Below are positions 1 to 64,000 of a stretch of DNA of 64,000 nt, piece after piece. The notes below the pieces were generated by a model. That model saw only the letters and a list, made by a program, of their open reading frames with translations, did not search any database and was not told the DNA's origin. The stretch's first letter is position 1. Each line of letters starts with the position of its first letter. The stretch comes from Pedosphaera sp. GTDB lineage: Bacteria > Verrucomicrobiota > Verrucomicrobiia > Limisphaerales > SIBH01. Position numbers and translations under genes: made by a program. The stretch spans positions 1 through 64,000 of the forward strand of contig JANOQV010000159.1 of assembly GCA_031414955.1 (NCBI GenBank), read 5' to 3'.

Positions 1-1663
1 CACCGTGGATGAAGACAACGGCACCAGCGACCCGGCCAACGGCACCGGCACCAGTCTGCGCGAGGCGCTGAAGTATGCGCAAAACCTGGGCGGCGCACGG
101 ACCATCACCTTCGCGCCGGGGCTGGCCGGGCAGACGGTCACGCTCACCGCGGGCTGGGGCGGCAGCGGCGACGCCACCGCACTGGCGGTTTCCACGGCGG
201 TGACGATTCAGGGCCTCGCCACTGCCCCCGGCGTCACGCTCGCCATGGGCGCGGGCGTCACGCGGCGGCATTTTTACGTCGCGTATGGCGGTGCGCTGAC
301 TTTGCAAAATCTCACGCTTACCGGCGGCAACCCCATTGACGGTGGTGGCTCTGACGGCAACGGCGGCTCCATCGAGAGTGATGGTGACCTCGATGTGGCC
401 GGCTGCACATTTACTGGGAACATTGCTAAACGGGGCGGCGCGCTTTTCCTCTCTAGCCCGTTAGTTTTTTACTCGACGCCGCTGACGCGGGTCGCGAACT
501 CGACCTTCACGGGGAATACCACGCGTAGTGACGGCGGTGCGATTTATACCAGTCGCGCCGTGATGGCACTGACGAATGTGACCATCGCCGACAACAACTC
601 ACTGTTGAATAACGCCTTCTTACGAGGCGGCGGCATTTACCAGGAGAACAACGAAACGCAGATGGTGAACTGCATCATCGCCCGCAACACCCCCGACGAC
701 TTTGTGTCCTTTGTGTCGCAAGTGGTGGACAGTTTCAACAATCTCATCGGCGTCCCCGCCGCGAGCCTGGGTCTCGGCGCGCTCGCGGATAACGGCGGGC
801 CGACGCGAACGATGGCCTTGCAGCCCAACAGCCCGGCGCTCAATGCCGGCGCGACGGTCCCCGGCCTCACCACCGACCAGCGCGGCCAGGGGCGACCGCA
901 GTTCGGCGCGGCGGACATCGGCGCGTATGAATTGAACGCCTTCGATACCGGCCAGGCCACGCTCTCCGTCGGCGGGGCGTATTGGTATCTCGGCACGCCC
1001 GCCGTCGGCAGCGATTTGCGCGTCTATTACCTGCTGCCGGGCCAGCCCGAGGTGTGGGTGGACAACGGCTCGGGCGTGCGCCTCGGCCAGGCGCTCGACG
1101 GCACCGTGCTCGTGGAAAATTCCAACGGCGAAGTCTATGCCCGCACCGGATCGACCAACGGCCCCGGCACCGCCTGGCCCCGGCTCACCTCCGTCGTCGC
1201 GGGTGACGGCGCGACGTGGTTCCTCGGTCCCGATGCCAACGGCAGCGACTTCCACATTTACCGCTGGGCCGCCGGCGGTGCGCCGATCTACAGCGACGGC
1301 TACGCGACGAACCTCACCGTGCGGATGGACGGCTCCATCAATGCGCGCAACAACGTGGGCAACCTCTATCACCGCGTCGGCTCCGAAGCGGGCCTCGGCT
1401 CCCACTGGGAACTGCTCCTCCCCAGCACGCCCGCGTTGACCAGCCCGGTGCGGCTGGGCAGCGGCGCGTTCCAGTTCAGCTTCACCAACCAAAGCGACGC
1501 GCCCTTCACCGCCCACGCCACGACGAACATCGCGCTGCCCCTCGCGCAGTGGTCGAACCTCGGCCCGGTCGTGGAGACGCCGCCCGGCTCCGGCCGCTAC
1601 CAGTTCACCGACCCGCAGGCGACGAACAGCGCGCTGCGCTTCTACCGCGTGACCTCGCCGTGA
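1..1663 (+). CDS. 5'-partial secreted protein: SLREA motif, beta-helix (Pmp-like GGAI) repeats, choice-of-anchor Q domain, tectonin-like repeats and C-terminal RFYR domain
   Basis: ORF 5..1663 with frame open to the window edge; motifs GTSLREAL, GGAIY/FTGN, GGPTRTMALQPNSPALNAG..DQRG..R..ADIGAYE; ends LRFYRVTSP. Confidence 0.75.
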   Translation, partial: TVDEDNGTSDPANGTGTSLREALKYAQNLGGARTITFAPGLAGQTVTLTAGWGGSGDATALAVSTAVTIQGLATAPGVTLAMGAGVTRRHFYVAYGGALTLQNLTLTGGNPIDGGGSDGNGGSIESDGDLDVAGCTFTGNIAKRGGALFLSSPLVFYSTPLTRVANSTFTGNTTRSDGGAIYTSRAVMALTNVTIADNNSLLNNAFLRGGGIYQENNETQMVNCIIARNTPDDFVSFVSQVVDSFNNLIGVPAASLGLGALADNGGPTRTMALQPNSPALNAGATVPGLTTDQRGQGRPQFGAADIGAYELNAFDTGQATLSVGGAYWYLGTPAVGSDLRVYYLLPGQPEVWVDNGSGVRLGQALDGTVLVENSNGEVYARTGSTNGPGTAWPRLTSVVAGDGATWFLGPDANGSDFHIYRWAAGGAPIYSDGYATNLTVRMDGSINARNNVGNLYHRVGSEAGLGSHWELLLPSTPALTSPVRLGSGAFQFSFTNQSDAPFTAHATTNIALPLAQWSNLGPVVETPPGSGRYQFTDPQATNSALRFYRVTSP

Positions 1664-1712
1664 GGCGCGGGCGGGGCACCCGTGCTACCCAGAACTGTTT
1701 CGGAGTTCGGGT

Positions 1713-1792
1713 TTATTCCCCTGACACTCATTCCCCTGACATCGTTCCGTCGGCAGAAATGAAGTCAGGGGAATGATTGTCAGGGGAATGAA
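1713..1792. repeat. REP-like palindrome with internally duplicated arms
   Basis: attcccctgaca x2 followed by gtcaggggaatg x2. Confidence 0.75.
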
Positions 1793-1901
1793 GACCGCTG
1801 CGCTGGGCCGACATATTTCGATGCGTCTCGACACGGTTTTGAAACCTTGACCAGCCGAGTTGAGGCTCGACGCGCGGGGCCGGACGGCCAATCATTTCGG
1901 C

Positions 1902-3371
1902 ATGACCCGACTGGAATCCGAGGCCACGCTGCGCGCCACGACGCGCCGCCAGTTCTTCAGCCGCTGCGGCTTGGGACTCGGCTCCATCGCGCTCGCGTCA
2001 CTGCTCGGCGACAAAGTTTTCGGAGCCGACTCCGCACTCCGCAATTCGCAGTCCGCACTTCCCAATCCCTTCGCGCCCAAGCCGCCGCACTTTCCGGCGC
2101 GGGCCAAGAACATCATCTACCTGTTCATGGCGGGCGGGCCGAGCCAGTTGGAGCTGTTCGATTACAAGCCCAAGCTCGTGGAGCTGAACGGGCAGCCGAT
2201 TCCGCAGTCGTTCATCGAGGGCAAGCGCTTCGCCTTCATGGGCAGCAGCCACGGCACCAAGCTGCTCGGCACGCGGCGCGAATTCAAACAGCACGGCCAG
2301 AGCGGCGCGTGGGTGAGCAACCTGTTTCCGCACACGGCGAAGATCGTGGACGACATCTCGCTCGTGCATTCGTGCCAGGCCACGCTGTTCAATCACGCGC
2401 CGGCGAAGCTGTTCATGAACACCGGCTCCGGGCAGTTCGGGCGGCCGAGCATGGGTTCATGGGTCACGTACGGACTGGGCAGCGAATCGCAGGACTTGCC
2501 GGGCTTCGTGGTGTTGCAGAGCGGCCCACGCGGGCCGCGCGGCGGCGCGGTGAACTGGGGCAGCGGTTTTCTCCCGACGACGTATCAGGGCGTGCCGTTT
2601 CGTGGCGGCGGCGATCCCATTCTCGACTTGTCCTCGCCCAAAGGCGTGAGCGCGACCAAGCAGCGCCAGACCATCGACGCGATTCGCGACCTGAACCTCG
2701 CGCGCCTCGTCGAGACCGGCGACCCGGAAATCACCACGCGCATCGCGTCCTACGAGATGGCGTATCGGATGCAGTCGAGCGCGCCGGAACTCATCGATCT
2801 CTCCGGCGAAAGCGAGGCGACGCTCAAGCTCTACGGCGTGGAGAAGGACAAGCCGTCCTTCGCGCGCAACTGCCTGCTTGCGCGCCGGCTCGTCGAACGC
2901 GGCACGCGCTTCGTGCAGCTCTATCATACGAACTGGGACAGCCACGGCGGCCCCGGCGAGAACTTGCAGAGCGACTTCGAGAAACTCTGCCGCGACGTGG
3001 ACCAAGGCCAGGCCGCGCTGGTGAAAGATTTGCAAGCGCGCGGACTGCTCAAGGACACGCTCGTCGTCTGGGGCGGAGAATTCGGCCGCACGCCGATGGG
3101 CGAGAACCGCGACACCACGGGACGCAACCATCACATCGACGCCTTCACCATGTGGTTCGCCGGCGGCGGCGTGAAGGCCGGGCAAGTCCTCGGCAAAACC
3201 GACGAGTTAGGTTTCAATTCCATCGAAGACCCCGCCCACGTCCACGACATCCACGCCACGATCCTGCACCTGCTCGGACTCGATCACAAAAAACTCACCT
3301 TCCGTTTCCAGGGCCGAGACTTCCGGCTCACAGATGTTCACGGAGAGTTGGTGACGAAGTTGTTCGTCTGA
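1902..3371 (+). CDS. DUF1501 family protein (Tat-exported, sulfatase-like)
   Basis: TRRQFF twin-arginine signal; [59 protein letters not shown] at 1902 preferred to TTG at 1860. Confidence 0.92.
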   Translation: MTRLESEATLRATTRRQFFSRCGLGLGSIALASLLGDKVFGADSALRNSQSALPNPFAPKPPHFPARAKNIIYLFMAGGPSQLELFDYKPKLVELNGQPIPQSFIEGKRFAFMGSSHGTKLLGTRREFKQHGQSGAWVSNLFPHTAKIVDDISLVHSCQATLFNHAPAKLFMNTGSGQFGRPSMGSWVTYGLGSESQDLPGFVVLQSGPRGPRGGAVNWGSGFLPTTYQGVPFRGGGDPILDLSSPKGVSATKQRQTIDAIRDLNLARLVETGDPEITTRIASYEMAYRMQSSAPELIDLSGESEATLKLYGVEKDKPSFARNCLLARRLVERGTRFVQLYHTNWDSHGGPGENLQSDFEKLCRDVDQGQAALVKDLQARGLLKDTLVVWGGEFGRTPMGENRDTTGRNHHIDAFTMWFAGGGVKAGQVLGKTDELGFNSIEDPAHVHDIHATILHLLGLDHKKLTFRFQGRDFRLTDVHGELVTKLFV

Positions 3372-3400
3372 TTCAATCCACGAACCCACGTCCGCCGTCC

Positions 3401-3428
3401 TTGACGCCCTACTTCATTGAAGTAGGCT
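3401..3428 (+). promoter_or_regulatory. sigma70-type promoter with overlapping palindromic operator for the TA operon
   Basis: TTGACG-16 nt-TAGGCT; perfect inverted repeat cctacttca-t-tgaagtagg at 3408-3426. Confidence 0.65.
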
Positions 3429-3434
3429 GCGCCG

Positions 3435-3743
3435 GTGACTTTCGTGGAACTGACGGCCTACACCAAGCGAGTGGCTGACTTGCTGGACGAAGTTGCGGAA
3501 CTGGACTTTTGCGTCCGCCTGCTGAAACGGCCCGGTGAAGGCCGCGTCATTCCGGCTTCGGGCGGGTTGCGAAAAATCCGCGTGGCGGCGAAAGGACACG
3601 GCAAACGCGGCGGCGCGCGGGTGATTTATTACTGGCAGGACGCGGCGGGGAAAATTTGGCTGTGCCGGATTTACGCCAAGAACGAGGCGGAGAATCTGCC
3701 GGCCGCCGAGATAAAGAAGATTCAACGAGAACTGAACCAATGA
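3435..3743 (+). CDS. RelE/HigB-2 family toxin
   Basis: FVEL..., G.VIPASGGLRKIRVA..G.GKRGGARVIYY, IYAKNEAENL. Confidence 0.9.
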   Translation: MTFVELTAYTKRVADLLDEVAELDFCVRLLKRPGEGRVIPASGGLRKIRVAAKGHGKRGGARVIYYWQDAAGKIWLCRIYAKNEAENLPAAEIKKIQRELNQ

Positions 3744-4093
3744 AAAAAGCGTACGCACAAATTCATCGTGAAATCGCGGCCTTGCGCCGGGGCGATGAGG
3801 CTCCGTCCCGCGTGTATCAAGTCACCCTCGATTCCAGGGGCCGCCCGGTGAAGCGCAACCTGTCGCCGGAGAAGTTCCGCCGACAACAGGCTGTCGAATG
3901 GCAAAGTGAACAGGCCGTCGAAGCCCGCCGCAAACTTGGCCTCTCCCAGACCGATTTCGCCCGCCTGCTCGGCATCAGCGTGCGCACGCTGCACAACTGG
4001 GAGCAGGGCTGGCGCAAACCGACCGGCGCGGCGCGCGTGCTCTTGAAGCTGGCGACCATGAACCCCCACGCCGTCCTCAAGGCGGCGGCGTGA
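3740..4093 (+). CDS. XRE-family HTH antitoxin (HigA-2-like)
   Basis: ATGA overlap with the toxin; [41 protein letters not shown]. Confidence 0.9.
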
Positions 4094-4290
4094 AGGCCGG
4101 GCAAGTGCTCGGCAAGACGGATGAACTCGGCTTCAACGCCGTCGAGAATCCCGCGCACGTTCACGACATCCACGCCACGATCCTGCACCTGTTGGGTCTC
4201 GACCACAAAAAGCTCACCTTCCGTTTCCAGGGCCGGGACTTTCGGCTGACCGATGTTCACGGAGAACTCGTGACGAAGCTGCTGGCATAA
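4081..4290 (+). pseudogene. displaced 3' end of the DUF1501 gene (copy 2)
   Basis: Homologous to 3162-3371; encodes [69 protein letters not shown]. Confidence 0.9.
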
Positions 4291-4320
4291 ATCGCGGGTA
4301 CCCGCCATGATTTAAGTCCC

Positions 4321-5715
4321 ATGCAAAAACTCCTATTGTTGGCCGTGGCGAGTGGATTTGCTTTCAGCATCCACGCCGCCATTTTGTCACCCACCATCCA
4401 GTGGCAACGCACGTTTGGAGGCAACAAAGGTGATACGGTCTTCGCAATGCTGCAAACACCAGACGGCGGATTCGTGGTTGGCGGCGACAGCGAATACTAT
4501 TATGAGAATGACGACTTCTTGGTCATTCGCCTCGATTCAACTGGAAACACACTGTGGACGAGGCGAATCGGCGGAATCAATGGCGAGCACCTCACAACTC
4601 TCGAAAGCACGGGTGACGGTGGCGTCATCATCGCGGGTGAATCAACTTCTCCACCCAGCACGAATGGGCTCACTATAGGCAAATCGAGTCCTCTGCTCGG
4701 CCTGCCCGGCTCGGCGGATGCTTGGGTCGTGCGACTTGATTCTAACGGAAATAAACTTTGGGATCGCAGCTTCGGGTCGGCGAACTCTGAGCACGATCCA
4801 ATTCTTCAACCGCTACAGCATGGGGGTTTCATCCTCGCCTTTGGCGGGCCGAGCGCAGCCTTGGTGCGACTCGACCCGCAAGGCAACTCGCTTTGGTCCA
4901 CGGCCATTTCGGTTTCGGGAAACAAATTCCAACTCAAGGAGGCAACCAACGGGGATTTCCTGCTGTTGGATTGGAGTAAACTGGTGCGCCTTTCGACGAA
5001 TGGCGTGGTCCTCTGGCAGCATCCACTGGTACCGGGGGACTGGCCATGTGCCGTATTTGAAACCAAAACCAACACCATTATTTTCGGCACAGCCCCATCG
5101 CCTTACGCGTCGAATTATTTCGCGCGCGTGACAACGGTCGATGCGATGGGGAATTTATTGTTCTCCCGGCAATTGCTTGCGCAAGAGTTCGACTTGGTGG
5201 CGGCGATGGCTCTACCCACGAATGGTGGAGTGATTATCAGTGGTATAGCGCGCGCAACTCCGCTGTCCGACATTGATTATGGCGTCGCTCGGTTCGATGC
5301 GAGCACCAACCGCATCTGGACATTTCTGGCAGGAGGCAACGATTCGGAATGGCTGCGCACAATGATTCAAACATGTGATGGCGGACTGTTGTTAGGCGGG
5401 TCATCAGACTCGGGTGTCAGCCGGGATAAGACGGAGCCTGGATTCGGCGAAGATGACTTTTGGGTTTTGAAAATTGCGCCCGACGCCATCAACGCTCCAC
5501 CCCGCCTGCAAATCGTTCGCTCATCATCTCCTGGTTCAGTTAGTCACACTATCTCTCTCACCGGCGTATCCAATCACCTCTATGCGGTGGACGGCTCTTC
5601 AAATCTTATGCAGTGGGTTCCAGTGTTTACGAATCGCGCCACCACCGGCTCCATTCAGACGAATCTGACCATTGATGCTGGCACGAATTACTTTCGCGCG
5701 CGCCTCGTTCCGTAA
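4321..5715 (+). CDS. secreted beta-propeller-like repeat protein with C-terminal YFRAR domain
   Basis: Signal peptide; repeated W.R..GG...D/E, T.DGG....G, D.WV.RLD..GN..W motifs; visibly lower GC than the flanks. Confidence 0.75.
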   Translation: MQKLLLLAVASGFAFSIHAAILSPTIQWQRTFGGNKGDTVFAMLQTPDGGFVVGGDSEYYYENDDFLVIRLDSTGNTLWTRRIGGINGEHLTTLESTGDGGVIIAGESTSPPSTNGLTIGKSSPLLGLPGSADAWVVRLDSNGNKLWDRSFGSANSEHDPILQPLQHGGFILAFGGPSAALVRLDPQGNSLWSTAISVSGNKFQLKEATNGDFLLLDWSKLVRLSTNGVVLWQHPLVPGDWPCAVFETKTNTIIFGTAPSPYASNYFARVTTVDAMGNLLFSRQLLAQEFDLVAAMALPTNGGVIISGIARATPLSDIDYGVARFDASTNRIWTFLAGGNDSEWLRTMIQTCDGGLLLGGSSDSGVSRDKTEPGFGEDDFWVLKIAPDAINAPPRLQIVRSSSPGSVSHTISLTGVSNHLYAVDGSSNLMQWVPVFTNRATTGSIQTNLTIDAGTNYFRARLVP

Positions 5716-5745
5716 ATCATGCCAGGCGATTCATCGCCTTCGCAC

Positions 5746-5838
5746 CTCGTTCGCAAGCCCCTGACGTTCCGTTTCCAGGGCCGCGATTTCCGACTGACGG
5801 ATGTGCATGGCGAGCTGGTGAAGAAGCTGTTCGCGTGA
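5746..5838 (+). pseudogene. displaced 3' end of the DUF1501 gene (copy 3)
   Basis: Translates [30 protein letters not shown]; absent from the ORF track. Confidence 0.88.
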
Positions 5839-5880
5839 GTGGCAGGGACGCAGCCATTTCAATCTCGCAGACGTGAAGCT

Positions 5881-8157
5881 CTATTGGGGTACGGCGGGCT
5901 TTGTACTGCCGAGGAAACGCAGCAGGCGCTCGGAAAAATATCCGGACGCGATCACATCGTCGCCGGTCGTCACGGCCAGGCGATGGACGTTGCGTTCCAG
6001 TGGATGGCCATTGCGAAAGCTGCGATCCAGCGAGCCGTTGCTGTTGAGCCGCGCCACACCGTCGGTCGGCCAGTTGCCCAGCGCGGTAAACATGCCGGCC
6101 ACAAGGATGCGCGCTCGACTGTCCACGACCAGGGCGTTGAGGCGGGCGTTCGGGAGGGGAACGCTTTGAAAGGTGGGGTCAATCGAGCCGTTGCTGTTCA
6201 GCCGGACGACCGCACCCGGAGAGGCAGCGATGAGGATTTTTCCATCGGGCAGCAAGGCCACGGCCTTGGTGTAAAAGCTGGTCGGGGGCTGAAACGAACT
6301 GTCCAGCGAACCGTCCGGGCGCAGGCGGACCAGGCACTTTTGCGCGGTGCCATTCGCGCGGTTGAACGCACCACCCACCAGGATTTTCCCATCCGGTTGC
6401 GCGACGAGGTGCGTGGGCGGCCAATCGAAGGAGGCCTGGAAGGTATTGTCCACCGCGCCATTCACATGGAGACGCACCAGGCGTTGATGCGCGAAGCCGT
6501 TGAAGCGGAGGAAGCTGCCGCTGATGAGAACCTTTCCATCGGGCTGGAGTCCAATGGACCGCGCCTCCAGATCGCCGCCGCTACCCACGACAAAGGAGGA
6601 GTCAAACCGGCCATTGCTGAAAATCCGGCCGGCCGTCTTGGATGGGTTGTTGTTCAGCGTGCGGAAGTTGCCGGCCAGAATGATTTTTCCATCCGGCTGC
6701 ACGGCCAGCCCGTGGACGGCGCCGCCGGCCTTGGTTCCGAAGCTCGGGTCCACGCTGCCGTCCGGCTGGAAGCGCACAATCGATCCGTGCCCCTCGCCGC
6801 CGGCCCGCTCGAAATAGCCGCCCACCAGAATTTTTCCGTCCGCCTGCACGGCCATGGCATCCATCGCCTCCATGTGCCCGCCCTGGATGCGAATGCGATG
6901 AAAAGCCGGGTCGCGCGCACCAGCGGTGAGGGGAGCGCCGGGTGTGGTTGCTGGGGCGACGGGCGGCGGCGTGGGTTCAGTGGGCGTTGTGGTGTTCAGG
7001 CTGGCTACTGGAGGCTTGTCCTCCTTTGGTGAGAGAGCGGGAGGTCTGTCATCGGTGGGCGCGGATGCTGAGCCATCGAAGAAACTGCGCGACGCCAGAA
7101 AACCAGCGACGACCACGGCCAAGAGCACCAGGCTCACGGCGGCGAGCAGGGCGAACCGATTTCGTGCGCGGCCGGCGCGCTGCACACTTGGCTCCGCTTG
7201 AGTCTCAAAAGGACGGGCCAAAAATTCCTGCTCGTGGGAGTCGCTTTCCGCGCTCGCGTCAGCTTGCGGAGCCGCCTCCGTCCGTTCGAGCAATCGCATT
7301 ACTTCCGCGATGCTGGCTGGACGCTGCGCCGGCGGTTTCGCCAGGCAACGCGCCACGGTGTCTTCCCATGCCCACGGAATGGTCACCTCTTCCGCGCCAA
7401 GTTCGTGCAGCCGCTCGGTCATGCTCGCCGGTGTCAGGTCCATGACCTGCGCCATAATCTCGCCCTTGTAGAACGGTGGCGTGCCGGTGAGCAGTTCGTA
7501 GATCGTCGCGCCCAGCGAATACACGTCGTCGGCCACCGATGGCGCTTCGCCCAGCGCCTGCTGCGGGCTCATGTAACCGACGGTGCCATAGACCAGGCCG
7601 GAGCCGGTGGTCTGCGTCAGTTGGGCGCCGAGGCTGCGGGCGATGCCAAAGTCGCTCACCTTCAACTGCTCCCGCTGGTTGATGAGCAAGTTCGACGGCT
7701 TGAGATCGCGATGCACGAACTGCGCCTCGCGATGCGCGTAATCGAGCGCAGAGACCAACTGGCGAATCCAAGGCGTGATTTCCTCGACCGAGAAAATGTG
7801 ATGGGGTCGATCCACGCGCATGGCCCAGAGCGACCAGCCGTTGATGAATTCCATGGCGATGGCCGCGGCGTGCTCGTCCTGCACGAAGTCATGGATGCGA
7901 ACGATGTTTGGATGGGCAAGCTGGAGATTGCGGCGCGTCTCGCGCTTGAGCCGCTCGATGGCGTTGGGATCGTGCAGCCAAGTGTCGGCGACAAATTTCA
8001 GCGCGACTTCCTGCTCCAGTTTTTCGTCCCGGGCCAGCCAGACCACGCCCATGCCACCCTGGCCCAGCGCACGGCGCAGGGTGTAACGCTGAAAAACTTT
8101 TCCACCCGCGACGAGGCCGCGCGCGTTGGCGTCGTGGGTGGAATCATCGCCGGGCAC
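5881..8157 (-). CDS. membrane Hanks-type Ser/Thr protein kinase with extracellular delta-60 beta-propeller repeats
   Basis: LGQGGMGVV, VALK, HRDLKPSN, DFG, GTVGYMSPQQ; single TM; repeated VQPDGKIL.GG.F...RL..DG..D.SF. Confidence 0.9.
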   Translation of the reverse strand: MPGDDSTHDANARGLVAGGKVFQRYTLRRALGQGGMGVVWLARDEKLEQEVALKFVADTWLHDPNAIERLKRETRRNLQLAHPNIVRIHDFVQDEHAAAIAMEFINGWSLWAMRVDRPHHIFSVEEITPWIRQLVSALDYAHREAQFVHRDLKPSNLLINQREQLKVSDFGIARSLGAQLTQTTGSGLVYGTVGYMSPQQALGEAPSVADDVYSLGATIYELLTGTPPFYKGEIMAQVMDLTPASMTERLHELGAEEVTIPWAWEDTVARCLAKPPAQRPASIAEVMRLLERTEAAPQADASAESDSHEQEFLARPFETQAEPSVQRAGRARNRFALLAAVSLVLLAVVVAGFLASRSFFDGSASAPTDDRPPALSPKEDKPPVASLNTTTPTEPTPPPVAPATTPGAPLTAGARDPAFHRIRIQGGHMEAMDAMAVQADGKILVGGYFERAGGEGHGSIVRFQPDGSVDPSFGTKAGGAVHGLAVQPDGKIILAGNFRTLNNNPSKTAGRIFSNGRFDSSFVVGSGGDLEARSIGLQPDGKVLISGSFLRFNGFAHQRLVRLHVNGAVDNTFQASFDWPPTHLVAQPDGKILVGGAFNRANGTAQKCLVRLRPDGSLDSSFQPPTSFYTKAVALLPDGKILIAASPGAVVRLNSNGSIDPTFQSVPLPNARLNALVVDSRARILVAGMFTALGNWPTDGVARLNSNGSLDRSFRNGHPLERNVHRLAVTTGDDVIASGYFSERLLRFLGSTKPAVPQ

Positions 8158-8236
8158 GGGCCGATGTCAGTCAACCGCCGTGCCCCTGTCGAGCATGGAA
8201 TTGGGAGATCAGGGGGGGCGGCGCGAACGTCCCGGC

Positions 8237-10993
8237 TTACTTCACCGCGTTGCCATCCACGTCGAGCAGGTGCAGTTCGCCCATGTTCAGTTCGCGGATG
8301 CCGGCTTCGACCTTGGCGCGATCACCCACGATGACCCAGATGAGTTTATCGGGGTGGATGACCTTCTTGGCCGCCTCGGCGAGTTGCGCCTGGGTGAGGG
8401 CGCGGACTTTGTCGGGATAGGTGAGGTAATGGTCGTCGGGGAGGTTGAAGCGCGCCATGCGCGTGAGGGCCCCGGCCACGGCTCCGGCGGTTTCGAGCGA
8501 GCCGGGCAATTGCAGGGTCTGCGTGGCTTGCGCCTTCTTAAGCTCATCCTCGGTGATGGGTTTGTCGCCGAGCACGTTCTTCACTTCTTTCTGCAGTTCG
8601 ACCAGCGACTCTTTGGTCTTGTCGGTCTGCACCGGGGCCATCATCAGGAACGGCCGTTGCGCCCGCGTGCCCGTGAGGTAAGAGCGCGATCCGTAGCTCC
8701 AATGCTTGTCTTCGCGCAGGTTCATGTTGATGCGCGAAGTGAAGGTGCCGCCTAGAATGTTGTTCATGGTCTCGATGGACACTTCCGTCTTCGGGTCGAG
8801 GGCGGGCGCGATCTCGCCGGCGAAGATGATCGACTGGATGGAGCCGGGCCGGTCGATGAGATAGACGCCGGGCTGGGCGGCGGAACGGGCGAGAGTGGCA
8901 ATGTTCTTCTTGGGCACCTCACCGGGTTTCCAATTGCGGAAGAGCTTGTCGAGCTTGGGCGCGATCTCTTCGAGCGTAGTGTCGCCCACGATGATGAGGG
9001 TGGCGTTGTTGGGCTTCATCCAGGTGTCGTAATACTTGCGCAAGTCGGCCGTCGTAAGCTTGGCCACGCTGGCCTCGGTGCCGGAACCGGTCATGGGATT
9101 GCCGTAGGCGTGGCCCGGGCCGAAAAGCAGGCCGGGGAAAACGCGCATGGCCATGGAACTAGGCTCGGCCTTTTCGCGCGCGATGCCGGCAATGGCCTGC
9201 TTCTGGTTGCGCGCGAAATCGGCTTCGGGGAAGGCGGGGTTCAAGGCCACGTCGGCGAAAATCTCCAGCGACGCGTCAAGCTTGCTCTTGAGCGCGTTGA
9301 GCGACACGGAACACATGTCGAGGTCGGCGCCGCTGCTCACGCTCGCGCCGAGACGCGCAGTCTCGTCGCTGATCTGAAGCGAGGTGCGTTTCTTCGTGCC
9401 CTCATCAAGCATGCGCAGGGCGAGTTTCGCCGTGCCCGGCGTGGCGAATTGGTCCGCGGCGTAACCGGCATCAACCAGCAGCGTGAGCGACACCGTGGGC
9501 ACGGCGCGGCGCTCGGCCAGGACGATCTTCAGTCCGTTGGCGAGTTGTGTGCGTTGCAGGGTGGGGAACTTCACGCCGGGCTTGAGGTCAGGATACGGGA
9601 TGGTCTTGCGGTCCACGTCCTTGGTGACCTCGGCGTATTTCGGGAACGGATGGACTTCGAGAATGTAAACGCCGTCGCTCAACCATTGGCGCGAGGTCTC
9701 CACAATCTCCTTCGCCGTGGCCCCGAGGGTCTCGGCCAGCGCTTGCTTGTAATAGTCGGGTCGGCCGAGGAAGACCGAGTTCTGCGCGAGAATGTCCGAC
9801 TTGCCGCCGAAGCCGCCGATGCGCTCGATGCCGCGAATGAAGCCCGCCTCGTATTGTGTCTGGGCGCGCTCCAACTCGTCCTTGGTCGGGCCGTCCTTGA
9901 GGAACCTGGCCAGCTCTTCGTCGAGCGCCTGCTCGACTTTTTCCAACGGCACGCCCGGCCGGGCCGTGGCCATGATGCCGAACTGCCCGCCGATCTCACT
10001 CAGGTCCACGAAGGCGTGCGCGTCCGTGGCGAGCTGGTCTTCATAGACGAGCCGCTTGTAGAAGCGCGACGACTTGCCCTGCGCGAGCACGTCGCTGGCG
10101 AGGTTGAGCAGGTTGCCAGCGCGCGTGCCGTATTGCGGGATGTTCCAGATCTTGTAGATGCGCGCCTGCGGGACACGATCCTCGGCGCGCTGGCGATGCG
10201 TGCCGCTGCGCTTGGCGATCCAGGCCTCGTGCTTGGCAATGGGCGGGCCGGAGGGAATCCAGCCGAAATACTTCTGCACCTTGGCGAAGACTTCCTCGGG
10301 CTTCACGTCGCCGGCGATGGTGAGCGTGGCGTTGGCCGCGCCGTAGTAAGCCTTGAACCACTCCTTCACGTCGTCGAGCGAGGCGGCATTCAAGTCTTCC
10401 ATCGAGCCGATGACCGTCCACGAATACGGATGCCCGACCGGCCAGGTGTTCTTCTGGATCAGCTCGCGCGAGACGGCGTAAGGCTGGTTCTCGCCCTGGC
10501 GCTTTTCGTTCTGCACCACGCCGCGCTGCTCATCGAGCTTGGCCTGCGTGATGGCGCCGAGCAGATGCCCCATCCGATCCGACTCCAGCCAGAGCAGCAG
10601 ATCGAGCGCGTCCTCGGGCGCGTTCTCGAAATAGTTCGTGCGATCCTCGCTGGTCGTGCCGTTCATGTCGGTGGCGCCGACCTTCTCCGTGGCCTTGAAG
10701 AAATCGTCGTCGAAGTTCTCGCTGCCGTTAAACATCAGGTGCTCGAACAGGTGGGCGAAACCGGTCTTGCCCGGCTTCTCGTTCTTGGAGCCGACGTGAT
10801 ACCACACGTTCACCGCCACGATGGGCGCCTTCTTGTCCACATGCACGATGAGCGTCAGCCCGTTGCTCAACACATACTTGGTGTAAGGGATTTCGATGCT
10901 GAGCGCAGGGACTTGGTTCGCAGCGCGGGAGAGTGGCGGCACGAGCGCGAGCGCCGTGAAGACGACGGCGCACAGAAATTTTTGGATTCGCAT
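8237..10993 (-). CDS. M16 family zinc protease (pitrilysin/PqqL-like), secreted
   Basis: GFAHLFEHLMF (HxxEH), LREDKHWSYG, two-lobed architecture; signal peptide follows the ATG at 10993. Confidence 0.92.
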   Translation of the reverse strand: MRIQKFLCAVVFTALALVPPLSRAANQVPALSIEIPYTKYVLSNGLTLIVHVDKKAPIVAVNVWYHVGSKNEKPGKTGFAHLFEHLMFNGSENFDDDFFKATEKVGATDMNGTTSEDRTNYFENAPEDALDLLLWLESDRMGHLLGAITQAKLDEQRGVVQNEKRQGENQPYAVSRELIQKNTWPVGHPYSWTVIGSMEDLNAASLDDVKEWFKAYYGAANATLTIAGDVKPEEVFAKVQKYFGWIPSGPPIAKHEAWIAKRSGTHRQRAEDRVPQARIYKIWNIPQYGTRAGNLLNLASDVLAQGKSSRFYKRLVYEDQLATDAHAFVDLSEIGGQFGIMATARPGVPLEKVEQALDEELARFLKDGPTKDELERAQTQYEAGFIRGIERIGGFGGKSDILAQNSVFLGRPDYYKQALAETLGATAKEIVETSRQWLSDGVYILEVHPFPKYAEVTKDVDRKTIPYPDLKPGVKFPTLQRTQLANGLKIVLAERRAVPTVSLTLLVDAGYAADQFATPGTAKLALRMLDEGTKKRTSLQISDETARLGASVSSGADLDMCSVSLNALKSKLDASLEIFADVALNPAFPEADFARNQKQAIAGIAREKAEPSSMAMRVFPGLLFGPGHAYGNPMTGSGTEASVAKLTTADLRKYYDTWMKPNNATLIIVGDTTLEEIAPKLDKLFRNWKPGEVPKKNIATLARSAAQPGVYLIDRPGSIQSIIFAGEIAPALDPKTEVSIETMNNILGGTFTSRINMNLREDKHWSYGSRSYLTGTRAQRPFLMMAPVQTDKTKESLVELQKEVKNVLGDKPITEDELKKAQATQTLQLPGSLETAGAVAGALTRMARFNLPDDHYLTYPDKVRALTQAQLAEAAKKVIHPDKLIWVIVGDRAKVEAGIRELNMGELHLLDVDGNAVK

Positions 10994-11042
10994 GGGCGGG
11001 AAATTAGAGGCCGGGCCGGGCAATTCAAATTCCAAATTCGCC

Positions 11043-11109
11043 GGAGCACAGGTCTCCGACCCGGCAGGCAGATCCATGCCCAACGAGCCGGGGCGGAGAC
11101 AGGCGCTCC
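11043..11109. repeat. REP doublet (inverted pair)
   Basis: ggagcacaggtctccgacccggc ... gccgggcggagacaggcgctcc. Confidence 0.6.
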
Positions 11110-11162
11110 AATCTCTGGGGAACAGGGACCGACGCACACGGCTCATGTTCGAGTCCTTCCAG

Positions 11163-11338
11163 TTTGGGACCATAGGGCTATGCCCTTGATTCCCGTCACG
11201 GCGGAACTCCGAACTGTGGGCAGAAAGATGAAACACCCATGTTGTTGTCATCCATTTTTCTGCCACGGCTGTTGGTTTGCGTCCGGCGCCCGCTCCGACC
11301 GGGACGGGGAATCAAGGGCATAGCCCTACGGGACCAAA
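11163..11338. repeat. nested inverted-repeat element (MITE/REPIN-like)
   Basis: ~39-bp arms tagggctatgcccttgattccc / gggaatcaagggcatagcccta enclose a ggcagaaa...tttctgcc palindrome. Confidence 0.7.
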
Positions 11339-11472
11339 CCCAAAGGCCAGGTGCAGGATGGTCAGTGGCAATCAGCTTTTGTGTTTGCCTAAGAGGGCTG
11401 ACAACCGCATCGTGCCACTACCTCCTGTAGGGCATTGGAGACCGTTGCCAGGCCAGTCGTGGAGAGTGAATT

Positions 11473-14400
11473 ATGAAAGCTCTGTTCAAGACAATTAGTC
11501 CCTTCCTCCTGGCTTTTGCCGCGCTGGCGACTTCCGCCGCCACGCCTGCGGACTTGGTTTCATCCTGGCGCGCTGATGGCAACGCGCAGGACGCCATGGG
11601 GACCAACCACGGCACCCTGATTGGCGGCGCTGGCTTCACGGCCGGTGTGAGCGGTCAAGCATTCCTGCTCGACGGGATCGACGACTTCATCCGCATCCCG
11701 GACAGCGCCTCCCTTCATCTTGCCGGGGAATTGACCGTGGAGATGTGGTTCAAGCGCGAGGACGCCTCGAGCTACGGCGTGCTGATGGACAAGCGCGACT
11801 GGTTCACCTGCAACTACGGTGTGATCATGTCGAGCGATTGGGGGTTCCAGCTCTATTGCAGCGATGGCAGCTACAAGATTTCTCATTCGCCAGTTCCGTC
11901 ACCGGGCACCTTCCATCACCTGGCTGGCACCTACCGACAGACCGACCCCAGCCATGTGGAACTCAAGACTTACGTCGATGGACAACTGGTGGCATCAGAC
12001 AACTTCTCGGGGAATCTCGCCGCAACCTTCAACTCCCAGAACCTGACGATCGGCGTCGGACGGGATGGCGAGGGTGGTTCGTTCTTCCGGGGCGTGATTG
12101 ATGAAGTGTCCCTCTACCGCAAGGCGTTGAGCCTGTCCGAGATTCAATCGAATTATCTGGCGTTCAGCACCAACGTGCCTCCGCCCCCGCCTCCGCCAAC
12201 TAACTCGGGCGGCTTGTTGGCGCTCTGGCGCGCAGATGGCGACGGTCAAGACTCAATCGGCGTCAATCACGGCGCCCTGATGGGCGGCGTCGGTTTTGCA
12301 CCCGGTGTCAGCGGCCAAGGTTTCCTGCTTGATGGTTCGGATGATTACGTCCGTGTGCTTGATCATCCGTCGCTCCATCTTGCCAGCGAGTTCACGGTGG
12401 AAATGTGGTTCAAGCGGGAGGACGCCTCCAGCTATGGAGCGCTGTTCGACAAGCGCAATTGGACCACTTGCAATTACGGTGTGATCATGTCCGGCGACTG
12501 GGGCTTCCAGCTTTATTACAACGATCCGAGCGTCTATCAGGGGAACCTGTTCGAGATTTCCTTTTCTCCCGTGCCCTCTCCGGGTGTGTTTCATCATCTG
12601 GCCGGCACGTTCCGGCAGGCGGATGCGGGCCATGTCGAGTTGAAGACTTACATCGATGGCCAGTTGGTGCAGGCCGACACGCTCAACGGCAACTTGGGCA
12701 ACACCTTCAATGCCGATGCACTGGCCATTGGCACGGCTCGCGACGGTCAGGGAGGTGGTAATTTCCGCGGCGTCATCGACGAGGTGGCGCTCTACGGCCG
12801 GGCCCTCACGGCCTCCGAAGTCCTGTCCAATTACACAGCCCTGGCCACGAATCTACCTCCTCCTCCTCCTCCTCCTCCGCCCCCCACGAACTCGGCTGGT
12901 CTCGTGGCTCAGTGGCACGCGGATGGCGATGCGCAGGATTCGGTCGGGAGCAACCATGGAACGCTGGTGGGGTCCGCCGGCTTTGGCGCAGGTGTCAGCG
13001 GCCAAGGGTTTGTTCTGGACGGTCAAGGCAGCTTCATCCGGATTCCGGACAGCGCGTCGTTGCACCTCTCCGGCGAGTTGACGGTCGAGATGTGGTTCAA
13101 GCGCAACGATGCTTCCAGCTACGGTGCGCTCATCGATAAACGAAATTGGGTGAACTGCAATTTCGGTGTGATCATGTCCGCCGACTGGGGCTTCCAAGTT
13201 TATTACGAAGACCCGAATGTCAATCAGGGCCATGGTTACGAAATTTCCTTTTCGGCCGTGCCCGCTCCCGGCGTGTTCCATCACTTCGCGGGCACCTATC
13301 GCCAGGTGGATCCAGGCCATGTCGAGTTGAAGACCTACATCGATGGACAACTGACCCGGACTGACACTCTGGGCGGAAATCTAGCCACCACATTCAACAA
13401 TGACGCTCTCGCCATCGGAACGGCTCGCAACGGGCTGGGTGGCTCCTTCTTCAACGGAGTGATCGATGAGGTCGCGCTCTATGGCCGGGCTTTGACCGCT
13501 TCGGAGGTGTTCTCGAATTACACCGCCATCGTCACCAATCTGCCCCCGCCGCCTCCGCCGCCTCCGCCTTCCACCAATTCGGGCGGCCTTATCGCGCTCT
13601 GGCACGCGGAAGGCAATGGACAGGATTCCGCGGGCAACAATCACGGCAGTCTGCACGGTGGTCTGAATTTTGCGCCCGGTGTAGTCGGGCAGGGCTTCGT
13701 GCTCGATGGCGTGAACGACTACATCCGGATTCCTGACAGTGCTGCCCTTGACCTCGCCAACGAATTCACGATGGAGATGTGGTTCAAGCGCGAGGATGCT
13801 GGCAGCTACGGCGTGCTCATGGACAAGCGCAATTGGACCTCGTGCAACTATGGCGTGATCATGTCCGCCGATTGGGGCTTCCAGGTCTATTACGATGACC
13901 CGACCGTGGCCGGCCTTCACCAGTACGAGATTTCTTTCTCGGGTGTGCCAGGCGCGGGGATTTTCCACCATTTCGCGGGCACGTTCCGCCAGACCGACGC
14001 GACGCATGTGGAAGTGAGAACCTACATCGATGGCCAATTGATCCGGGCTGACGTATTGCCGGGAAATCTGGCCGCCACGTTCAACGGAGATGCACTGGCC
14101 ATCGGCGCAGCCCGCGATGGAGCCGATGGCTTTTTCCGTGGCGTGATCGACGAAGTGGCGCTGCACGGCCGGGCCTTGAGCGCGGCGGAAGTGCTTTCCA
14201 ACTACGTTACCATCGCCACGCTCCCGCAAATCATTTCCCAGCCGCAGAGCCTGGCTGTGGTTCAAGGCGATCCGGCTACGCTCACGGTCAGCGCGGTGGG
14301 AGCGCCGCCCTTGCGCTATCAATGGAGTCGGTCGGGGAATGACCTCGCGGGCGAAACGAACAGCAGCCTCGCCTTCGGCGGGGCACAGTTCGCGGATGGC

Positions 14401-15402
14401 GGCGATTACGTGGTGGTGGTCGCCAATGATTCCGGCAGCGTGACCAGTGTGGTGGCCTCCCTGACGGTTTCCGACACGGGGCTTCCGCCCTCGTTCCTTA
14501 CGCAACCGACCTCAGTCAATTCTACTCCTGTCGGCGGGACGGTCATCTTGAGCGCCACGGTGGCGGGCACGCCGCCCTTTGCCTTCACCTGGACCTTCGA
14601 TGGCGTGGTCATTCCTGGAGCCGTGCAATCGTCCCTGATCCTGAGCAACGTCCAGACGGAAAACGCCGGCACCTACCAGTTGGTGGTGAGCAACGAATGG
14701 GGCTACGCCACCAGCACGGTTTCCACGCTCAACGTGAATCAGGGGGGCGGTGGTGGAACCCTGATCTTCAACAACACGGCGGCCAACCTCGTTTACGACG
14801 TGGGCGGGCTTGACGGTGTCCCGAGCGGAGAGGGTTATCTGGCCGCGCTTTACGTGGGCAGCCAGGCGAGCAATCTCACCCAGGTCGGCGGCACGGCTGG
14901 CTTCATCGCTCCTGGCAGGTTTTTTGGCGGCACTCGCAGCGTCTCCTTCATGGCGCCCGGCCAGATCGCCCAGGTTCAGGTCAGGGTTTGGGATTCCAAA
15001 GTAAGTTCAACCTACGAAGAGGCCGTTGCCCTCGGCGCAGTTCACGGAGCATCGCCAGTTTTCGCGCATCTCCTGGCCGGCGGCGTGACGCCTCCGTACA
15101 CCCTCTCTTCCATGCCGGGTTTCTCGCTGCAACCAGGCACGGGCGCGGAGGCCCGCCGTGGCCTGAAATTGGCGGATGCCGTCCCGATCCAACTGAGCAA
15201 GATTTCCCGCTCCGGCCACACCGCCAGCTTCGTCCTCAGCGGGGCGGCGGGAGCGACCTTCGCCATCGAGTCATCCAGCAATCTGGCCGATTGGACGACC
15301 CTCGGCCATGTGGTCAACAATTCGGGGGCAGTGAGATTCGTGGACCCGAATGCGCCGGCGGGCGAGACGCGCTTTTACCGCGCGCGGCTGATCAATCCCT
15401 GA
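11473..15402 (+). CDS. secreted protein with four LamG-like jellyroll domains, poly-Pro linkers, two Ig domains and a C-terminal RFYR domain
   Basis: Four W.ADG..QD..G.NHG.L...FRGVIDEV.LY..AL...E repeats; QPQSLAV..G..ATL.V.A.G..PL.YQW; ends RFYRARLINP. Confidence 0.88.
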   Translation: MKALFKTISPFLLAFAALATSAATPADLVSSWRADGNAQDAMGTNHGTLIGGAGFTAGVSGQAFLLDGIDDFIRIPDSASLHLAGELTVEMWFKREDASSYGVLMDKRDWFTCNYGVIMSSDWGFQLYCSDGSYKISHSPVPSPGTFHHLAGTYRQTDPSHVELKTYVDGQLVASDNFSGNLAATFNSQNLTIGVGRDGEGGSFFRGVIDEVSLYRKALSLSEIQSNYLAFSTNVPPPPPPPTNSGGLLALWRADGDGQDSIGVNHGALMGGVGFAPGVSGQGFLLDGSDDYVRVLDHPSLHLASEFTVEMWFKREDASSYGALFDKRNWTTCNYGVIMSGDWGFQLYYNDPSVYQGNLFEISFSPVPSPGVFHHLAGTFRQADAGHVELKTYIDGQLVQADTLNGNLGNTFNADALAIGTARDGQGGGNFRGVIDEVALYGRALTASEVLSNYTALATNLPPPPPPPPPPTNSAGLVAQWHADGDAQDSVGSNHGTLVGSAGFGAGVSGQGFVLDGQGSFIRIPDSASLHLSGELTVEMWFKRNDASSYGALIDKRNWVNCNFGVIMSADWGFQVYYEDPNVNQGHGYEISFSAVPAPGVFHHFAGTYRQVDPGHVELKTYIDGQLTRTDTLGGNLATTFNNDALAIGTARNGLGGSFFNGVIDEVALYGRALTASEVFSNYTAIVTNLPPPPPPPPPSTNSGGLIALWHAEGNGQDSAGNNHGSLHGGLNFAPGVVGQGFVLDGVNDYIRIPDSAALDLANEFTMEMWFKREDAGSYGVLMDKRNWTSCNYGVIMSADWGFQVYYDDPTVAGLHQYEISFSGVPGAGIFHHFAGTFRQTDATHVEVRTYIDGQLIRADVLPGNLAATFNGDALAIGAARDGADGFFRGVIDEVALHGRALSAAEVLSNYVTIATLPQIISQPQSLAVVQGDPATLTVSAVGAPPLRYQWSRSGNDLAGETNSSLAFGGAQFADGGDYVVVVANDSGSVTSVVASLTVSDTGLPPSFLTQPTSVNSTPVGGTVILSATVAGTPPFAFTWTFDGVVIPGAVQSSLILSNVQTENAGTYQLVVSNEWGYATSTVSTLNVNQGGGGGTLIFNNTAANLVYDVGGLDGVPSGEGYLAALYVGSQASNLTQVGGTAGFIAPGRFFGGTRSVSFMAPGQIAQVQVRVWDSKVSSTYEEAVALGAVHGASPVFAHLLAGGVTPPYTLSSMPGFSLQPGTGAEARRGLKLADAVPIQLSKISRSGHTASFVLSGAAGATFAIESSSNLADWTTLGHVVNNSGAVRFVDPNAPAGETRFYRARLINP

Positions 15403-15537
15403 GCCATCGCTTCTTTGCGCAGACGGCGACAGATCCACTGCCGCCGTTTTTGCATTGAGGCATCAACCGGAGCGCAACTCGGCACCCGACCTGCAACAAC
15501 GCCAGTGATTTCACAAGACGTTCTGATGCGGCCAGCC

Positions 15538-15566
15538 TGCTGCGGGTTGAAAACCCGCGCGCCGGG
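15538..15566. repeat. REP palindrome, also present as an inverted pair at ~39507-39615
   Basis: tgctgcgggttgaaaacccgcgc recurs at ~39589-39611. Confidence 0.7.
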
Positions 15567-15665
15567 ATTTGGGCAGCAGGTTCCCGAGCTGTGCCCGGCC
15601 TTGAGCGCGCGCCTGAAAACGCATCGACAAAGCTTCGCGCTCCCGCTTTCATCCGGCCCTCGCAA

Positions 15666-16649
15666 ATGAGTCAAAGTCAGAAATGTCTGGTCACGGGCGC
15701 GGCCGGTTTTATCGGCAGCCATCTGGTGGATCGATTGCTGGAGCGCGGCGCCACCGTGCTCGGCGTGGACAACATGAAGCTGGGCCGCCGGGCCAACCTC
15801 GCCGCCGCCCTGGAGAACACCCGATTCAAGTTCGTCGAGCTGGATGTGAACGATCTTCCGACCTTCCTGCGCACGGTGCGGCAGCAGTCGCATGACCGGC
15901 CCTTCGACATCACCTGGCATCTGGCGGCGAACTCCGACATTCGCGCCGGCGTCACGGACCCGGACGTGGACTTGCGCGACACGTTTCTGACCACGTTCAA
16001 CACGCTCAAGGTGATGCGCGAGTTGAAGATTCCACAGCTCGCCTTCGCCTCGACCTCGGCCATTTACGGGAACCAACCGGTGACGCTGGTCGAAAACCTT
16101 GGCCCGCTCTTTCCCATCTCCAACTATGGCGCGATGAAGCTCGCCTCGGAGGCGTGCATCTCGGCGGCGCTCGAAGCTTACCTGCAACGCGCCTGGATTT
16201 TTCGCTTCCCGAACGTCGTCGGCAGTCGCTCGACCCACGGCGTGATTTACGATTTCGTGCAGAAGTTGAAAGCGAACCCGAACGAGCTGGAAGTGCTGGG
16301 CGACGGTGCGCAGCAGAAACCTTACTTCCATGTCACGGACCTGATTGACGCGATGCAGCTCATCGTCGAGCGCGCGGGCGAGAAGCTGAACTATTTCAAC
16401 ATCGGCACGGCCAACACCGCCAGCACGGTGCGTTACATCGCGGAACGGGTCGTGGCCCGCATGTCGCCGTCCGCAACCATCCGTTACGGCGGCGGGAGCA
16501 AGGGCTGGATTGGCGACGTGCCCAAATTCAATTACTCCATCGAGAAGCTCACCCAGCTCGGCTGGGCGCCGCGGCTGGTCTCGGACCAGGCGGTGGATCG
16601 CGCCATCGAGGAGATTGTGACCGAGTCCGCCTCTGCTGCGGCGCACTGA
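15666..16649 (+). CDS. NAD-dependent nucleotide-sugar epimerase/dehydratase
   Basis: VTGAAGFIGSHL, ASTSAIYG, YGAMK (YxxxK). Confidence 0.9.
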   Translation: MSQSQKCLVTGAAGFIGSHLVDRLLERGATVLGVDNMKLGRRANLAAALENTRFKFVELDVNDLPTFLRTVRQQSHDRPFDITWHLAANSDIRAGVTDPDVDLRDTFLTTFNTLKVMRELKIPQLAFASTSAIYGNQPVTLVENLGPLFPISNYGAMKLASEACISAALEAYLQRAWIFRFPNVVGSRSTHGVIYDFVQKLKANPNELEVLGDGAQQKPYFHVTDLIDAMQLIVERAGEKLNYFNIGTANTASTVRYIAERVVARMSPSATIRYGGGSKGWIGDVPKFNYSIEKLTQLGWAPRLVSDQAVDRAIEEIVTESASAAAH

Positions 16650-16667
16650 GGCGGCGCTGAATTTCCC

Positions 16668-17732
16668 GTGAGCGCCTCCCATCCAAAGCCGCTGAACCTG
16701 AAGCTGATTTGCCCCGGCTGCCGCGCGGCACTGGTGGCGAGCGGCCCGGATTTGAAGTGCTCGGGCTGCGGCACGCCTTACACGCGCAACGATGGCATCA
16801 TCTCCTTCCTCACGCCGGACGAACGGTTCAACGAAGGCGGCTACGAGGCGAAGCAGATCGCGGCCTGGACTTACTCCGCCGAACTGCGGAACAAGATTCG
16901 CCGGAGCAAGCTGCTCACCTTCATCAACGACGTGCGCATCCGCTTCTCGCTCTCGGGACGGCGCGACCGGATTTTCCTCAAGGAGATGAAGCCGCGCGCG
17001 CGGCCCGACACTTTGATTCTGGACCTCGGCTGCGGCGGCGGGCGCCACTACTTCGCCAGCTACGGGCGCGTGGTCGGCATCGATCCGGTGCTGCCGCTGT
17101 TGAAACTGGCGAGAGAGATTTACGACGAAGTTTATCAGACCAGCGGGTTCAAACTGCCCTTCGCCGACGGCACCTTCGACTACGTGGTCTCAAGCGACGT
17201 GCTTGGGCACATCACGGACGAGAACAAAGACATGCTCTTCTCCGAGATCAACCGCGTGCTCAAGCCCGGCGGGCGCACGGTGCATTGCAGCGAGGCCGAT
17301 GCGACCAATGTCTGGTATCGCTTCGCCCGCCGGGAGCCGCAGCTCTTCTACAAATACTTCGTCGATATTCCCGGCCACTTCGGCATGGAGTTGATCAGCC
17401 AGATGGATGCGCGGTTTGCCCGGCATGGTTTCCGGGCGGTGCGGATCAAGAAGCTTTGCAGCACCATTCAGGAGCCGGGGACTTTGACGGCGTGGTTCGA
17501 CAACGAGTACCGGCGGACAAGCCCGGGCATCGCCTTCCTCGTGCGCATCGACAAGCTGCTCACCAAAAGTTTTGCCTTCCGTCAGTTGTTCAATTTCCTG
17601 CTCGAACCACTGGCCCAGATCGATGACGCGCTCACGCCGCTGGATCACGGGCCGGGCGCGCTGATCGTCTATGAGAAGATCGCGGAGGCGAAGGCTGCGC
17701 CGGCCGCGCAAAAACTCGCCCCGACTCCGTGA
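16668..17732 (+). CDS. class I SAM-dependent methyltransferase with N-terminal Zn ribbon
   Basis: CPGC..CSGC; ILDLGCGGG; LPFADGTFD; RVLKPGG. Confidence 0.85.
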   Translation: MSASHPKPLNLKLICPGCRAALVASGPDLKCSGCGTPYTRNDGIISFLTPDERFNEGGYEAKQIAAWTYSAELRNKIRRSKLLTFINDVRIRFSLSGRRDRIFLKEMKPRARPDTLILDLGCGGGRHYFASYGRVVGIDPVLPLLKLAREIYDEVYQTSGFKLPFADGTFDYVVSSDVLGHITDENKDMLFSEINRVLKPGGRTVHCSEADATNVWYRFARREPQLFYKYFVDIPGHFGMELISQMDARFARHGFRAVRIKKLCSTIQEPGTLTAWFDNEYRRTSPGIAFLVRIDKLLTKSFAFRQLFNFLLEPLAQIDDALTPLDHGPGALIVYEKIAEAKAAPAAQKLAPTP

Positions 17733-19057
17733 AGCAGCTCGTCATCCTCGCCGGCGGCAAAGGCACGCGCCTCAAGGATCGGCTCGGCGATTTGCCCAAG
17801 CCGATGATTCCCATCGCGGGGAAGCCGCTGCTCGAACATCAGGTCGAACTGGCCCGCGCGCATGGCTTCGAGGAAGTCCTGATCTTCGCCTGTTATCGCG
17901 CGGACTTGATCCAGGCGCATCTCGGCGACGGCAGCCGGTGGGGCTTGCGTATCCGCTACATCATCGAGAAAGAACCGCTGGGCACGGCAGGCGCGGTGCT
18001 GGCGGGCTTTACCGAACTGGCCGATCGGTTCGCCGTGATGTATGGCGACACGATGGTGAACCTCGACCTGACGCGCTTCTGGCAGGCCCACGAAACTTCC
18101 GGTGCCGAGGCCACGCTGTTTCTCCACCCGAACAACCATCCGCTCGACTCGGATCTGGTGGAGGTGAACACGGAGAATTGGGTCACGGCTTTCCATAATC
18201 GCCCGCATCCGCCGGAGGGGATTTTCCAGAACCTGGTCAACGCCGGGTTGTATGTGATCAACAAGTCGGCCCTCGCCCCGTGGTCGCGCGACGTGCAGCC
18301 GATGGACTTCGGCAAGGACTTGTTCCCCGCGATGTTGCGGCGCGGCGCCAAGCTGCTCGGCTACAACAGCCCGGAGTTCATCAAGGACATCGGCACGCCG
18401 GCACGCTACGACTGGGCCTGTGCACAGTATGCCGCCGGCATCATTCAGCGCAGCTCGCTCGCCATCCCGCAGCGCGCCGTCTTCCTCGACCGCGACGGGA
18501 CTCTGGTGAAGGAAGTCAGCGCGCAAGGTTTGCGCTCAATTGACGAACTGGAGTTGCTGCCCGGCGTGCCCGAGGCCATCCACGAATTGAACCATGCCGG
18601 CCTGCGCGCGGTGCTGGTCACGAACCAGCCGGTCGTCGCCAAGGGCTTCGTCACCGAGGCGCAGTTGCAGGAGATTCACAACAAGCTGGAGACGCTGCTG
18701 GGCCGCGAACACGCCTTCCTCGATCGCATTTACTTCTGTCCGCATCACCCGGAGAAAGGTTTTCCTGGTGAGCGCGCGGACTTGAAGATCGAGTGTGACT
18801 GCCGCAAGCCGAAGATCGGGATGATTCAACGCGCCCAGCGCGACCTGAACATTGAGCTCAAGAATTCCTGGCTCATCGGCGACACCACGACCGACGTGCA
18901 GACCGCGCGCAATGCCGGACTGAAATCAATCCTGGTGCGCACCGGCCACGGCGGCGCGGATGCGAAGCACAGCGCCACGCCGGATTATGCGTGCGACACT
19001 TTGCTGGAGGCCGTGAGGCTCGTGGTGGCGGAGAATCACAAAGCCGCCCCGGTGTGA
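17729..19057 (+). CDS. fused sugar-1-phosphate nucleotidyltransferase (HddC-like) and GmhB-like heptose-1,7-bisphosphate phosphatase
   Basis: ILAGGKGTRL..PKPM, EPLGTAGA; FLDRDGTL, VTNQ, CPHHP..CDCRKP, IGD...D. Confidence 0.88.
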   Translation: MKQLVILAGGKGTRLKDRLGDLPKPMIPIAGKPLLEHQVELARAHGFEEVLIFACYRADLIQAHLGDGSRWGLRIRYIIEKEPLGTAGAVLAGFTELADRFAVMYGDTMVNLDLTRFWQAHETSGAEATLFLHPNNHPLDSDLVEVNTENWVTAFHNRPHPPEGIFQNLVNAGLYVINKSALAPWSRDVQPMDFGKDLFPAMLRRGAKLLGYNSPEFIKDIGTPARYDWACAQYAAGIIQRSSLAIPQRAVFLDRDGTLVKEVSAQGLRSIDELELLPGVPEAIHELNHAGLRAVLVTNQPVVAKGFVTEAQLQEIHNKLETLLGREHAFLDRIYFCPHHPEKGFPGERADLKIECDCRKPKIGMIQRAQRDLNIELKNSWLIGDTTTDVQTARNAGLKSILVRTGHGGADAKHSATPDYACDTLLEAVRLVVAENHKAAPV

Positions 19058-19174
19058 GGTTGCGTTCAGCCGCACGTCTTTCATGGGCCGTAACTCGTGG
19101 GCCGCAGCCTGGTGAAGGATTCCTCCCAGAATAGAAGCTGCAAACGTCCGGCGCTTCCGTACACTGCGCTCACC

Positions 19175-20221
19175 ATGTGGCGCATCATTTCCCTGCTCGT
19201 GTTCGGCCTGCTGTCGCAACTTTGCTTCTCCCAACCCGCTCCCACGGGCGCACCGCCCGACGCCGTGCAACAGCGGCTCAAGTCGTTGGAGGAAGCGATC
19301 ACCTTCATGAAGCATGACCTCGCCAAGCTCTCCGGCGACGGGCAGTGGTTCCAGCGCCTCGGCGACCTCGCGACCGTGGACAAGGTGCGCTTTACCGGCC
19401 CGCCACCGCGCACGACCAACAATCCCACCGCGCAGGATGCTGGATTGGAAGTCCTCATCTCCGCCTACACTTTCATTCCCAAGCGCGCCGTCGACATCAA
19501 GCTGCCGCTCATCGTCTTCGTTCACGGCGGCGTGCATGGCGACATGAACCCGGCGGGTAATCTTCACCTTGTGCGCGAACTGCTCGAACAGGGCTACGCC
19601 GTCATCGCGCCGGATTATCGCGGCAGTTCCGGTTACGGCGCGACTTTCTGGAAACAGATTGATTACGGCGGACGCGAAGTGGACGACGTGTTCGCGGCCA
19701 AGCAATGGATGCTGGAGAACCACGCGGAGATCGACGCCGCGCGCGTCGGCATCATCGGCTGGAGCCACGGCGGATTGATCACGCTCATGAACCTGTTCCA
19801 GCACCCGAAGGATTTTCGCGCGGGCTATGCCGGCGTACCGGTGAGCGATCTGGTGGCGCGCATGGGTTACAAAGGCCAGGGCTATCGCGATGAGTTCTCC
19901 GCGCCCGGCCACCTCGGCAAGTCGGCGGAGGACAACGTGCAGGAATACCGCCAACGCTCGCCGGTCACGCACGCGGCGAAATTGGAGTCACCGCTGCTCA
20001 TCCAGACCACGACCAACGACGAGGACGTGAACGTGTTGGAGGTTGAAGCGCTGATCAACGCGCTGAAGGCGGCGGGAAAGAGTTTCCAACATCGCATCTA
20101 TACCAACGCTCCAGGTGGGCACGCCTTCAACCGGCTGGACACGAAGTTCGCCCGCGAAAGTCGCCGGGAGATTTATGAGTTCCTGGCCCGGCACCTGAAG
20201 CCGTCGAATCCGCCGAAGTGA
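19175..20221 (+). CDS. S9 family peptidase / alpha-beta hydrolase, secreted
   Basis: VHGG, DYRGSSGYG, GWSHGG nucleophile motif, GHAF; signal peptide. Confidence 0.85.
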   Translation: MWRIISLLVFGLLSQLCFSQPAPTGAPPDAVQQRLKSLEEAITFMKHDLAKLSGDGQWFQRLGDLATVDKVRFTGPPPRTTNNPTAQDAGLEVLISAYTFIPKRAVDIKLPLIVFVHGGVHGDMNPAGNLHLVRELLEQGYAVIAPDYRGSSGYGATFWKQIDYGGREVDDVFAAKQWMLENHAEIDAARVGIIGWSHGGLITLMNLFQHPKDFRAGYAGVPVSDLVARMGYKGQGYRDEFSAPGHLGKSAEDNVQEYRQRSPVTHAAKLESPLLIQTTTNDEDVNVLEVEALINALKAAGKSFQHRIYTNAPGGHAFNRLDTKFARESRREIYEFLARHLKPSNPPK

Positions 20222-20250
20222 TCGAAGTTGCCTAAGAAAGCAGGAGAAAG

Positions 20251-20288
20251 AAAAAGGGCCGCCATCGCTGGCGGCCCTGGATTTTTTA
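20251..20288. terminator. bidirectional intrinsic terminator
   Basis: aaaaa-gggccgcca-tcgc-tggcggccc...tttttt between convergent genes. Confidence 0.75.
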
Positions 20289-20303
20289 GGAGCGGACCAG
20301 AAA

Positions 20304-21164
20304 TTATTTCGCGGCACCCTTGTGGTTCTTCACGAAGTCCACGCACTGGGTGATCTCGGGCACGCTGGTGGTCCAGTTGTACTCGTACTCGACGGAAATG
20401 TTGCCCTCGAAGCCCTGCTTCTTCAGCTCGTCCAGGCAACGGCCAATCTCGCCCACACCGGTGCCGTAGGGCACGTCGTGGCTCTGACCAAAATCAACTT
20501 TGTCCTTCATGTGGCTGCTGATGATGCGGCCCTTGAGCACGCGCAGGCACCAGACCGGGTTCAGTCCACTGGTCTGCCAGTGGCCGGTGTCGGCGCAGGC
20601 ACCGATGCGCGCGTCGCGGCCTTTGGTCACCTCCAGGATGTAATACGGATCCCAGACCTTGTAGTTGGGATTGTTGGGCTGGCGCGGATGATCATGAATG
20701 CCCACGCGGATGTCGAACTCCTTCACCAGCGGCTCAATGATGTCGAGCTTGGTGGCGTCTTCGGTGGTGATGCCGTAGAGGCCGATCTTCTTGCCGAACT
20801 CAAAAATCTTGCGCCACTCGGTGGCGTCTTTGCCGCCGACCACGCCGTAGTTCACCGCCTTGACGCCATGCTCCTTGAGCTTGGCCTGGACCTTGGCGAT
20901 CACCTCGTCGGAGGAGTTGTGGTTCCACGACACAGTCGGCTCCTCCTTGCTCAGCTTCTGGCCGGGGTAGAACTCGATGACCTTGCCGCCGCACTGGGCC
21001 GTCTTCTCGATGGCCTCGAAAACGGAGTAGCGGTTGAAGCTGTAGGCCTGGGCACCGATGGCGAAGCCGTTCTGCTTGAACTGCTCCGGGATGGGTTCCG
21101 CGCCCGCGACGGCAGTGAACAGGGTCGCGACGACGCACGAGAGATAGAGAGACTTTGCTTTCAT
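20304..21164 (-). CDS. exported sugar-phosphate isomerase/epimerase family (xylose isomerase-like TIM barrel)
   Basis: [36 protein letters not shown]. Confidence 0.85.
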
Positions 21165-21294
21165 AATTATTCGCAACTGGTGTGCGCGAATAGCACTCGC
21201 GGCGCGAGGGACTGTCAAAACAAAAACGGCGCGGCGTGGGCGTGGAATTGGAATTGGAATTCATCTTGCCTTGCACGACACTCCGCCTCCCAAA

Positions 21295-23010
21295 ATGAAA
21301 ACGAAGAACAAACGCGCCGCGGCGAAAGCAAACAACGAACGCTTTTACTCCGCGCAGGTCGTCGATGGCGTCGAGCGCGCCGCCAGCCGCGCCATGCTTT
21401 ATGCCACCGGGTTCAAGGAGGCGGACTTCCGCAAGCCGCAGGTCGGTGTCGCCTCCACCTGGAGCATGGTCACGCCGTGCAACATTCACATCGACCAACT
21501 CGCGGTCAGCGTGGCGCAGGGCATCAATGAGGCCGGCGGCAAGGCTGTCGTGTTTAACACCATCACCATTTCCGACGGCATCTCGATGGGCACCGAGGGC
21601 ATGAAGTATTCGCTCGTCTCTCGTGAAGTTATTGCCGACTCCATCGAGACGGTCGTGGGCTGCGAGGGCTTCGACGGCGTGGTCGCCATCGGCGGCTGCG
21701 ACAAGAACATGCCCGGCTGCATCATGGGATTGGCGAAGCTGAACCGTCCGGCCATTTTCGTTTACGGCGGCACGATTTTGCCGGGCGATTACCACGGCAC
21801 GCCGGTGGACGTGGTTTCCGTGTTCGAGGCTGTGGGCAAGAACGCCGCCGGCACGATGAGCGACCAGGAAGTTCATGACCTCGAAGCGGTGGCGATTCCG
21901 GGCGCCGGTTCGTGCGGTGGGATGTACACGGCGAACACGATGGCCTCGGCCATCGAGGCGCTCGGCATGAGTTTACCGAACAGTTCCGCGCAAGCCGCCA
22001 TCTCCGGCGAGAAGACCAGCGACTGCGAGCGCGCGGGAGCGGCGGTGCTGAACTTGATCAAGCAAGGCATCCGCCCCAGCGACATCATGACCAAAAAGGC
22101 GTTCGAGAACGCCATCACGCTCATCATCGCGCTCGGCGGTTCGACGAACGCCGTGCTGCATCTCCTCGCGATGGCGCACACCATCGGAGTGAAGCTGACC
22201 ATTGATGACTTCACGCGCGTGGGCAAACGCGTGCCGGTGCTGGCCGACCTCAAGCCCAGCGGCAAATACGTCATGGTCGAGCTGGTGAAAATTGGCGGCA
22301 CTGTGCCGTTGATGAAAATGCTGCTCGACGAGGGTTTGATGCACGGCGACTGCCTGACCGTCACCGGCAAAACACTCGCGGAGAATTTGCAAGACGCGCC
22401 GGATTATCCCGCCGGCCAGGACGTGGTGCGCCCGTTCAGCAACCCGATCAAGAAGAACAGCCACCTCGTCGTGCTCTACGGCAACCTTGCGGCGACGGGT
22501 TCGGTCGCGAAAATTTCTGGCAAGGAAGGGATGAAATTCACCGGCAAGGCGATCGTGTTTGAAAAGGAAGAGGCGGCGCTCGCCGCCATCCTCGACGGCA
22601 CGGTGAAGAAGGGCCACGTCATTGTCATCCGTTACGAAGGGCCGAAGGGCGGGCCGGGAATGCGTGAGATGCTTTCGCCGACTTCCGCTGTCATGGGCCG
22701 CGGTCTCGGCAAGGACGTGGCGCTGATCACCGACGGACGTTTCTCCGGCGGCAGCCACGGCTTCGTGGTTGGCCACATCACGCCCGAGGCGCAAATCGGC
22801 GGCCCCATTGCTATCATCAAGAACGGCGACCCGATCACCATCGATGCCGACAAGCGGCAGTTGAACCTCGACATCCCGGCCAGCGAAATCAAAGCGCGGC
22901 TCAAGAAGTGGAAGGCACCCAAGCCGCGCTACACCCGCGGGGTGCTGGCGAAGTATGCGAAGCTGGTCACCTCCGCCCACCTCGGCGCGGTGACAGATGC
23001 GGGGTTGTAA
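21295..23010 (+). CDS. ilvD: dihydroxy-acid dehydratase
   Basis: [60 protein letters not shown]. Confidence 0.97.
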
Positions 23011-23028
23011 GGCACTCGCTGCTTCGTC

Positions 23029-23682
23029 ATGCCCAAGTGGTTGAAGTTCATTATTGGGCTGATGCTTCTGCCCGTGTGCTTCGGCGCGGCTTCGGCCTTG
23101 TCGCGGGTCATCGGCGCGGCAGGAAACGCGCACACCTTCTGGGTCGCCTTCCTCGGCGGCGCGGCCTGCTGGCTGACGGTGTTCCTGCTCCTGCCCAAGC
23201 CCATGCTCATCTACGTCTTCGGTCACGAACTGACCCACGCAGTCTGGACATGGATCTTTGGCGGGCGGGTGAAGAAGTTCAAAGTTGGATCCAAAGGCGG
23301 GCACGTCATCATCACCAAGTCGAACTTCCTCATCGCGTTGGCCCCGTATTTTTTTCCGCTCTACGCGGCGCTGGTCATTCTCGTTTATGTGCTCGGCCAT
23401 CGCATCTTGGACTGGCAGCGCTATCGCGTCTGGTTTCATTTTCTACTCGGCGCGACCTACGCATTTCACCTGACGCTCACTTGGTACATTCTACAGACGC
23501 GGCAGTCGGACATCACCGAGCAGGGCTATTTGTTTTCGGCGACGGTCATCTGGATTGGCAACGTGCTGGTGCTGCTGATCGGTATTCCACTGATCACTGC
23601 GCGCGTTCGCCTCTTCGACGTGTGCGGTTGGTGGATGGAGGGCACGGCGCAGGTATTTCACTGGTTGGCACGCGCCTTGTAG
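23029..23682 (+). CDS. membrane protein with HExxH motif (M50-like metalloprotease)
   Basis: Multiple TM segments; YVFGHELTHA; IALAPYFFP. Confidence 0.65.
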   Translation: MPKWLKFIIGLMLLPVCFGAASALSRVIGAAGNAHTFWVAFLGGAACWLTVFLLLPKPMLIYVFGHELTHAVWTWIFGGRVKKFKVGSKGGHVIITKSNFLIALAPYFFPLYAALVILVYVLGHRILDWQRYRVWFHFLLGATYAFHLTLTWYILQTRQSDITEQGYLFSATVIWIGNVLVLLIGIPLITARVRLFDVCGWWMEGTAQVFHWLARAL

Positions 23683-23745
23683 CGACAAACCACTTGCATT
23701 GCCCAAAACATTGCGGCGAAAGTCGCGCACGGTTTTTTGCGTTCT

Positions 23746-24216
23746 ATGAACCTGGCGGACATTCTGAGCCCTGAGCAAATCATCCCTGAACTCAGGGCCA
23801 CGACCCGGTGGGAAGCCATCGACGAGTTGATCGAAAATCTCGTCGCCACGGGGAAGATCAAGCCCGAGCATCGCGAGCCAATCACGGCCGTGGTGCGCAA
23901 GCGCGAGACTTCCATGAGTACCGGCATAGGCTTCGGCATTGGTATACCGCACGCCAGCACCGACTTGATTTACGAAGTAGTCGGCGCGCTGGGCCGCTCG
24001 GGCAAGGGGGTGAACTTTGATGCGCTCGACAGCCAGCCGGTCAACCTCGTCGTCCTCTTCCTCGTTCCCCAAGGCCAGTTCCAGAAACATCTCCACACGC
24101 TCGCCGAAATCGCCAAGCTGCTGCACAAGAAGGAATTCCGAAAGCTGCTGGAGGTCTCTCCCGACGCCGCCTCAATTTTCCAGACGATCAAATCCCAGAC
24201 CGCCGCGAAGGCGTGA
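23746..24216 (+). CDS. PTS EIIA domain protein (PtsN/fructose-mannitol type)
   Basis: RETSMSTGIGFGIGIPHA; FDALDSQPV; HLHTLAEIAKLL. Confidence 0.9.
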   Translation: MNLADILSPEQIIPELRATTRWEAIDELIENLVATGKIKPEHREPITAVVRKRETSMSTGIGFGIGIPHASTDLIYEVVGALGRSGKGVNFDALDSQPVNLVVLFLVPQGQFQKHLHTLAEIAKLLHKKEFRKLLEVSPDAASIFQTIKSQTAAKA

Positions 24217-24448
24217 GCTTTTCCAATCCCCAACCAGCGAAACACATGACTTTCTACCTTCAGCCGCAGCCTGGTTCCGGTGAGTCGCGCTGCATTGGCG
24301 AGAGTGGCGCGCGTAAATTGTTTGTCCGGGGCGCGCGCCCGGCCCGCACTTCCACCAGCACTCTGAACACCACCGCCCCCCGCCAAGGCACCGTGCCCTT
24401 TTGCTTCGCCCGCTGTCCGGCCATGGTCTCGATTTATCTCGAGCGTTC

Positions 24449-26218
24449 ATGATTCATCTGGGGATCGAACAGCGGCTTCGCGCCGTCGTCGCACGAGTCC
24501 TGCCCGAGGCCAATCTTACCACGGTGCTGGTTCGCCCGTGCCCGGATCCGAAGTTTGGGGATTACCAGAGCAACTCGCTCATGGCCCTGGCCAAGGAGCG
24601 CAAGATGAACCCACGCCAGCTCGCCACCGAGGTGCTGGCGCGACTCGACCTGAGCGACACTTGCGAGAAGGTCGAAATCGCCGGAGCCGGCTTCTTGAAT
24701 TTCAGGGTCAAGCAATCCGCCATCGCCGCTGTGGTCGCGGCGGCGGTGCGTGGCGAACATCTCTTTTTCAGCAAGGCCGCGCAGCCCCGCACTATCGTCA
24801 TCGATTTCAGCTCGCCCAACGTGGCCAAGCCGATGCACGTCGGCCACAATCGCTCCACGGGCATCGGCGATTCGCTTCAGCACATCCTACGCCTGCTCGG
24901 CCATCGCGTCATCAGCGACAACCACATCGGCGACTGGGGCACGCAGTTCGGCAAGCTGCTCATCGGCTGGAAACAGAATCTCGATCGCGCCGCGCTCGAA
25001 CGCGACCCCATCGGCGAGATGGAACGGCTCTATAAAGTTATCAACGTCGAGTGCGATGCCACTCCGGCGCGGCTCGAAGACGCCAAGCAGGAGTTGGTGA
25101 AACTCCAGGCTGGAGACGCGGAGAACCTCGCCATCTGGCAGGAGATGATCCGCCTGTCGCAGGTGCAGTTCGACACCATTTACGGACGGCTCGGGGTGAA
25201 GTTCGATCACGCGCTCGGCGAAAGTTTCTACAACCCGTGGCTCGGCGGCGTGGTGAACGATTTGCTGGCGCGTGGCCTCGCACAGGAGAGCGAGGGTGCC
25301 ATCGGCGTGTTCAGCGACGGTTCGCTGCCGCCCAAGCAGGATCCCTTTCTCGTCCATCGCGAGGGCGAGTGGGTGGCCGACCCGGCACTGGTGCGCAAGA
25401 GCGATGGCGGTTTCAACTACATGACCACCGACCTCGCCACGGTGGATTACCGGCTCAAGACCTGGTCGCCCGACGAAATCGTTTACGTGGTGGACGACCG
25501 CCAGGCACCGCACTTCCGCAAGCTGTTCCTCATCTTCGCCCGCTGGCAGCCCGAGGCGGCCAAGAAGGTGAAGCTCGTGCATGTCGGTTTCGGGAAAATC
25601 CTCGGCGACGACGACAAGCCCTTCAAGACCCGCAGCGGTGACACGGTGAAGCTCGGCGACGTGCTCGATGAAGCGGAGGAGCGCGCGTTGCGGACCGTCT
25701 CCGAGAAAAACCTGGAGATGCCGGAAGCCGCACGCCGCGAGATTGCCCGCGTGGTCGGGCTCGGCGCGGTGAAGTACGCCGATCTGCTGCCCAACCGCCA
25801 GAGCGATTACGTGTTCAGTTGGGACAAGATGCTTTCGCTCCAAGGCAACACCGCGCCCTACCTGCAATACGCCTACGCGCGCATCCGTTCGATCTTTCGC
25901 AAGGCCGGGGACAATGCGGAACGCGAAACACGAAACGCGGAACTGGTTCTCAACGCGCCGGAAGAGCTGGCGCTGGCCCGGCACCTTCTCAACTTCGGCC
26001 TCACGCTCGAAGCGGCGGCCGAAGATTACCGCCCGAATTTCCTCTGCAATTATCTCTACGAGCTGTCCGGTTACTTCGCCGGTTTTTATGAAGCGTGCCC
26101 CGTCTTGAAATCAGAAGGATCCGAACGCACCTCGCGCCTGATGCTCTGCGATGCGACCGCGCGCGTGCTCAAGCAGGGGCTGGAAGTTCTCGGCATCGAA
26201 GTGCTGGAGCAGATGTAG
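24449..26218 (+). CDS. argS: arginine--tRNA ligase
   Basis: FGDYQSN, DFSSPNVAKPMHVGH, GDWGTQFG, FKTRSG, GNTAPYLQYAYARIRSI, ends EQM. Confidence 0.97.
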   Translation: MIHLGIEQRLRAVVARVLPEANLTTVLVRPCPDPKFGDYQSNSLMALAKERKMNPRQLATEVLARLDLSDTCEKVEIAGAGFLNFRVKQSAIAAVVAAAVRGEHLFFSKAAQPRTIVIDFSSPNVAKPMHVGHNRSTGIGDSLQHILRLLGHRVISDNHIGDWGTQFGKLLIGWKQNLDRAALERDPIGEMERLYKVINVECDATPARLEDAKQELVKLQAGDAENLAIWQEMIRLSQVQFDTIYGRLGVKFDHALGESFYNPWLGGVVNDLLARGLAQESEGAIGVFSDGSLPPKQDPFLVHREGEWVADPALVRKSDGGFNYMTTDLATVDYRLKTWSPDEIVYVVDDRQAPHFRKLFLIFARWQPEAAKKVKLVHVGFGKILGDDDKPFKTRSGDTVKLGDVLDEAEERALRTVSEKNLEMPEAARREIARVVGLGAVKYADLLPNRQSDYVFSWDKMLSLQGNTAPYLQYAYARIRSIFRKAGDNAERETRNAELVLNAPEELALARHLLNFGLTLEAAAEDYRPNFLCNYLYELSGYFAGFYEACPVLKSEGSERTSRLMLCDATARVLKQGLEVLGIEVLEQM

Positions 26219-26227
26219 CCGGCGAGG

Positions 26228-26363
26228 TGGGAGTAGTCGCGCTGCGACAACTCCGCCCGCGTTCAGCGGGCGGCCCGTGCGACGCACTACCGGACGAGAC
26301 CTCTCGCCAGTTCGTTGCGCCGCTGATGCGCGGCGCTACTTGTCGCAGCGCGACAAGTTCCAC
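26228..26363. repeat. REP inverted pair
   Basis: gtcgcgctgcgacaa ... ttgtcgcagcgcgac. Confidence 0.6.
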
Positions 26364-26462
26364 CCGTGCCCTGGTCTGACCGCCCCATTTTACCGCCGTG
26401 CCCGCGATTCAATTTGCCTCGCCCCGCCTCACTGCCTATAACCGCTCCACAGCACGACTGGC

Positions 26463-28646
26463 ATGGCTAATACTTCTCAGCTTCGCGGCAGATTCACCCT
26501 CACGTTGATTCTTTGGCTCGTGCTGCTCGGGGGCGTCGCGCGGCTGCCCGCGCAGTTGAACTTCGACGTGTTCGTCGGACACGGCCTCGGCCTTTCCGAC
26601 AGCACCGTCGCGGAAGCAAGTTGGTTTCCCGTCACCTGCGAGATTCAGAACGACGGCCCGAGCTTCCAGGCCGTGGTCGAGCTGACCGGCGGCCAGTTCG
26701 GCGGCGGCCAACTGCGGCGCATCGCCGTCGAACTGCCCACCCACACCAAGAAGCGGTTCACCGTGCCGATGTATTGCACCAGCCGCTACCGGACCAGTGT
26801 CGAGGCACGGCTCCTGAGCGAGAAGGGCAAGATCATCGCCGAGCGCACCGGTGTGGACGCGCGCACAGTGGTGGACTGGCAAAGCCCGCTCATCGCCAGT
26901 CTTTCGCGCACGCATGGCGGCGCGGCGGGATTGCCGGAGAGCGTGGGCAAGAACTCGCAGTTGCGTCCGGCCACCACGCATCTTTCGCCTGAGCTGTTTC
27001 CCGACAACCCGCTCACGCTCGAATCGATCTCGGCCCTCTACCTGCACTCCTCGAAAGCGGTGGAGTTGAAACAGCCGCAGTCCACCGCGCTGCTCGCGTG
27101 GGTCGAGGGCGGCGGGCATTTGATCCTCGGCGTGGAACAGCCGGGCGACGTGAACGGCGTGGCGTGGCTGCAAAGTTATCTCCCTTGCGCGCTGGGCGAC
27201 GCCGAGGTTCGCAAAGATCACAGCGCCCTCCAGCAATGGCTGCAAACACCGCGTGAGGAGGAGGCCGCCGCCCGCGCCCGGCAGAACCGCAACCGCCAGA
27301 ATCCCAATCAGCCGCAGATGGCGAACCCCTTCACCATGCTGCTCACCGACAACACTTTCGAATCCGCCGACCTGCCCGTGGTGCGCGCGACCTTGCGCGA
27401 TGGCACCGTGCTCATCGGCACGCCGGACGCGCCGCTGGCCATCCTGGCGGCGCGCGGACGCGGCACGGTCACCGTGCTGCTCTTCAGTCCTGAGTTGGAG
27501 CCGTTCCGCTCGTGGAAAAACCGGACCTGGTTCTGGGCGCGGCTCGGCTCCGTGCCCATCGAGTGGCTGGCCTCGGCCAACGTAAACAACAGCAGCTCCA
27601 TGTCGCTGGATGGAATCTTCGGCGCGATGGTGGACAGCAAACAGATCCGTAAGCTGCCCGTGGGCTGGCTGCTGTTGCTGCTGCTCGCCTACCTCGTGGT
27701 CATCGGCCCGCTCGACCAGTATTGGCTCAAGAAGATCAACCGGCAGATGCTGACGTGGATCACCTTCCCGACCTATGTGGTGCTGTTCTCGCTGCTGATT
27801 TATTTCATCGGCTACAAGCTGCGCTCCGGCGAGATGGAGTGGAACGAGTTGCACGTCGTGGATGTGACGCCGCACGGCGAGAAGTCGGATCTGCGCGGCC
27901 GGACCTTCTGCTCCGCGTATTCGCCGGCTAATGCGCGCTACGAAGTGGCGTCAGACACCGGCTACTCCACGCTGCGCGGCGAGATCGGCCAGGGCGGCGC
28001 GCAGGAAATCAGCAAGGCGGTGGTTGAACAGCGTGGAAACGGATTCGCCGCGCAACTGCAAGTGCCGGTGTGGACCAGCCAGTTGTTCGTGAACGACTGG
28101 TGGAAGCAGACCGGCACGCCGCTCAACTTCACCGTCACTCCGCGCGGCGATTCGTACGACGTGCGGATCGAAAATCCTTCCGGCAAAAAAATCCCGCAGG
28201 CGCGGCTCATCGTTGACGGGCGAATGCACGAGTTGGGCGACGTGACGAAGGGAGGTCCCCGCCTCATCAAAGCGCAGGGCGGCACGCTCCTCCCGGCCTT
28301 CGTGCAGGTCAACGTCGGCCGGTTCAACAGCGCGGTGCAGCAGCGCCAGCAGCAGTTCGGCTCCAGCCACGGGGAGCGCCTCGATGACAATTTCGTCGCC
28401 ATCGCGGCCGCGTCCTTCCTCGCCACCGCCGTCCAGAGCGCCGACCCAGTTCAGCCAGGGAACCAATACTGGAGCCGCTTCGTCACGCCGCCCGGCTTCG
28501 ACCTCACGCCGCTCATGCAGCGCGGCGACGCCATCCTGCTCGCCTGGATGCCCGGTGACACCCTGGTGCCGACGCTGAACAAGTTTTCCCCGCGCCACTC
28601 GAGGAAGGACACGGTGCTGCGCGTCGTGGTTCCAATCGGAAAATGA
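26463..28646 (+). CDS. membrane protein with GATase1-like periplasmic domain, ABC-system associated
   Basis: Signal peptide; ALLAWVEGGGHLIL, GRGTVTVL; two TMs around YLVVIGPLDQYWLKK...W.T.P; overlaps the ABC ATPase gene. Confidence 0.65.
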   Translation: MANTSQLRGRFTLTLILWLVLLGGVARLPAQLNFDVFVGHGLGLSDSTVAEASWFPVTCEIQNDGPSFQAVVELTGGQFGGGQLRRIAVELPTHTKKRFTVPMYCTSRYRTSVEARLLSEKGKIIAERTGVDARTVVDWQSPLIASLSRTHGGAAGLPESVGKNSQLRPATTHLSPELFPDNPLTLESISALYLHSSKAVELKQPQSTALLAWVEGGGHLILGVEQPGDVNGVAWLQSYLPCALGDAEVRKDHSALQQWLQTPREEEAAARARQNRNRQNPNQPQMANPFTMLLTDNTFESADLPVVRATLRDGTVLIGTPDAPLAILAARGRGTVTVLLFSPELEPFRSWKNRTWFWARLGSVPIEWLASANVNNSSSMSLDGIFGAMVDSKQIRKLPVGWLLLLLLAYLVVIGPLDQYWLKKINRQMLTWITFPTYVVLFSLLIYFIGYKLRSGEMEWNELHVVDVTPHGEKSDLRGRTFCSAYSPANARYEVASDTGYSTLRGEIGQGGAQEISKAVVEQRGNGFAAQLQVPVWTSQLFVNDWWKQTGTPLNFTVTPRGDSYDVRIENPSGKKIPQARLIVDGRMHELGDVTKGGPRLIKAQGGTLLPAFVQVNVGRFNSAVQQRQQQFGSSHGERLDDNFVAIAAASFLATAVQSADPVQPGNQYWSRFVTPPGFDLTPLMQRGDAILLAWMPGDTLVPTLNKFSPRHSRKDTVLRVVVPIGK

Positions 28647-29638
28647 TTTCATCTATGGAAACGACCTCCTCAACTGATACGCGAACGCCGAGCGCCCCGC
28701 CCGTCCCCGCCGTGCAAACGAACGGCCTGACCCGCACTTACGGCGCGATGACGGCGCTCAGTTCGCTCGACCTCACCGTCCAGCGCGGCGATCTGTTCGG
28801 CTTCATCGGATCGAACGGCGCGGGCAAGACGACCACGCTACGCATCCTCGCCACTTTCCTCGCGCCCAGCGCCGGCAACGCCTACGTGCTCGGCCACGAC
28901 GTCGTGCGCGACGCCGATGCCGTGCGCCACGTCATCGGTTACATGCCGGATTTCTTCGGTGTGTACAAGGACATGGAGGTGACTGAGTACCTCGATTTCT
29001 TCGGCGCCTGCTACAAGATTCCCACCGCCCAGCGCGAGAAAACCGTCAGTGATGTGCTCGAACTCGTGGGCTTGACCGAGAAGAAGGGCGCGCTCATCGG
29101 AGCACTCAGTCGCGGCATGCAGCAGCGCCTCGGCCTGGCCCGCGTGCTCATCCATGATCCGCAACTGCTCCTGCTCGACGAGCCGGCCAGCGGACTCGAC
29201 CCGCGCGCGCGCATCGAGATGATGGCCGTGCTCCAGGAACTCCAGCGCATGGGCAAGACGATCATCATCTCGTCGCACATTCTCAGCGAGCTGCAGACGC
29301 TCTGTAACCAGGTTGCGATCATCGAGCGCGGCAAGTTGATTTACAGCGGCCCCGTCACCGGCGTCACCCAGCAGCTCTCCGAGACGCGCATCATGTGGGC
29401 CAAGGTTCCGCCCGAGCAGCACGTCCGCGCCATGGATCTGCTCAAGGTGCTGCCCCAGGTCCGCGCCGTGGAGGAACTGCAAGAACGCCTCAAGGTCACC
29501 ATGCTCAACCACGACACCGACCCCAGCATCATTTCCGAGACGCTGGTCCAAGGCGGGGTGAAGTTGCGCGGCCTGCGCGAGGATGAGATCGGCCTGGAGG
29601 AAGTCTTCATGCGCGTGACCAAGGGCGAGACGCAGTAA
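28643..29638 (+). CDS. ABC-2 type transporter ATP-binding protein
   Basis: GSNGAGKTT, LSRGMQQR, LLLDEP, SSH. Confidence 0.95.
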   Translation: MISSMETTSSTDTRTPSAPPVPAVQTNGLTRTYGAMTALSSLDLTVQRGDLFGFIGSNGAGKTTTLRILATFLAPSAGNAYVLGHDVVRDADAVRHVIGYMPDFFGVYKDMEVTEYLDFFGACYKIPTAQREKTVSDVLELVGLTEKKGALIGALSRGMQQRLGLARVLIHDPQLLLLDEPASGLDPRARIEMMAVLQELQRMGKTIIISSHILSELQTLCNQVAIIERGKLIYSGPVTGVTQQLSETRIMWAKVPPEQHVRAMDLLKVLPQVRAVEELQERLKVTMLNHDTDPSIISETLVQGGVKLRGLREDEIGLEEVFMRVTKGETQ

Positions 29639-29640
29639 TC

Positions 29641-29943
29641 ATGACTGCCGGTCAAAAAGTGGATCTAGTTCTCGGCGCGATACTGGCCGTGGCGGGGATT
29701 GTTTGGGTGATACGCGCCATCTGGTTTGCTCCGGCTGAACTCCTGTCCTCCAAGGTTTCTTCCGCTCTCTGGGGCTTTCTCTTGGTAATCCTTGGCTTGT
29801 TTCGCATCGGCAAGGCGCTTCAAGCGGCATGGGTGACTCCTGACCGCCGCGCGATCACGATCCTCGCGGTGCTCGCAGCTTGCATCATCTCCTGGTTGGT
29901 GGCGCGTCGGGCTGAAAAACGGCGGGAGATTCCCAAGCCGTGA
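29641..29943 (+). CDS. small three-TM membrane protein
   Basis: 100 aa, three hydrophobic helices, starts 2 nt after the ATPase stop. Confidence 0.55.
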   Translation: MTAGQKVDLVLGAILAVAGIVWVIRAIWFAPAELLSSKVSSALWGFLLVILGLFRIGKALQAAWVTPDRRAITILAVLAACIISWLVARRAEKRREIPKP

Positions 29944-30065
29944 GCACCAGATTTGTGGCAGCCGGAGATAACGATGGCGCTCCGACGGATTCACTTTTGA
30001 CTTTCTCCTCGCTCAATGCGGTCCATGTGCTGCGTGTCGTGGCGCGTTGCGCGCGACAGTTTCCG

Positions 30066-30122
30066 GTTGGTGTTTGGAGCTTGGTGTTTCTTTGGGGTTT
30101 GATGTTTGGAGTTTGGAGCTTC
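30066..30122. repeat. heptamer (ttggagc) repeat half-element
   Basis: Closely matches the reverse complement of 33636-33690. Confidence 0.7.
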
Positions 30123-30127
30123 CTCCC

Positions 30128-31849
30128 ATGACTTTCCTCCCCATCGTCGCCCGCGAGCTGCGTGTCACGGCACGCAAGCGCAGCACGTACTGGATTCGCT
30201 TCTCCGCTGCAGCGGTGGCGATGGCCGTGTGCGGCTGGTCGTTCATTTTCTTCACCCAGATGGGCGCAGCCAGCATGGCGGGCAAGATGTTATTCGGAGG
30301 AGCCGTCGGGCTGGCCTGGTTTTACGCGGTCATCGGTGGTGTCTTCAAAACCGCCGACACGCTCAGCGAGGAGAAGCGCGACGGCACACTCGGCCTGCTC
30401 TTCCTCACCGACCTCAGGGGTTACGACATCGTGCTGGGCAAGATGGTGGCCGCGTCGGTGAACTGGTTCTTCGGATTGATCGCGCTCTTCCCCGTCATGG
30501 CGTTGTCGCTGCTCATGGGTGGCGTCGCGCCGGGCGAGTTCTGGCGGAGCATTGTCGGGCTGACCAATCTGCTTTTCTACTCGCTCGCCCTGGGCATGTT
30601 CGTCTCGTCCTTCTCGCGCAACGAACGGCGCGCAGCGGGCCTCACCATCGGCCTGCTCGTGCTGCTGCTCTGGCTGCCTTCGAGCCTGGCCGAATGGCAG
30701 CAGCACCGTACCGGCGCCACGGTTCCGCCGCTCGGCCTGGTGCTGCCCGACGTGCTCAGCCCCATGCGTTTCGCCAGCGACTACGAATACGGACGCCAGC
30801 CGCAACTGTTCTGGCAGTCGCTCGCGGCGTCGCACGGCGTGGGCTGGCTGTTCATCGCCCTGGCCAGTCTCATCGTGCCGCGGACCTGGCAGCAGCCGAG
30901 CGGACGGGTCGCGCGCTGGGAGGAGCAGGCCGGGCAATTCAGTTATGGACGGAACGCCACGCGCCGTCGCCGCTTCCGTCAACGTGCGCTCGAACTGAAT
31001 CCTTTTTACTGGGTCGCGGCCCGCGCCCGGGGCCAGTCCGTCTCCATCCTCGCAGTCCTGCTGCTCGCCTGCGCCGGCTTCCTTTTCTGGTTCGTGCAGG
31101 ACCCGCAGGATTGGACCAATGAAGACTCCTATCTCTTCGCGACCTTCTGTTTGCACAGCATCATCAAGGTCTGGCTTGCGCTGGCCGCGTGCCGGCGGTT
31201 CGTGGATGACCGGCGCAGCGGCGCGTTGGAACTGATCCTCTGCACGCCGCTCACCACGGGCGAGGTGGTGCGCGGACAATGGCTCGCTCTCGGCCGTCAG
31301 TTCCTCGGACCGATCCTGCTCGTGCTGGTGGCGGACACGTTGCTGCTTTGCTTTGGCAGCTACGCCGTCAATTACCGACTCCCTCGCGACCAGGCGCTCT
31401 TCGCCCTGATGTTCGGCGCAAACGTGATCGTCTTCCTCGCCGACATTGTCGCGCTGGGGTTGCTCTCGATGTGGCGCGGCCTGAAGTCCCGCCATTCGTA
31501 CACCGCGTGGCTGTGGTGCGTGGTGCAAGTGCTGGCGCTGCCGTGGGTGATCTTCTACGTCGGGCTGACGGTGTTCTTCATGCTCGCTTTCCTGCCCAGG
31601 GTCATGACCCAGGCCAACGCCAACACGGGCTGGACCCAGACGCTCATGGATTACATGGCGTTCTTTATGACGGGGATGTGGTTCGTCGGCTGCATGGCCA
31701 TGGCAATCCTCTCGGCCTGGTGGGCGTGGCGTTGCTTGAGGTCGAAGTTTCGCGAGCAAGTCACGGGAGTCTTCACGGCCGGAGCGCCCTTTCGAGCCAG
31801 GCCAACTCCCGTTCCACCCACCTTGCCTTCCCCGGCTGAACGAGTTTGA
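30128..31849 (+). CDS. ABC-2 permease, internally duplicated (paralogue 1)
   Basis: PIVARELRV; SEEKRDGTLGLLFLTDL; second-half DRRSGALELILCTPL. Confidence 0.85.
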   Translation: MTFLPIVARELRVTARKRSTYWIRFSAAAVAMAVCGWSFIFFTQMGAASMAGKMLFGGAVGLAWFYAVIGGVFKTADTLSEEKRDGTLGLLFLTDLRGYDIVLGKMVAASVNWFFGLIALFPVMALSLLMGGVAPGEFWRSIVGLTNLLFYSLALGMFVSSFSRNERRAAGLTIGLLVLLLWLPSSLAEWQQHRTGATVPPLGLVLPDVLSPMRFASDYEYGRQPQLFWQSLAASHGVGWLFIALASLIVPRTWQQPSGRVARWEEQAGQFSYGRNATRRRRFRQRALELNPFYWVAARARGQSVSILAVLLLACAGFLFWFVQDPQDWTNEDSYLFATFCLHSIIKVWLALAACRRFVDDRRSGALELILCTPLTTGEVVRGQWLALGRQFLGPILLVLVADTLLLCFGSYAVNYRLPRDQALFALMFGANVIVFLADIVALGLLSMWRGLKSRHSYTAWLWCVVQVLALPWVIFYVGLTVFFMLAFLPRVMTQANANTGWTQTLMDYMAFFMTGMWFVGCMAMAILSAWWAWRCLRSKFREQVTGVFTAGAPFRARPTPVPPTLPSPAERV

Positions 31850-31929
31850 CCACGCCAGGCGAAACCCGGCCTGGTTCGGCGATTGGTGTTTGATGTCATG
31901 AACTCCTTTGCTGTTTGGTTGGTCTGCGC

Positions 31930-33633
31930 ATGACGTTGTTGCCCATCGTCGCCCGGGAACTGCGCGTGGCCTCGCGCCGCGCCGCGACTTACTGGACGCG
32001 CTTCACCTTCGCGCTGCTGGCCATCATCGTCGGTTCGTTTGCCTGGGCCATGCTCCTTCACCAATCGCCGCGGGAGACGGGCTACAGGCTTTTTATCTGG
32101 CTGGCCGTCCTCGCCTACCTCTACTCGCTCATCAGCGGCGCGCTGGCCACGGCGGATTGCGTGAGCGAGGAGAAGCGCGAAGGCACGCTCGGGCTGCTCT
32201 TCCTCACCGACCTGCGCAGCTACGACATCGTGCTCGGCAAGCTCGCCGCCTCTTCCATCACCGCCATCTACGGGCTGCTGGCACTCTTTCCCATCCTGGG
32301 CATTCCGTTGCTGCTCGGTGGCGTGGCCCCGGCGGAATTCTGGCGCGTGGTCCTGGTGTGCCTGAACAACCTTTTCTTCTCGCTCACTCTGGGGCTGATT
32401 TGCTCCACGCTCTGCAAGGACGAGCGCAAATCCATCGGGCTGGCGATCCTGATTATCCTTCTCATCACGGCCGCCTGGCCCGGTCTCGTGGCGTGGATCG
32501 CCGTCTCGATTCAATCCAGCCATCCGCTCTACAACCTGCTCCGCAATCACCCCGAGGGTCTGCTGGTCCCCACTCCCGGCTTCGCCTGTTTCTTCGCTTT
32601 CGACGACGCCTACAAATCAATGACGAGGGGCGCGACCTTCAACTGGTTCTACCTCTCGCTGGGGGTCGTCAACGCGATGGGCTGGGTGTCGCTGATTCTC
32701 ACCACGATCATTCTGCCGCGCATCTGGCACGACAAGGCCGCGACGGCCGCGACGTTGCGCCGCCGCGAGAAAGTGCGGGTCTGGACGGCGGGCACCAGCG
32801 ATGTCCGCGACGCCTTCCGCCGCCACCTGCTCGAGATCAATCCCTTCTACTGGCTGGCCTCGCGCGACCGTTTCAAGGGGACGCTGGTCTGGCTTTGGGT
32901 CGGCGCGGCCGCGCTCGTCTGGGCGCTCGGACTGGCCAACGCGCGGCGCGACTGGCTGGAGGTCGGCGTGTACGTGATGACCGCGTTGCTGGCGCATTCG
33001 TTCTTCAAATGCTGGGTGGCGATGGAGGCTTCGAAACAGCTCGGGGCGGATCGTCGCAGCGGCGCGCTGGAACTGCTCCTCTCCACGCCCCTGAGCGTGC
33101 CGGACATTTTGCGCGGCCAATGGTTGGCGCTCCTCCGACAGTTCGGCCCTGCGGTGGCCCTAGTCTGCGCGGTGGATCTGGTGTTCCTCGGCCTGGGGCT
33201 GAAGGAGACGGGTTCAAACGATCGCGGTTCGTGGATTCTGACGTGCCTCGCCGGCATTGGCGTCTTCGTCCTCGACCTGATCACGCTCGCGCTGCTCTCG
33301 ATGTGGTTGAGCCTGCGGGGCCGCAAGACCAGCCAGGCCGGCCTCAGCGCCATCGTGCGCGTGTGCGTGGTGCCGTGGTTTCTCTTCGGTGCCTTCTGCG
33401 CCTTCGTGGCCGTGCTCGACGAAGTCTTCGGCTACAGCGCGCTCCCCAGCGACTACCGCGAAGGCCAATGGCTGCTCACCGTTTGGGTCGGCATCTCGGC
33501 CGTGAACGACTTCCTGCTCGGCGCCTCAGCCCTGCGCAACCTGCGCACGCGCTTTCGCTCGGTGGCGATGGAACGCGTTGAGACGAGGGCGGGGATTTGG
33601 CAAAGGTTGTTGGCGAGAAAGCGGGTGGAATGA
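31930..33633 (+). CDS. ABC-2 permease, internally duplicated (paralogue 2)
   Basis: PIVARELRV; SEEKREGTLGLLFLTDL; DRRSGALELLLSTPL. Confidence 0.85.
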   Translation: MTLLPIVARELRVASRRAATYWTRFTFALLAIIVGSFAWAMLLHQSPRETGYRLFIWLAVLAYLYSLISGALATADCVSEEKREGTLGLLFLTDLRSYDIVLGKLAASSITAIYGLLALFPILGIPLLLGGVAPAEFWRVVLVCLNNLFFSLTLGLICSTLCKDERKSIGLAILIILLITAAWPGLVAWIAVSIQSSHPLYNLLRNHPEGLLVPTPGFACFFAFDDAYKSMTRGATFNWFYLSLGVVNAMGWVSLILTTIILPRIWHDKAATAATLRRREKVRVWTAGTSDVRDAFRRHLLEINPFYWLASRDRFKGTLVWLWVGAAALVWALGLANARRDWLEVGVYVMTALLAHSFFKCWVAMEASKQLGADRRSGALELLLSTPLSVPDILRGQWLALLRQFGPAVALVCAVDLVFLGLGLKETGSNDRGSWILTCLAGIGVFVLDLITLALLSMWLSLRGRKTSQAGLSAIVRVCVVPWFLFGAFCAFVAVLDEVFGYSALPSDYREGQWLLTVWVGISAVNDFLLGASALRNLRTRFRSVAMERVETRAGIWQRLLARKRVE

Positions 33634-33635
33634 AA

Positions 33636-33767
33636 ACCCCAAGCTCCAAGCTCCAAGCACCAGGGAAACACCAAGCTCCAAGCTCCAACTCGCCGCGGGC
33701 GGGCCAGTGGATTGGTGTTTGGGATTTGGAGCTTCTCTGGAACTTGGAGCTTGGAGCTTGGAGCTTT
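33636..33767. repeat. palindromic heptamer-repeat element (ccaagct)n...(ttggagc)n
   Basis: Fills the spacer between permease 2 and permease 3. Confidence 0.85.
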
Positions 33768-33772
33768 CCCCC

Positions 33773-35335
33773 ATGAGTTACCTCCCCATGGTCGAACGCG
33801 AACTGCGCTCCCGCGCGCGGAAGCGCTCGACCTATTGGGTGCGGGGCGGGGCGGCCTTCCTCGCCACGGCCATCGCCGGGTTTGTACTGATGTTCATGTC
33901 TGGCATGGGCGGAGGGGCTGTCGGCCACGGCGTGATGGAGGTGCTGGCCTGGCTGGCCTTTCCGTTCGTGGTGCTGGAAGGATTGCGCAACACCGCCGAC
34001 TCGCTCAGCGCCGAGAAACGCGAGGGCACGCTTGGGCTGCTCTTCCTCACCGACCTGCGCGGCTACGACGTGGTGCTGGGGAAATTCTTCGCCTCTTCGC
34101 TCACCAGCTTCTACGCGCTGCTGGCCATGGTCCCGGCGCTCGCGGTGCCGGTGTTGCTCGGCGGCGTGACGGGCGCGGAGTTCTGGCGGCTCGTGCTCGC
34201 GCTGATTAATGCGCTGTTCTTTTCGCTCACGGCGGGGACGTTGATTTCCGCGATTAGCCGTTCCGAACGGCGCGCCTGGACCGCGACCTTCGCGTTCATC
34301 GGGTTGTTCGTCATCCTCGTTCCCGCCGCAGCCACCGCCACGCAACAGCAATGGCTGATGAACTTCAGCCCGTTCACGTCCTTCATGCTGCACGCCGAGA
34401 CGGATTACACCGCCGCCCCCGCGCTTTATTGGCGCGCGCTTTGGATACCGCATGTGATGAGCTGGGTGTGCCTGGCCCTCGCCAGCGTCCTGCTGCCGAT
34501 TAGCTGGCAGGAATCAGGCCGGCGATCCGGTCAACGCCGCCACGTCGTCGAACCGGAGCGCGCCCACCGTCGGCGCAACGCCATGCTCGCCGTCAATCCC
34601 ATCTGGTGGCTGACCTCGCGCCACACCCATCAGCGCGCCTGGCTCTGGCTGGCCGTGTCTGTGGTTGCGGTGCTGGCGGTCGCTAGTTTCACAGCCTTGC
34701 AGGGGAGCGGAAACAGCCTGTGGGCGCTCTACGGCGGGATGGTGGCTGTGCATCTCTTGCTCGCGGTCTGGGTGGCCTTTGAGGCTTGTGATTCCTTCTC
34801 CGAGGCGCGCAGTACCGGCGCCGTGGAACTGCTGCTCTCCACGCCGCTACCCGTCCGGCAGATTTTGCGCGGGCAGCATCTCGCACTGCGTGAATTGTTC
34901 CTTGGCCCAGTCGTGTTTCTCCTCAGCGTGGAAGTGCTATTGACCGGTGCGCAAATTTTCCTCATGGCGAGCAGCGCCGGACCTTTCATGGAAAGGGCGG
35001 CCGTCCTGCTCTTGCTCGGATTTAGTTTGGTCTGGTTCATCCTGGATCTGCTGGCCGTGGCCGAAGTCGGCATGTGGTACGGCTTGACCTCCCAGAAACC
35101 CACCCAAGCCATGACCAAGACCATCCTGGTCGTCCTCGTGCTGCCGCTGCTCGGCGCAGCCTGCTGCTATCCCATCCTGCCGGGCTTGATGGTGGCCAAG
35201 AGCGTGATCTTTTACACCTGGGCGCAGAGCAAGCTGGAGAGGGAGTTCCGCCGTGCCGCCACGGAACGCTACGACTTGCCGGGGGCGAGGCGGTGGTTTG
35301 GGGGCGGGCCGAGGAAGCTGAAGATGCCGCAGTGA
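33773..35335 (+). CDS. ABC-2 permease, internally duplicated (paralogue 3)
   Basis: PMVERELRS; SAEKREGTLGLLFLTDL; ARSTGAVELLLSTPL. Confidence 0.85.
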   Translation: MSYLPMVERELRSRARKRSTYWVRGGAAFLATAIAGFVLMFMSGMGGGAVGHGVMEVLAWLAFPFVVLEGLRNTADSLSAEKREGTLGLLFLTDLRGYDVVLGKFFASSLTSFYALLAMVPALAVPVLLGGVTGAEFWRLVLALINALFFSLTAGTLISAISRSERRAWTATFAFIGLFVILVPAAATATQQQWLMNFSPFTSFMLHAETDYTAAPALYWRALWIPHVMSWVCLALASVLLPISWQESGRRSGQRRHVVEPERAHRRRNAMLAVNPIWWLTSRHTHQRAWLWLAVSVVAVLAVASFTALQGSGNSLWALYGGMVAVHLLLAVWVAFEACDSFSEARSTGAVELLLSTPLPVRQILRGQHLALRELFLGPVVFLLSVEVLLTGAQIFLMASSAGPFMERAAVLLLLGFSLVWFILDLLAVAEVGMWYGLTSQKPTQAMTKTILVVLVLPLLGAACCYPILPGLMVAKSVIFYTWAQSKLEREFRRAATERYDLPGARRWFGGGPRKLKMPQ

Positions 35336-35434
35336 AAACTGCTGGGCTTCAGTGCTTCGCTCAATGCGTTAGCGTCAGGGCGTCGGGCAATGGGTTGAGC
35401 TGGCGTGTCAATTCCGCAGCTTCTGGTCCCTCTG

Positions 35435-35532
35435 CATTTTTCTGCCATCAAAACTTTCTGCCAGGATTTCCTGTGCCGCACCATCGGCGGCCCCGGATGA
35501 GCATGGCAGAAAGATTTGATGGCAGAAAAATG
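35435..35532. repeat. REP-like palindrome of the ttctgcc/ggcagaa family
   Basis: catttttctgccatcaaaactttctgcca ... tggcagaaagatttgatggcagaaaaatg; relatives at ~11217-11266 and ~50407-50484. Confidence 0.75.
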
Positions 35533-35858
35533 GAGGTTGATCTGTCTGTTCGTTGCGATACCCATTCCAGCCACCTTGCGTGAGATTGCGTGAGAACAGC
35601 CCGTGTACAAAAGAAAAGAGCCGGACCAACTCCGGCTCAATGATGACAAGGTCATATACGCCTTCACCGAGGCGCTCAGAAGGGTAGCACGGCCAACTTT
35701 TATCGCTGTTCGAACCGCGCTACGAGCAAGACCTCTCTGCCAACCCTAAACGAACAGCGAAACTCATCTGGTATAATGGACCGCGCGGGAGCAAATCCGT
35801 TCAAAATCACTTTGAGCAATTTGGACGGCTATAAATCGCGCTGGGCCACCCACCAGAA

Positions 35859-37433
35859 CTAGCTGATCGGCTGGGGATTCCGCCAGGCATGGCCCCGCAC
35901 CGAGAGCAACTGATCGGCGGCAATTGGCCCCCAAGTCCCCGCCGCGTAAAACTCCCGCTCGGTCAGCGATTCTTCACCCCAGCCAGCACGAATCGGATCC
36001 ACGATGCCCCAAGCCGTCTCCACTTCGTCGCGGCGGATGAACAACGTGGCGTCGCCCTCGATGGCCTCCAGCAGCAACCGCTCATAAGCCTCCGGAGTGT
36101 AGGCGCCAAATTCCGAGTCGTAGCTGAAGTGCATCCGCACCGGGCGCAGTTGCAGGCTGGTGCCGGGAATCTTGCCGTTGATGCGCAGCGTGATGCCCTC
36201 GTTCGGTTGGAGACGCAGGGTGATGGAATTGGCGTCGAGCTTGGGCCCGCACTGCGCGGCGAAGAGCACGCTGGGCGTGGGCTTGAACTGCACCCGAATC
36301 TCGCTCGCGCTCTGCGCCAGGTATTTTCCCGTGCGCAAATAAAACGGCACGCCCGACCAGCGCCAGTTGTCGATCATGAACTTGGCCGCCACGTAGGTCT
36401 CCACGTTCGAGCCGGGCTTGACCTTGTTTTCCTGGCGATAGGCCGGCACGGGCTTGCCATCCATGTCGCCCTCGGTGTACTGGCCGCGCACCACGTTCGT
36501 CGCCACCTGGCTGGGCTGAAGCGGGCGGATCGAGCGGAGCAACTTCACCTTCTCATCGCGGATGGCTTCCGCCTCCAGCGAGGTCGGCGGCTCCATCGTG
36601 GAGAGCGCGAGCACTTGCAGCAGATGGTTCTGCATCATGTCACGCAGCGCGCCCGCCTCCTCGTAATAACCGCCGCGCGAACCCACCCCGAGCTTCTCGC
36701 TCACGGTGATCTGCACGTTGTCCACGCACTGGCGGTTCCAGAGCTGCTCGAAGATGGAATTGGCGAAGCGGAAAATGAGGATGTTCTGCACCGTCTCCTT
36801 GCCGAGATAGTGGTCGATGCGGAAGATCTGCCGCTCGTGAGCGTGCTGCGTCAGGTCGCCGTTTAACAATCGCGCCGAGGCCAGATCGTGGCCAAAGGGC
36901 TTCTCGACTACGAGCCGCTGCCAGCCCGAGCTGGCGGGCCGCTCCTTGTGCAGCAAGTTGGCGTTGTTCAGATGCCCGACCACTTCGGCGAACTGGCTGG
37001 GCGAGGTGGAGAGGTAAAACAACTGGTTCTTCCGCAAGCCCTCGTGCTCGAAGCCTTCGATCATCAGCTTCAGCTTCTGGTAAGCCGCCGCGTCGCCGAA
37101 CTCGCCCTGGCAATAAAAGACGCTCGCGGCGAACTCGTTCCAGATGGCCGCGTCCACCTGCTTCGTGCGGGAAAATTTCTCCAGCCCCTCCTTCAATTCC
37201 GTGCGCCACGCCTCGTGAGACTTCTCGCGCCGGGCAAAGCCGATGATGCGAAAGGGCGTGGGCAACTGCTGGCTGGCGGCCAGATGATAGAGCGCGGGGA
37301 TGAGCTTGCGCGCCGTGAGGTCGCCGCTCGCGCCGAAGATGACGATGGTGCAAGGCTCGGACTTCCGGCGTCCGAAATCCAGCCGGCACGTCAGCAACTC
37401 ATCCAGCGGATCGCCGTTCTCCAAATCTTGCAT
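35859..37433 (-). CDS. zwf: glucose-6-phosphate 1-dehydrogenase
   Basis: [46 protein letters not shown]. Confidence 0.97.
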
Positions 37434-37603
37434 CGGAGAAACATGGCGACTGGGCCGGCGCAATTCAATCATTCTGGGCCGTCGTCTCCCTGAATCACAT
37501 TCATGGAGTGCATGAACCGGCGCGACGTAGCGCCGGCTTTCCAGCCGGCAGGTGAGGGAGATTTTCCAGTCTCCAGTTCATGGGACCGAGACCACCCCAG
37601 CCC

Positions 37604-37987
37604 TCAACTCCCCACCCTCCACAGTGGCGGCTTCACCGCGCTCCGCTGCAGGAGCAGCCGGGGATTTTGCGACCGGTTGAAGGATTCAAGCACCTGGTCG
37701 TAATGCTCCCGCGCATCCCCGGCCTCCGCCCGCCACAACTCCGCGTAGGCTTTCGCCAGTTCCTGCGGGCTGTTGATCATCAGACCCAGCAGTTCGGCCA
37801 GCGGCTGGTTGCAATCGTTCAGCCAGAACTCCCTGGCCGGCCCGCGCGCGGCGGCGGCGATGGCAAGCGCCGCCGAGCCGCAAAACGGTTCCACCACACG
37901 CTGCACTTCCGTCGGGAACTGTTGCAGGATCACTGCCGCCAGCGCGCGCTTGCTGCCCTGATACTGGAATGGTTGCGGAACAATCAT
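37604..37987 (-). pseudogene. truncated Dam-family (D12 class) DNA adenine methyltransferase
   Basis: PFQYQGSKRALA, VEPFCGSAA, WLNDCN; only 127 aa, no DPPY, ends in a heptamer repeat. Confidence 0.8.
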
Positions 37988-38226
37988 CTTCCTGATTGCC
38001 GCCGCGATTTAGCCGGAACAGTGTCGAACATGCGATGGGATTCTTGCCGCCACCTGGCTCACACGCCGCCGGGAGCCGCGCTCCAGCACGGGCGAAACAG
38101 CCTTGGCGTGGAATGCCCCTCTCCGCATCCGATGGGGAGAGGGATCAAGGGTGAGGTGTCAGGTAGTTTCAAGCTGGCCGCTTCGCGCTTGATGAATGAA
38201 AACATCTCCCTCTTCGGCCAACGGAC

Positions 38227-38314
38227 CAGGGCTGGTCCTTGCCTCGCAGCGCGAGGCTTGCCACCTCCGCATCGTCCCATCGTTCGTCAACGGTGGACGG
38301 ATGCGCCCACCCGC
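38227..38314. repeat. ~88-bp dispersed repeat, copy A
   Basis: gcctcgcagcgcgaggcttgccacc...cgtcaacggtggacggatgc; copy B at 40805-40892, inverted partial copy at ~39244-39280. Confidence 0.8.
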
Positions 38315-38592
38315 AGGTGCAGGAGTGGATGGAGGAGCTGGAGGAATTGCGCAAACACATCCCGAAGGAGGATGGGCCATAAGGTGCGAGTTCGGCTCCC
38401 TCTCCGCCCAGCAGGAGGAGAGGACTGGGGAGAGGAGGCACACATCCAATGCGCGTGAAGGGGGCGGTTCTAACAATCGACCATGGTTCATGGTTGTGCA
38501 TTGGGGCGGTTACCGCTGGTCCCGACGTGATCCCGCCGGGTCTCAGTGAAGAGTTGAAGAACGAAATGGGCATGGCCAGGCGGCCGAGCAAA

Positions 38593-38632
38593 GGTTGAGG
38601 GTTGAGGGTTGAAAGTTGAGGGACGGAACAGT
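38593..38632 (+). repeat. left direct repeat (ggttgag)n-ggacggaacagt
   Basis: Partner at 39115-39147. Confidence 0.8.
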
Positions 38633-38705
38633 TCAGCACGAGCCGCAAGAGGTTGAAGAGCGAATTGGGAATGGTCATCTTTCACCGCACGTTTTCAATA
38701 CTGTC

Positions 38706-39134
38706 ATGAGCCTGCACCTACGCGTCAAACCACTGAATGAGCAGCAAGAGCTGGTGGTGCGCCTCAAGGACGAGGAGAAGTTGACCCATGATGAAATCGC
38801 CCGGCGGTTGGGAGTTTCAGGGCATCGGGCGCGGCAGCTTTATGCGGAAGCCCGGCAGCGACGGAAGGATTTTGCCCGGCACGGCGAGGAGTCGTTGTTT
38901 CTGCTGCCCGGACGCGTCCGGCATTTCGTGGAGCTTTACGACTTGGGAAATCGGACGCAAATCCGCGCGGCCATCGAATCGGGCCGGTTGCGCTGGGACT
39001 ATGATTGGGGCCGGCTTTTTCTGGGAGAGCTTTCGGTGCGCCACTGCGGTTGGGATACCTGGGTGGTGTTGCATGAATGGGCTGGCCTGCCCGCTCCCAG
39101 TCCCGCTGGAAATCGGTTGAGGGTTGAGGGTTGA
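38706..39134 (+). CDS. small protein with sigma70 region-4-like HTH
   Basis: LNEQQELVVRL....LTHDEIARRLGVSGHRARQLYAEA. Confidence 0.7.
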   Translation: MSLHLRVKPLNEQQELVVRLKDEEKLTHDEIARRLGVSGHRARQLYAEARQRRKDFARHGEESLFLLPGRVRHFVELYDLGNRTQIRAAIESGRLRWDYDWGRLFLGELSVRHCGWDTWVVLHEWAGLPAPSPAGNRLRVEG

Positions 39135-39147
39135 GGGACGGAACAGT
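39115..39147 (+). repeat. right direct repeat (ggttgag)3-ggacggaacagt
   Basis: Contains the stop codon of the HTH gene. Confidence 0.8.
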
Positions 39148-39375
39148 AGAGCCAATCAGCACATTCAGCGCGACATCTTGAGTCTACACAAGTCAGCCGA
39201 GGGCTGGTTTTAGAGAACATTCCCACCCCTTAAACCTTTGGCTCGATGGGGAGGTGGCCAGCCTCGCGCTGCGAGGCGAGTGGGTTCGGAACGGCGCTCG
39301 CAGCGCGAGCATTTCCACAAGGTCAACGCATCGGCGCGACTGGTGTAGATACTAAGGAAGCGCTGAATCATTCGA

Positions 39376-39449
39376 CACCGCAGAGACTGGAAGAGCGCAG
39401 AGATTTGATTCTGAAGGCGTTTCTCTGCGGACTCCCAGTCTCGGCGGTG
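39376..39449. repeat. REP-like palindrome (caccgcagag family)
   Basis: caccgcagagactggaagagcgcagaga ... tctctgcggactcccagtctcggcggtg. Confidence 0.65.
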
Positions 39450-39671
39450 CTTAATCAGCGTTTCCCTAACTCCGAAGTCGAACCTCAGCGAGGCCAGTGG
39501 CATGGCCCCGGCGCGCGAGTTTTCAACACGCAGCATGTGGTCGGGGCGGAGGTCGCAGGAACTATTTCGATCCTCGGCGTGAGCGGCTTGCTGCGGGTTG
39601 AAAACCCGCGCTCCGATGATGGGCGCTCAGGCCCATGACCAACCAGGCTGCTCCTGCCTCGGAGTTCGGTT

Positions 39672-40748
39672 TTAAGGCCGTGGCAGATGGGCCTTGGCCG
39701 GTTGGAGCAGATACACGGTCTGCTTCGAGCGTTGCCAGGCACGGATGATCTGCTCGCGCGGGAATATCTTTCGCACCCGGTTTTCCCCTTTCGGATTCGG
39801 CCACGGATCATTCACCACCACTTCGCCGCGCTCCGTGAAACCCGCCACGACAATCAGGTGGCCGTTGTTCTGATCCGCTTCTTTGCCGTTGAGCAAATCG
39901 AACGACACCGAGAGCGCCACCGGAATCCCCGCCACGATCCAATCCTCGACGCGGCGGAAATCATCACAGCGCGCGGCCCAGGCGCGCATCCCGTCGAACC
40001 CGCCCGCGTAGGCCATGTTGAACGCCCAGTTCCCCGTGCCGCCATACGTCACGTCGTGCACCTGCCGCGCCGCTTCCGGCACCGGCACATCGAGTTCCGT
40101 GCGGTGCAACTGGGCCGACCAGTAGCCGAGCAACATCGAGAGCGCGGTCGGGCTGCACCAACCGCTGCCGCCTGGGTGCCCGAGTTGTGAACGCTCCGGC
40201 ACGGCCAGCACTTGGCCCCAAGCGGCGCGGTTCGGCGCCTCGGGGCGGGCGGGAAGGGTTGAGTTCAAGAAGGACAAGGCGAGCAGCTTCAATCGAGGGG
40301 TCGCTCCATTCGTGCTCCGCAGCGTCAGGCGCACCTGCGCCGCGTTCATCAGGCGCCGGACCAGCAACGTGTCCGTGTCCACGGCGGCATCCGCATCTTG
40401 CTCGGGGCGGACACTCGTCCGCCCGGCCCCCGGCTCGGCCGACCAGTGCGCGAGGGTGTAAAAACGCGTGGCGCGCTCGTGGTCAAAGGCGCGCGCCTCC
40501 ACGGTCAGCGTTGTTCCCGGCGGGCCACTCGCGTTCCAGGACACGATCAGTTCGTTCCACGGGAACACTTCCACGCGTGGCGAGAGCAGCACCACTTCCG
40601 GGCCGGACGCCGTGCGGGCAAAGCTCTCGAAGTGATCGAAGGTGTGCAATTGCGTGCGCGCCGGGGTGGGCTTGGGCGTGGCGCAGCTCATCAGGAACAG
40701 GCCCGCCAATCCGGCGAGCGTCAAGGATTTGAAAATGGATCCATGCAC
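39672..40748 (-). CDS. C39-like cysteine peptidase lipoprotein
   Basis: Lipobox FLMSC; WCSPTALSM, GHLIVVAGF, VVNDP catalytic set; start codon uncertain. Confidence 0.85.
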   Translation of the reverse strand: MHGSIFKSLTLAGLAGLFLMSCATPKPTPARTQLHTFDHFESFARTASGPEVVLLSPRVEVFPWNELIVSWNASGPPGTTLTVEARAFDHERATRFYTLAHWSAEPGAGRTSVRPEQDADAAVDTDTLLVRRLMNAAQVRLTLRSTNGATPRLKLLALSFLNSTLPARPEAPNRAAWGQVLAVPERSQLGHPGGSGWCSPTALSMLLGYWSAQLHRTELDVPVPEAARQVHDVTYGGTGNWAFNMAYAGGFDGMRAWAARCDDFRRVEDWIVAGIPVALSVSFDLLNGKEADQNNGHLIVVAGFTERGEVVVNDPWPNPKGENRVRKIFPREQIIRAWQRSKQTVYLLQPAKAHLPRP

Positions 40749-40804
40749 GGCGGTGGAGCGTAGCCCCGAACACGAGGTTTGGGAACGGGGCAGAATCAAG
40801 GGCG

Positions 40805-40892
40805 CAGGGCAGGCCCTCGCCTCGCAGCGCGAGGCTTGCCACCCCGGCGTCGTCCCGCCGCTCGTCAACGGTGGACGGATGCACCCAGCCGC
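40805..40892. repeat. ~88-bp dispersed repeat, copy B
   Basis: Near-identical to 38227-38314. Confidence 0.8.
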
Positions 40893-41006
40893 CCCTGCTT
40901 CCGGCCGGTCGCCGTCCACCGCCCGCCCGCGCGCTCGTGGAGAACTGGCGCACAACTTTTTCAACGGCGGCTTTACAGCCTGCGGCACGCTGCCTAATCT
41001 GCGCGC

Positions 41007-41675
41007 ATGGCGACTGGATATGATGCCTCGGAGTTTGTGGATCGCGAGTTTGAAGCCGCGCAGAATTCGTTCCGCGGCACAACCGCCCTGACTGCTATGC
41101 CTGACGATGTGAGCCGCGCCCCGTCGCGCGAGGAAGTGGACACCAAGGTCGGCGACGTCCATGCGAAACTCGCCGAGTTGAAACGCGCCCAGTCCGAACT
41201 GGAGCGCGAGCGCGCTTCGCTCGAGGAAACACGCCGCCGCCAGACCGAGTTCACCACCGGTCGCCAGGAGATGATCCACGGCCTGACCCGCGGCATCGGG
41301 CTGATCGAGGAAGCGGAGTTCGCCGCGCGCCGGGACGCCGAGCAGATGGCGCGCACGCTGGGCGAACTGCGCGAGTCGCTGCACAAGGTGCAGTCCATCA
41401 ACGACCAGGCCTGGACCAAGGACGATTTTCAAATCGAGCTGACCCGGGCCAACACGGTCGTTGAAAACGCGCGCCTCGAATGGCATGGCGCGCAGATCAA
41501 GTGGCCGCTGCTCTCGCCGGAGAACTTGAAAAGGGCCGAAGCCAAGGAAGCGCCGAAGGCCACCACCCTGCTCGCCGAACGCAGCTTCCTGGAACTCTGC
41601 CGGTTCGGTTTCGCCCTCACCTGGCCCATCGCGCTCGGGCTGCTCGCCCTGATTGTGATCCAACTGATTCGTTAG
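41007..41675 (+). CDS. coiled-coil protein with C-terminal TM anchor
   Basis: Heptad-rich E/R/L/A sequence; C-terminal hydrophobic helix; host-like codons. Confidence 0.75.
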   Translation: MATGYDASEFVDREFEAAQNSFRGTTALTAMPDDVSRAPSREEVDTKVGDVHAKLAELKRAQSELERERASLEETRRRQTEFTTGRQEMIHGLTRGIGLIEEAEFAARRDAEQMARTLGELRESLHKVQSINDQAWTKDDFQIELTRANTVVENARLEWHGAQIKWPLLSPENLKRAEAKEAPKATTLLAERSFLELCRFGFALTWPIALGLLALIVIQLIR

Positions 41676-41684
41676 TTCGCCGCC

Positions 41685-42191
41685 ATGGGATTTTCCCGAA
41701 AGAAGCGTGATCCCATTACCGAAAAGGCGCAGGCGCTGAACGAGCAGATCGCGTCGCTGGAAGCCCAGATCAAAGAACTGTCCACCGCCACCGAAGCTCC
41801 GACGCCGCGTTTCCGTTCCTCGGCCGTGCCGCGCAATTACGCGGGGCCGATGGAGAAGTCGCACCGTGAACCCCAGCCGAGCGAGCACTTCGAGGAAGTC
41901 GATCATACGCCGCTCCAGTCCGCGGAGCCGAGGGTCAAGAGCGACCACTTCAACGACATGGGGGTGCGCAAATACGATCTGCTCGCGGCCTGGCAGCGTT
42001 TCAAGGATCACTTCAAGCCGCCGCCGGCTTCGAACCCCAAGCTGGTCAGCTACCTCGCCGCCGGCAGCATTCAGGGTCTGCGCCCGATGCGCTACGAGAA
42101 GCGCGTGGCGCGCAATCGTTTCGTGCTGCTGGTCATGGTGCTGCTCCTGATGCTGTGGGGAATTCTCGCCGTCGTCTTCCGCCACTCGTGA
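41685..42191 (+). CDS. hypothetical protein, N-terminal coiled coil and C-terminal TM
   Basis: KLVSYLAAGSIQGLRPMRYEKRVARNR followed by a TM; operonic spacing. Confidence 0.75.
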   Translation: MGFSRKKRDPITEKAQALNEQIASLEAQIKELSTATEAPTPRFRSSAVPRNYAGPMEKSHREPQPSEHFEEVDHTPLQSAEPRVKSDHFNDMGVRKYDLLAAWQRFKDHFKPPPASNPKLVSYLAAGSIQGLRPMRYEKRVARNRFVLLVMVLLLMLWGILAVVFRHS

Positions 42192-42823
42192 GCAATTCAT
42201 CGGCTCCGCGCCCGATCCGCGCTCCACTCGTCGCCAAGTCGAAACCTTCTGGTTCCCGGATTGAAATCTGCATTCTCGCCGGCGGACTCAGCACGCGCAT
42301 GGGCCGGGACAAAGCCCGGCTGCGACTCCAGGGGCGCACGATGTTGTCCATCGTGCGCGCCGTCGCGGAGGAAACCGGGCATCGCGGGCGCGTCATCCGG
42401 CGCGACGTGGTGCCGCGCTGCGGTCCGCTCGGCGGCATCCTCACCGGATTGCGGAGCACGAAAGCGGACGCGGTGTTGTTCCTGGCCTGCGACATGCCGC
42501 TCATCACCGCGGCGCTGCTGGGCAAAATAATCCGCGCCAGCGGCGCGGCTTCCAAGGCCGTGTTCAGTTCGCAAGCCGGCGGCGTCGGTTTTCCGCTGCT
42601 GTTGCCGGGGAAGGCCATCCAGGCAGTGCAGGCTCAAATCAGCGCCGGGCGCTTCTCCCTTCAGCAATTCGCCGCGATCCTGCGCGCCCGAAAACTTCGG
42701 GCCGGCGCCCGCACCTTGCTCAACGTGAACACGCCCGAAGAAGCGCGGCTCGCTTCCCGCGCGCTTCCTGAACCTTTGCCGCGGGCGAGTGGAGCGGCGC
42801 GGCCGATGGGGCGTCGCGATTGA
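42188..42823 (+). CDS. mobA: molybdenum cofactor guanylyltransferase
   Basis: ILAGGLSTRMGRDKA, GPLGGI, LACDMP, NVNTPEE; GTGA overlap with the upstream gene. Confidence 0.85.
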   Translation: MSNSSAPRPIRAPLVAKSKPSGSRIEICILAGGLSTRMGRDKARLRLQGRTMLSIVRAVAEETGHRGRVIRRDVVPRCGPLGGILTGLRSTKADAVLFLACDMPLITAALLGKIIRASGAASKAVFSSQAGGVGFPLLLPGKAIQAVQAQISAGRFSLQQFAAILRARKLRAGARTLLNVNTPEEARLASRALPEPLPRASGAARPMGRRD

Positions 42824-42859
42824 ATTTACCTGTTACATTGAAGTCATAAAGCCTGTCTC

Positions 42860-44614
42860 ATGCGAAGAATGAATGCGAAAGCATCGGCATCCACGCGGTC
42901 TGGGCGCAGCGGTTTGCGCCTGTGCCAGGCGGTGGCGCTTTGCGGCGTGGCCGTCCTCACCGGCTGCACGGCGGCGCAACACCGGCGCGGGGCGGACCGC
43001 GAGTCGTACAAAATCATCCAGCAGAAGGAGCAGGCCGTCCTCGGTCACACCAACGCCTTCCGCATCGACACCCCCTATTCCTCGCGCAAGCCGGATGACA
43101 TCAAGTCGCCGGAAATCGTCGCCGACCGGATGCGCGAGGCGAAGCTGACGCTGACCCTGGCGGACTCCCTCCGGCTCGCGATCACGAACAGCCGGAACTA
43201 CCAGCTTCGCAAGGAGCAGCTTTACCTGAGCGCGCTGACGCTGACGCGGGAGCGGTTCGAGTACGTGCCGCAGTTCTTTGCCGGCTCGACGGTGACGGGC
43301 GAACGGGCTTCCGATGGCACGCGGTCGGTGGGCGTCAAGAGCCAGGCCGGACTGGATTTGCTGCTCAAGACCGGCGGGCGGGTCAGCCTCGACCTGGCCA
43401 ATGACCTTCTCCGCTTCTACACCGGCGGGCGCAGCGATTCGTCCTTCTCGACCATCGGCCTGAGCCTGGCGCAGCCGTTGCTCCGCGGCGCGGGGGCGAA
43501 GATTGCGGCGGAGAACCTGACGCAGGCCGAGCGGAACGTGATCTACGAGATTCGCAGCTTCGGTTATTTCCAGGACACGTTCGCCTTCGACATCCTCTCC
43601 ACCTACCTGCGGCTGGTGCAGCAGCAGGATACGGTCAGGAATCAATACAACAATTTTCAGAGCCGAGTGACGCTGCGGGAACGCTCGGTCGCGCTGGCCG
43701 TGGACCGGCTCGCCCCATTCCAGGCCGACTTGGCGACGCAGGAGGAGCTGAGCGCGCGCAACAGCTACATCCTCGCCGTCGAGCGCTATCGCAACACGCT
43801 CGACCAGTTCAAGATCACGCTCGGCCTGCCGGTCGGCTTCGACGTGCGGCTCGATGACGGCGTGTTGAAGGATTTAGAGATGGTCGGCCTGATGCCGGTG
43901 CCGTTGGGCGACGAACAGTCCATTCAACTCGCGCTGGTGAAGCGCCCGGACTTGTTCAACGAAATCGACACTTTCGAGGACAGCAAACGGAAGATCGAGG
44001 TGGCTGCGGACAAGCTGAAGGGCGACCTGCTGCTTTTCGGCGACGCCTCGCTCCGCTCCGAGGGCAACCACGACTACGCCAAGTTCGACATCAACAACTA
44101 CCGCGTGAACGGCGGCGTGCAGCTGGACCTCCCCATCAACCGCAAGCTGGAGCGCAACAGTTATCGTTCCTCGCTCATCTCGTTCGAGCGCCAGTTGCGC
44201 ACCCTGTCGCTCTTCCTCGACGACTTGAAGAATGACCTGCGCTCGGACCTGCGCTCGCTCGACCAGTCGCGCCAGAGCTACGACATCCAGGTGCGCGCCA
44301 AGGCCCTGGCCGACCGGCGCGTGGAGAACAGCGAGCTTTCGCTCCAGGCCGGCCGCATCCAGGTGCGCGACGTGGTGGATGCGCAGACCTCGCGCGTGCA
44401 GGCCTACAACGCCGCCACCGCCGCGCTGGTCGATTATCACCTCGCGCGGATGCGCCTGCTCCTCGACCTTGGCGTGTTGAAGACGTCGAAGGAAGGGTTC
44501 TGGCTCGACGCCGGCGACTTGCCGAAAACACAAGCCGCTGTAACTCCGGCCGCGCCGGACGTGTCCAATCAGTTGATTACGCCGGAACAGCTTTTCCAGA
44601 ATGACAAAAAGTAA
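42860..44614 (+). CDS. TolC family outer membrane lipoprotein
   Basis: Lipobox LTGC; LTLADSLRLAI, LSLAQPLLRG, LDLPINR; heads an efflux operon. Confidence 0.85.
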   Translation: MRRMNAKASASTRSGRSGLRLCQAVALCGVAVLTGCTAAQHRRGADRESYKIIQQKEQAVLGHTNAFRIDTPYSSRKPDDIKSPEIVADRMREAKLTLTLADSLRLAITNSRNYQLRKEQLYLSALTLTRERFEYVPQFFAGSTVTGERASDGTRSVGVKSQAGLDLLLKTGGRVSLDLANDLLRFYTGGRSDSSFSTIGLSLAQPLLRGAGAKIAAENLTQAERNVIYEIRSFGYFQDTFAFDILSTYLRLVQQQDTVRNQYNNFQSRVTLRERSVALAVDRLAPFQADLATQEELSARNSYILAVERYRNTLDQFKITLGLPVGFDVRLDDGVLKDLEMVGLMPVPLGDEQSIQLALVKRPDLFNEIDTFEDSKRKIEVAADKLKGDLLLFGDASLRSEGNHDYAKFDINNYRVNGGVQLDLPINRKLERNSYRSSLISFERQLRTLSLFLDDLKNDLRSDLRSLDQSRQSYDIQVRAKALADRRVENSELSLQAGRIQVRDVVDAQTSRVQAYNAATAALVDYHLARMRLLLDLGVLKTSKEGFWLDAGDLPKTQAAVTPAAPDVSNQLITPEQLFQNDKK

Positions 44615-46172
44615 CAACGGTTCAGGGAACCAGCGCACGCGCCGGCTCGGCCTCATCGCCGGCGCGGCGGTGCTGGCGGTGCTCGCCGCCGGGATTGGCA
44701 TCCGAAAGTGGGCCGCGCCCAAGGGCGAGGAGCGCCAGTTCTTCAAGGTCAAGCGCGGCGACATGCTCATCTCCATCGTCGAGGGCGGCGCGCTGCGCGC
44801 GGTCCGGGAGTCGATCATCCGCAGCGAGTTCGAGGGCATTTCGCGCATCATCAGCATCGTGCCCGAAGGCACGTACGCGAAGGAGGGGCAGTTGCTGGTC
44901 GAACTCGATTCGTCCGAGCTGAAGGACCGCGTGAACCTCCAGGAGGTCACCTACCAGAACAACGACTTCGCGTTCATCCAGGCCAAGGAGAACCTCAGCA
45001 TCCAGCGCAGCCTGGTCGAGAGCCAGATCAAGGAGGCCGAGCTGCGCGTCGAGTTCGCCCGCTCCGACTTCGAGAAATACATCGAGGGCGACGCGCCGCA
45101 GCAGATCAACACCGCCACCAACGCCATCATCATCCGCAAGGAGCAGCTCCAGCGCGCCAAGGACAAGCTCGACTGGACGCAGCAGCTCTTCAAAAAGGGC
45201 TACGCCTCGAAGTCCGAGCAGGAGGCGGACGGCCTAAGCGCGACGCAGGCGAAGATTGCCGTCGATCAGGCTGAGGAGGATTTGCGGCTCTTCCACAAAT
45301 ACGACATGCCCAAGAGCAAGCGCCGGCTGGAGTCCTCGCTGGACCAGTCGAAGCTCGAACTCCAGCGCCTGCGCCAGCGCACCTCGAACCAGGTCGCGCA
45401 GGCCGAGGCCAACCTTCGCACCAGCCAGCGCGCGCTCGAGTTGACGCTTGATAAGCTCAAGGAGCTCAAGCAGCAGTTGGAGAACTCGAAGATCAAGGCT
45501 CCGCAGGACGGCCTGGTCGTTTATGCGTCGAGCAGTTTCGGCGACCGCGGCCAGATGCTCATCGAGGAGGGCGCGCAGATTCGCCAGCGGCAGGAAATCA
45601 TCAAGCTGCCCGACGTGTCGCAGATGATTGTTGAAATCCGCGTCCACGAATCGCATGTGCTGCAAATTCATCCCGGCCAGGAAGCCTTCGTGACCATCGA
45701 CTCCATGCCCGACCGGCGCTTCAAGTCCAAGGTCACCAAGGTCGCCGTGCTGCCGAATTCGCAGGACCGCTGGATGAACCCGAACCTCAAGGTCTATTCC
45801 ACCGACGTGCTCATCGAGGAGCAGTTGCCGGACTTGAAGCCGGGCGCGTCGGCGCGCGCGGAAATCACCATCACAAACCTCGTCAACGCGCTCACCGTGC
45901 CGCTGCAATCAGTCACCACGGTCAAGGGCCGCCAGGTCTGCTACGTGCAAAGCGGCGGCGACCTCACGCCCGTGCCTGTCACGGTCGGGAACTTTAACGA
46001 CCAGTTCATCGAAATCCGCTCCGGCCTCAACGAGGGCGATCAGGTCGCGCTCACACCGCCGGCACCTGGCGGCGATGACACCGGCTCCGCCAGCCCGGCG
46101 GTTTCGGCCGTGGAGACACGTCCCAAGTCCGCCGCCGCCGAGAAACCCGGCCCCAGCCCGAAGCGCCTATGA
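44601..46172 (+). CDS. membrane fusion protein (MacA/HlyD-like) 1
   Basis: VPEG..KEGQLLVELDS, IKAPQDGLVVY, LKPGASA, SGLNEGD.V. Confidence 0.9.
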   Translation: MTKSNNGSGNQRTRRLGLIAGAAVLAVLAAGIGIRKWAAPKGEERQFFKVKRGDMLISIVEGGALRAVRESIIRSEFEGISRIISIVPEGTYAKEGQLLVELDSSELKDRVNLQEVTYQNNDFAFIQAKENLSIQRSLVESQIKEAELRVEFARSDFEKYIEGDAPQQINTATNAIIIRKEQLQRAKDKLDWTQQLFKKGYASKSEQEADGLSATQAKIAVDQAEEDLRLFHKYDMPKSKRRLESSLDQSKLELQRLRQRTSNQVAQAEANLRTSQRALELTLDKLKELKQQLENSKIKAPQDGLVVYASSSFGDRGQMLIEEGAQIRQRQEIIKLPDVSQMIVEIRVHESHVLQIHPGQEAFVTIDSMPDRRFKSKVTKVAVLPNSQDRWMNPNLKVYSTDVLIEEQLPDLKPGASARAEITITNLVNALTVPLQSVTTVKGRQVCYVQSGGDLTPVPVTVGNFNDQFIEIRSGLNEGDQVALTPPAPGGDDTGSASPAVSAVETRPKSAAAEKPGPSPKRL

Positions 46173-48235
46173 ACCCGCGCCGCCCGCGCCACCGGGGATC
46201 AGGATGGAAGTGGGCCGCGCTCGCCGTGGTCCTGCTGGCCGGATTCTTCCTCGCGCGCGGCTCGTTCCGACGGCTGCACAAGACCTTTCCGTCCAACGCA
46301 TTTTACCAGGTCAAGCGCGCGGACATGCTTATTTCCATCACCGAGGAAGGGGCGTTGCGTGCGTTGAACGAGACGGTGATTCGCAGCGGTCTCGACGGCT
46401 ACAACCGCATCATCCAACTGGCGCCCGAAGGCTCATACGTGCAGAAGGGCGACCTGCTGGTCGAGCTCGACAGTTCCGGCGTGAAGGAGAAGTTGAACGA
46501 GCAGGAGTTGCTCCAGCAACAGTCGCTCTTCTTCGTGCAGCAGGCGCAGGGCAACGTGGCCATCCAGAAGCTGATGGCCGAAAGCCAGATCAAGGACGCA
46601 GAGGTGGCGGTCGAGGACGCCTTGTCGGACTTGGAAAAATACCGCGACGGGGACGCGCCGCTGCTGATCAAGACCATCGAGGCCCGCAGCGCCGTGCTGG
46701 CCGAGCAGGTGCGCATCGCCGGCGAGCGTTCCGTGCGCACCGAGCAGTTGTTCAAGTCCGGCAACGCCACGCGCTCCGACCTTGAGGCCGACGCCCTGAG
46801 CCTGAAGCGCGAGCAACTGGGCATCGCGCAGTATCAGGAGGATTTGCGCCTGATCAAAAAATACGACCGCCCGAATCAGATCCGCCTGCTGCAATCGAAG
46901 GTCGAGCAGGCGCGCGCCGAACTGGTCCGCATCAAGCAGCGGACCTCGAACGAGATTGCCCAGGCCGAGGCGGACTTGAAGACGAGCCAGGGCGCGCTCG
47001 ATTTCGTCGAGGAGGGGTTGGAGCAGCAACAGCGGCGGCTCGCGAACACGAAAATCTTTGCGCCGCAGAATGGCCTCGTGGTCTATGCGTCGGTCAGTCC
47101 CTTTCAGTCCGGCGGCGGCGACGACGAACGGCGGCGCATGGAGGGACGGTCCCGCTCCGGGGGCGGGCGCAGCGGCGGCGGGGAATTTCGCGGCGGCGGC
47201 GGGCGCGGCAGTCGCGGCAGCTCCGACGGCGGCTCGGGTAATTCATCGGGGAACAGTTCGCGCGGCGGCTCTTCCACTTCCGCCGCGGATGCCATCGCAA
47301 CGGGAAACCAGCGCATCGCCAACGCGCAAAGCGGATCAGTGGCCGCGGAGGGTGCCGGTGCCGCCGTGGCGGGTGGCGGCGGACGCTCAGGTGGCGATGC
47401 GAGCGGCGGCGGCTCGGGAGGTCAGGGCGTGAGCAGTGCGGCTTCAGCGTTTGTCTCCTACCCGACGTTGCGGCCGAGTTCCCGCTTCGGCGCGGCCACG
47501 GCGACCAACTCCTCTCCGGCCAGCACGGCGGGTGCGGCGGATTCCACGACCGCCGCCGCCAGCAGCAGCACACCGACCACGGCGAACCAGTTTGGATCTC
47601 GCTCCAGCAGTTCCCGCAATTCTGACTGGAGCGACCTGCCGTTCACGCCCGGGATGCTGGAGGAAGGCATCATGGTCCGCCAGCGCCAGGAACTCATCCG
47701 CCTGCCCGACGTGTCCAAGATGCTCGCGGAAGTCAAAATCGAGGAGGCGCGCATCAGCCAGGTGCGCGCGGGCATGACGGCCTACCTCGCGGTGCAGAAC
47801 CTTCCGGGCCGCCGCTTCCAGGGCACGGTGCGGCATGTGGGCCTGCTGCCGGACGCGCAATCAAGCTGGCTGAACCCGGACAAGAAGCTCTTTGCCACGG
47901 ACGTGCTGGTGGACGAGCAACTGCCCATCCTCAAACCCGGCGTGACCGCGAACATCGAAATCGTCATCACCAACCTGACCAAAGTCCTGAGTGTGCCGAT
48001 CCAGACCGTGGCGCGGCAGAACGGCCAGCGCGTCTGCCTGGTGAAGCGCGGCGCGCGCGTCACACCTGTGCCCGTCACCACCGGCTGGTTCAACGACATC
48101 TTCATCGAGATCACTTCCGGATTGAAGGAAGGCGACCTCGTGCTGCTGGCGCCCGACACGGACGAAGAGGACGAGGAAGGCGCGTCGAACAAGGTCAATG
48201 CGGCGGCGAGTCAGCCACGTCGTGAACAAAACTGA
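46169..48235 (+). CDS. membrane fusion protein 2 with long Gly/Ser-rich insertion
   Basis: Paralogue of MFP1; low-complexity insert between VVYAS and EEG..VRQRQE. Confidence 0.88.
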   Translation: MNPRRPRHRGSGWKWAALAVVLLAGFFLARGSFRRLHKTFPSNAFYQVKRADMLISITEEGALRALNETVIRSGLDGYNRIIQLAPEGSYVQKGDLLVELDSSGVKEKLNEQELLQQQSLFFVQQAQGNVAIQKLMAESQIKDAEVAVEDALSDLEKYRDGDAPLLIKTIEARSAVLAEQVRIAGERSVRTEQLFKSGNATRSDLEADALSLKREQLGIAQYQEDLRLIKKYDRPNQIRLLQSKVEQARAELVRIKQRTSNEIAQAEADLKTSQGALDFVEEGLEQQQRRLANTKIFAPQNGLVVYASVSPFQSGGGDDERRRMEGRSRSGGGRSGGGEFRGGGGRGSRGSSDGGSGNSSGNSSRGGSSTSAADAIATGNQRIANAQSGSVAAEGAGAAVAGGGGRSGGDASGGGSGGQGVSSAASAFVSYPTLRPSSRFGAATATNSSPASTAGAADSTTAAASSSTPTTANQFGSRSSSSRNSDWSDLPFTPGMLEEGIMVRQRQELIRLPDVSKMLAEVKIEEARISQVRAGMTAYLAVQNLPGRRFQGTVRHVGLLPDAQSSWLNPDKKLFATDVLVDEQLPILKPGVTANIEIVITNLTKVLSVPIQTVARQNGQRVCLVKRGARVTPVPVTTGWFNDIFIEITSGLKEGDLVLLAPDTDEEDEEGASNKVNAAASQPRREQN

Positions 48236-48248
48236 ATCTCAGGCCCGC

Positions 48249-50312
48249 ATGAAACCCGCCGCCATCATCCGCATCACCGGTGTCGAGAAGACCTACGACA
48301 TGGGCGAAGTCCAGGTGCGCGCGTTGAGCGGCGTGAACCTCGAAATTCTTGAAGGCGATTACGTCGCCATCATGGGGCCGTCCGGTTCCGGCAAATCCAC
48401 GCTGCTCAATTTGCTCGGCTGCCTCGACCGGCCCACCGCCGGCACCTACCACCTCGGCGAGGACGACGTTTCGCAGATGAGCGATGACGAACTTTCCGAG
48501 GTGCGCGGGCGCAAGATCGGTTTCATTTTCCAGAGCTACAATCTCATCCACCAGCTCTCGGTGATTGAGAATATCCAGATGCCGCTGTTCTACCAGGGCC
48601 TCGACACGCCGGGGAACAACCAGCGCTGCGAACAGTTCGCCGGCCTCGTCGGGCTGGCGGACCGGCTCGACCACCGGCCGAACCAGCTTTCCGGCGGCCA
48701 GCAGCAACGCGTGGCCGTGGCCCGCTCGCTGGTCAACGACCCGCTGATGATTCTGGCCGACGAGCCGACCGGCAACCTCGACTCCAAGACCGGCCAGGAA
48801 ATCCTCGACCTGATGGACCGCCTCAACCAGGGCGGCAAGACCATCATCCTCGTCACGCACGATCCGAACACCGCCGCGCGGGCCCGCCGCGTCGTCCACA
48901 TGAAGGACGGCCTGGTGGATCGCATCGTCACCAACGAGCGCCGCGCCGTCACCGCGACGAACGTGCCCGCCACCGCGCTGGACGAGTCCGGTGCGAACGG
49001 CCAGTCGCAGTCTCTCACGCGCCGGTTCATGCGCCCGTTGCGCACGATGCAAATCGGGACCAAGAGCCTGCTCCTGCACAAACTGCGCTCGGTGCTCACC
49101 ATGCTCGGCATCATCTTCGGCGTCTGCTCCGTCATCGCCATGCTCGCCATTGGCGAGGGTGCGTCCTATGAGGCGCAGGAGAAGATCAAGAAGATGGGCA
49201 GCGCGAACATCATCGTGCGCGCGGTCAAGCCGCCCGAGGATTCCCAGGCCGGCACGTCGTCTTCGGGGCGCGGCTCGGTCATCGAGTACGGTCTCACCTA
49301 CAAGGACGCCAGCCGCATTGAGGCCACCATTCCCGGCATCCGGCATGTGCTGCCCATGCGGTTGATTCGCGAGAACGTCCGCTTCTTCCGCAACGAGGTC
49401 GCCGGCCAGATTGTCGGCACGCAGCCGCTTTACCACGACATCGCCGGGCTCGACACCCTGCGGGGGCGGTTCATCACCGAGATCGACGACCTGCACCAGA
49501 ACAACACCTGCGCCATCTCCGAGGGGCTGGCCCGGCGGCTCTTTCCTTACCAGGACCCGCTCGACCAGGAGGTGAAGATCGGCGCGCACTACTATCAGGT
49601 CGTCGGGCTGGTGCGCGAAACGAGCACCGAGCAGAAGCGTCCGCAGTCCGGCGACGTCACCGGCCAGCCGCTCGACAACAACGTGTACATCCCGCTCTCC
49701 GCCGCGCGCAGCCGTTTCGGCGAGACGCTCGTCCGCCGTTCCGCCGGCAGCCAGGAACAGGAGCGCGTGCAGTTGCACCAGATCACCATCCAGTTCGCCG
49801 ACACGTCCGGCGTGGAGACGGCCGTGCCGCAAATCGAAGCGCTGCTCAAACGCTTCCACGCCAAACGCGACTACGAACTGATCGTCCCGCTGCAATTGCT
49901 GCGGCAGGCCGAAGAGACCAAGCGCATCTTCAACATCGTGCTCGGCTCGATCGCGGCCATCTCGCTGCTCGTCGGCGGCATCGGCATCATGAACATCATG
50001 CTTGCGACCGTGACCGAGCGGACGAGAGAGATCGGTGTGCGCCGCGCCCTCGGGGCTAAGCAGCGCGACATCACCTCGCAGTTCCTGATCGAGGCAATGG
50101 TGCTGGCCATCGGCGGCGGTTTGATTGGCGTGGCCCTCGGGGTGTTGACGCCGTTGATTGTCTCGCAACTGGCCAACATGCGGACCATCGTCACGCCGCT
50201 CTCCGTGCTGCTGGCCTTCAGCACCTCGGGCGCGGTCGGCATCATCTTCGGCTGGTACCCCGCCTCGCGCGCCGCGAAGCTCGATCCCATCGAGGCGCTG
50301 CGGCACGAGTGA
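48249..50312 (+). CDS. MacB-type fused ABC ATPase-permease
   Basis: GPSGSGKST, LSGGQQQR, LADEPTGNLD, GGIGIMNIMLATVTERTREIGVRRALGA, LDPIEALRHE. Confidence 0.93.
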   Translation: MKPAAIIRITGVEKTYDMGEVQVRALSGVNLEILEGDYVAIMGPSGSGKSTLLNLLGCLDRPTAGTYHLGEDDVSQMSDDELSEVRGRKIGFIFQSYNLIHQLSVIENIQMPLFYQGLDTPGNNQRCEQFAGLVGLADRLDHRPNQLSGGQQQRVAVARSLVNDPLMILADEPTGNLDSKTGQEILDLMDRLNQGGKTIILVTHDPNTAARARRVVHMKDGLVDRIVTNERRAVTATNVPATALDESGANGQSQSLTRRFMRPLRTMQIGTKSLLLHKLRSVLTMLGIIFGVCSVIAMLAIGEGASYEAQEKIKKMGSANIIVRAVKPPEDSQAGTSSSGRGSVIEYGLTYKDASRIEATIPGIRHVLPMRLIRENVRFFRNEVAGQIVGTQPLYHDIAGLDTLRGRFITEIDDLHQNNTCAISEGLARRLFPYQDPLDQEVKIGAHYYQVVGLVRETSTEQKRPQSGDVTGQPLDNNVYIPLSAARSRFGETLVRRSAGSQEQERVQLHQITIQFADTSGVETAVPQIEALLKRFHAKRDYELIVPLQLLRQAEETKRIFNIVLGSIAAISLLVGGIGIMNIMLATVTERTREIGVRRALGAKQRDITSQFLIEAMVLAIGGGLIGVALGVLTPLIVSQLANMRTIVTPLSVLLAFSTSGAVGIIFGWYPASRAAKLDPIEALRHE

Positions 50313-50553
50313 GGGGGCAGTGTTCAGTGTTCAGCATGATCGGAGGGTCTCGCCCGGCCTCGCTCGGCCAAGGCGCACTGAGAACTGTGCGCTGGGCAAC
50401 CCTCCTCATTCTCCTGCCAGCAATTCTCTCTGCCACTATTTCCTGACCGGATAAATGGCAGAAAGAATTGCTGGCAGAAAAATGGGCGAGCGGCTGCAAC
50501 CGCAAAATGACGTGCCTGGTCTGGTGCTGCGAGCGACTATCCGGCACCCTGAA

Positions 50554-50591
50554 CAAAAGAGAAAGCCACGCTCCTGAGCGTGGCTCCTCTT
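50554..50591 (-). terminator. intrinsic terminator
   Basis: agccacgctc-ct-gagcgtggct hairpin with a U-tract on the minus strand. Confidence 0.7.
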
Positions 50592-50616
50592 ACTGCTGAA
50601 TTTTGGAGTGATGTCG

Positions 50617-50781
50617 TTAGGCGAGGCTTTCCTCGCCCCAGTCTCCGAGCCGCAGGATGCCCTTCACCTTGCGGCGTTCGTAGCGGTGTTTCTCAGCCTT
50701 CTTGGGCTGGTCGGTGATTTTGCGGAAGGAGTTCTTCGGGTTTCGAACAACTTCTGTGATGAGCTCTAACGTTTTAATCAT
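50617..50781 (-). CDS. small basic protein, 54 aa (not in the ORF track)
   Basis: MIKTLELITEVVRNPKNSFRKITDQPKKAEKHRYERRKVKGILRLGDWGEESLA*; AAGGT RBS upstream, terminator downstream. Confidence 0.7.
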   Translation of the reverse strand: MIKTLELITEVVRNPKNSFRKITDQPKKAEKHRYERRKVKGILRLGDWGEESLA

Positions 50782-50810
50782 AGCGCATTACCTTTTGTTG
50801 CCTGACTGCT

Positions 50811-50826
50811 AGCTGTCTTCATGCCA
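50811..50826 (-). promoter_or_regulatory. possible sigma54 promoter
   Basis: TGGCATGAAGACAGCT = GG-N10-GC, about 30 nt upstream of the small gene. Confidence 0.4.
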
Positions 50827-51006
50827 GCGGCACCCGGTCTTCAATCAGAACCAACCAATGCCCCTGGCAATCGTTTTCTGGAGCTATTCGGATGTATTGA
50901 TGCCAGACAGGTCTCGGGTGTTCAAAAATTAATTTGCGGAATTTTTGCCAGCGCGCCCGGGAGGTGACCTGTCCCGCTTTGGGCAGAATGCACCATTTTG
51001 GGCGCG

Positions 51007-51906
51007 TCAAGGGCGGAATTGAAACGCGCCGGAACGCCATTCTCCCGCCATTTTTTGGGCAATGAGCTTCATCCCGGCCGTCTCGTAGGCGCGGCGCACG
51101 GAGGGAAATTGTACGTTCAAGATTCCGGCCAGCACCAGCGTGCCCTCGGGAGCCAGCCGGGCGAGCAGCCGCTCCCGTTCCTGGATGAGCAGGTCATACA
51201 TCAGGTTCGCGCACACCACATCAAAGGGCTTCCTCACGGCGACGGGAAGCTTGGTGAGATCCTGACGCAAGATGCGGAGGCCGGCCGCATTGAAGGCGGC
51301 GTTCTCTTTCGCCACGCGCACAGCGTCTGGATCAAAGTCGAAGGCCACCACCGGCGCATAGCCCAGCTTGGTCGCCGCGATGGCGAGAATCCCCGAACCG
51401 CACCCGGCATCGAGCAAGGTCTGGGCGGTGCCCGCAGCACGGCGGGACGCAATTTGCTCCAGGCAAAAGCTGGTGGTGGGATGATGGCCTGTGCCGAAGC
51501 TCAGTCCCGGATCTAGCACCACGACCGCCTGGCCGGGCTTGGCCCGCACTCGGCTCCAACTGGGTAACACCAGCAGTTGGCGACTGATCTCCAACGGCTT
51601 GAAATGCCGCTTCCAGGACTCGGCCCAATTTTCACGCGGAATGCGGCGTGCGGAAAGCCGCGCGCGCCCGAGGTTTAATCCCGCCGCCGTCAGTTCGCGC
51701 AAGGCCCGCTGAAGGCCCGTCCGATGGCGCGGCCCGAAACGCGGCAGGAAAACTGAAACCACTGTCGTGTGCTTCTCGAGGTCGGTGTAGATGGCGGCCG
51801 GTTGGCCAAAGAGCCGGGCGAACATCTCCACCACCGCCTCCTCGGCCTCGGGAGTGGTGCCGACGGAGACCTTCCAGAGTGAACCGCGCGACGGAAGTTT
51901 GCTCAC
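51007..51906 (-). CDS. prmA: ribosomal protein L11 methyltransferase
   Basis: ENWAESWKRHFKP, LDPGLSFGTGHHPTT, LDAGCGSGILAI. Confidence 0.93.
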   Translation of the reverse strand: MSKLPSRGSLWKVSVGTTPEAEEAVVEMFARLFGQPAAIYTDLEKHTTVVSVFLPRFGPRHRTGLQRALRELTAAGLNLGRARLSARRIPRENWAESWKRHFKPLEISRQLLVLPSWSRVRAKPGQAVVVLDPGLSFGTGHHPTTSFCLEQIASRRAAGTAQTLLDAGCGSGILAIAATKLGYAPVVAFDFDPDAVRVAKENAAFNAAGLRILRQDLTKLPVAVRKPFDVVCANLMYDLLIQERERLLARLAPEGTLVLAGILNVQFPSVRRAYETAGMKLIAQKMAGEWRSGAFQFRP

Positions 51907-51928
51907 GGTGAAATCAAGTTGCGGACGC

Positions 51929-52672
51929 TCAGGCGAGCGCCGCTTGCTGCGCCGCGAGCAATTGCAACACGCCGATGCGTCCGAACTCCAGCAACGCGTC
52001 AAGCTGCGCGCGGGTGAAGGTGGCCTCTTCCCCGGTGCCTTGCACCTCGATGAACTCCCCGGCCCCGTTCATGACGATGTTCATGTCCACCGCCGCCGCC
52101 ACGTCTTCTGTGTAGCAAAGATCCGTCATGGCCGCACCGTCGATGAGGCCGACGCTCACCGCCGCCACGGGGCTGAGGAGCGGATCGACCTTGAGCTTGC
52201 CTTCGCCCGTGAGCTTGCGCACCGCCAAGGCAAGCGCGACATACGCGCCGGTGATCGAAGCCGTGCGCGTGCCGCCATCCGCCTGCAACACGTCGCAATC
52301 CACACAGATGGTGCGCGAACCAATCTTCTCCAGGTCAATGGCCGCCCGCATGGCCCGCCCGATGAGCCGTTGAATCTCCGACGAGCGTCCGTCGAGTTTG
52401 CCCTTCGAGATGTCGCGCGGTTTTCGCGTCAGCGTCGAGTAGGGCAGCATCGAATACTCCGCCGTGATCCAGCCGCCGGTGACGTTCTGCTCCTTCATCC
52501 AGCGCGGCACGGATTCCTCGACGGTCACACCACAGATGACGCGTGTGTTTCCCCATTCGACCAGGGTCGAACCGGCGGCATAAGGCGCGATGTGATTCTG
52601 GAACCGCAACGGGCGGATCTGGTCGGGCCGACGTCCATCGACGCGGCTCTTGGGTGAATTGACTTCAGACAT
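51929..52672 (-). CDS. rph: ribonuclease PH
   Basis: GWITAEYSMLP, GRSSEIQRLIGR, DCDVLQADGGTRTASITG, EVQGTGEE. Confidence 0.97.
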   Translation of the reverse strand: MSEVNSPKSRVDGRRPDQIRPLRFQNHIAPYAAGSTLVEWGNTRVICGVTVEESVPRWMKEQNVTGGWITAEYSMLPYSTLTRKPRDISKGKLDGRSSEIQRLIGRAMRAAIDLEKIGSRTICVDCDVLQADGGTRTASITGAYVALALAVRKLTGEGKLKVDPLLSPVAAVSVGLIDGAAMTDLCYTEDVAAAVDMNIVMNGAGEFIEVQGTGEEATFTRAQLDALLEFGRIGVLQLLAAQQAALA

Positions 52673-52753
52673 GCGCGCGAGGGTAGGAGCGCGCCGGTGG
52701 AACATAAAAGGGCAAAGTGCATCCCGTCGCCCGTCTGCTGTAGTGCGGCGTGC

Positions 52754-53815
52754 TCACCGCAAGCCCGCTGTCTCCGGCCAGCCGCACATCACGTTCATGC
52801 TTTGCACGGCCTGGCCGCTGGCGCCTTTCACGATGTTGTCCTCGGCGCTCATGATGATGAGCCGACCCGTGCGTGGGTCGAGACGCCAGGCGAACTCAAT
52901 CATGTTCGTGCCGACCACGTTCTTGGTGTCCGGCAGTGATTTGCCTTCGAGCAGGCGGACAAACGGTTCGTGCGCGTAGGCGGCACGATAGGTTTCCTCA
53001 ATCTGCGTCGCCAGCGCATCCAACTCGTCCGCGTTGCTGAAGTGTTTCGTCGGCGCGGCGTAGATGGTGGTGAGAATGCCGCGGTTCACCGGAATGAGAT
53101 GCGGAGTGAACTGAATCTTGACGGCTTCTCCGGCGGCGAAAGAAAGCTCCTGTTCGATCTCGGAAAGGTGCCGGTGCTTCGGCACCCCATAGGGCCGCAC
53201 GCTCTCATTGCACTCGACGAAGAGGTAGTCCAACTCGGCCTTGCGCCCCGCGCCACTCACCCCGCTCAACGAATTCGCGATGATGGATTCCGGCTGGATC
53301 AACTTCGCGCGCAGCAGGGGTGCCAGCGGCATGATGATACTGGTGGGGTAGCAGCCCGGCGAAGCTACGAGCAGCGCGTCCTTGATCTGGTCGCGGTATA
53401 TCTCCGGCAATCCATAGACCGACTTCGCCAGCAGAGCCGGCGCGGGATGTTCGTGCGCGTAGAACTCCTTGTAAGTCTCCGCGCTCTTGAGCCGGAAGTC
53501 CGCGCTCAAGTCGATGACACGCACGCCGGCGTTGTTCAACGGCACGGCAAACTCCGCCGCCACACCATGCGGCAGCGCGAGGAACACGAGGTCGCAGTGC
53601 TTGGCCAGCAACTCGACCTTGGGATCGCTGAAATGCAGTTCCTTCGCCCGGGCATATTGCGAAAACTTCGGAAAGACCTGCGCCACCGTCTGCCCGGCGT
53701 ACTGCCGCGAGGTCACAGCCGTGAGTTGCGCGTGCGGATGGATGAGCAGGCGGTAAACAAGTTCCTCGCCCGAATATCCCGACGCTCCGACGATGCCGAC
53801 TTTCTTGGTGCTCAT
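52754..53815 (-). CDS. argC: N-acetyl-gamma-glutamyl-phosphate reductase
   Basis: VGASGYSG, IDLSADFRL, PGCYPT, SGVSGAGR, HRHLSEI, DNIVKGASGQA. Confidence 0.97.
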   Translation of the reverse strand: MSTKKVGIVGASGYSGEELVYRLLIHPHAQLTAVTSRQYAGQTVAQVFPKFSQYARAKELHFSDPKVELLAKHCDLVFLALPHGVAAEFAVPLNNAGVRVIDLSADFRLKSAETYKEFYAHEHPAPALLAKSVYGLPEIYRDQIKDALLVASPGCYPTSIIMPLAPLLRAKLIQPESIIANSLSGVSGAGRKAELDYLFVECNESVRPYGVPKHRHLSEIEQELSFAAGEAVKIQFTPHLIPVNRGILTTIYAAPTKHFSNADELDALATQIEETYRAAYAHEPFVRLLEGKSLPDTKNVVGTNMIEFAWRLDPRTGRLIIMSAEDNIVKGASGQAVQSMNVMCGWPETAGLR

Positions 53816-53822
53816 GTAATTC

Positions 53823-54458
53823 TCAACTCTGCCGGGCTTGTTCGTATTGGCTTTTCATCAGCGCGGCAAGTTCGCGCTCGGTTTGGTTCTCCGACTGGCT
53901 CAAGGCCGCCACGGCTCCGGCGATGTCGTCGGGCTTGCGATTCTGGCTCAACTTGAACTTGGCCTCGACCCGGGTGACCTCGATCTCGAAGCCGACGATG
54001 GCTTTCATCAGGCCGACTTTGTGTTCGGCCGGCAGGGCATCACGCCAAGGAACGGGCTGGCCTGCTTCGTATTCCTCCACGGTGCGGCGCAGGATTTCCT
54101 CGAAGGCGGCCGAGTCTTCCACGAGGCGGGGAAGACCATAGACGTGGACGGCGACATAGTTCCAAGTCGGCACCATGTGCGGCGTCGCATACCAGCTCGG
54201 CGAAATGTAACCGTGCGGGCCGGTGAAGATGGCCAGCACTTCCGCGCCAGGGTGGAAGTGGTGCCACTGCGGGTTCGCGCGGGCCATGTGCCCAAGCAAC
54301 GTGCCCCGCGAGCCACGGGCCGGCTGGAGCACGAGCGGGAGATGGCTGGCGAACGGCTGCGCGCCGTTGAAGGTGACGAGCGTGGCAAAACTGTTCCCGC
54401 GAATGATGGTGGCGATTTTCGCCTCATCCTGCTCATGGAAATGTTCCGGCAGATACAT
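53823..54458 (-). CDS. FMN-binding negative transcriptional regulator (PaiB family)
   Basis: MYLPEHF, GHMARANPQW, GPHGYISPSWY, VPTWNY, KFKLSQN. Confidence 0.92.
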   Translation of the reverse strand: MYLPEHFHEQDEAKIATIIRGNSFATLVTFNGAQPFASHLPLVLQPARGSRGTLLGHMARANPQWHHFHPGAEVLAIFTGPHGYISPSWYATPHMVPTWNYVAVHVYGLPRLVEDSAAFEEILRRTVEEYEAGQPVPWRDALPAEHKVGLMKAIVGFEIEVTRVEAKFKLSQNRKPDDIAGAVAALSQSENQTERELAALMKSQYEQARQS

Positions 54459-54492
54459 GGTCGGTGCGTGGTTAAGAATAAATCAGGCCAAG

Positions 54493-54522
54493 AAAAAACC
54501 CCGCCGGCTTGCCGGCGGGGTT
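54493..54522 (-). terminator. intrinsic terminator after rpsI
   Basis: ccccgccggc-aa-gccggcgggg followed by tttttt on the minus strand. Confidence 0.85.
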
Positions 54523-54542
54523 CGCAAATCTGAAATCCAAGA

Positions 54543-54941
54543 TTAACGCTTCGAGAACTGGAAGCGCTTGCGGGCACCGGGCTGGCCGTACTTCTTGCGC
54601 TCCTTCATGCGCGGGTCACGCGTCAGGAAGCCGTCGGCCTTGAGCACGGGACGGAGGTTCGCGTCCACTTCGAGCAAGGCGCGGGCGATGCCGTGCCGGG
54701 TGGCCCCGGCCTGGCCGTTGGGTCCGCCGCCGGTCACATTGACGGCCACGTCGAACTTGGTCGCCGTATCCGTGCGGAGCAGCGGGGCGCTGACCACGCC
54801 TCGCAGCGAGTCGGTCGGAAAATAAACTTCAAAGGCGCGGCCGTTGACCGTGATTTTGCCCGCGCCAACGGCGAGACGGACACGCGCCACGGCCGTCTTA
54901 CGGCGTCCGGTGCCAAGGAATTCCTGAGTCTGGGTAGCCAT
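54543..54941 (-). CDS. rpsI: 30S ribosomal protein S9
   Basis: [33 protein letters not shown]...[10 protein letters not shown]. Confidence 0.98.
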
Positions 54942-54946
54942 AGAGA

Positions 54947-55381
54947 TTATTTCTTGATCGTGAGGGGAGCCGGCAATTGGGCGGCGTGCGGATGCTCGGC
55001 ACCCTGGTAAACTTTCAGTTTGGTCAGGAGCTGTTTGCCGAGGCGGTTCTTGGGCACCATGCCCTTGACTGCGCGATGAACGAGTTCAGTGGAATCCTTG
55101 GCGCGAACCTGGGCCACGGAGATGTATTTTTCGCCACCTTTCCAGCCGGAGTAGGTCATGAAGAACTTTTCCGTCTCCTTCTTGCCCGTGACCTTGACTT
55201 TGTCAGCGTTGATCACGACCACGAAGTCACCGGCATCCCACATCGGGGTGAAGATGGGCTTGTGTTTGCCGCGCAGCACATCGGCTACTTTCTCAGCGAG
55301 ACGGCCCAGCACGACCCCATCGGCATCGACAATGTGCCACTTGCGCTGTTCCAAATGATCTTTAGGCAAATACGTTTTCAT
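54947..55381 (-). CDS. rplM: 50S ribosomal protein L13
   Basis: [45 protein letters not shown]. Confidence 0.98.
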
Positions 55382-55407
55382 CCAATTTCCAGATTTAAGG
55401 AGCGGGG

Positions 55408-55435
55408 AAGGTATCAAAGGGCACTTCCGAGTCAA
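55408..55435 (-). promoter_or_regulatory. putative sigma70 promoter of rplM-rpsI
   Basis: TTGACT-16 nt-TACCTT with TG extension. Confidence 0.5.
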
Positions 55436-55520
55436 TAGCCCATTTCGGCCCGTGGACAAGGTGTTTTCGCATGATTAGCCCAGGCGTTGAACGACGGTTT
55501 TTGAGGGGCGAAACCCTGCT

Positions 55521-57113
55521 TCAAGTCTGATACGTCGCCGCAAACGGGGTGGAGCCGGGCCGCTTCTGCACGCCATGATCCGGGTTCGCAGCCAAGTGTT
55601 CGCAGACTTTGAAGACGGTTTCAAACTCATCGTGCGCGCCCAGTCCGCTGGCAATCTGAGCCGAGGTCAGCGCGTGGCCTTTCTTCTCCTTCAAGTAATT
55701 CAGGATCTTTCCCTGAAGCGCGATGACGGCGGTCGCGGCCTTTTTGCCCGCTTCAACGCCGGGTTGGTGATACGCATTGACGTTGATGAGGCTGGCGTAA
55801 AGACCCACCGCGCGTTCGAACAGGGCGATGAGCACGCCAACACTAAATGGCGAAACTTCCTGGATGGTGAGTGTGATCGATTCGCGGTCGCTTTCGTAAA
55901 GCGCGGTGCGGGTGCCGAGGAAGAACCCCGCGAGGTAATCGCCACTGGTCACACCCGGCTCGACGGCCAGCGAGGCACTGCTTCGGTCGCGCAGCACTTC
56001 GATGAACGTGACGAAGAAGTTGTTGAGGCCATCGCGGAGTTGCTGAACGTAGGCGTGCTGATCAGTCGATCCCTTGTTGCCGTAAACGGCGAGACCCTGG
56101 TTGACCACCTTCCCATCTCGATCAAGTTCCTTGCCCAGCGACTCCATGATGAGTTGCTGGAGATATTTGGAAAACAGTTCCAGCCGGTCCTTGTAGGGCA
56201 GCACGACCATGTCCTTCGTGCCCTTGCCGTTGCCGGCATGGAACCACATGGCCGCCAGCAGCGCGGCGGGGTTGCGATTGGTTTGGGTTGAGCGCGTCGC
56301 TTCATCGCAGGCTTGGGCGCCGGCCAGCATGGCGTCGATATCGAGCCCTTGCAACGCGGCGGGCAGGAGACCGACGGCGGAAAGTTCGCTGGTGCGTCCG
56401 CCCACCCAGTCCCACATCGGGAAGCGGCCGAGCCAGCCTTGCTGAACGGCAACTTTGTCCAGTTCGCTGCCCGCGCCAGTTACGGCCACGGCGTGGGGCG
56501 CAAACTTCAGCCCGGCCTGCTCGTAAGCAGCCTGTGCTTCCAACATACCGTTGCGCGTTTCCTTGGTGCCGCCGGATTTCGAGATGACCACACTCAGAGT
56601 CTGACCGAGGTCGGCACCAAGCTCGGCCAGCACCTTGTCCATGCCGTCTGGATCGGTGTTGTCGAAGAAGAACACGCGCATCTGGTCCGTGGCCGGCTGG
56701 CCCAGCGCCTTGGCGACGAACTGCGGCCCGAGGGCCGAGCCGCCGATGCCGATGACGAGAACATTCTTGAAGGCTCCCTTGGTGCCCTGGATGGCACCGC
56801 TGTGAACCTGCGCAGCGAACGACTTGACCGAGACTATGGTTTCGTCGATCTCGCGACACATCTCGGACGTAGGCGCCAGTGCTGAATTCCTCAACCAGTA
56901 ATGGCCGACCATGCGCTTCTCATCGGGGTTGGCGATTGCGCCTGCTTCCAGCGCCTTCATCTCGGCGAAGGCAGCCTGCAAGCGCGGCTCCATCTGCGCG
57001 AAGAACTCTTCGCCGAAATTCATGCGGCTCAAATCGAGGCCGAGGCCGAGGCCGGGATAGTCGGAATAGAATTGTTGAAACCGGTGCCAGAGCTGTTCTT
57101 TCGAAAATTTCAT
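55521..57113 (-). CDS. pgi: glucose-6-phosphate isomerase
   Basis: [45 protein letters not shown]. Confidence 0.97.
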
Positions 57114-57307
57114 GCGCGGCCAGTTTGAGCACCGAAGGATGTTCTTCAAACATTCAATTCGAGAGCACAGTTGAAAATGGATCATTGCCCATCGGTTTCA
57201 CGGCTTGATCACTCCGGTCTCGTCGCGGTTCGCATGTTCGCCGATGAAGCGCGCATGGCCGTCGATTCCATTTATCTCCGAGAAGGATTTTCCCGGCTCT
57301 CCAAGCT

Positions 57308-57994
57308 TCAATCAGCCAGGCGAATGACCAATCCTTTATCCGGGTAATCCACCGGGAAAGTGAACAGGATGTGAGCGCGTTGCTGCTCAAGTAACAGCTC
57401 GATCGCTTGCTGAACTTCGAAACCGCTGACGTCATCAACGAAAAGCCAGCGTGGGCTTGCTGTGAGAGCCAGTTGCAGATCCTCCCAGGCGTTGCGCAGA
57501 TCGTGCGCAGCGTCCACTACCACGAAATCGGCTGGTTCGATGGCTGTCAGGGTACGCAAGTCGCCCTGGGACAGGCGCCAATTATGGAATCCACGATCCG
57601 CGAAAAGCGCCTCGCAGACTCTTCGAGGATTCCATTCCCCGCTCCCGCCAGGAAGCGGGGAAATGCCAAACAAGTCATAACCAATGTAATGGGCATGGTC
57701 GTGTCTCCCGGCCAGTCCACGAGTGGCCGAGATATACGCATCCGCCGAACTGCCGGCGTGGGTTCCGAGTTCGACGATGACTTGTGGGCTGATCGTCCGG
57801 GCGACAGCCCACATGGAGCGATACTTCCGTTCAAATCCCCCTCGTCGAGCCAGATAATATCCGGCGTCATATTGCGTGAACACCGAGTAAAGCGGATGCG
57901 GCGCCCAATCGCAGGAATTGAAATGATCCGCAAAGCGGCGGGCAAATTCCGCCGATTGAGCCTCGTGTCCTGGCATAACAAACATGTTATTCAT
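57308..57994 (-). CDS. class I SAM-dependent methyltransferase (Methyltransf_24-like)
   Basis: IVELGTHAGSS, IGYDLF, VVVDAAH....EDL, LFVDD. Confidence 0.75.
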   Translation of the reverse strand: MNNMFVMPGHEAQSAEFARRFADHFNSCDWAPHPLYSVFTQYDAGYYLARRGGFERKYRSMWAVARTISPQVIVELGTHAGSSADAYISATRGLAGRHDHAHYIGYDLFGISPLPGGSGEWNPRRVCEALFADRGFHNWRLSQGDLRTLTAIEPADFVVVDAAHDLRNAWEDLQLALTASPRWLFVDDVSGFEVQQAIELLLEQQRAHILFTFPVDYPDKGLVIRLAD

Positions 57995-58011
57995 CTTCTG
58001 CTGGCGTTGAA

Positions 58012-59244
58012 TCAGCTCGGGATGCAGACGCCTGTTTCCTGATTGTACAACTTCAGTTCGATCGGCATCCGCTCATAGACATTCCAGCGCCCGCGCCACA
58101 CCCCGTCTCGATCCCGCCGCAGCGAACAGGTGAGACCTTCCAGCGACCACAATTGCAGAACGGTCTGCCCGTCTTCTTCCGCCAGTTCCCAAAAGCGCTC
58201 CAATTCGCCGCTGCCACTTCCGACCATCCCCTGCTCCAGCAGCGTGATGCTGCGCCGGTCATGGCCCACGCGGTGATAGTCAAATGTTTTGCCGGTCAGA
58301 AATTCCATCACGGCTCGGGCCTCAGGGGTGAGTTCCTTGGCTGCCTCCTCATAAATTCGTCCATTCCACCGGTTGCGCAGTTGCTGGATGAACTCCCGGC
58401 ATTCGCCCTCGAACTGAAATCCCTCGATGCACTTGTTCTCCGATCCCAGGCTCCATTTGTCCATATTGCGGTGCTGGAACAGCCGGTGGCCTTGAAAATC
58501 ATGCTGGCACATCGTGTCCTCCAATGCGTCGATGCCCCGCTTGGGCATGGCGTAGAGGCGCTTCAACTTCCGAAAGGCCAGATGGAAGGTCTCCTTGTCC
58601 CCGTGAATATGCTCATAGAAGAAATCTGAATACTCATTGTACCAACTGCACAGCGACATCGGCTCCCAGCACCGCTCCTTGTCGATGACCATCTGACCGC
58701 TCTCGAACTCCGGCTCGTCCTGGTGCTCCACGCCGCAGAGCCCCCAGATCATTCGGTCTGGCTCCAGGCGGCTGAAGTCCGGCCAGAAGATGGCGCCCGT
58801 GGCCAGGTACTCCGCCGTTTCAAACAGGAATTCCGGGTTCACCACCGGCACGTTGTCGGCATCCAGCAGCAACACCTCCTGAAACGGGCAATTGAGAATC
58901 GCATACGGTTTCAATTCCCAGCCGTTCAAAATGCGCGCCGGCCGCATCTGCCGCACTTTGGTCCCATCCACGCATTGGACGTTGAAAGGCCGGACCAGCG
59001 CCCGCATCCGGTCATCCAGTTCCCGCCCCCCGAGATGCCAGATTTGGATTGGCAGGTAGCAGCCCAGCTTGCGCAGCATGTTGATGCAGACCCAGGCGTT
59101 GGTGAAGTATTTCACCCCGCCCCCGCAAATTACGATGCCGCGACCATAAAACTGTCCCGGATAGGGCAGCGTTTGCCGAATGAAAGCGTTTGCAGCTTCG
59201 AGAGCATTTTGCTCGGTGATTCGTTCTGGATAGGCTTGGTTCAT
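58012..59244 (-). CDS. GT71 / MNN1-MNN2-like alpha-mannosyltransferase
   Basis: GRGIVICGG, LRKLGC.LPIQIW, K.YAIL...F.EVLLLDADN, TGAIFWPD, ESGQMVIDK, GDKETF.LA. Confidence 0.85.
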   Translation of the reverse strand: MNQAYPERITEQNALEAANAFIRQTLPYPGQFYGRGIVICGGGVKYFTNAWVCINMLRKLGCYLPIQIWHLGGRELDDRMRALVRPFNVQCVDGTKVRQMRPARILNGWELKPYAILNCPFQEVLLLDADNVPVVNPEFLFETAEYLATGAIFWPDFSRLEPDRMIWGLCGVEHQDEPEFESGQMVIDKERCWEPMSLCSWYNEYSDFFYEHIHGDKETFHLAFRKLKRLYAMPKRGIDALEDTMCQHDFQGHRLFQHRNMDKWSLGSENKCIEGFQFEGECREFIQQLRNRWNGRIYEEAAKELTPEARAVMEFLTGKTFDYHRVGHDRRSITLLEQGMVGSGSGELERFWELAEEDGQTVLQLWSLEGLTCSLRRDRDGVWRGRWNVYERMPIELKLYNQETGVCIPS

Positions 59245-59264
59245 CGTTCTTCTCCCATGTTTTT

Positions 59265-60344
59265 TCAATCCGTTTGCGTGGCGATCCGCTCTTCCGTGCT
59301 CTCCCGGCCCGCGCTTGGCACGGCTTGCCATGCTCCTTGCTTTTGCTGCCGGTGCAATGCCGCGCGCACCGCCCGCCACTGGAACGGAGCCAAGTAATCA
59401 ATCACACCACCGTTGAAGTACAACTCAATCCGCCGGATGACCTCCGCTGCCGTAATCATGTGCTGGCAGCGCGGGAGCGTGCCCACCACATCGACGCACA
59501 GGTTCTCCGGCTTGTCCTTCTCATCACCATCACCCAACGGGACCACGCGGGATTTCCAGCAACCGCCGTTGTCGCAGCAGAGCAGCGCGCCGTTGGTGTG
59601 AATGAATTGATGATGCGGGTAGGCTTCCCACTGCATCGGCTCGCGCCCGCCGGCCACCACCACGCAGGGCCGGTTCTTGGGTTTGCCACCCTTCACCTCG
59701 ACCGCCGCCGCAAGGTGCATGGCGAAGGTCACCGGGCAAAGCACGCCTTGCGCGTGATACATGAGCCGCACGAACTGCCGGAGATCCGTCTTCCCGCGCA
59801 AATCGATCACGCCGTTCAGCGCCGGATGGTGATGGCCGAGTTCCCCCACCTGCACGAATTGGATGCGCCCGCGAAAATGATGCACCACCTGCTGGTACCG
59901 GGCCGGCTCCCACCACTTGGCCGTGAAATCGCGCTTGCCGCCCGCGTTCACGATCCAGAACGGAATGTCCTCGCCCACGAGTTCGTGAACCTGCGACATC
60001 CAGGATTTCTCCACATCCGAAATGTGAACATCCCCCTTGAAGGCGGTCGGCTCGATGAACACGCCCAGCTTCTCGCTGAGAAAACGCGTGAAGGCGTGGA
60101 TGAAATGATACGCGCGCTGATTGCTGTGGTGGATGAGCGGATACTCGCACTGCATGACCTCCACGTCCGGCATGTTTTCCTCCAGCGGCGTGAGGTGCGG
60201 ATTGTTCTCCCACAAGCCAGGGCACGGCGTCCGCACATCTGTGACAAACTGGCCGGGACAGCAGGCGTGCAAATCCCGCACCGCCGCCGTGAGCATCACG
60301 ATGTCGCCTGGGGACTGATGGTTGCGAAGGATAAGTTTGCGCAT
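59265..60344 (-). CDS. GT9-like (heptosyltransferase-like) glycosyltransferase with Cys-rich C-terminus
   Basis: PGDIVM.T...DL, KWW, IDLRGKTDLRQ, MHLAAA, PCVVVAGG; CCDNGGCW..C..RC..IT. Confidence 0.8.
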   Translation of the reverse strand: MRKLILRNHQSPGDIVMLTAAVRDLHACCPGQFVTDVRTPCPGLWENNPHLTPLEENMPDVEVMQCEYPLIHHSNQRAYHFIHAFTRFLSEKLGVFIEPTAFKGDVHISDVEKSWMSQVHELVGEDIPFWIVNAGGKRDFTAKWWEPARYQQVVHHFRGRIQFVQVGELGHHHPALNGVIDLRGKTDLRQFVRLMYHAQGVLCPVTFAMHLAAAVEVKGGKPKNRPCVVVAGGREPMQWEAYPHHQFIHTNGALLCCDNGGCWKSRVVPLGDGDEKDKPENLCVDVVGTLPRCQHMITAAEVIRRIELYFNGGVIDYLAPFQWRAVRAALHRQQKQGAWQAVPSAGRESTEERIATQTD

Positions 60345-60372
60345 GAGCTTCAACGAGGCCTCAAATCGCTTC

Positions 60373-60834
60373 CTACTCGAACCCTTGGACCTCTACGCGG
60401 ATGACTTTTTGGTTCTCGAGGTGGAAATTCCAAACCGCTGCGCGAGCACGTCCGTCGTCGATTTTGTAGCCCAGGCGGTTCGGATTTGGATTCCTGCGAG
60501 CCGAACGTTCGGTAGGGGGACCGAGGAGATGTACCAACTCGTTCGAGCTTGTTCCAATTGGATTCCATTCGGCAAGCAGGGCATGCATGCGCCCCATGCT
60601 TTCCATAAATTGCTCCGCAGAAATTCCGAAATGGATTTGGCCGTGCTTGCTCCGCAAATCGGCGATTGTTTTCGAAATCCCTGTGGAGTTCGTCTTTTCC
60701 AACAGCTCGTTCTTGGTGGACCTCTGGTTCGTATCAGGCGGGCGCGCGCCGCTACAGCCAGCAGCGACAGCGCCTGCCGTCAGGATGATAGCCAAAAACC
60801 GTAGTGGGTGCCGCAGCTTGCCTATCAGATTCAT
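60373..60834 (-). CDS. lipoprotein, tandem paralogue 2 (immunity/inhibitor-like)
   Basis: Lipobox AAGC; IG.S..EL..LLGPP; near-identical to 60852-61310. Confidence 0.75.
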   Translation of the reverse strand: MNLIGKLRHPLRFLAIILTAGAVAAGCSGARPPDTNQRSTKNELLEKTNSTGISKTIADLRSKHGQIHFGISAEQFMESMGRMHALLAEWNPIGTSSNELVHLLGPPTERSARRNPNPNRLGYKIDDGRARAAVWNFHLENQKVIRVEVQGFE

Positions 60835-60851
60835 GGCAGGTTCAGAACATC

Positions 60852-61310
60852 CTAGTCGATAGCTTTGACTTCCATGCGCACGACTTTTTGATTCTCAAGG
60901 TCGAAAAACCAAACCGCGCCTGCGAGCCCGGTGTCGATTCTGTATCCAAGGCGATTAGGGTTGGGATTCCTGCGAGCCGAACGTTCGGTAGGGGGACCGA
61001 GGAGATGTACCAACTCGTTCGAGCTTGTTCCAATTGGATTCCATTCGGCAAGCAGGGCATGCATGCGCCCCATGCTCTCCCGAAACTTTTCCGCGGAAAT
61101 TCCGAAATAAATTTGTCCGTGCATATTCCGCAAATCGGCGATGGCTTTCGAAATCCCTGTCGAGTTCGTCTTTTCGAGCATCTCGTTCTTGGCGGATCTC
61201 TGGTTCGCGCCAGGCGGGCGCGCGCCGCTACAGCCAGCAGCGACAGCGCCTGCCGCTAGGATGATTGCCAAAAACCATAGTGGGTGCCGCAGTTTTCCAA
61301 CCTTCTTCAT
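60852..61310 (-). CDS. lipoprotein, tandem paralogue 1 (immunity/inhibitor-like)
   Basis: Lipobox AAGC; ATGA overlap with the upstream Ser-rich gene. Confidence 0.75.
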   Translation of the reverse strand: MKKVGKLRHPLWFLAIILAAGAVAAGCSGARPPGANQRSAKNEMLEKTNSTGISKAIADLRNMHGQIYFGISAEKFRESMGRMHALLAEWNPIGTSSNELVHLLGPPTERSARRNPNPNRLGYRIDTGLAGAVWFFDLENQKVVRMEVKAID

Positions 61311-63682
61311 GGCAGGTTCAGAACATTTGTTCGCATTGTGAACGTATCCTCCTCTCCAGGGTCGGAGTTAGGGAAAGGCCCGATGCGCTTCGTGGCCCCA
61401 ACAGTGTTCGTATCGCTAGTAGGAAAGCGGAAGAGTGCTTCGATTGGTTCGCCGGGGCGGTGAGTGATATTCAACAAAATGTGCATGAATTCATGTGCGA
61501 ATGTAAAAGGCTTCTTGGCCGCATCGCTCAAGGCTGCGATCACGATGAAATTCTTGCCGTTCGGAACCTCATGCGGCGGGACATTCAAGAATGCGGGGTA
61601 CGCAATAGCCACGCCCGTAAGTACAGGTGGCGGCGGTCCTGCGAACGGGGTGATGTAGAAAACGTCCACGGTATTCGCATTGCCGCTTTTCATACTGATC
61701 AATTTCAACTCGTCCTCGTTCCATGGCGATGCAGGACCCTCTTTTCCCCACCGGAATCCATCAAGCAGCACACTCGGGAGTGGAAACCCGATTCCATTGT
61801 TCATTTGAATGGTCACGTTCAAGCGAAAGGTCGATTGAGCGAACCGCTGGTTGGCGATGTCCACATCTTGTTGGACGCTCGCTTCGGTGACCGAGGGCTC
61901 CTTGGTCGAGTAGGTAATATCCGCACCACTGGCATGAGCGGCGGCAGTGCTCCCATCCACCCCTCGTGTGCATCCAGTGAGCACCACACCTGACGCCGAT
62001 ACGCCTGTGTATTGGATGAATTCGCTGCCGATCTTTACCCATCCAGACGGTTGTGGATTTCCTGAAACCCAGACCCCATTGATGGTGGTGTCAGTCGAGC
62101 TTAGTGCGGTGACTAGCACGCCATCCGGCCGGGGTTTGGCGAAGACCTTAGCCACCGCTGCGAGGAAACGGATTTCATGTTTCAACTGGTTTGGTCCGTT
62201 ATCGGGGGTCGAGTCGTGCAGACGCCCAACCGTAGTGGTAATTTTATCTTCGCAAATGCCCGGGTTGTTGGAGTAAAGAATTTGCACAGCGTCGCTGAGT
62301 TTGCACAGGAGCGTCTGGTTTCCTTGGACGCCGTCGTCCACCGAATCGCTTACCAATCTCAGGAACTGACCGCGAAATATGTGTCCTGTCGGAGAGTTCT
62401 TTTTGTCCAGGACGAAGGTATATTCCGTCTCGTTGATCGTAAGAATGACCGAGACGCTGGTTTTGTCACCCTGAGTATCGTCTTCGACTTCCAGGCGGAA
62501 GTTACTGGGATCATCGCAAGTATCGGAGAAATTGACGAACCCCGGCAACCCTTCATTCGTGATGTAATTGCTCACATGAAGCGCCTCCTTTTCGAGATCG
62601 ATTGCCGTGTTATCGTTCTTCAGAATTCTTAAGGTCGCTAAGCAGGATGGCGGGCTATTTCCGCCAGAACTAGAACTCGCTTTGCTCATGCTCGATAAGC
62701 TCGAAGAACTGTCAGGCGGCAAACCTGACTGACTGCTCGAACTTGAACTGGACGAGCTTTTTGAACTGGATCTGGATGAACTGCTCGATTTTGACGAACT
62801 GGAACTCGAAGACTGTGAGGACGAGCTTTGCGAAGAGGAGTTAACCGAACTGGATGACTGCAAGGATGGCGATTGGCTGCTCGAACAGCTCTGCGACGAG
62901 GATGACAGGCTGCTGGAACTTTGGTTTGAACTGCTCTGCGAGGATGAAGACTGACTGCTTGAACTCTGCGAATTCGATGACTGTGAAGAGGAACTTGGGG
63001 ACGATGAACTAACCGAACTGGAGGAATGCGAGAATGACGATTGGCTGCTTGAACTCTGTGAAGTGGACGGCTGTGAGGACGAGCTTTGGGAGCAGGAGCT
63101 ACTGCTCGGCGAGGACGACGACATGCCGCTCGAACTCAAGCTGGAGGAGCTGGGCGAGGCGGAGGACTCGCTGCTCAGACTCGACGAACTAGTATCGGAT
63201 GATGAGCTGGTGTCGGATGAAGAACTCAAGCTGGAGGAACTCCGCGAACTCCGCGAACTCCGGGAACTGCGTGAACTCTTGGAACTCGAGGATGCCGAAG
63301 GCGAGGACGAGCTTTGCGAACTGGATAGGCTGCTCAATGAAGATGAACTGATCGAACTCGCGGAACTGGGAGAACTGCTGCTCGGTGAGGCGCTGCTCAC
63401 CGAGGATGATGATGCCGAAGACTCAGATGAAGAACTCGAGAGCAAGGAGGAACTGGTGGATGACCCACTGCTCTCCGAACTGCTTGGACCCGAACTGCTG
63501 GATGAAGGGGGCGGCACGTCACTGCTGGAGGACGATGACGGCGGCGGGGGCACATCGCTGCTCGAAGATGAGGAGGGCGGCGGTGGTGGTGGCGGCGTGC
63601 TGCTGCTCGATGAAGGTGGCGGCGGTGTGCTGGACGATGAAGATTCAACGATGATGGGTGAACTGGAGCTGGAGTCAGGCAT
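61307..63682 (-). CDS. serine-rich stalk protein with C-terminal HExxH (zincin-like) domain
   Basis: About 340 N-terminal residues are mostly Ser, with Pro/Gln; globular C-half with TFAHEFMHILL; no signal peptide evident. Confidence 0.75.
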   Translation of the reverse strand: MPDSSSSSPIIVESSSSSTPPPPSSSSSTPPPPPPPSSSSSSDVPPPPSSSSSSDVPPPSSSSSGPSSSESSGSSTSSSLLSSSSSESSASSSSVSSASPSSSSPSSASSISSSSLSSLSSSQSSSSPSASSSSKSSRSSRSSRSSRSSSSLSSSSDTSSSSDTSSSSLSSESSASPSSSSLSSSGMSSSSPSSSSCSQSSSSQPSTSQSSSSQSSFSHSSSSVSSSSPSSSSQSSNSQSSSSQSSSSQSSSNQSSSSLSSSSQSCSSSQSPSLQSSSSVNSSSQSSSSQSSSSSSSKSSSSSRSSSKSSSSSSSSSQSGLPPDSSSSLSSMSKASSSSGGNSPPSCLATLRILKNDNTAIDLEKEALHVSNYITNEGLPGFVNFSDTCDDPSNFRLEVEDDTQGDKTSVSVILTINETEYTFVLDKKNSPTGHIFRGQFLRLVSDSVDDGVQGNQTLLCKLSDAVQILYSNNPGICEDKITTTVGRLHDSTPDNGPNQLKHEIRFLAAVAKVFAKPRPDGVLVTALSSTDTTINGVWVSGNPQPSGWVKIGSEFIQYTGVSASGVVLTGCTRGVDGSTAAAHASGADITYSTKEPSVTEASVQQDVDIANQRFAQSTFRLNVTIQMNNGIGFPLPSVLLDGFRWGKEGPASPWNEDELKLISMKSGNANTVDVFYITPFAGPPPPVLTGVAIAYPAFLNVPPHEVPNGKNFIVIAALSDAAKKPFTFAHEFMHILLNITHRPGEPIEALFRFPTSDTNTVGATKRIGPFPNSDPGEEDTFTMRTNVLNLP

Positions 63683-63754
63683 AACAGGTTGAGGTCGATG
63701 AATTCATCCAGCGGGATTTTGCGGTGGCGACAGCAGTGATGGCTTTTGCAGTAA

Positions 63755-64000
63755 TCAGCCTTTGAACTTGCTGTTGGCGGGCAGCTTGAATTCTACGCGC
63801 ACGGCGGCATTAGCCGGGTTTCCGTGCGGCCACTCGGCATCGGCGGCGAGTTGAATGGCAATCCGAGTGTCGGTGATGGCTTTGACCATCGTTTTCAAGG
63901 TGCTGCGTCCACCAGTCGCGCCGCTCTGCGCGCCGCTCTGGGTTTCTTCCACTCCGGTATAGGCCGTGAGCGCCTCGCTGGCGGTGTTGAGTTTGTCCGG
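63755..64000 (-). CDS. 3' part of a hypothetical protein (extends beyond the window)
   Basis: Frame open from the window edge to the stop at 63755; ends ADAEWPHGNPANAAVRVEFKLPANSKFKG. Confidence 0.6.
   Translation of the reverse strand, partial: PDKLNTASEALTAYTGVEETQSGAQSGATGGRSTLKTMVKAITDTRIAIQLAADAEWPHGNPANAAVRVEFKLPANSKFKG

Follow-up and report, generated by a model that had tools for sequence, protein, structure and literature searches.

A putative polymorphic toxin-immunity cassette with a serine-tagged metzincin cargo and predicted glycosylation enzymes in Pedosphaera sp.

Described systems and organization of the locus

Polymorphic toxins of the RHS type carry a variable C-terminal toxin domain followed by a downstream immunity gene, and their N termini are of the Sec, PAAR, VgrG, or WXG100 kind. 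SRR adhesins have a signal peptide, a wall anchor, and a dipeptide repeat, together with the GT4 pair GtfA/GtfB and SecA2/SecY2. The GT9 family consists chiefly of lipopolysaccharide (LPS) heptosyltransferases. TibC and AAH, which act with TibA and AIDA-I, are bacterial autotransporter heptosyltransferases (BAHT; PDB 4RAP and 4RB4), and TibC has a catalytic Asp110, a four-Cys iron finger (residues 339, 342, 358, and 370), and an N-terminal beta-barrel (residues 1 to 97) (PMC4358343). In the KLIKK peptidase/potempin pairs of Tannerella forsythia, a pappalysin-like peptidase is paired with a small lipoprotein inhibitor, the potempins being beta-barrels encoded upstream (PMC9890683). In the literature that we searched, which covered few of the subscription journals, no account was found of a cassette combining a Ser-tagged cargo, candidate inhibitor lipoproteins, and dedicated glycosyltransferases.

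We analyzed 64,000 nt of contig JANOQV010000159.1 (assembly GCA_031414955.1) of the Verrucomicrobia bacterium Pedosphaera sp., hereafter the window, in which the six genes treated here lie at 57308..63682. An earlier note on this DNA had described six closely spaced same-strand genes, and our open reading frame (ORF) calls agree: six ORFs, all on the minus strand, are separated by successive gaps of -4, 17, 28, 23, and 17 bp (Table 1). The six genes are as described, but they are not the complete predicted operon, which opens past position 64000 with a seventh co-oriented gene lying 72 bp upstream of the cargo gene, starting beyond the window and encoding an N-terminal Ser run. Its 245-residue product is helical, belongs to no Pfam family, and matched clusters of hypothetical proteins in the atlas (0.96 to 0.97); in relatives, this gene is a marker of the cassette. 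A promoter scan, which was uninformative, returned 0 sigma-70-like sites upstream of the cassette, and an NCBIfam search of the cassette proteins gave nothing above cutoff. In Pfam, the GT9 (PF01075; 23.1 bits, cutoff 22) and GT71-type (PF11051; 126 bits) identities proposed in the earlier note were borne out, whereas the proposed methyltransferase was a Methyltransf_24 match below cutoff (22.4 versus 26.3 bits). The HExxH region gave only a sub-cutoff M78 match.

Table 1. Features of the cassette and its proteins
Feature	Position	Strand	Description
First cassette gene	64492-63755 on genome contig; 3' part 63755..64000 in window	-	245 aa
Cargo protein gene	63682-61307	-	791 aa
Ser tag	62648..63682	-	Cargo residues 1-345, 66% Ser, predicted glycosylation acceptor
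Ig-like domain	62225..62647	-	Cargo residues about 346-486; structure model
Pappalysin-like metzincin domain	61307..62224	-	HExxH + 6 residues + His, 730-741; structure match
Lipoprotein 1 gene	60852..61310	-	152 aa; Cys27 after hydrophobic leader
Lipoprotein 2 gene	60373..60834	-	153 aa; tandem paralogue of lipoprotein 1
GT9 gene	59265..60344	-	359 aa; invariant Asp14 and Cys256/262/283/293
GT71-type (PF11051) gene	58012..59241	-	409 aa
Methyltransf_24-like SAM-dependent methyltransferase gene	57308..57994	-	228 aa

The locus is probably a swappable polymorphic toxin-immunity cassette, in which a cargo protein lacking a signal peptide would be O-glycosylated on a modular Ser tag by the co-encoded GT9 and exported by a signal-peptide-independent route. 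What the analysis shows for this reading is the genes themselves, the modeled folds, and three genomic patterns: the GT9 subfamily tracks Ser-rich proteins, the metzincin is linked to the lipoprotein, and different cargos occupy one chromosomal site.

The cargo protein and its lipoproteins

The Ser-rich stretch of about 340 residues reported earlier for the 791-residue cargo was confirmed, with Ser at 228 of residues 1 to 345, and it peaks at 33 Ser in 40 residues, whereas no other six-frame segment of the 6.5-Mb genome exceeds 21. All six Ser codons are used (TCG, 46; TCC, 45; AGC, 45; AGT, 42; TCA, 35; TCT, 15). This codon mixture stands as the earlier note had it. The tract also contains short diverged tandem duplications (77 to 87% matches), which imply that slippage contributed to its expansion. 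The public gene call begins at residue 370 and omits the tag. We discounted a plus-strand acidic ORF (63063-63692), which reads the tract in antisense; the Ser-tract frame runs on into a conserved domain and recurs in congeners. A hydrophobic N-terminal stretch or signal peptide was searched for in the 791-residue protein and none was found, as previously noted.

Structure prediction of the C-terminal half, which bears the HExxH motif recognized earlier, gave an Ig-like domain (model pLDDT 94.6) resembling the S-layer domain 8c8k (VIA Z 10.6; root mean square deviation [rmsd] 2.3; 103 residues aligned) and a domain with a metzincin fold resembling ulilysin 2cki (VIA Z 13.0; rmsd 2.7; 171 aligned). 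Since the Z scores for ulilysin, promirolysin (12.5), and the snake-venom type (12.2) are tied within 1, the domain is assigned to the metzincins at large; as modeled, it would be pappalysin-like. A small beta-domain, also found in phage proteins (phrog_7578; E = 6e-6), is inserted at about residues 517 to 595. The catalytic-motif residues H385, E386, H389, and H396 of the query are conserved in at least 90% of 66 alignment rows. The zinc motif of M43 peptidases is spaced HExxHxxGxxH, whereas the cargo has HExxH, six residues, and a conserved His, with no Gly; no match to the Pfam toxin-peptidase models was obtained at an E value of 1 or better.

For longer proteins homologous to the C-terminal half, a word-index search gave 2 matches, against 499 from a full HMMER search. 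The metzincin module lies at the C terminus of many unrelated extracellular scaffolds. Only 1 of 91 homologue rows was Ser rich and no GT9 gene was found near the metzincin in 23 homologue loci, implying that the metzincin does not need the Ser tag. Directly downstream of the metzincin, 14 of these 23 loci have a homologue of the lipoproteins, without poly-Ser or GT9, which upholds the proposed tie between lipoproteins and protease; the two are not, however, tied to the six-gene set, the pair being a swappable module carried elsewhere on proteins without poly-Ser.

The two lipoproteins are paralogous, as already recognized, with 82% identity in protein and 87% in DNA. A complex model of metzincin and lipoprotein scored 0.36 (best control, 0.00), which is weak support: of 157 solved pairs 116 reach the mark for this score and of 215 mismatched pairs 2 do, but 18 of these solved pairs and both mismatches lie at 0.60 or less. 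The model runs agreed in at least 58% of contacts, with a partner pLDDT of at least 61. An atlas search with the lipoprotein gave matches all under 0.9, among them a weak BamE-like lead (0.78). The lipoproteins are likely cognate inhibitor or immunity proteins of the metzincin, and it is quite likely that the two would block it in the envelope of the owner.

The GT9 subfamily and its serine-rich neighbors

The GT9 of the cassette belongs to a subfamily of PVC bacteria with a GT9 fold, four invariant cysteines, and no TibC beta-barrel, present in 106 of 401 genomes searched in the order to which the bacterium belongs. Its model (pLDDT 92) starts at the catalytic domain and aligns to TibC 4rap_B with a VIA Z of 20.1 (rmsd 2.8; 260 residues aligned; 16% identity), tying with WaaF 1psw (Z 20.8); the best structural match is the uncharacterized GT9 3tov (Z 23.9). 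Gly13-Asp14 is invariant in 89 GT9 sequences. Residues 1..316 of the model align to TibC 96..391, by which Asp14 would correspond to TibC Asp110, an equivalence read from the range ends and not per residue. Cys256, Cys262, Cys283, and Cys293 are invariant in the alignment (the four-Cys pattern occurs in 75 of 89 sequences) and would be placed like the iron finger of TibC, with a different spacing. PDB sequence searches with the GT9 gave no TibC chain at an E value of 10 or better and no characterized relative; searches against phages gave no match, and those against plasmids gave one weak GT9. The genome also holds a GT9 paralogue without a Ser-rich partner, on another contig (C45), and HldE- and GmhA-like genes outside the cassette locus.

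A neighborhood survey, suggested in the earlier note for the GT9+GT71 pair, was carried out around GT9, with 58 control regions of matching size taken from five of the sampled genomes, and it bore out the expected Ser-rich ORFs. A degenerate DNA pattern for Ser runs, tried in five genomes, was dropped because it was swamped by the antisense of acidic genes, and six-frame scans with an AGY-codon filter were used. Of the 80 GT9 loci drawn from genomes, 26 have a poly-Ser ORF (at least 20 Ser in a stretch of 30) no more than 10 kb away, as does 1 of the 58 control regions; with the filter against antisense acidic genes, the counts were 24/80 versus 0/58. Tiles of the Pedosphaera sp. genome itself gave 0/197. 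Long poly-Ser ORFs were found at 4 of 59 own-order loci, two of which repeat loci of the first sample. Six further RHS neighbors had two to three internal runs of 6 to 12 Ser at matching positions (0/58 in controls). A small Ser/Pro-rich ORF lay immediately upstream of GT9 in 26 of 54 own-order loci (48 of 1,307 control genes), and the motif [FY]SP[KRQS]P in 21 of 54 (3 of 1,307); the criteria for these SP-peptides were fixed post hoc, with the data already seen, and the class falls mostly in one clade on a quick tree, with a Ser/Thr kinase adjoining, so that kin inflate the counts. Counting Ser-rich partners of any kind, such as RHS toxins and SP-peptides, 70 of 101 long GT9 loci have one and 31 do not. 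HldE-like genes accompany GT9 at 23 of 80 loci versus 0 of 58 controls.

It could be argued that the transferases serve LPS modification or the synthesis of a surface polysaccharide, the toxin and Ser-rich genes merely sharing mobile islands and the tracts being unglycosylated linkers. The preponderance of LPS enzymes in the GT9 family, the WaaF/WaaC matches (Z 19 to 21), the fact that HldE also serves LPS, and the loci without a Ser partner would fit this; against it, Ser tracts occur on at least four unrelated neighbor types (RHS, helical proteins, small peptides, and the metzincin) and are absent from controls, the GT9 neighbors show no recurrent flippase, polymerase, or lipid A gene cluster, and homologues of the upstream gene bear the tag only where their cassette holds a Ser cargo. 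We consider this account improbable. Alternatively, the tracts might be phosphorylation sites or low-complexity linkers, with GT9 acting on another protein. A Ser/Thr kinase-WD40 gene does flank GT9 in 34 of 59 own-order loci, but no kinase was found in this cassette or in the inspected poly-Ser cargo cassettes, and this alternative is very improbable. GT9 is the core enzyme and a predicted Ser O-heptosyltransferase: it is quite likely that it glycosylates the Ser tag with the first sugar, and this sugar would be, somewhat less surely, heptose, which GT9 would transfer from ADP-heptose onto the Ser residues of the tag in the cytoplasm.

As for the linkage of GT9, GT71, and methyltransferase proposed earlier, the genes are indeed fused or flanking in many relatives (GT9 and GT71 are adjacent or fused in 34 of 59 own-order loci, and this type of methyltransferase domain is fused to GT9 or GT71), but the six-gene set is not fixed, since GT71 is near GT9 in 9 of 90 first-sample loci and a GT9 of 86% identity is followed by other glycan enzymes. 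GT71 and the methyltransferase are exchangeable accessories to a conserved core of GT9 and Ser tag; the chances are even that GT71 extends the glycan and the methyltransferase caps it. These adjacencies and fusions, together with the length of the tract here and tracts of 150 to 350 residues in several relatives, accord with a rigid mucin-like stalk, built by a fixed GT9-GT71-methyltransferase line, that shows the protease at the cell surface. Yet the cargo has neither anchor nor signal peptide, the accessory enzymes vary by locus, and other relatives make do with N-terminal runs of 4 to 6 Ser or have Ser loops inside RHS proteins, so that a mucin-like spacer as the general role falls away. 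The long stalk is not required by the system; as the main explanation the mucin-like stalk is unlikely, and it may be a secondary role of this copy.

Cargo exchange, export, and comparison with known systems

In the same slot of relatives, the cargo is replaced by RHS proteins or unrelated domains, each followed by its own small exported gene (Sel1, LRR, or lipoproteins). At the same site next to tlpA in two congeners (G501 and G786), the upstream gene is present and a Ser leader is joined to other cargo, either an RHS protein or some different, unrelated domain. In a further genome (G771), the upstream gene, GT9, and GT71 are 81, 63, and 56% identical to ours while the cargo is unrelated. Such exchange is the polymorphic-toxin pattern, and it speaks against a reading in which the cargo is a harmless protease, secreted or at the cell surface, whose lipoprotein inhibitor is protective as in KLIKK/potempin and whose glycan would shield the tag from its own protease. 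That reading would agree with the closest folds (ulilysin and mirolysin), with homologues on adhesin-like scaffolds, and with the co-encoded lipoprotein inhibitors known for such peptidases (PMC9890683), and we regard it as rather unlikely. It has the glycosylation step in common with the toxin-immunity cassette. For the latter, the balance tips slightly toward an exported metzincin that would cleave envelope proteins of neighboring cells, as against a nontoxic secreted protease.

The tagged cargo would leave by a putative signal-peptide-independent route. N-terminal runs of at least 5 Ser were found in 8 of 33 upstream-gene homologues; the 7 following ORFs that were scored for these all encode Ser-rich cargo lacking a hydrophobic leader, with a 10-residue hydropathy of at most 1.8, whereas behind Ser-less homologues 6 of the 10 ORFs scored reached 2.6 or more. 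Searches of the cargo with Pfam, phage, and NCBIfam-type profiles found no secretion module, and no export genes recurred in the GT9 loci. The genome encodes TssC and VgrG-type genes; the type VI secretion system as a general exporter of Ser cargo was not supported, with TssC in 5 of 22 genomes that have such cargo, several of them incomplete. It is conceivable, if unlikely, that the glycosylated tag is an export or targeting signal replacing the Sec signal peptide of PVC polymorphic toxins, the GT9-heptosylated cargo and its tagged helical partner leaving by a putative glycan-reading pathway, and that this family of enzymes also produces ribosomal glycopeptides, subject to ECF-sigma/kinase control.

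If the proposed cassette is real, a protein O-glycosylation system now annotated as LPS heptosyltransferase would be widespread in Verrucomicrobia and Planctomycetes, protein heptosylation would reach beyond folded autotransporter repeats to a portable tag of low complexity, and polymorphic toxins would be glycosylated by their own operon. Besides, the pairing of a single-domain enzyme with a 5-residue tag could be tested directly in E. coli and would be of use in glyco-engineering, the export route of signal-less RHS and protease cargo would call for explanation, and a family of small SP-rich peptides missed by gene callers would be indicated.

Compared with SRR adhesins, the cassette likewise pairs a Ser-rich protein with co-encoded glycosyltransferases, whereas its seven genes include no signal peptide, anchor, dipeptide repeat, GT4 pair, or SecA2/SecY2, and its host is a Gram-negative PVC bacterium. 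It shares with KLIKK/potempin the pairing of a peptidase with a small lipoprotein, mirolysin being the second-best fold match, but here the lipoprotein is downstream and has only the weak BamE-like lead, and the abstract on the KLIKK pairs mentions no glycosylation module. Like BAHT, the GT9 has the GT9-type catalytic fold and an Asp at the start of helix 1, and its four Cys near the C terminus may correspond to the four-Cys insertion there, with the enzyme gene beside a Ser-containing substrate and ADP-heptose supply nearby. It differs in lacking the N-terminal beta-barrel, in its low structural-alignment identity and Cys spacing, and in its neighbor, which is no autotransporter but a Ser-tagged Ig-metzincin without barrel or signal peptide; the acceptors are disordered Ser runs on unrelated signal-less proteins, and the extra glycosyltransferases and methyltransferases point to a glycan that is longer and capped. 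With polymorphic toxins, finally, the cassette shares a variable, exchangeable C-terminal domain, a cognate small downstream gene, tandem immunity copies, and cargo swapped at one site, and it is set apart from them by its Ser tag as the N terminus and by the dedicated glycosyltransferases that end the operon.

A polymorphic cassette with Ser-tagged proteins

The six genes proposed in the earlier note, with their lengths and spacing, all lie on the minus strand as described, and inspection beyond position 64,000 added a seventh co-oriented gene (the upstream gene, 245 aa) 72 bp upstream, with a Ser run at its start. The cassette has a GC content of 51 to 61%, compared with ~63% across most of the window, and is flanked by a thioredoxin-like gene, which we take to be tlpA, on one side and by pgi on the other. 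Residues 1 to 345 of the 791-aa protein, the cargo, contain 228 Ser, a tract unique in the 6.5-Mb genome, where every other six-frame segment had at most 21 Ser in 40 residues. All six Ser codons are used, as the mixed codons noted earlier had suggested; a tract free of slippage was not borne out, because it contains a few short diverged tandem duplications.

The cassette is polymorphic. In two congener genomes (G501 and G786) the upstream gene adjoins tlpA, as in the window, and similar Ser/Pro leaders are joined to an RHS protein in G501 and to another unrelated domain in G786; both contigs stop short of the GT9 position. Another relative genome retains the upstream gene (81%), GT9 (63%), and GT71 (56%) around an unrelated cargo. 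At two loci, two consecutive cargo-partner pairs precede GT9, and each cargo has only 4 to 5 Ser close to its start. The enzyme types of the GT9-GT71-methyltransferase set recur elsewhere, but not as a fixed set: accessories vary between cassettes (GT71, GT2, GT4, second GT9 domains, Methyltransf_24, and FkbM) and are often fused. Upstream-gene homologues began with at least 5 Ser in 8 of 33 scored cases, and the genes after these Ser-starting homologues had no hydrophobic leader. By contrast, such a leader was present in 6 of the 10 genes scored after Ser-less homologues, although some of these 10 could be unrelated. Nine extended loci of Ser-less homologues (two shorter than 5 kb) yielded no GT9.

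Features observed in the window and in fetched loci
Location	Strand	Feature
Window 46169-50312	+	Two genes 7 kb from the cassette, presumably efflux-adaptor-like (first, with long Gly/Ser-rich insert) and MacB-like ABC
Window 58012-58330	-	Small C-terminal domain of GT71; recurs on other cassette GTs (L014, L228), sometimes duplicated
L249 (own contig C99:11019-11786)		Upstream-gene paralogue without Ser run, then 1084-aa signal-peptide protein; Sec-type equivalent of this cassette
Own contig C291:4170-8135	-	RHS gene sharing 54% identity with poly-Ser RHS of L020, only a few Ser at start; no GT9 on this contig; possible in-trans substrate or tag-less control
L245:3883-4308 (own genome)	-	Small helical protein, C-terminal Ser tail; then GT1/GT4-like gene (Pfam E 6e-5); divergent from RHS gene
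L246:2669-3088 (own genome)	-	Small helical protein, C-terminal Ser tail
L022:245-1021, L029:6850-7614, L034:6373-7314		Further helical family, C-terminal Gly/Ser tail; upstream of GT + GT9, separated by a transposase or other insertions
L084:6893-7282, L053:5544-5984, and 8 alike		Cys-rich 125-160 aa proteins of Planctomycete GT9-HldE-RHS loci; no Pfam family
L061, L078, L081, L082, L088, L090		Planctomycete RHS proteins beside GT9 fusions; 2-3 internal Ser runs at matching sites (~430, 650, 1300)
L008:7725-9662 (viral contig)		Poly-Ser, Cys-rich protein immediately ahead of GT9
L010:8357-10633 (viral contig)		GT9 ORF with intein/LAGLIDADG insertion, then GT71
L250	-	GT71 homologue (50% identity) divergent from metzincin homologue with the cargo's insert

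The GT9 subfamily and its Ser-rich partners

The earlier note proposed surveying neighborhoods of the GT9+GT71 pair for Ser-rich ORFs. Run on GT9, this survey covered the best 80 of 136 confirmed genome loci; as controls, 58 regions adding up to an equal length were taken from five GT9-bearing genomes. Poly-Ser ORFs (at least 20 Ser in 30 residues) were present at 26 of the 80 loci and 1 of the 58 controls, or at 24 and 0, respectively, under a stricter filter demanding AGY codons. Such ORFs occurred in 0/197 own-genome tiles and 1/10 viral GT9 loci. RHS proteins made up 13 of the 28 poly-Ser ORFs scanned near GT9; RHS genes (22/80 loci) and HldE-like genes (23/80, query locus counted) were absent from all 58 controls. 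We give counts and withhold P values because kin are not independent.

A further 59 loci from the own order, picked for contig room or kinship among the 146 matches listed, at first seemed contrary: long poly-Ser was found in only 4, two being first-sample loci again, and GT71 was present in 34, mostly as a GT9 fusion. Their layout differs, with ECF sigma factor, tiny peptide, GT9-GT71, and Ser/Thr kinase-WD40 in succession. By criteria chosen post hoc, after data inspection, the tiny peptide was Ser/Pro-rich in 26 of 54 loci versus 48 of 1,307 control genes, and carried the motif [FY]SP[KRQS]P in 21 versus 3; five loci without upstream DNA were left out. The operon recurs with a GT9-GT71-GT fusion in L191-L208, L211, L214, and L216, where the peptide (45 to 100 aa; 165 bp upstream of GT9 in L198) combines this motif with SPSP repeats and resembles either a ribosomal glycopeptide or a signalling peptide that is glycosylated. 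Peptides of 42 to 75 aa with a double-glycine-like leader and SP-rich core lie upstream of GT9 in L044, L049, and L219, adjoined in the first two by a presumably HlyD-like gene, and are candidate exported glycopeptides.

A quick tree with 101 rows, restricted to near-full matches at loci of at least 12 kb, with the window included and four duplicates and the own-genome paralogue on contig C45 left out, comprised 35 poly-Ser, 29 SP-peptide, and 37 loci with neither. Most of the SP-peptide class falls into one group, and GT9 of the window is placed among poly-Ser Verrucomicrobia. Since 6 of the 37 have RHS neighbors with internal Ser runs (one further run is doubtful), 70 of 101 loci have a Ser-rich partner; the 31 without one include kinase-linked copies resembling the own-genome paralogue.

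The GT9 structure, predicted from 89 sequences (pLDDT 92), has the GT9 fold, matching an uncharacterised Veillonella GT9 best (Z 23.9), followed among characterised enzymes by WaaF (20.8), TibC (20.1), and WaaC (19). Asp14 and Cys256, 262, 283, and 293 are invariant in the subfamily and, going by the aligned ranges, would correspond to Asp110 and Cys339/342/358/370, which TibC uses (PMC4358343), although the Cys spacing differs. The nearest named relatives are Pedosphaera and Limisphaerales MAGs; the subfamily occurs in 4 of 401 genomes sampled over the phylum and 106 of 401 over the order, as well as in Planctomycetes and 10 viral contigs.

The cargo protease and its lipoproteins

The metalloprotease-like character claimed for the cargo agrees with the predicted structure of its C-half (pLDDT 94.6), an Ig-like domain and a metzincin resembling ulilysin (Z 13.0) and promirolysin (12.5). 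In its zinc motif, six residues separate HExxH from a further His, and a small insert is shared with phage proteins. The module, for which 499 representatives reached an E-value of at most 0.001, is the C-terminal part of many unrelated extracellular scaffolds, and only 1 of 91 homologue rows was Ser-rich. Because the public call of the cargo protein starts at residue 370, the DNA of homologue loci was checked too: neither a poly-Ser ORF nor GT9 was found near the homologue in 23 metagenome loci (24 fetched, one dropped as ending at a contig edge).

Of the proposal that the lipoproteins are immunity proteins, the cognate link stood, a homologue lying right behind the protease in 14 of the 23 loci, several with a clear lipobox; binding gained slight support from the predicted complex (score 0.36; best control 0.00). 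As this coupling occurs elsewhere without poly-Ser or GT9, the pair is read as a protease-inhibitor module that entered the cassette.

Proposed mechanism and comparison with known systems

We infer all of the catalytic steps. Most likely, GT9 acts in the cytoplasm and adds the first sugar, likely a heptose, to the Ser runs of both cargo and upstream protein; this glycan would be extended by GT71 and capped by the methyltransferase. Export of the cargo would involve no signal peptide, and the owner's envelope would be protected by the lipoproteins. The glycan may serve for shielding, receptor binding, or as an export signal. T6SS-type genes are present in the own genome, but of 22 genomes with Ser-tagged cargo only 5 yielded TssC, and no export gene recurred among the GT9 loci scanned.

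The observation is real, and we found no published description of the system in the literature searched, whose coverage leaves out most subscription journals. In gene arrangement it resembles a polymorphic toxin locus, and its protease-lipoprotein link resembles the potempins (PMC9890683). In its proposed mode of working it resembles the pairs of TibC/AAH heptosyltransferase (BAHT) and autotransporter, although three BAHT features are missing here: the autotransporter substrate, sequence similarity, and the beta-barrel, which is absent because GT9 begins at the catalytic domain.
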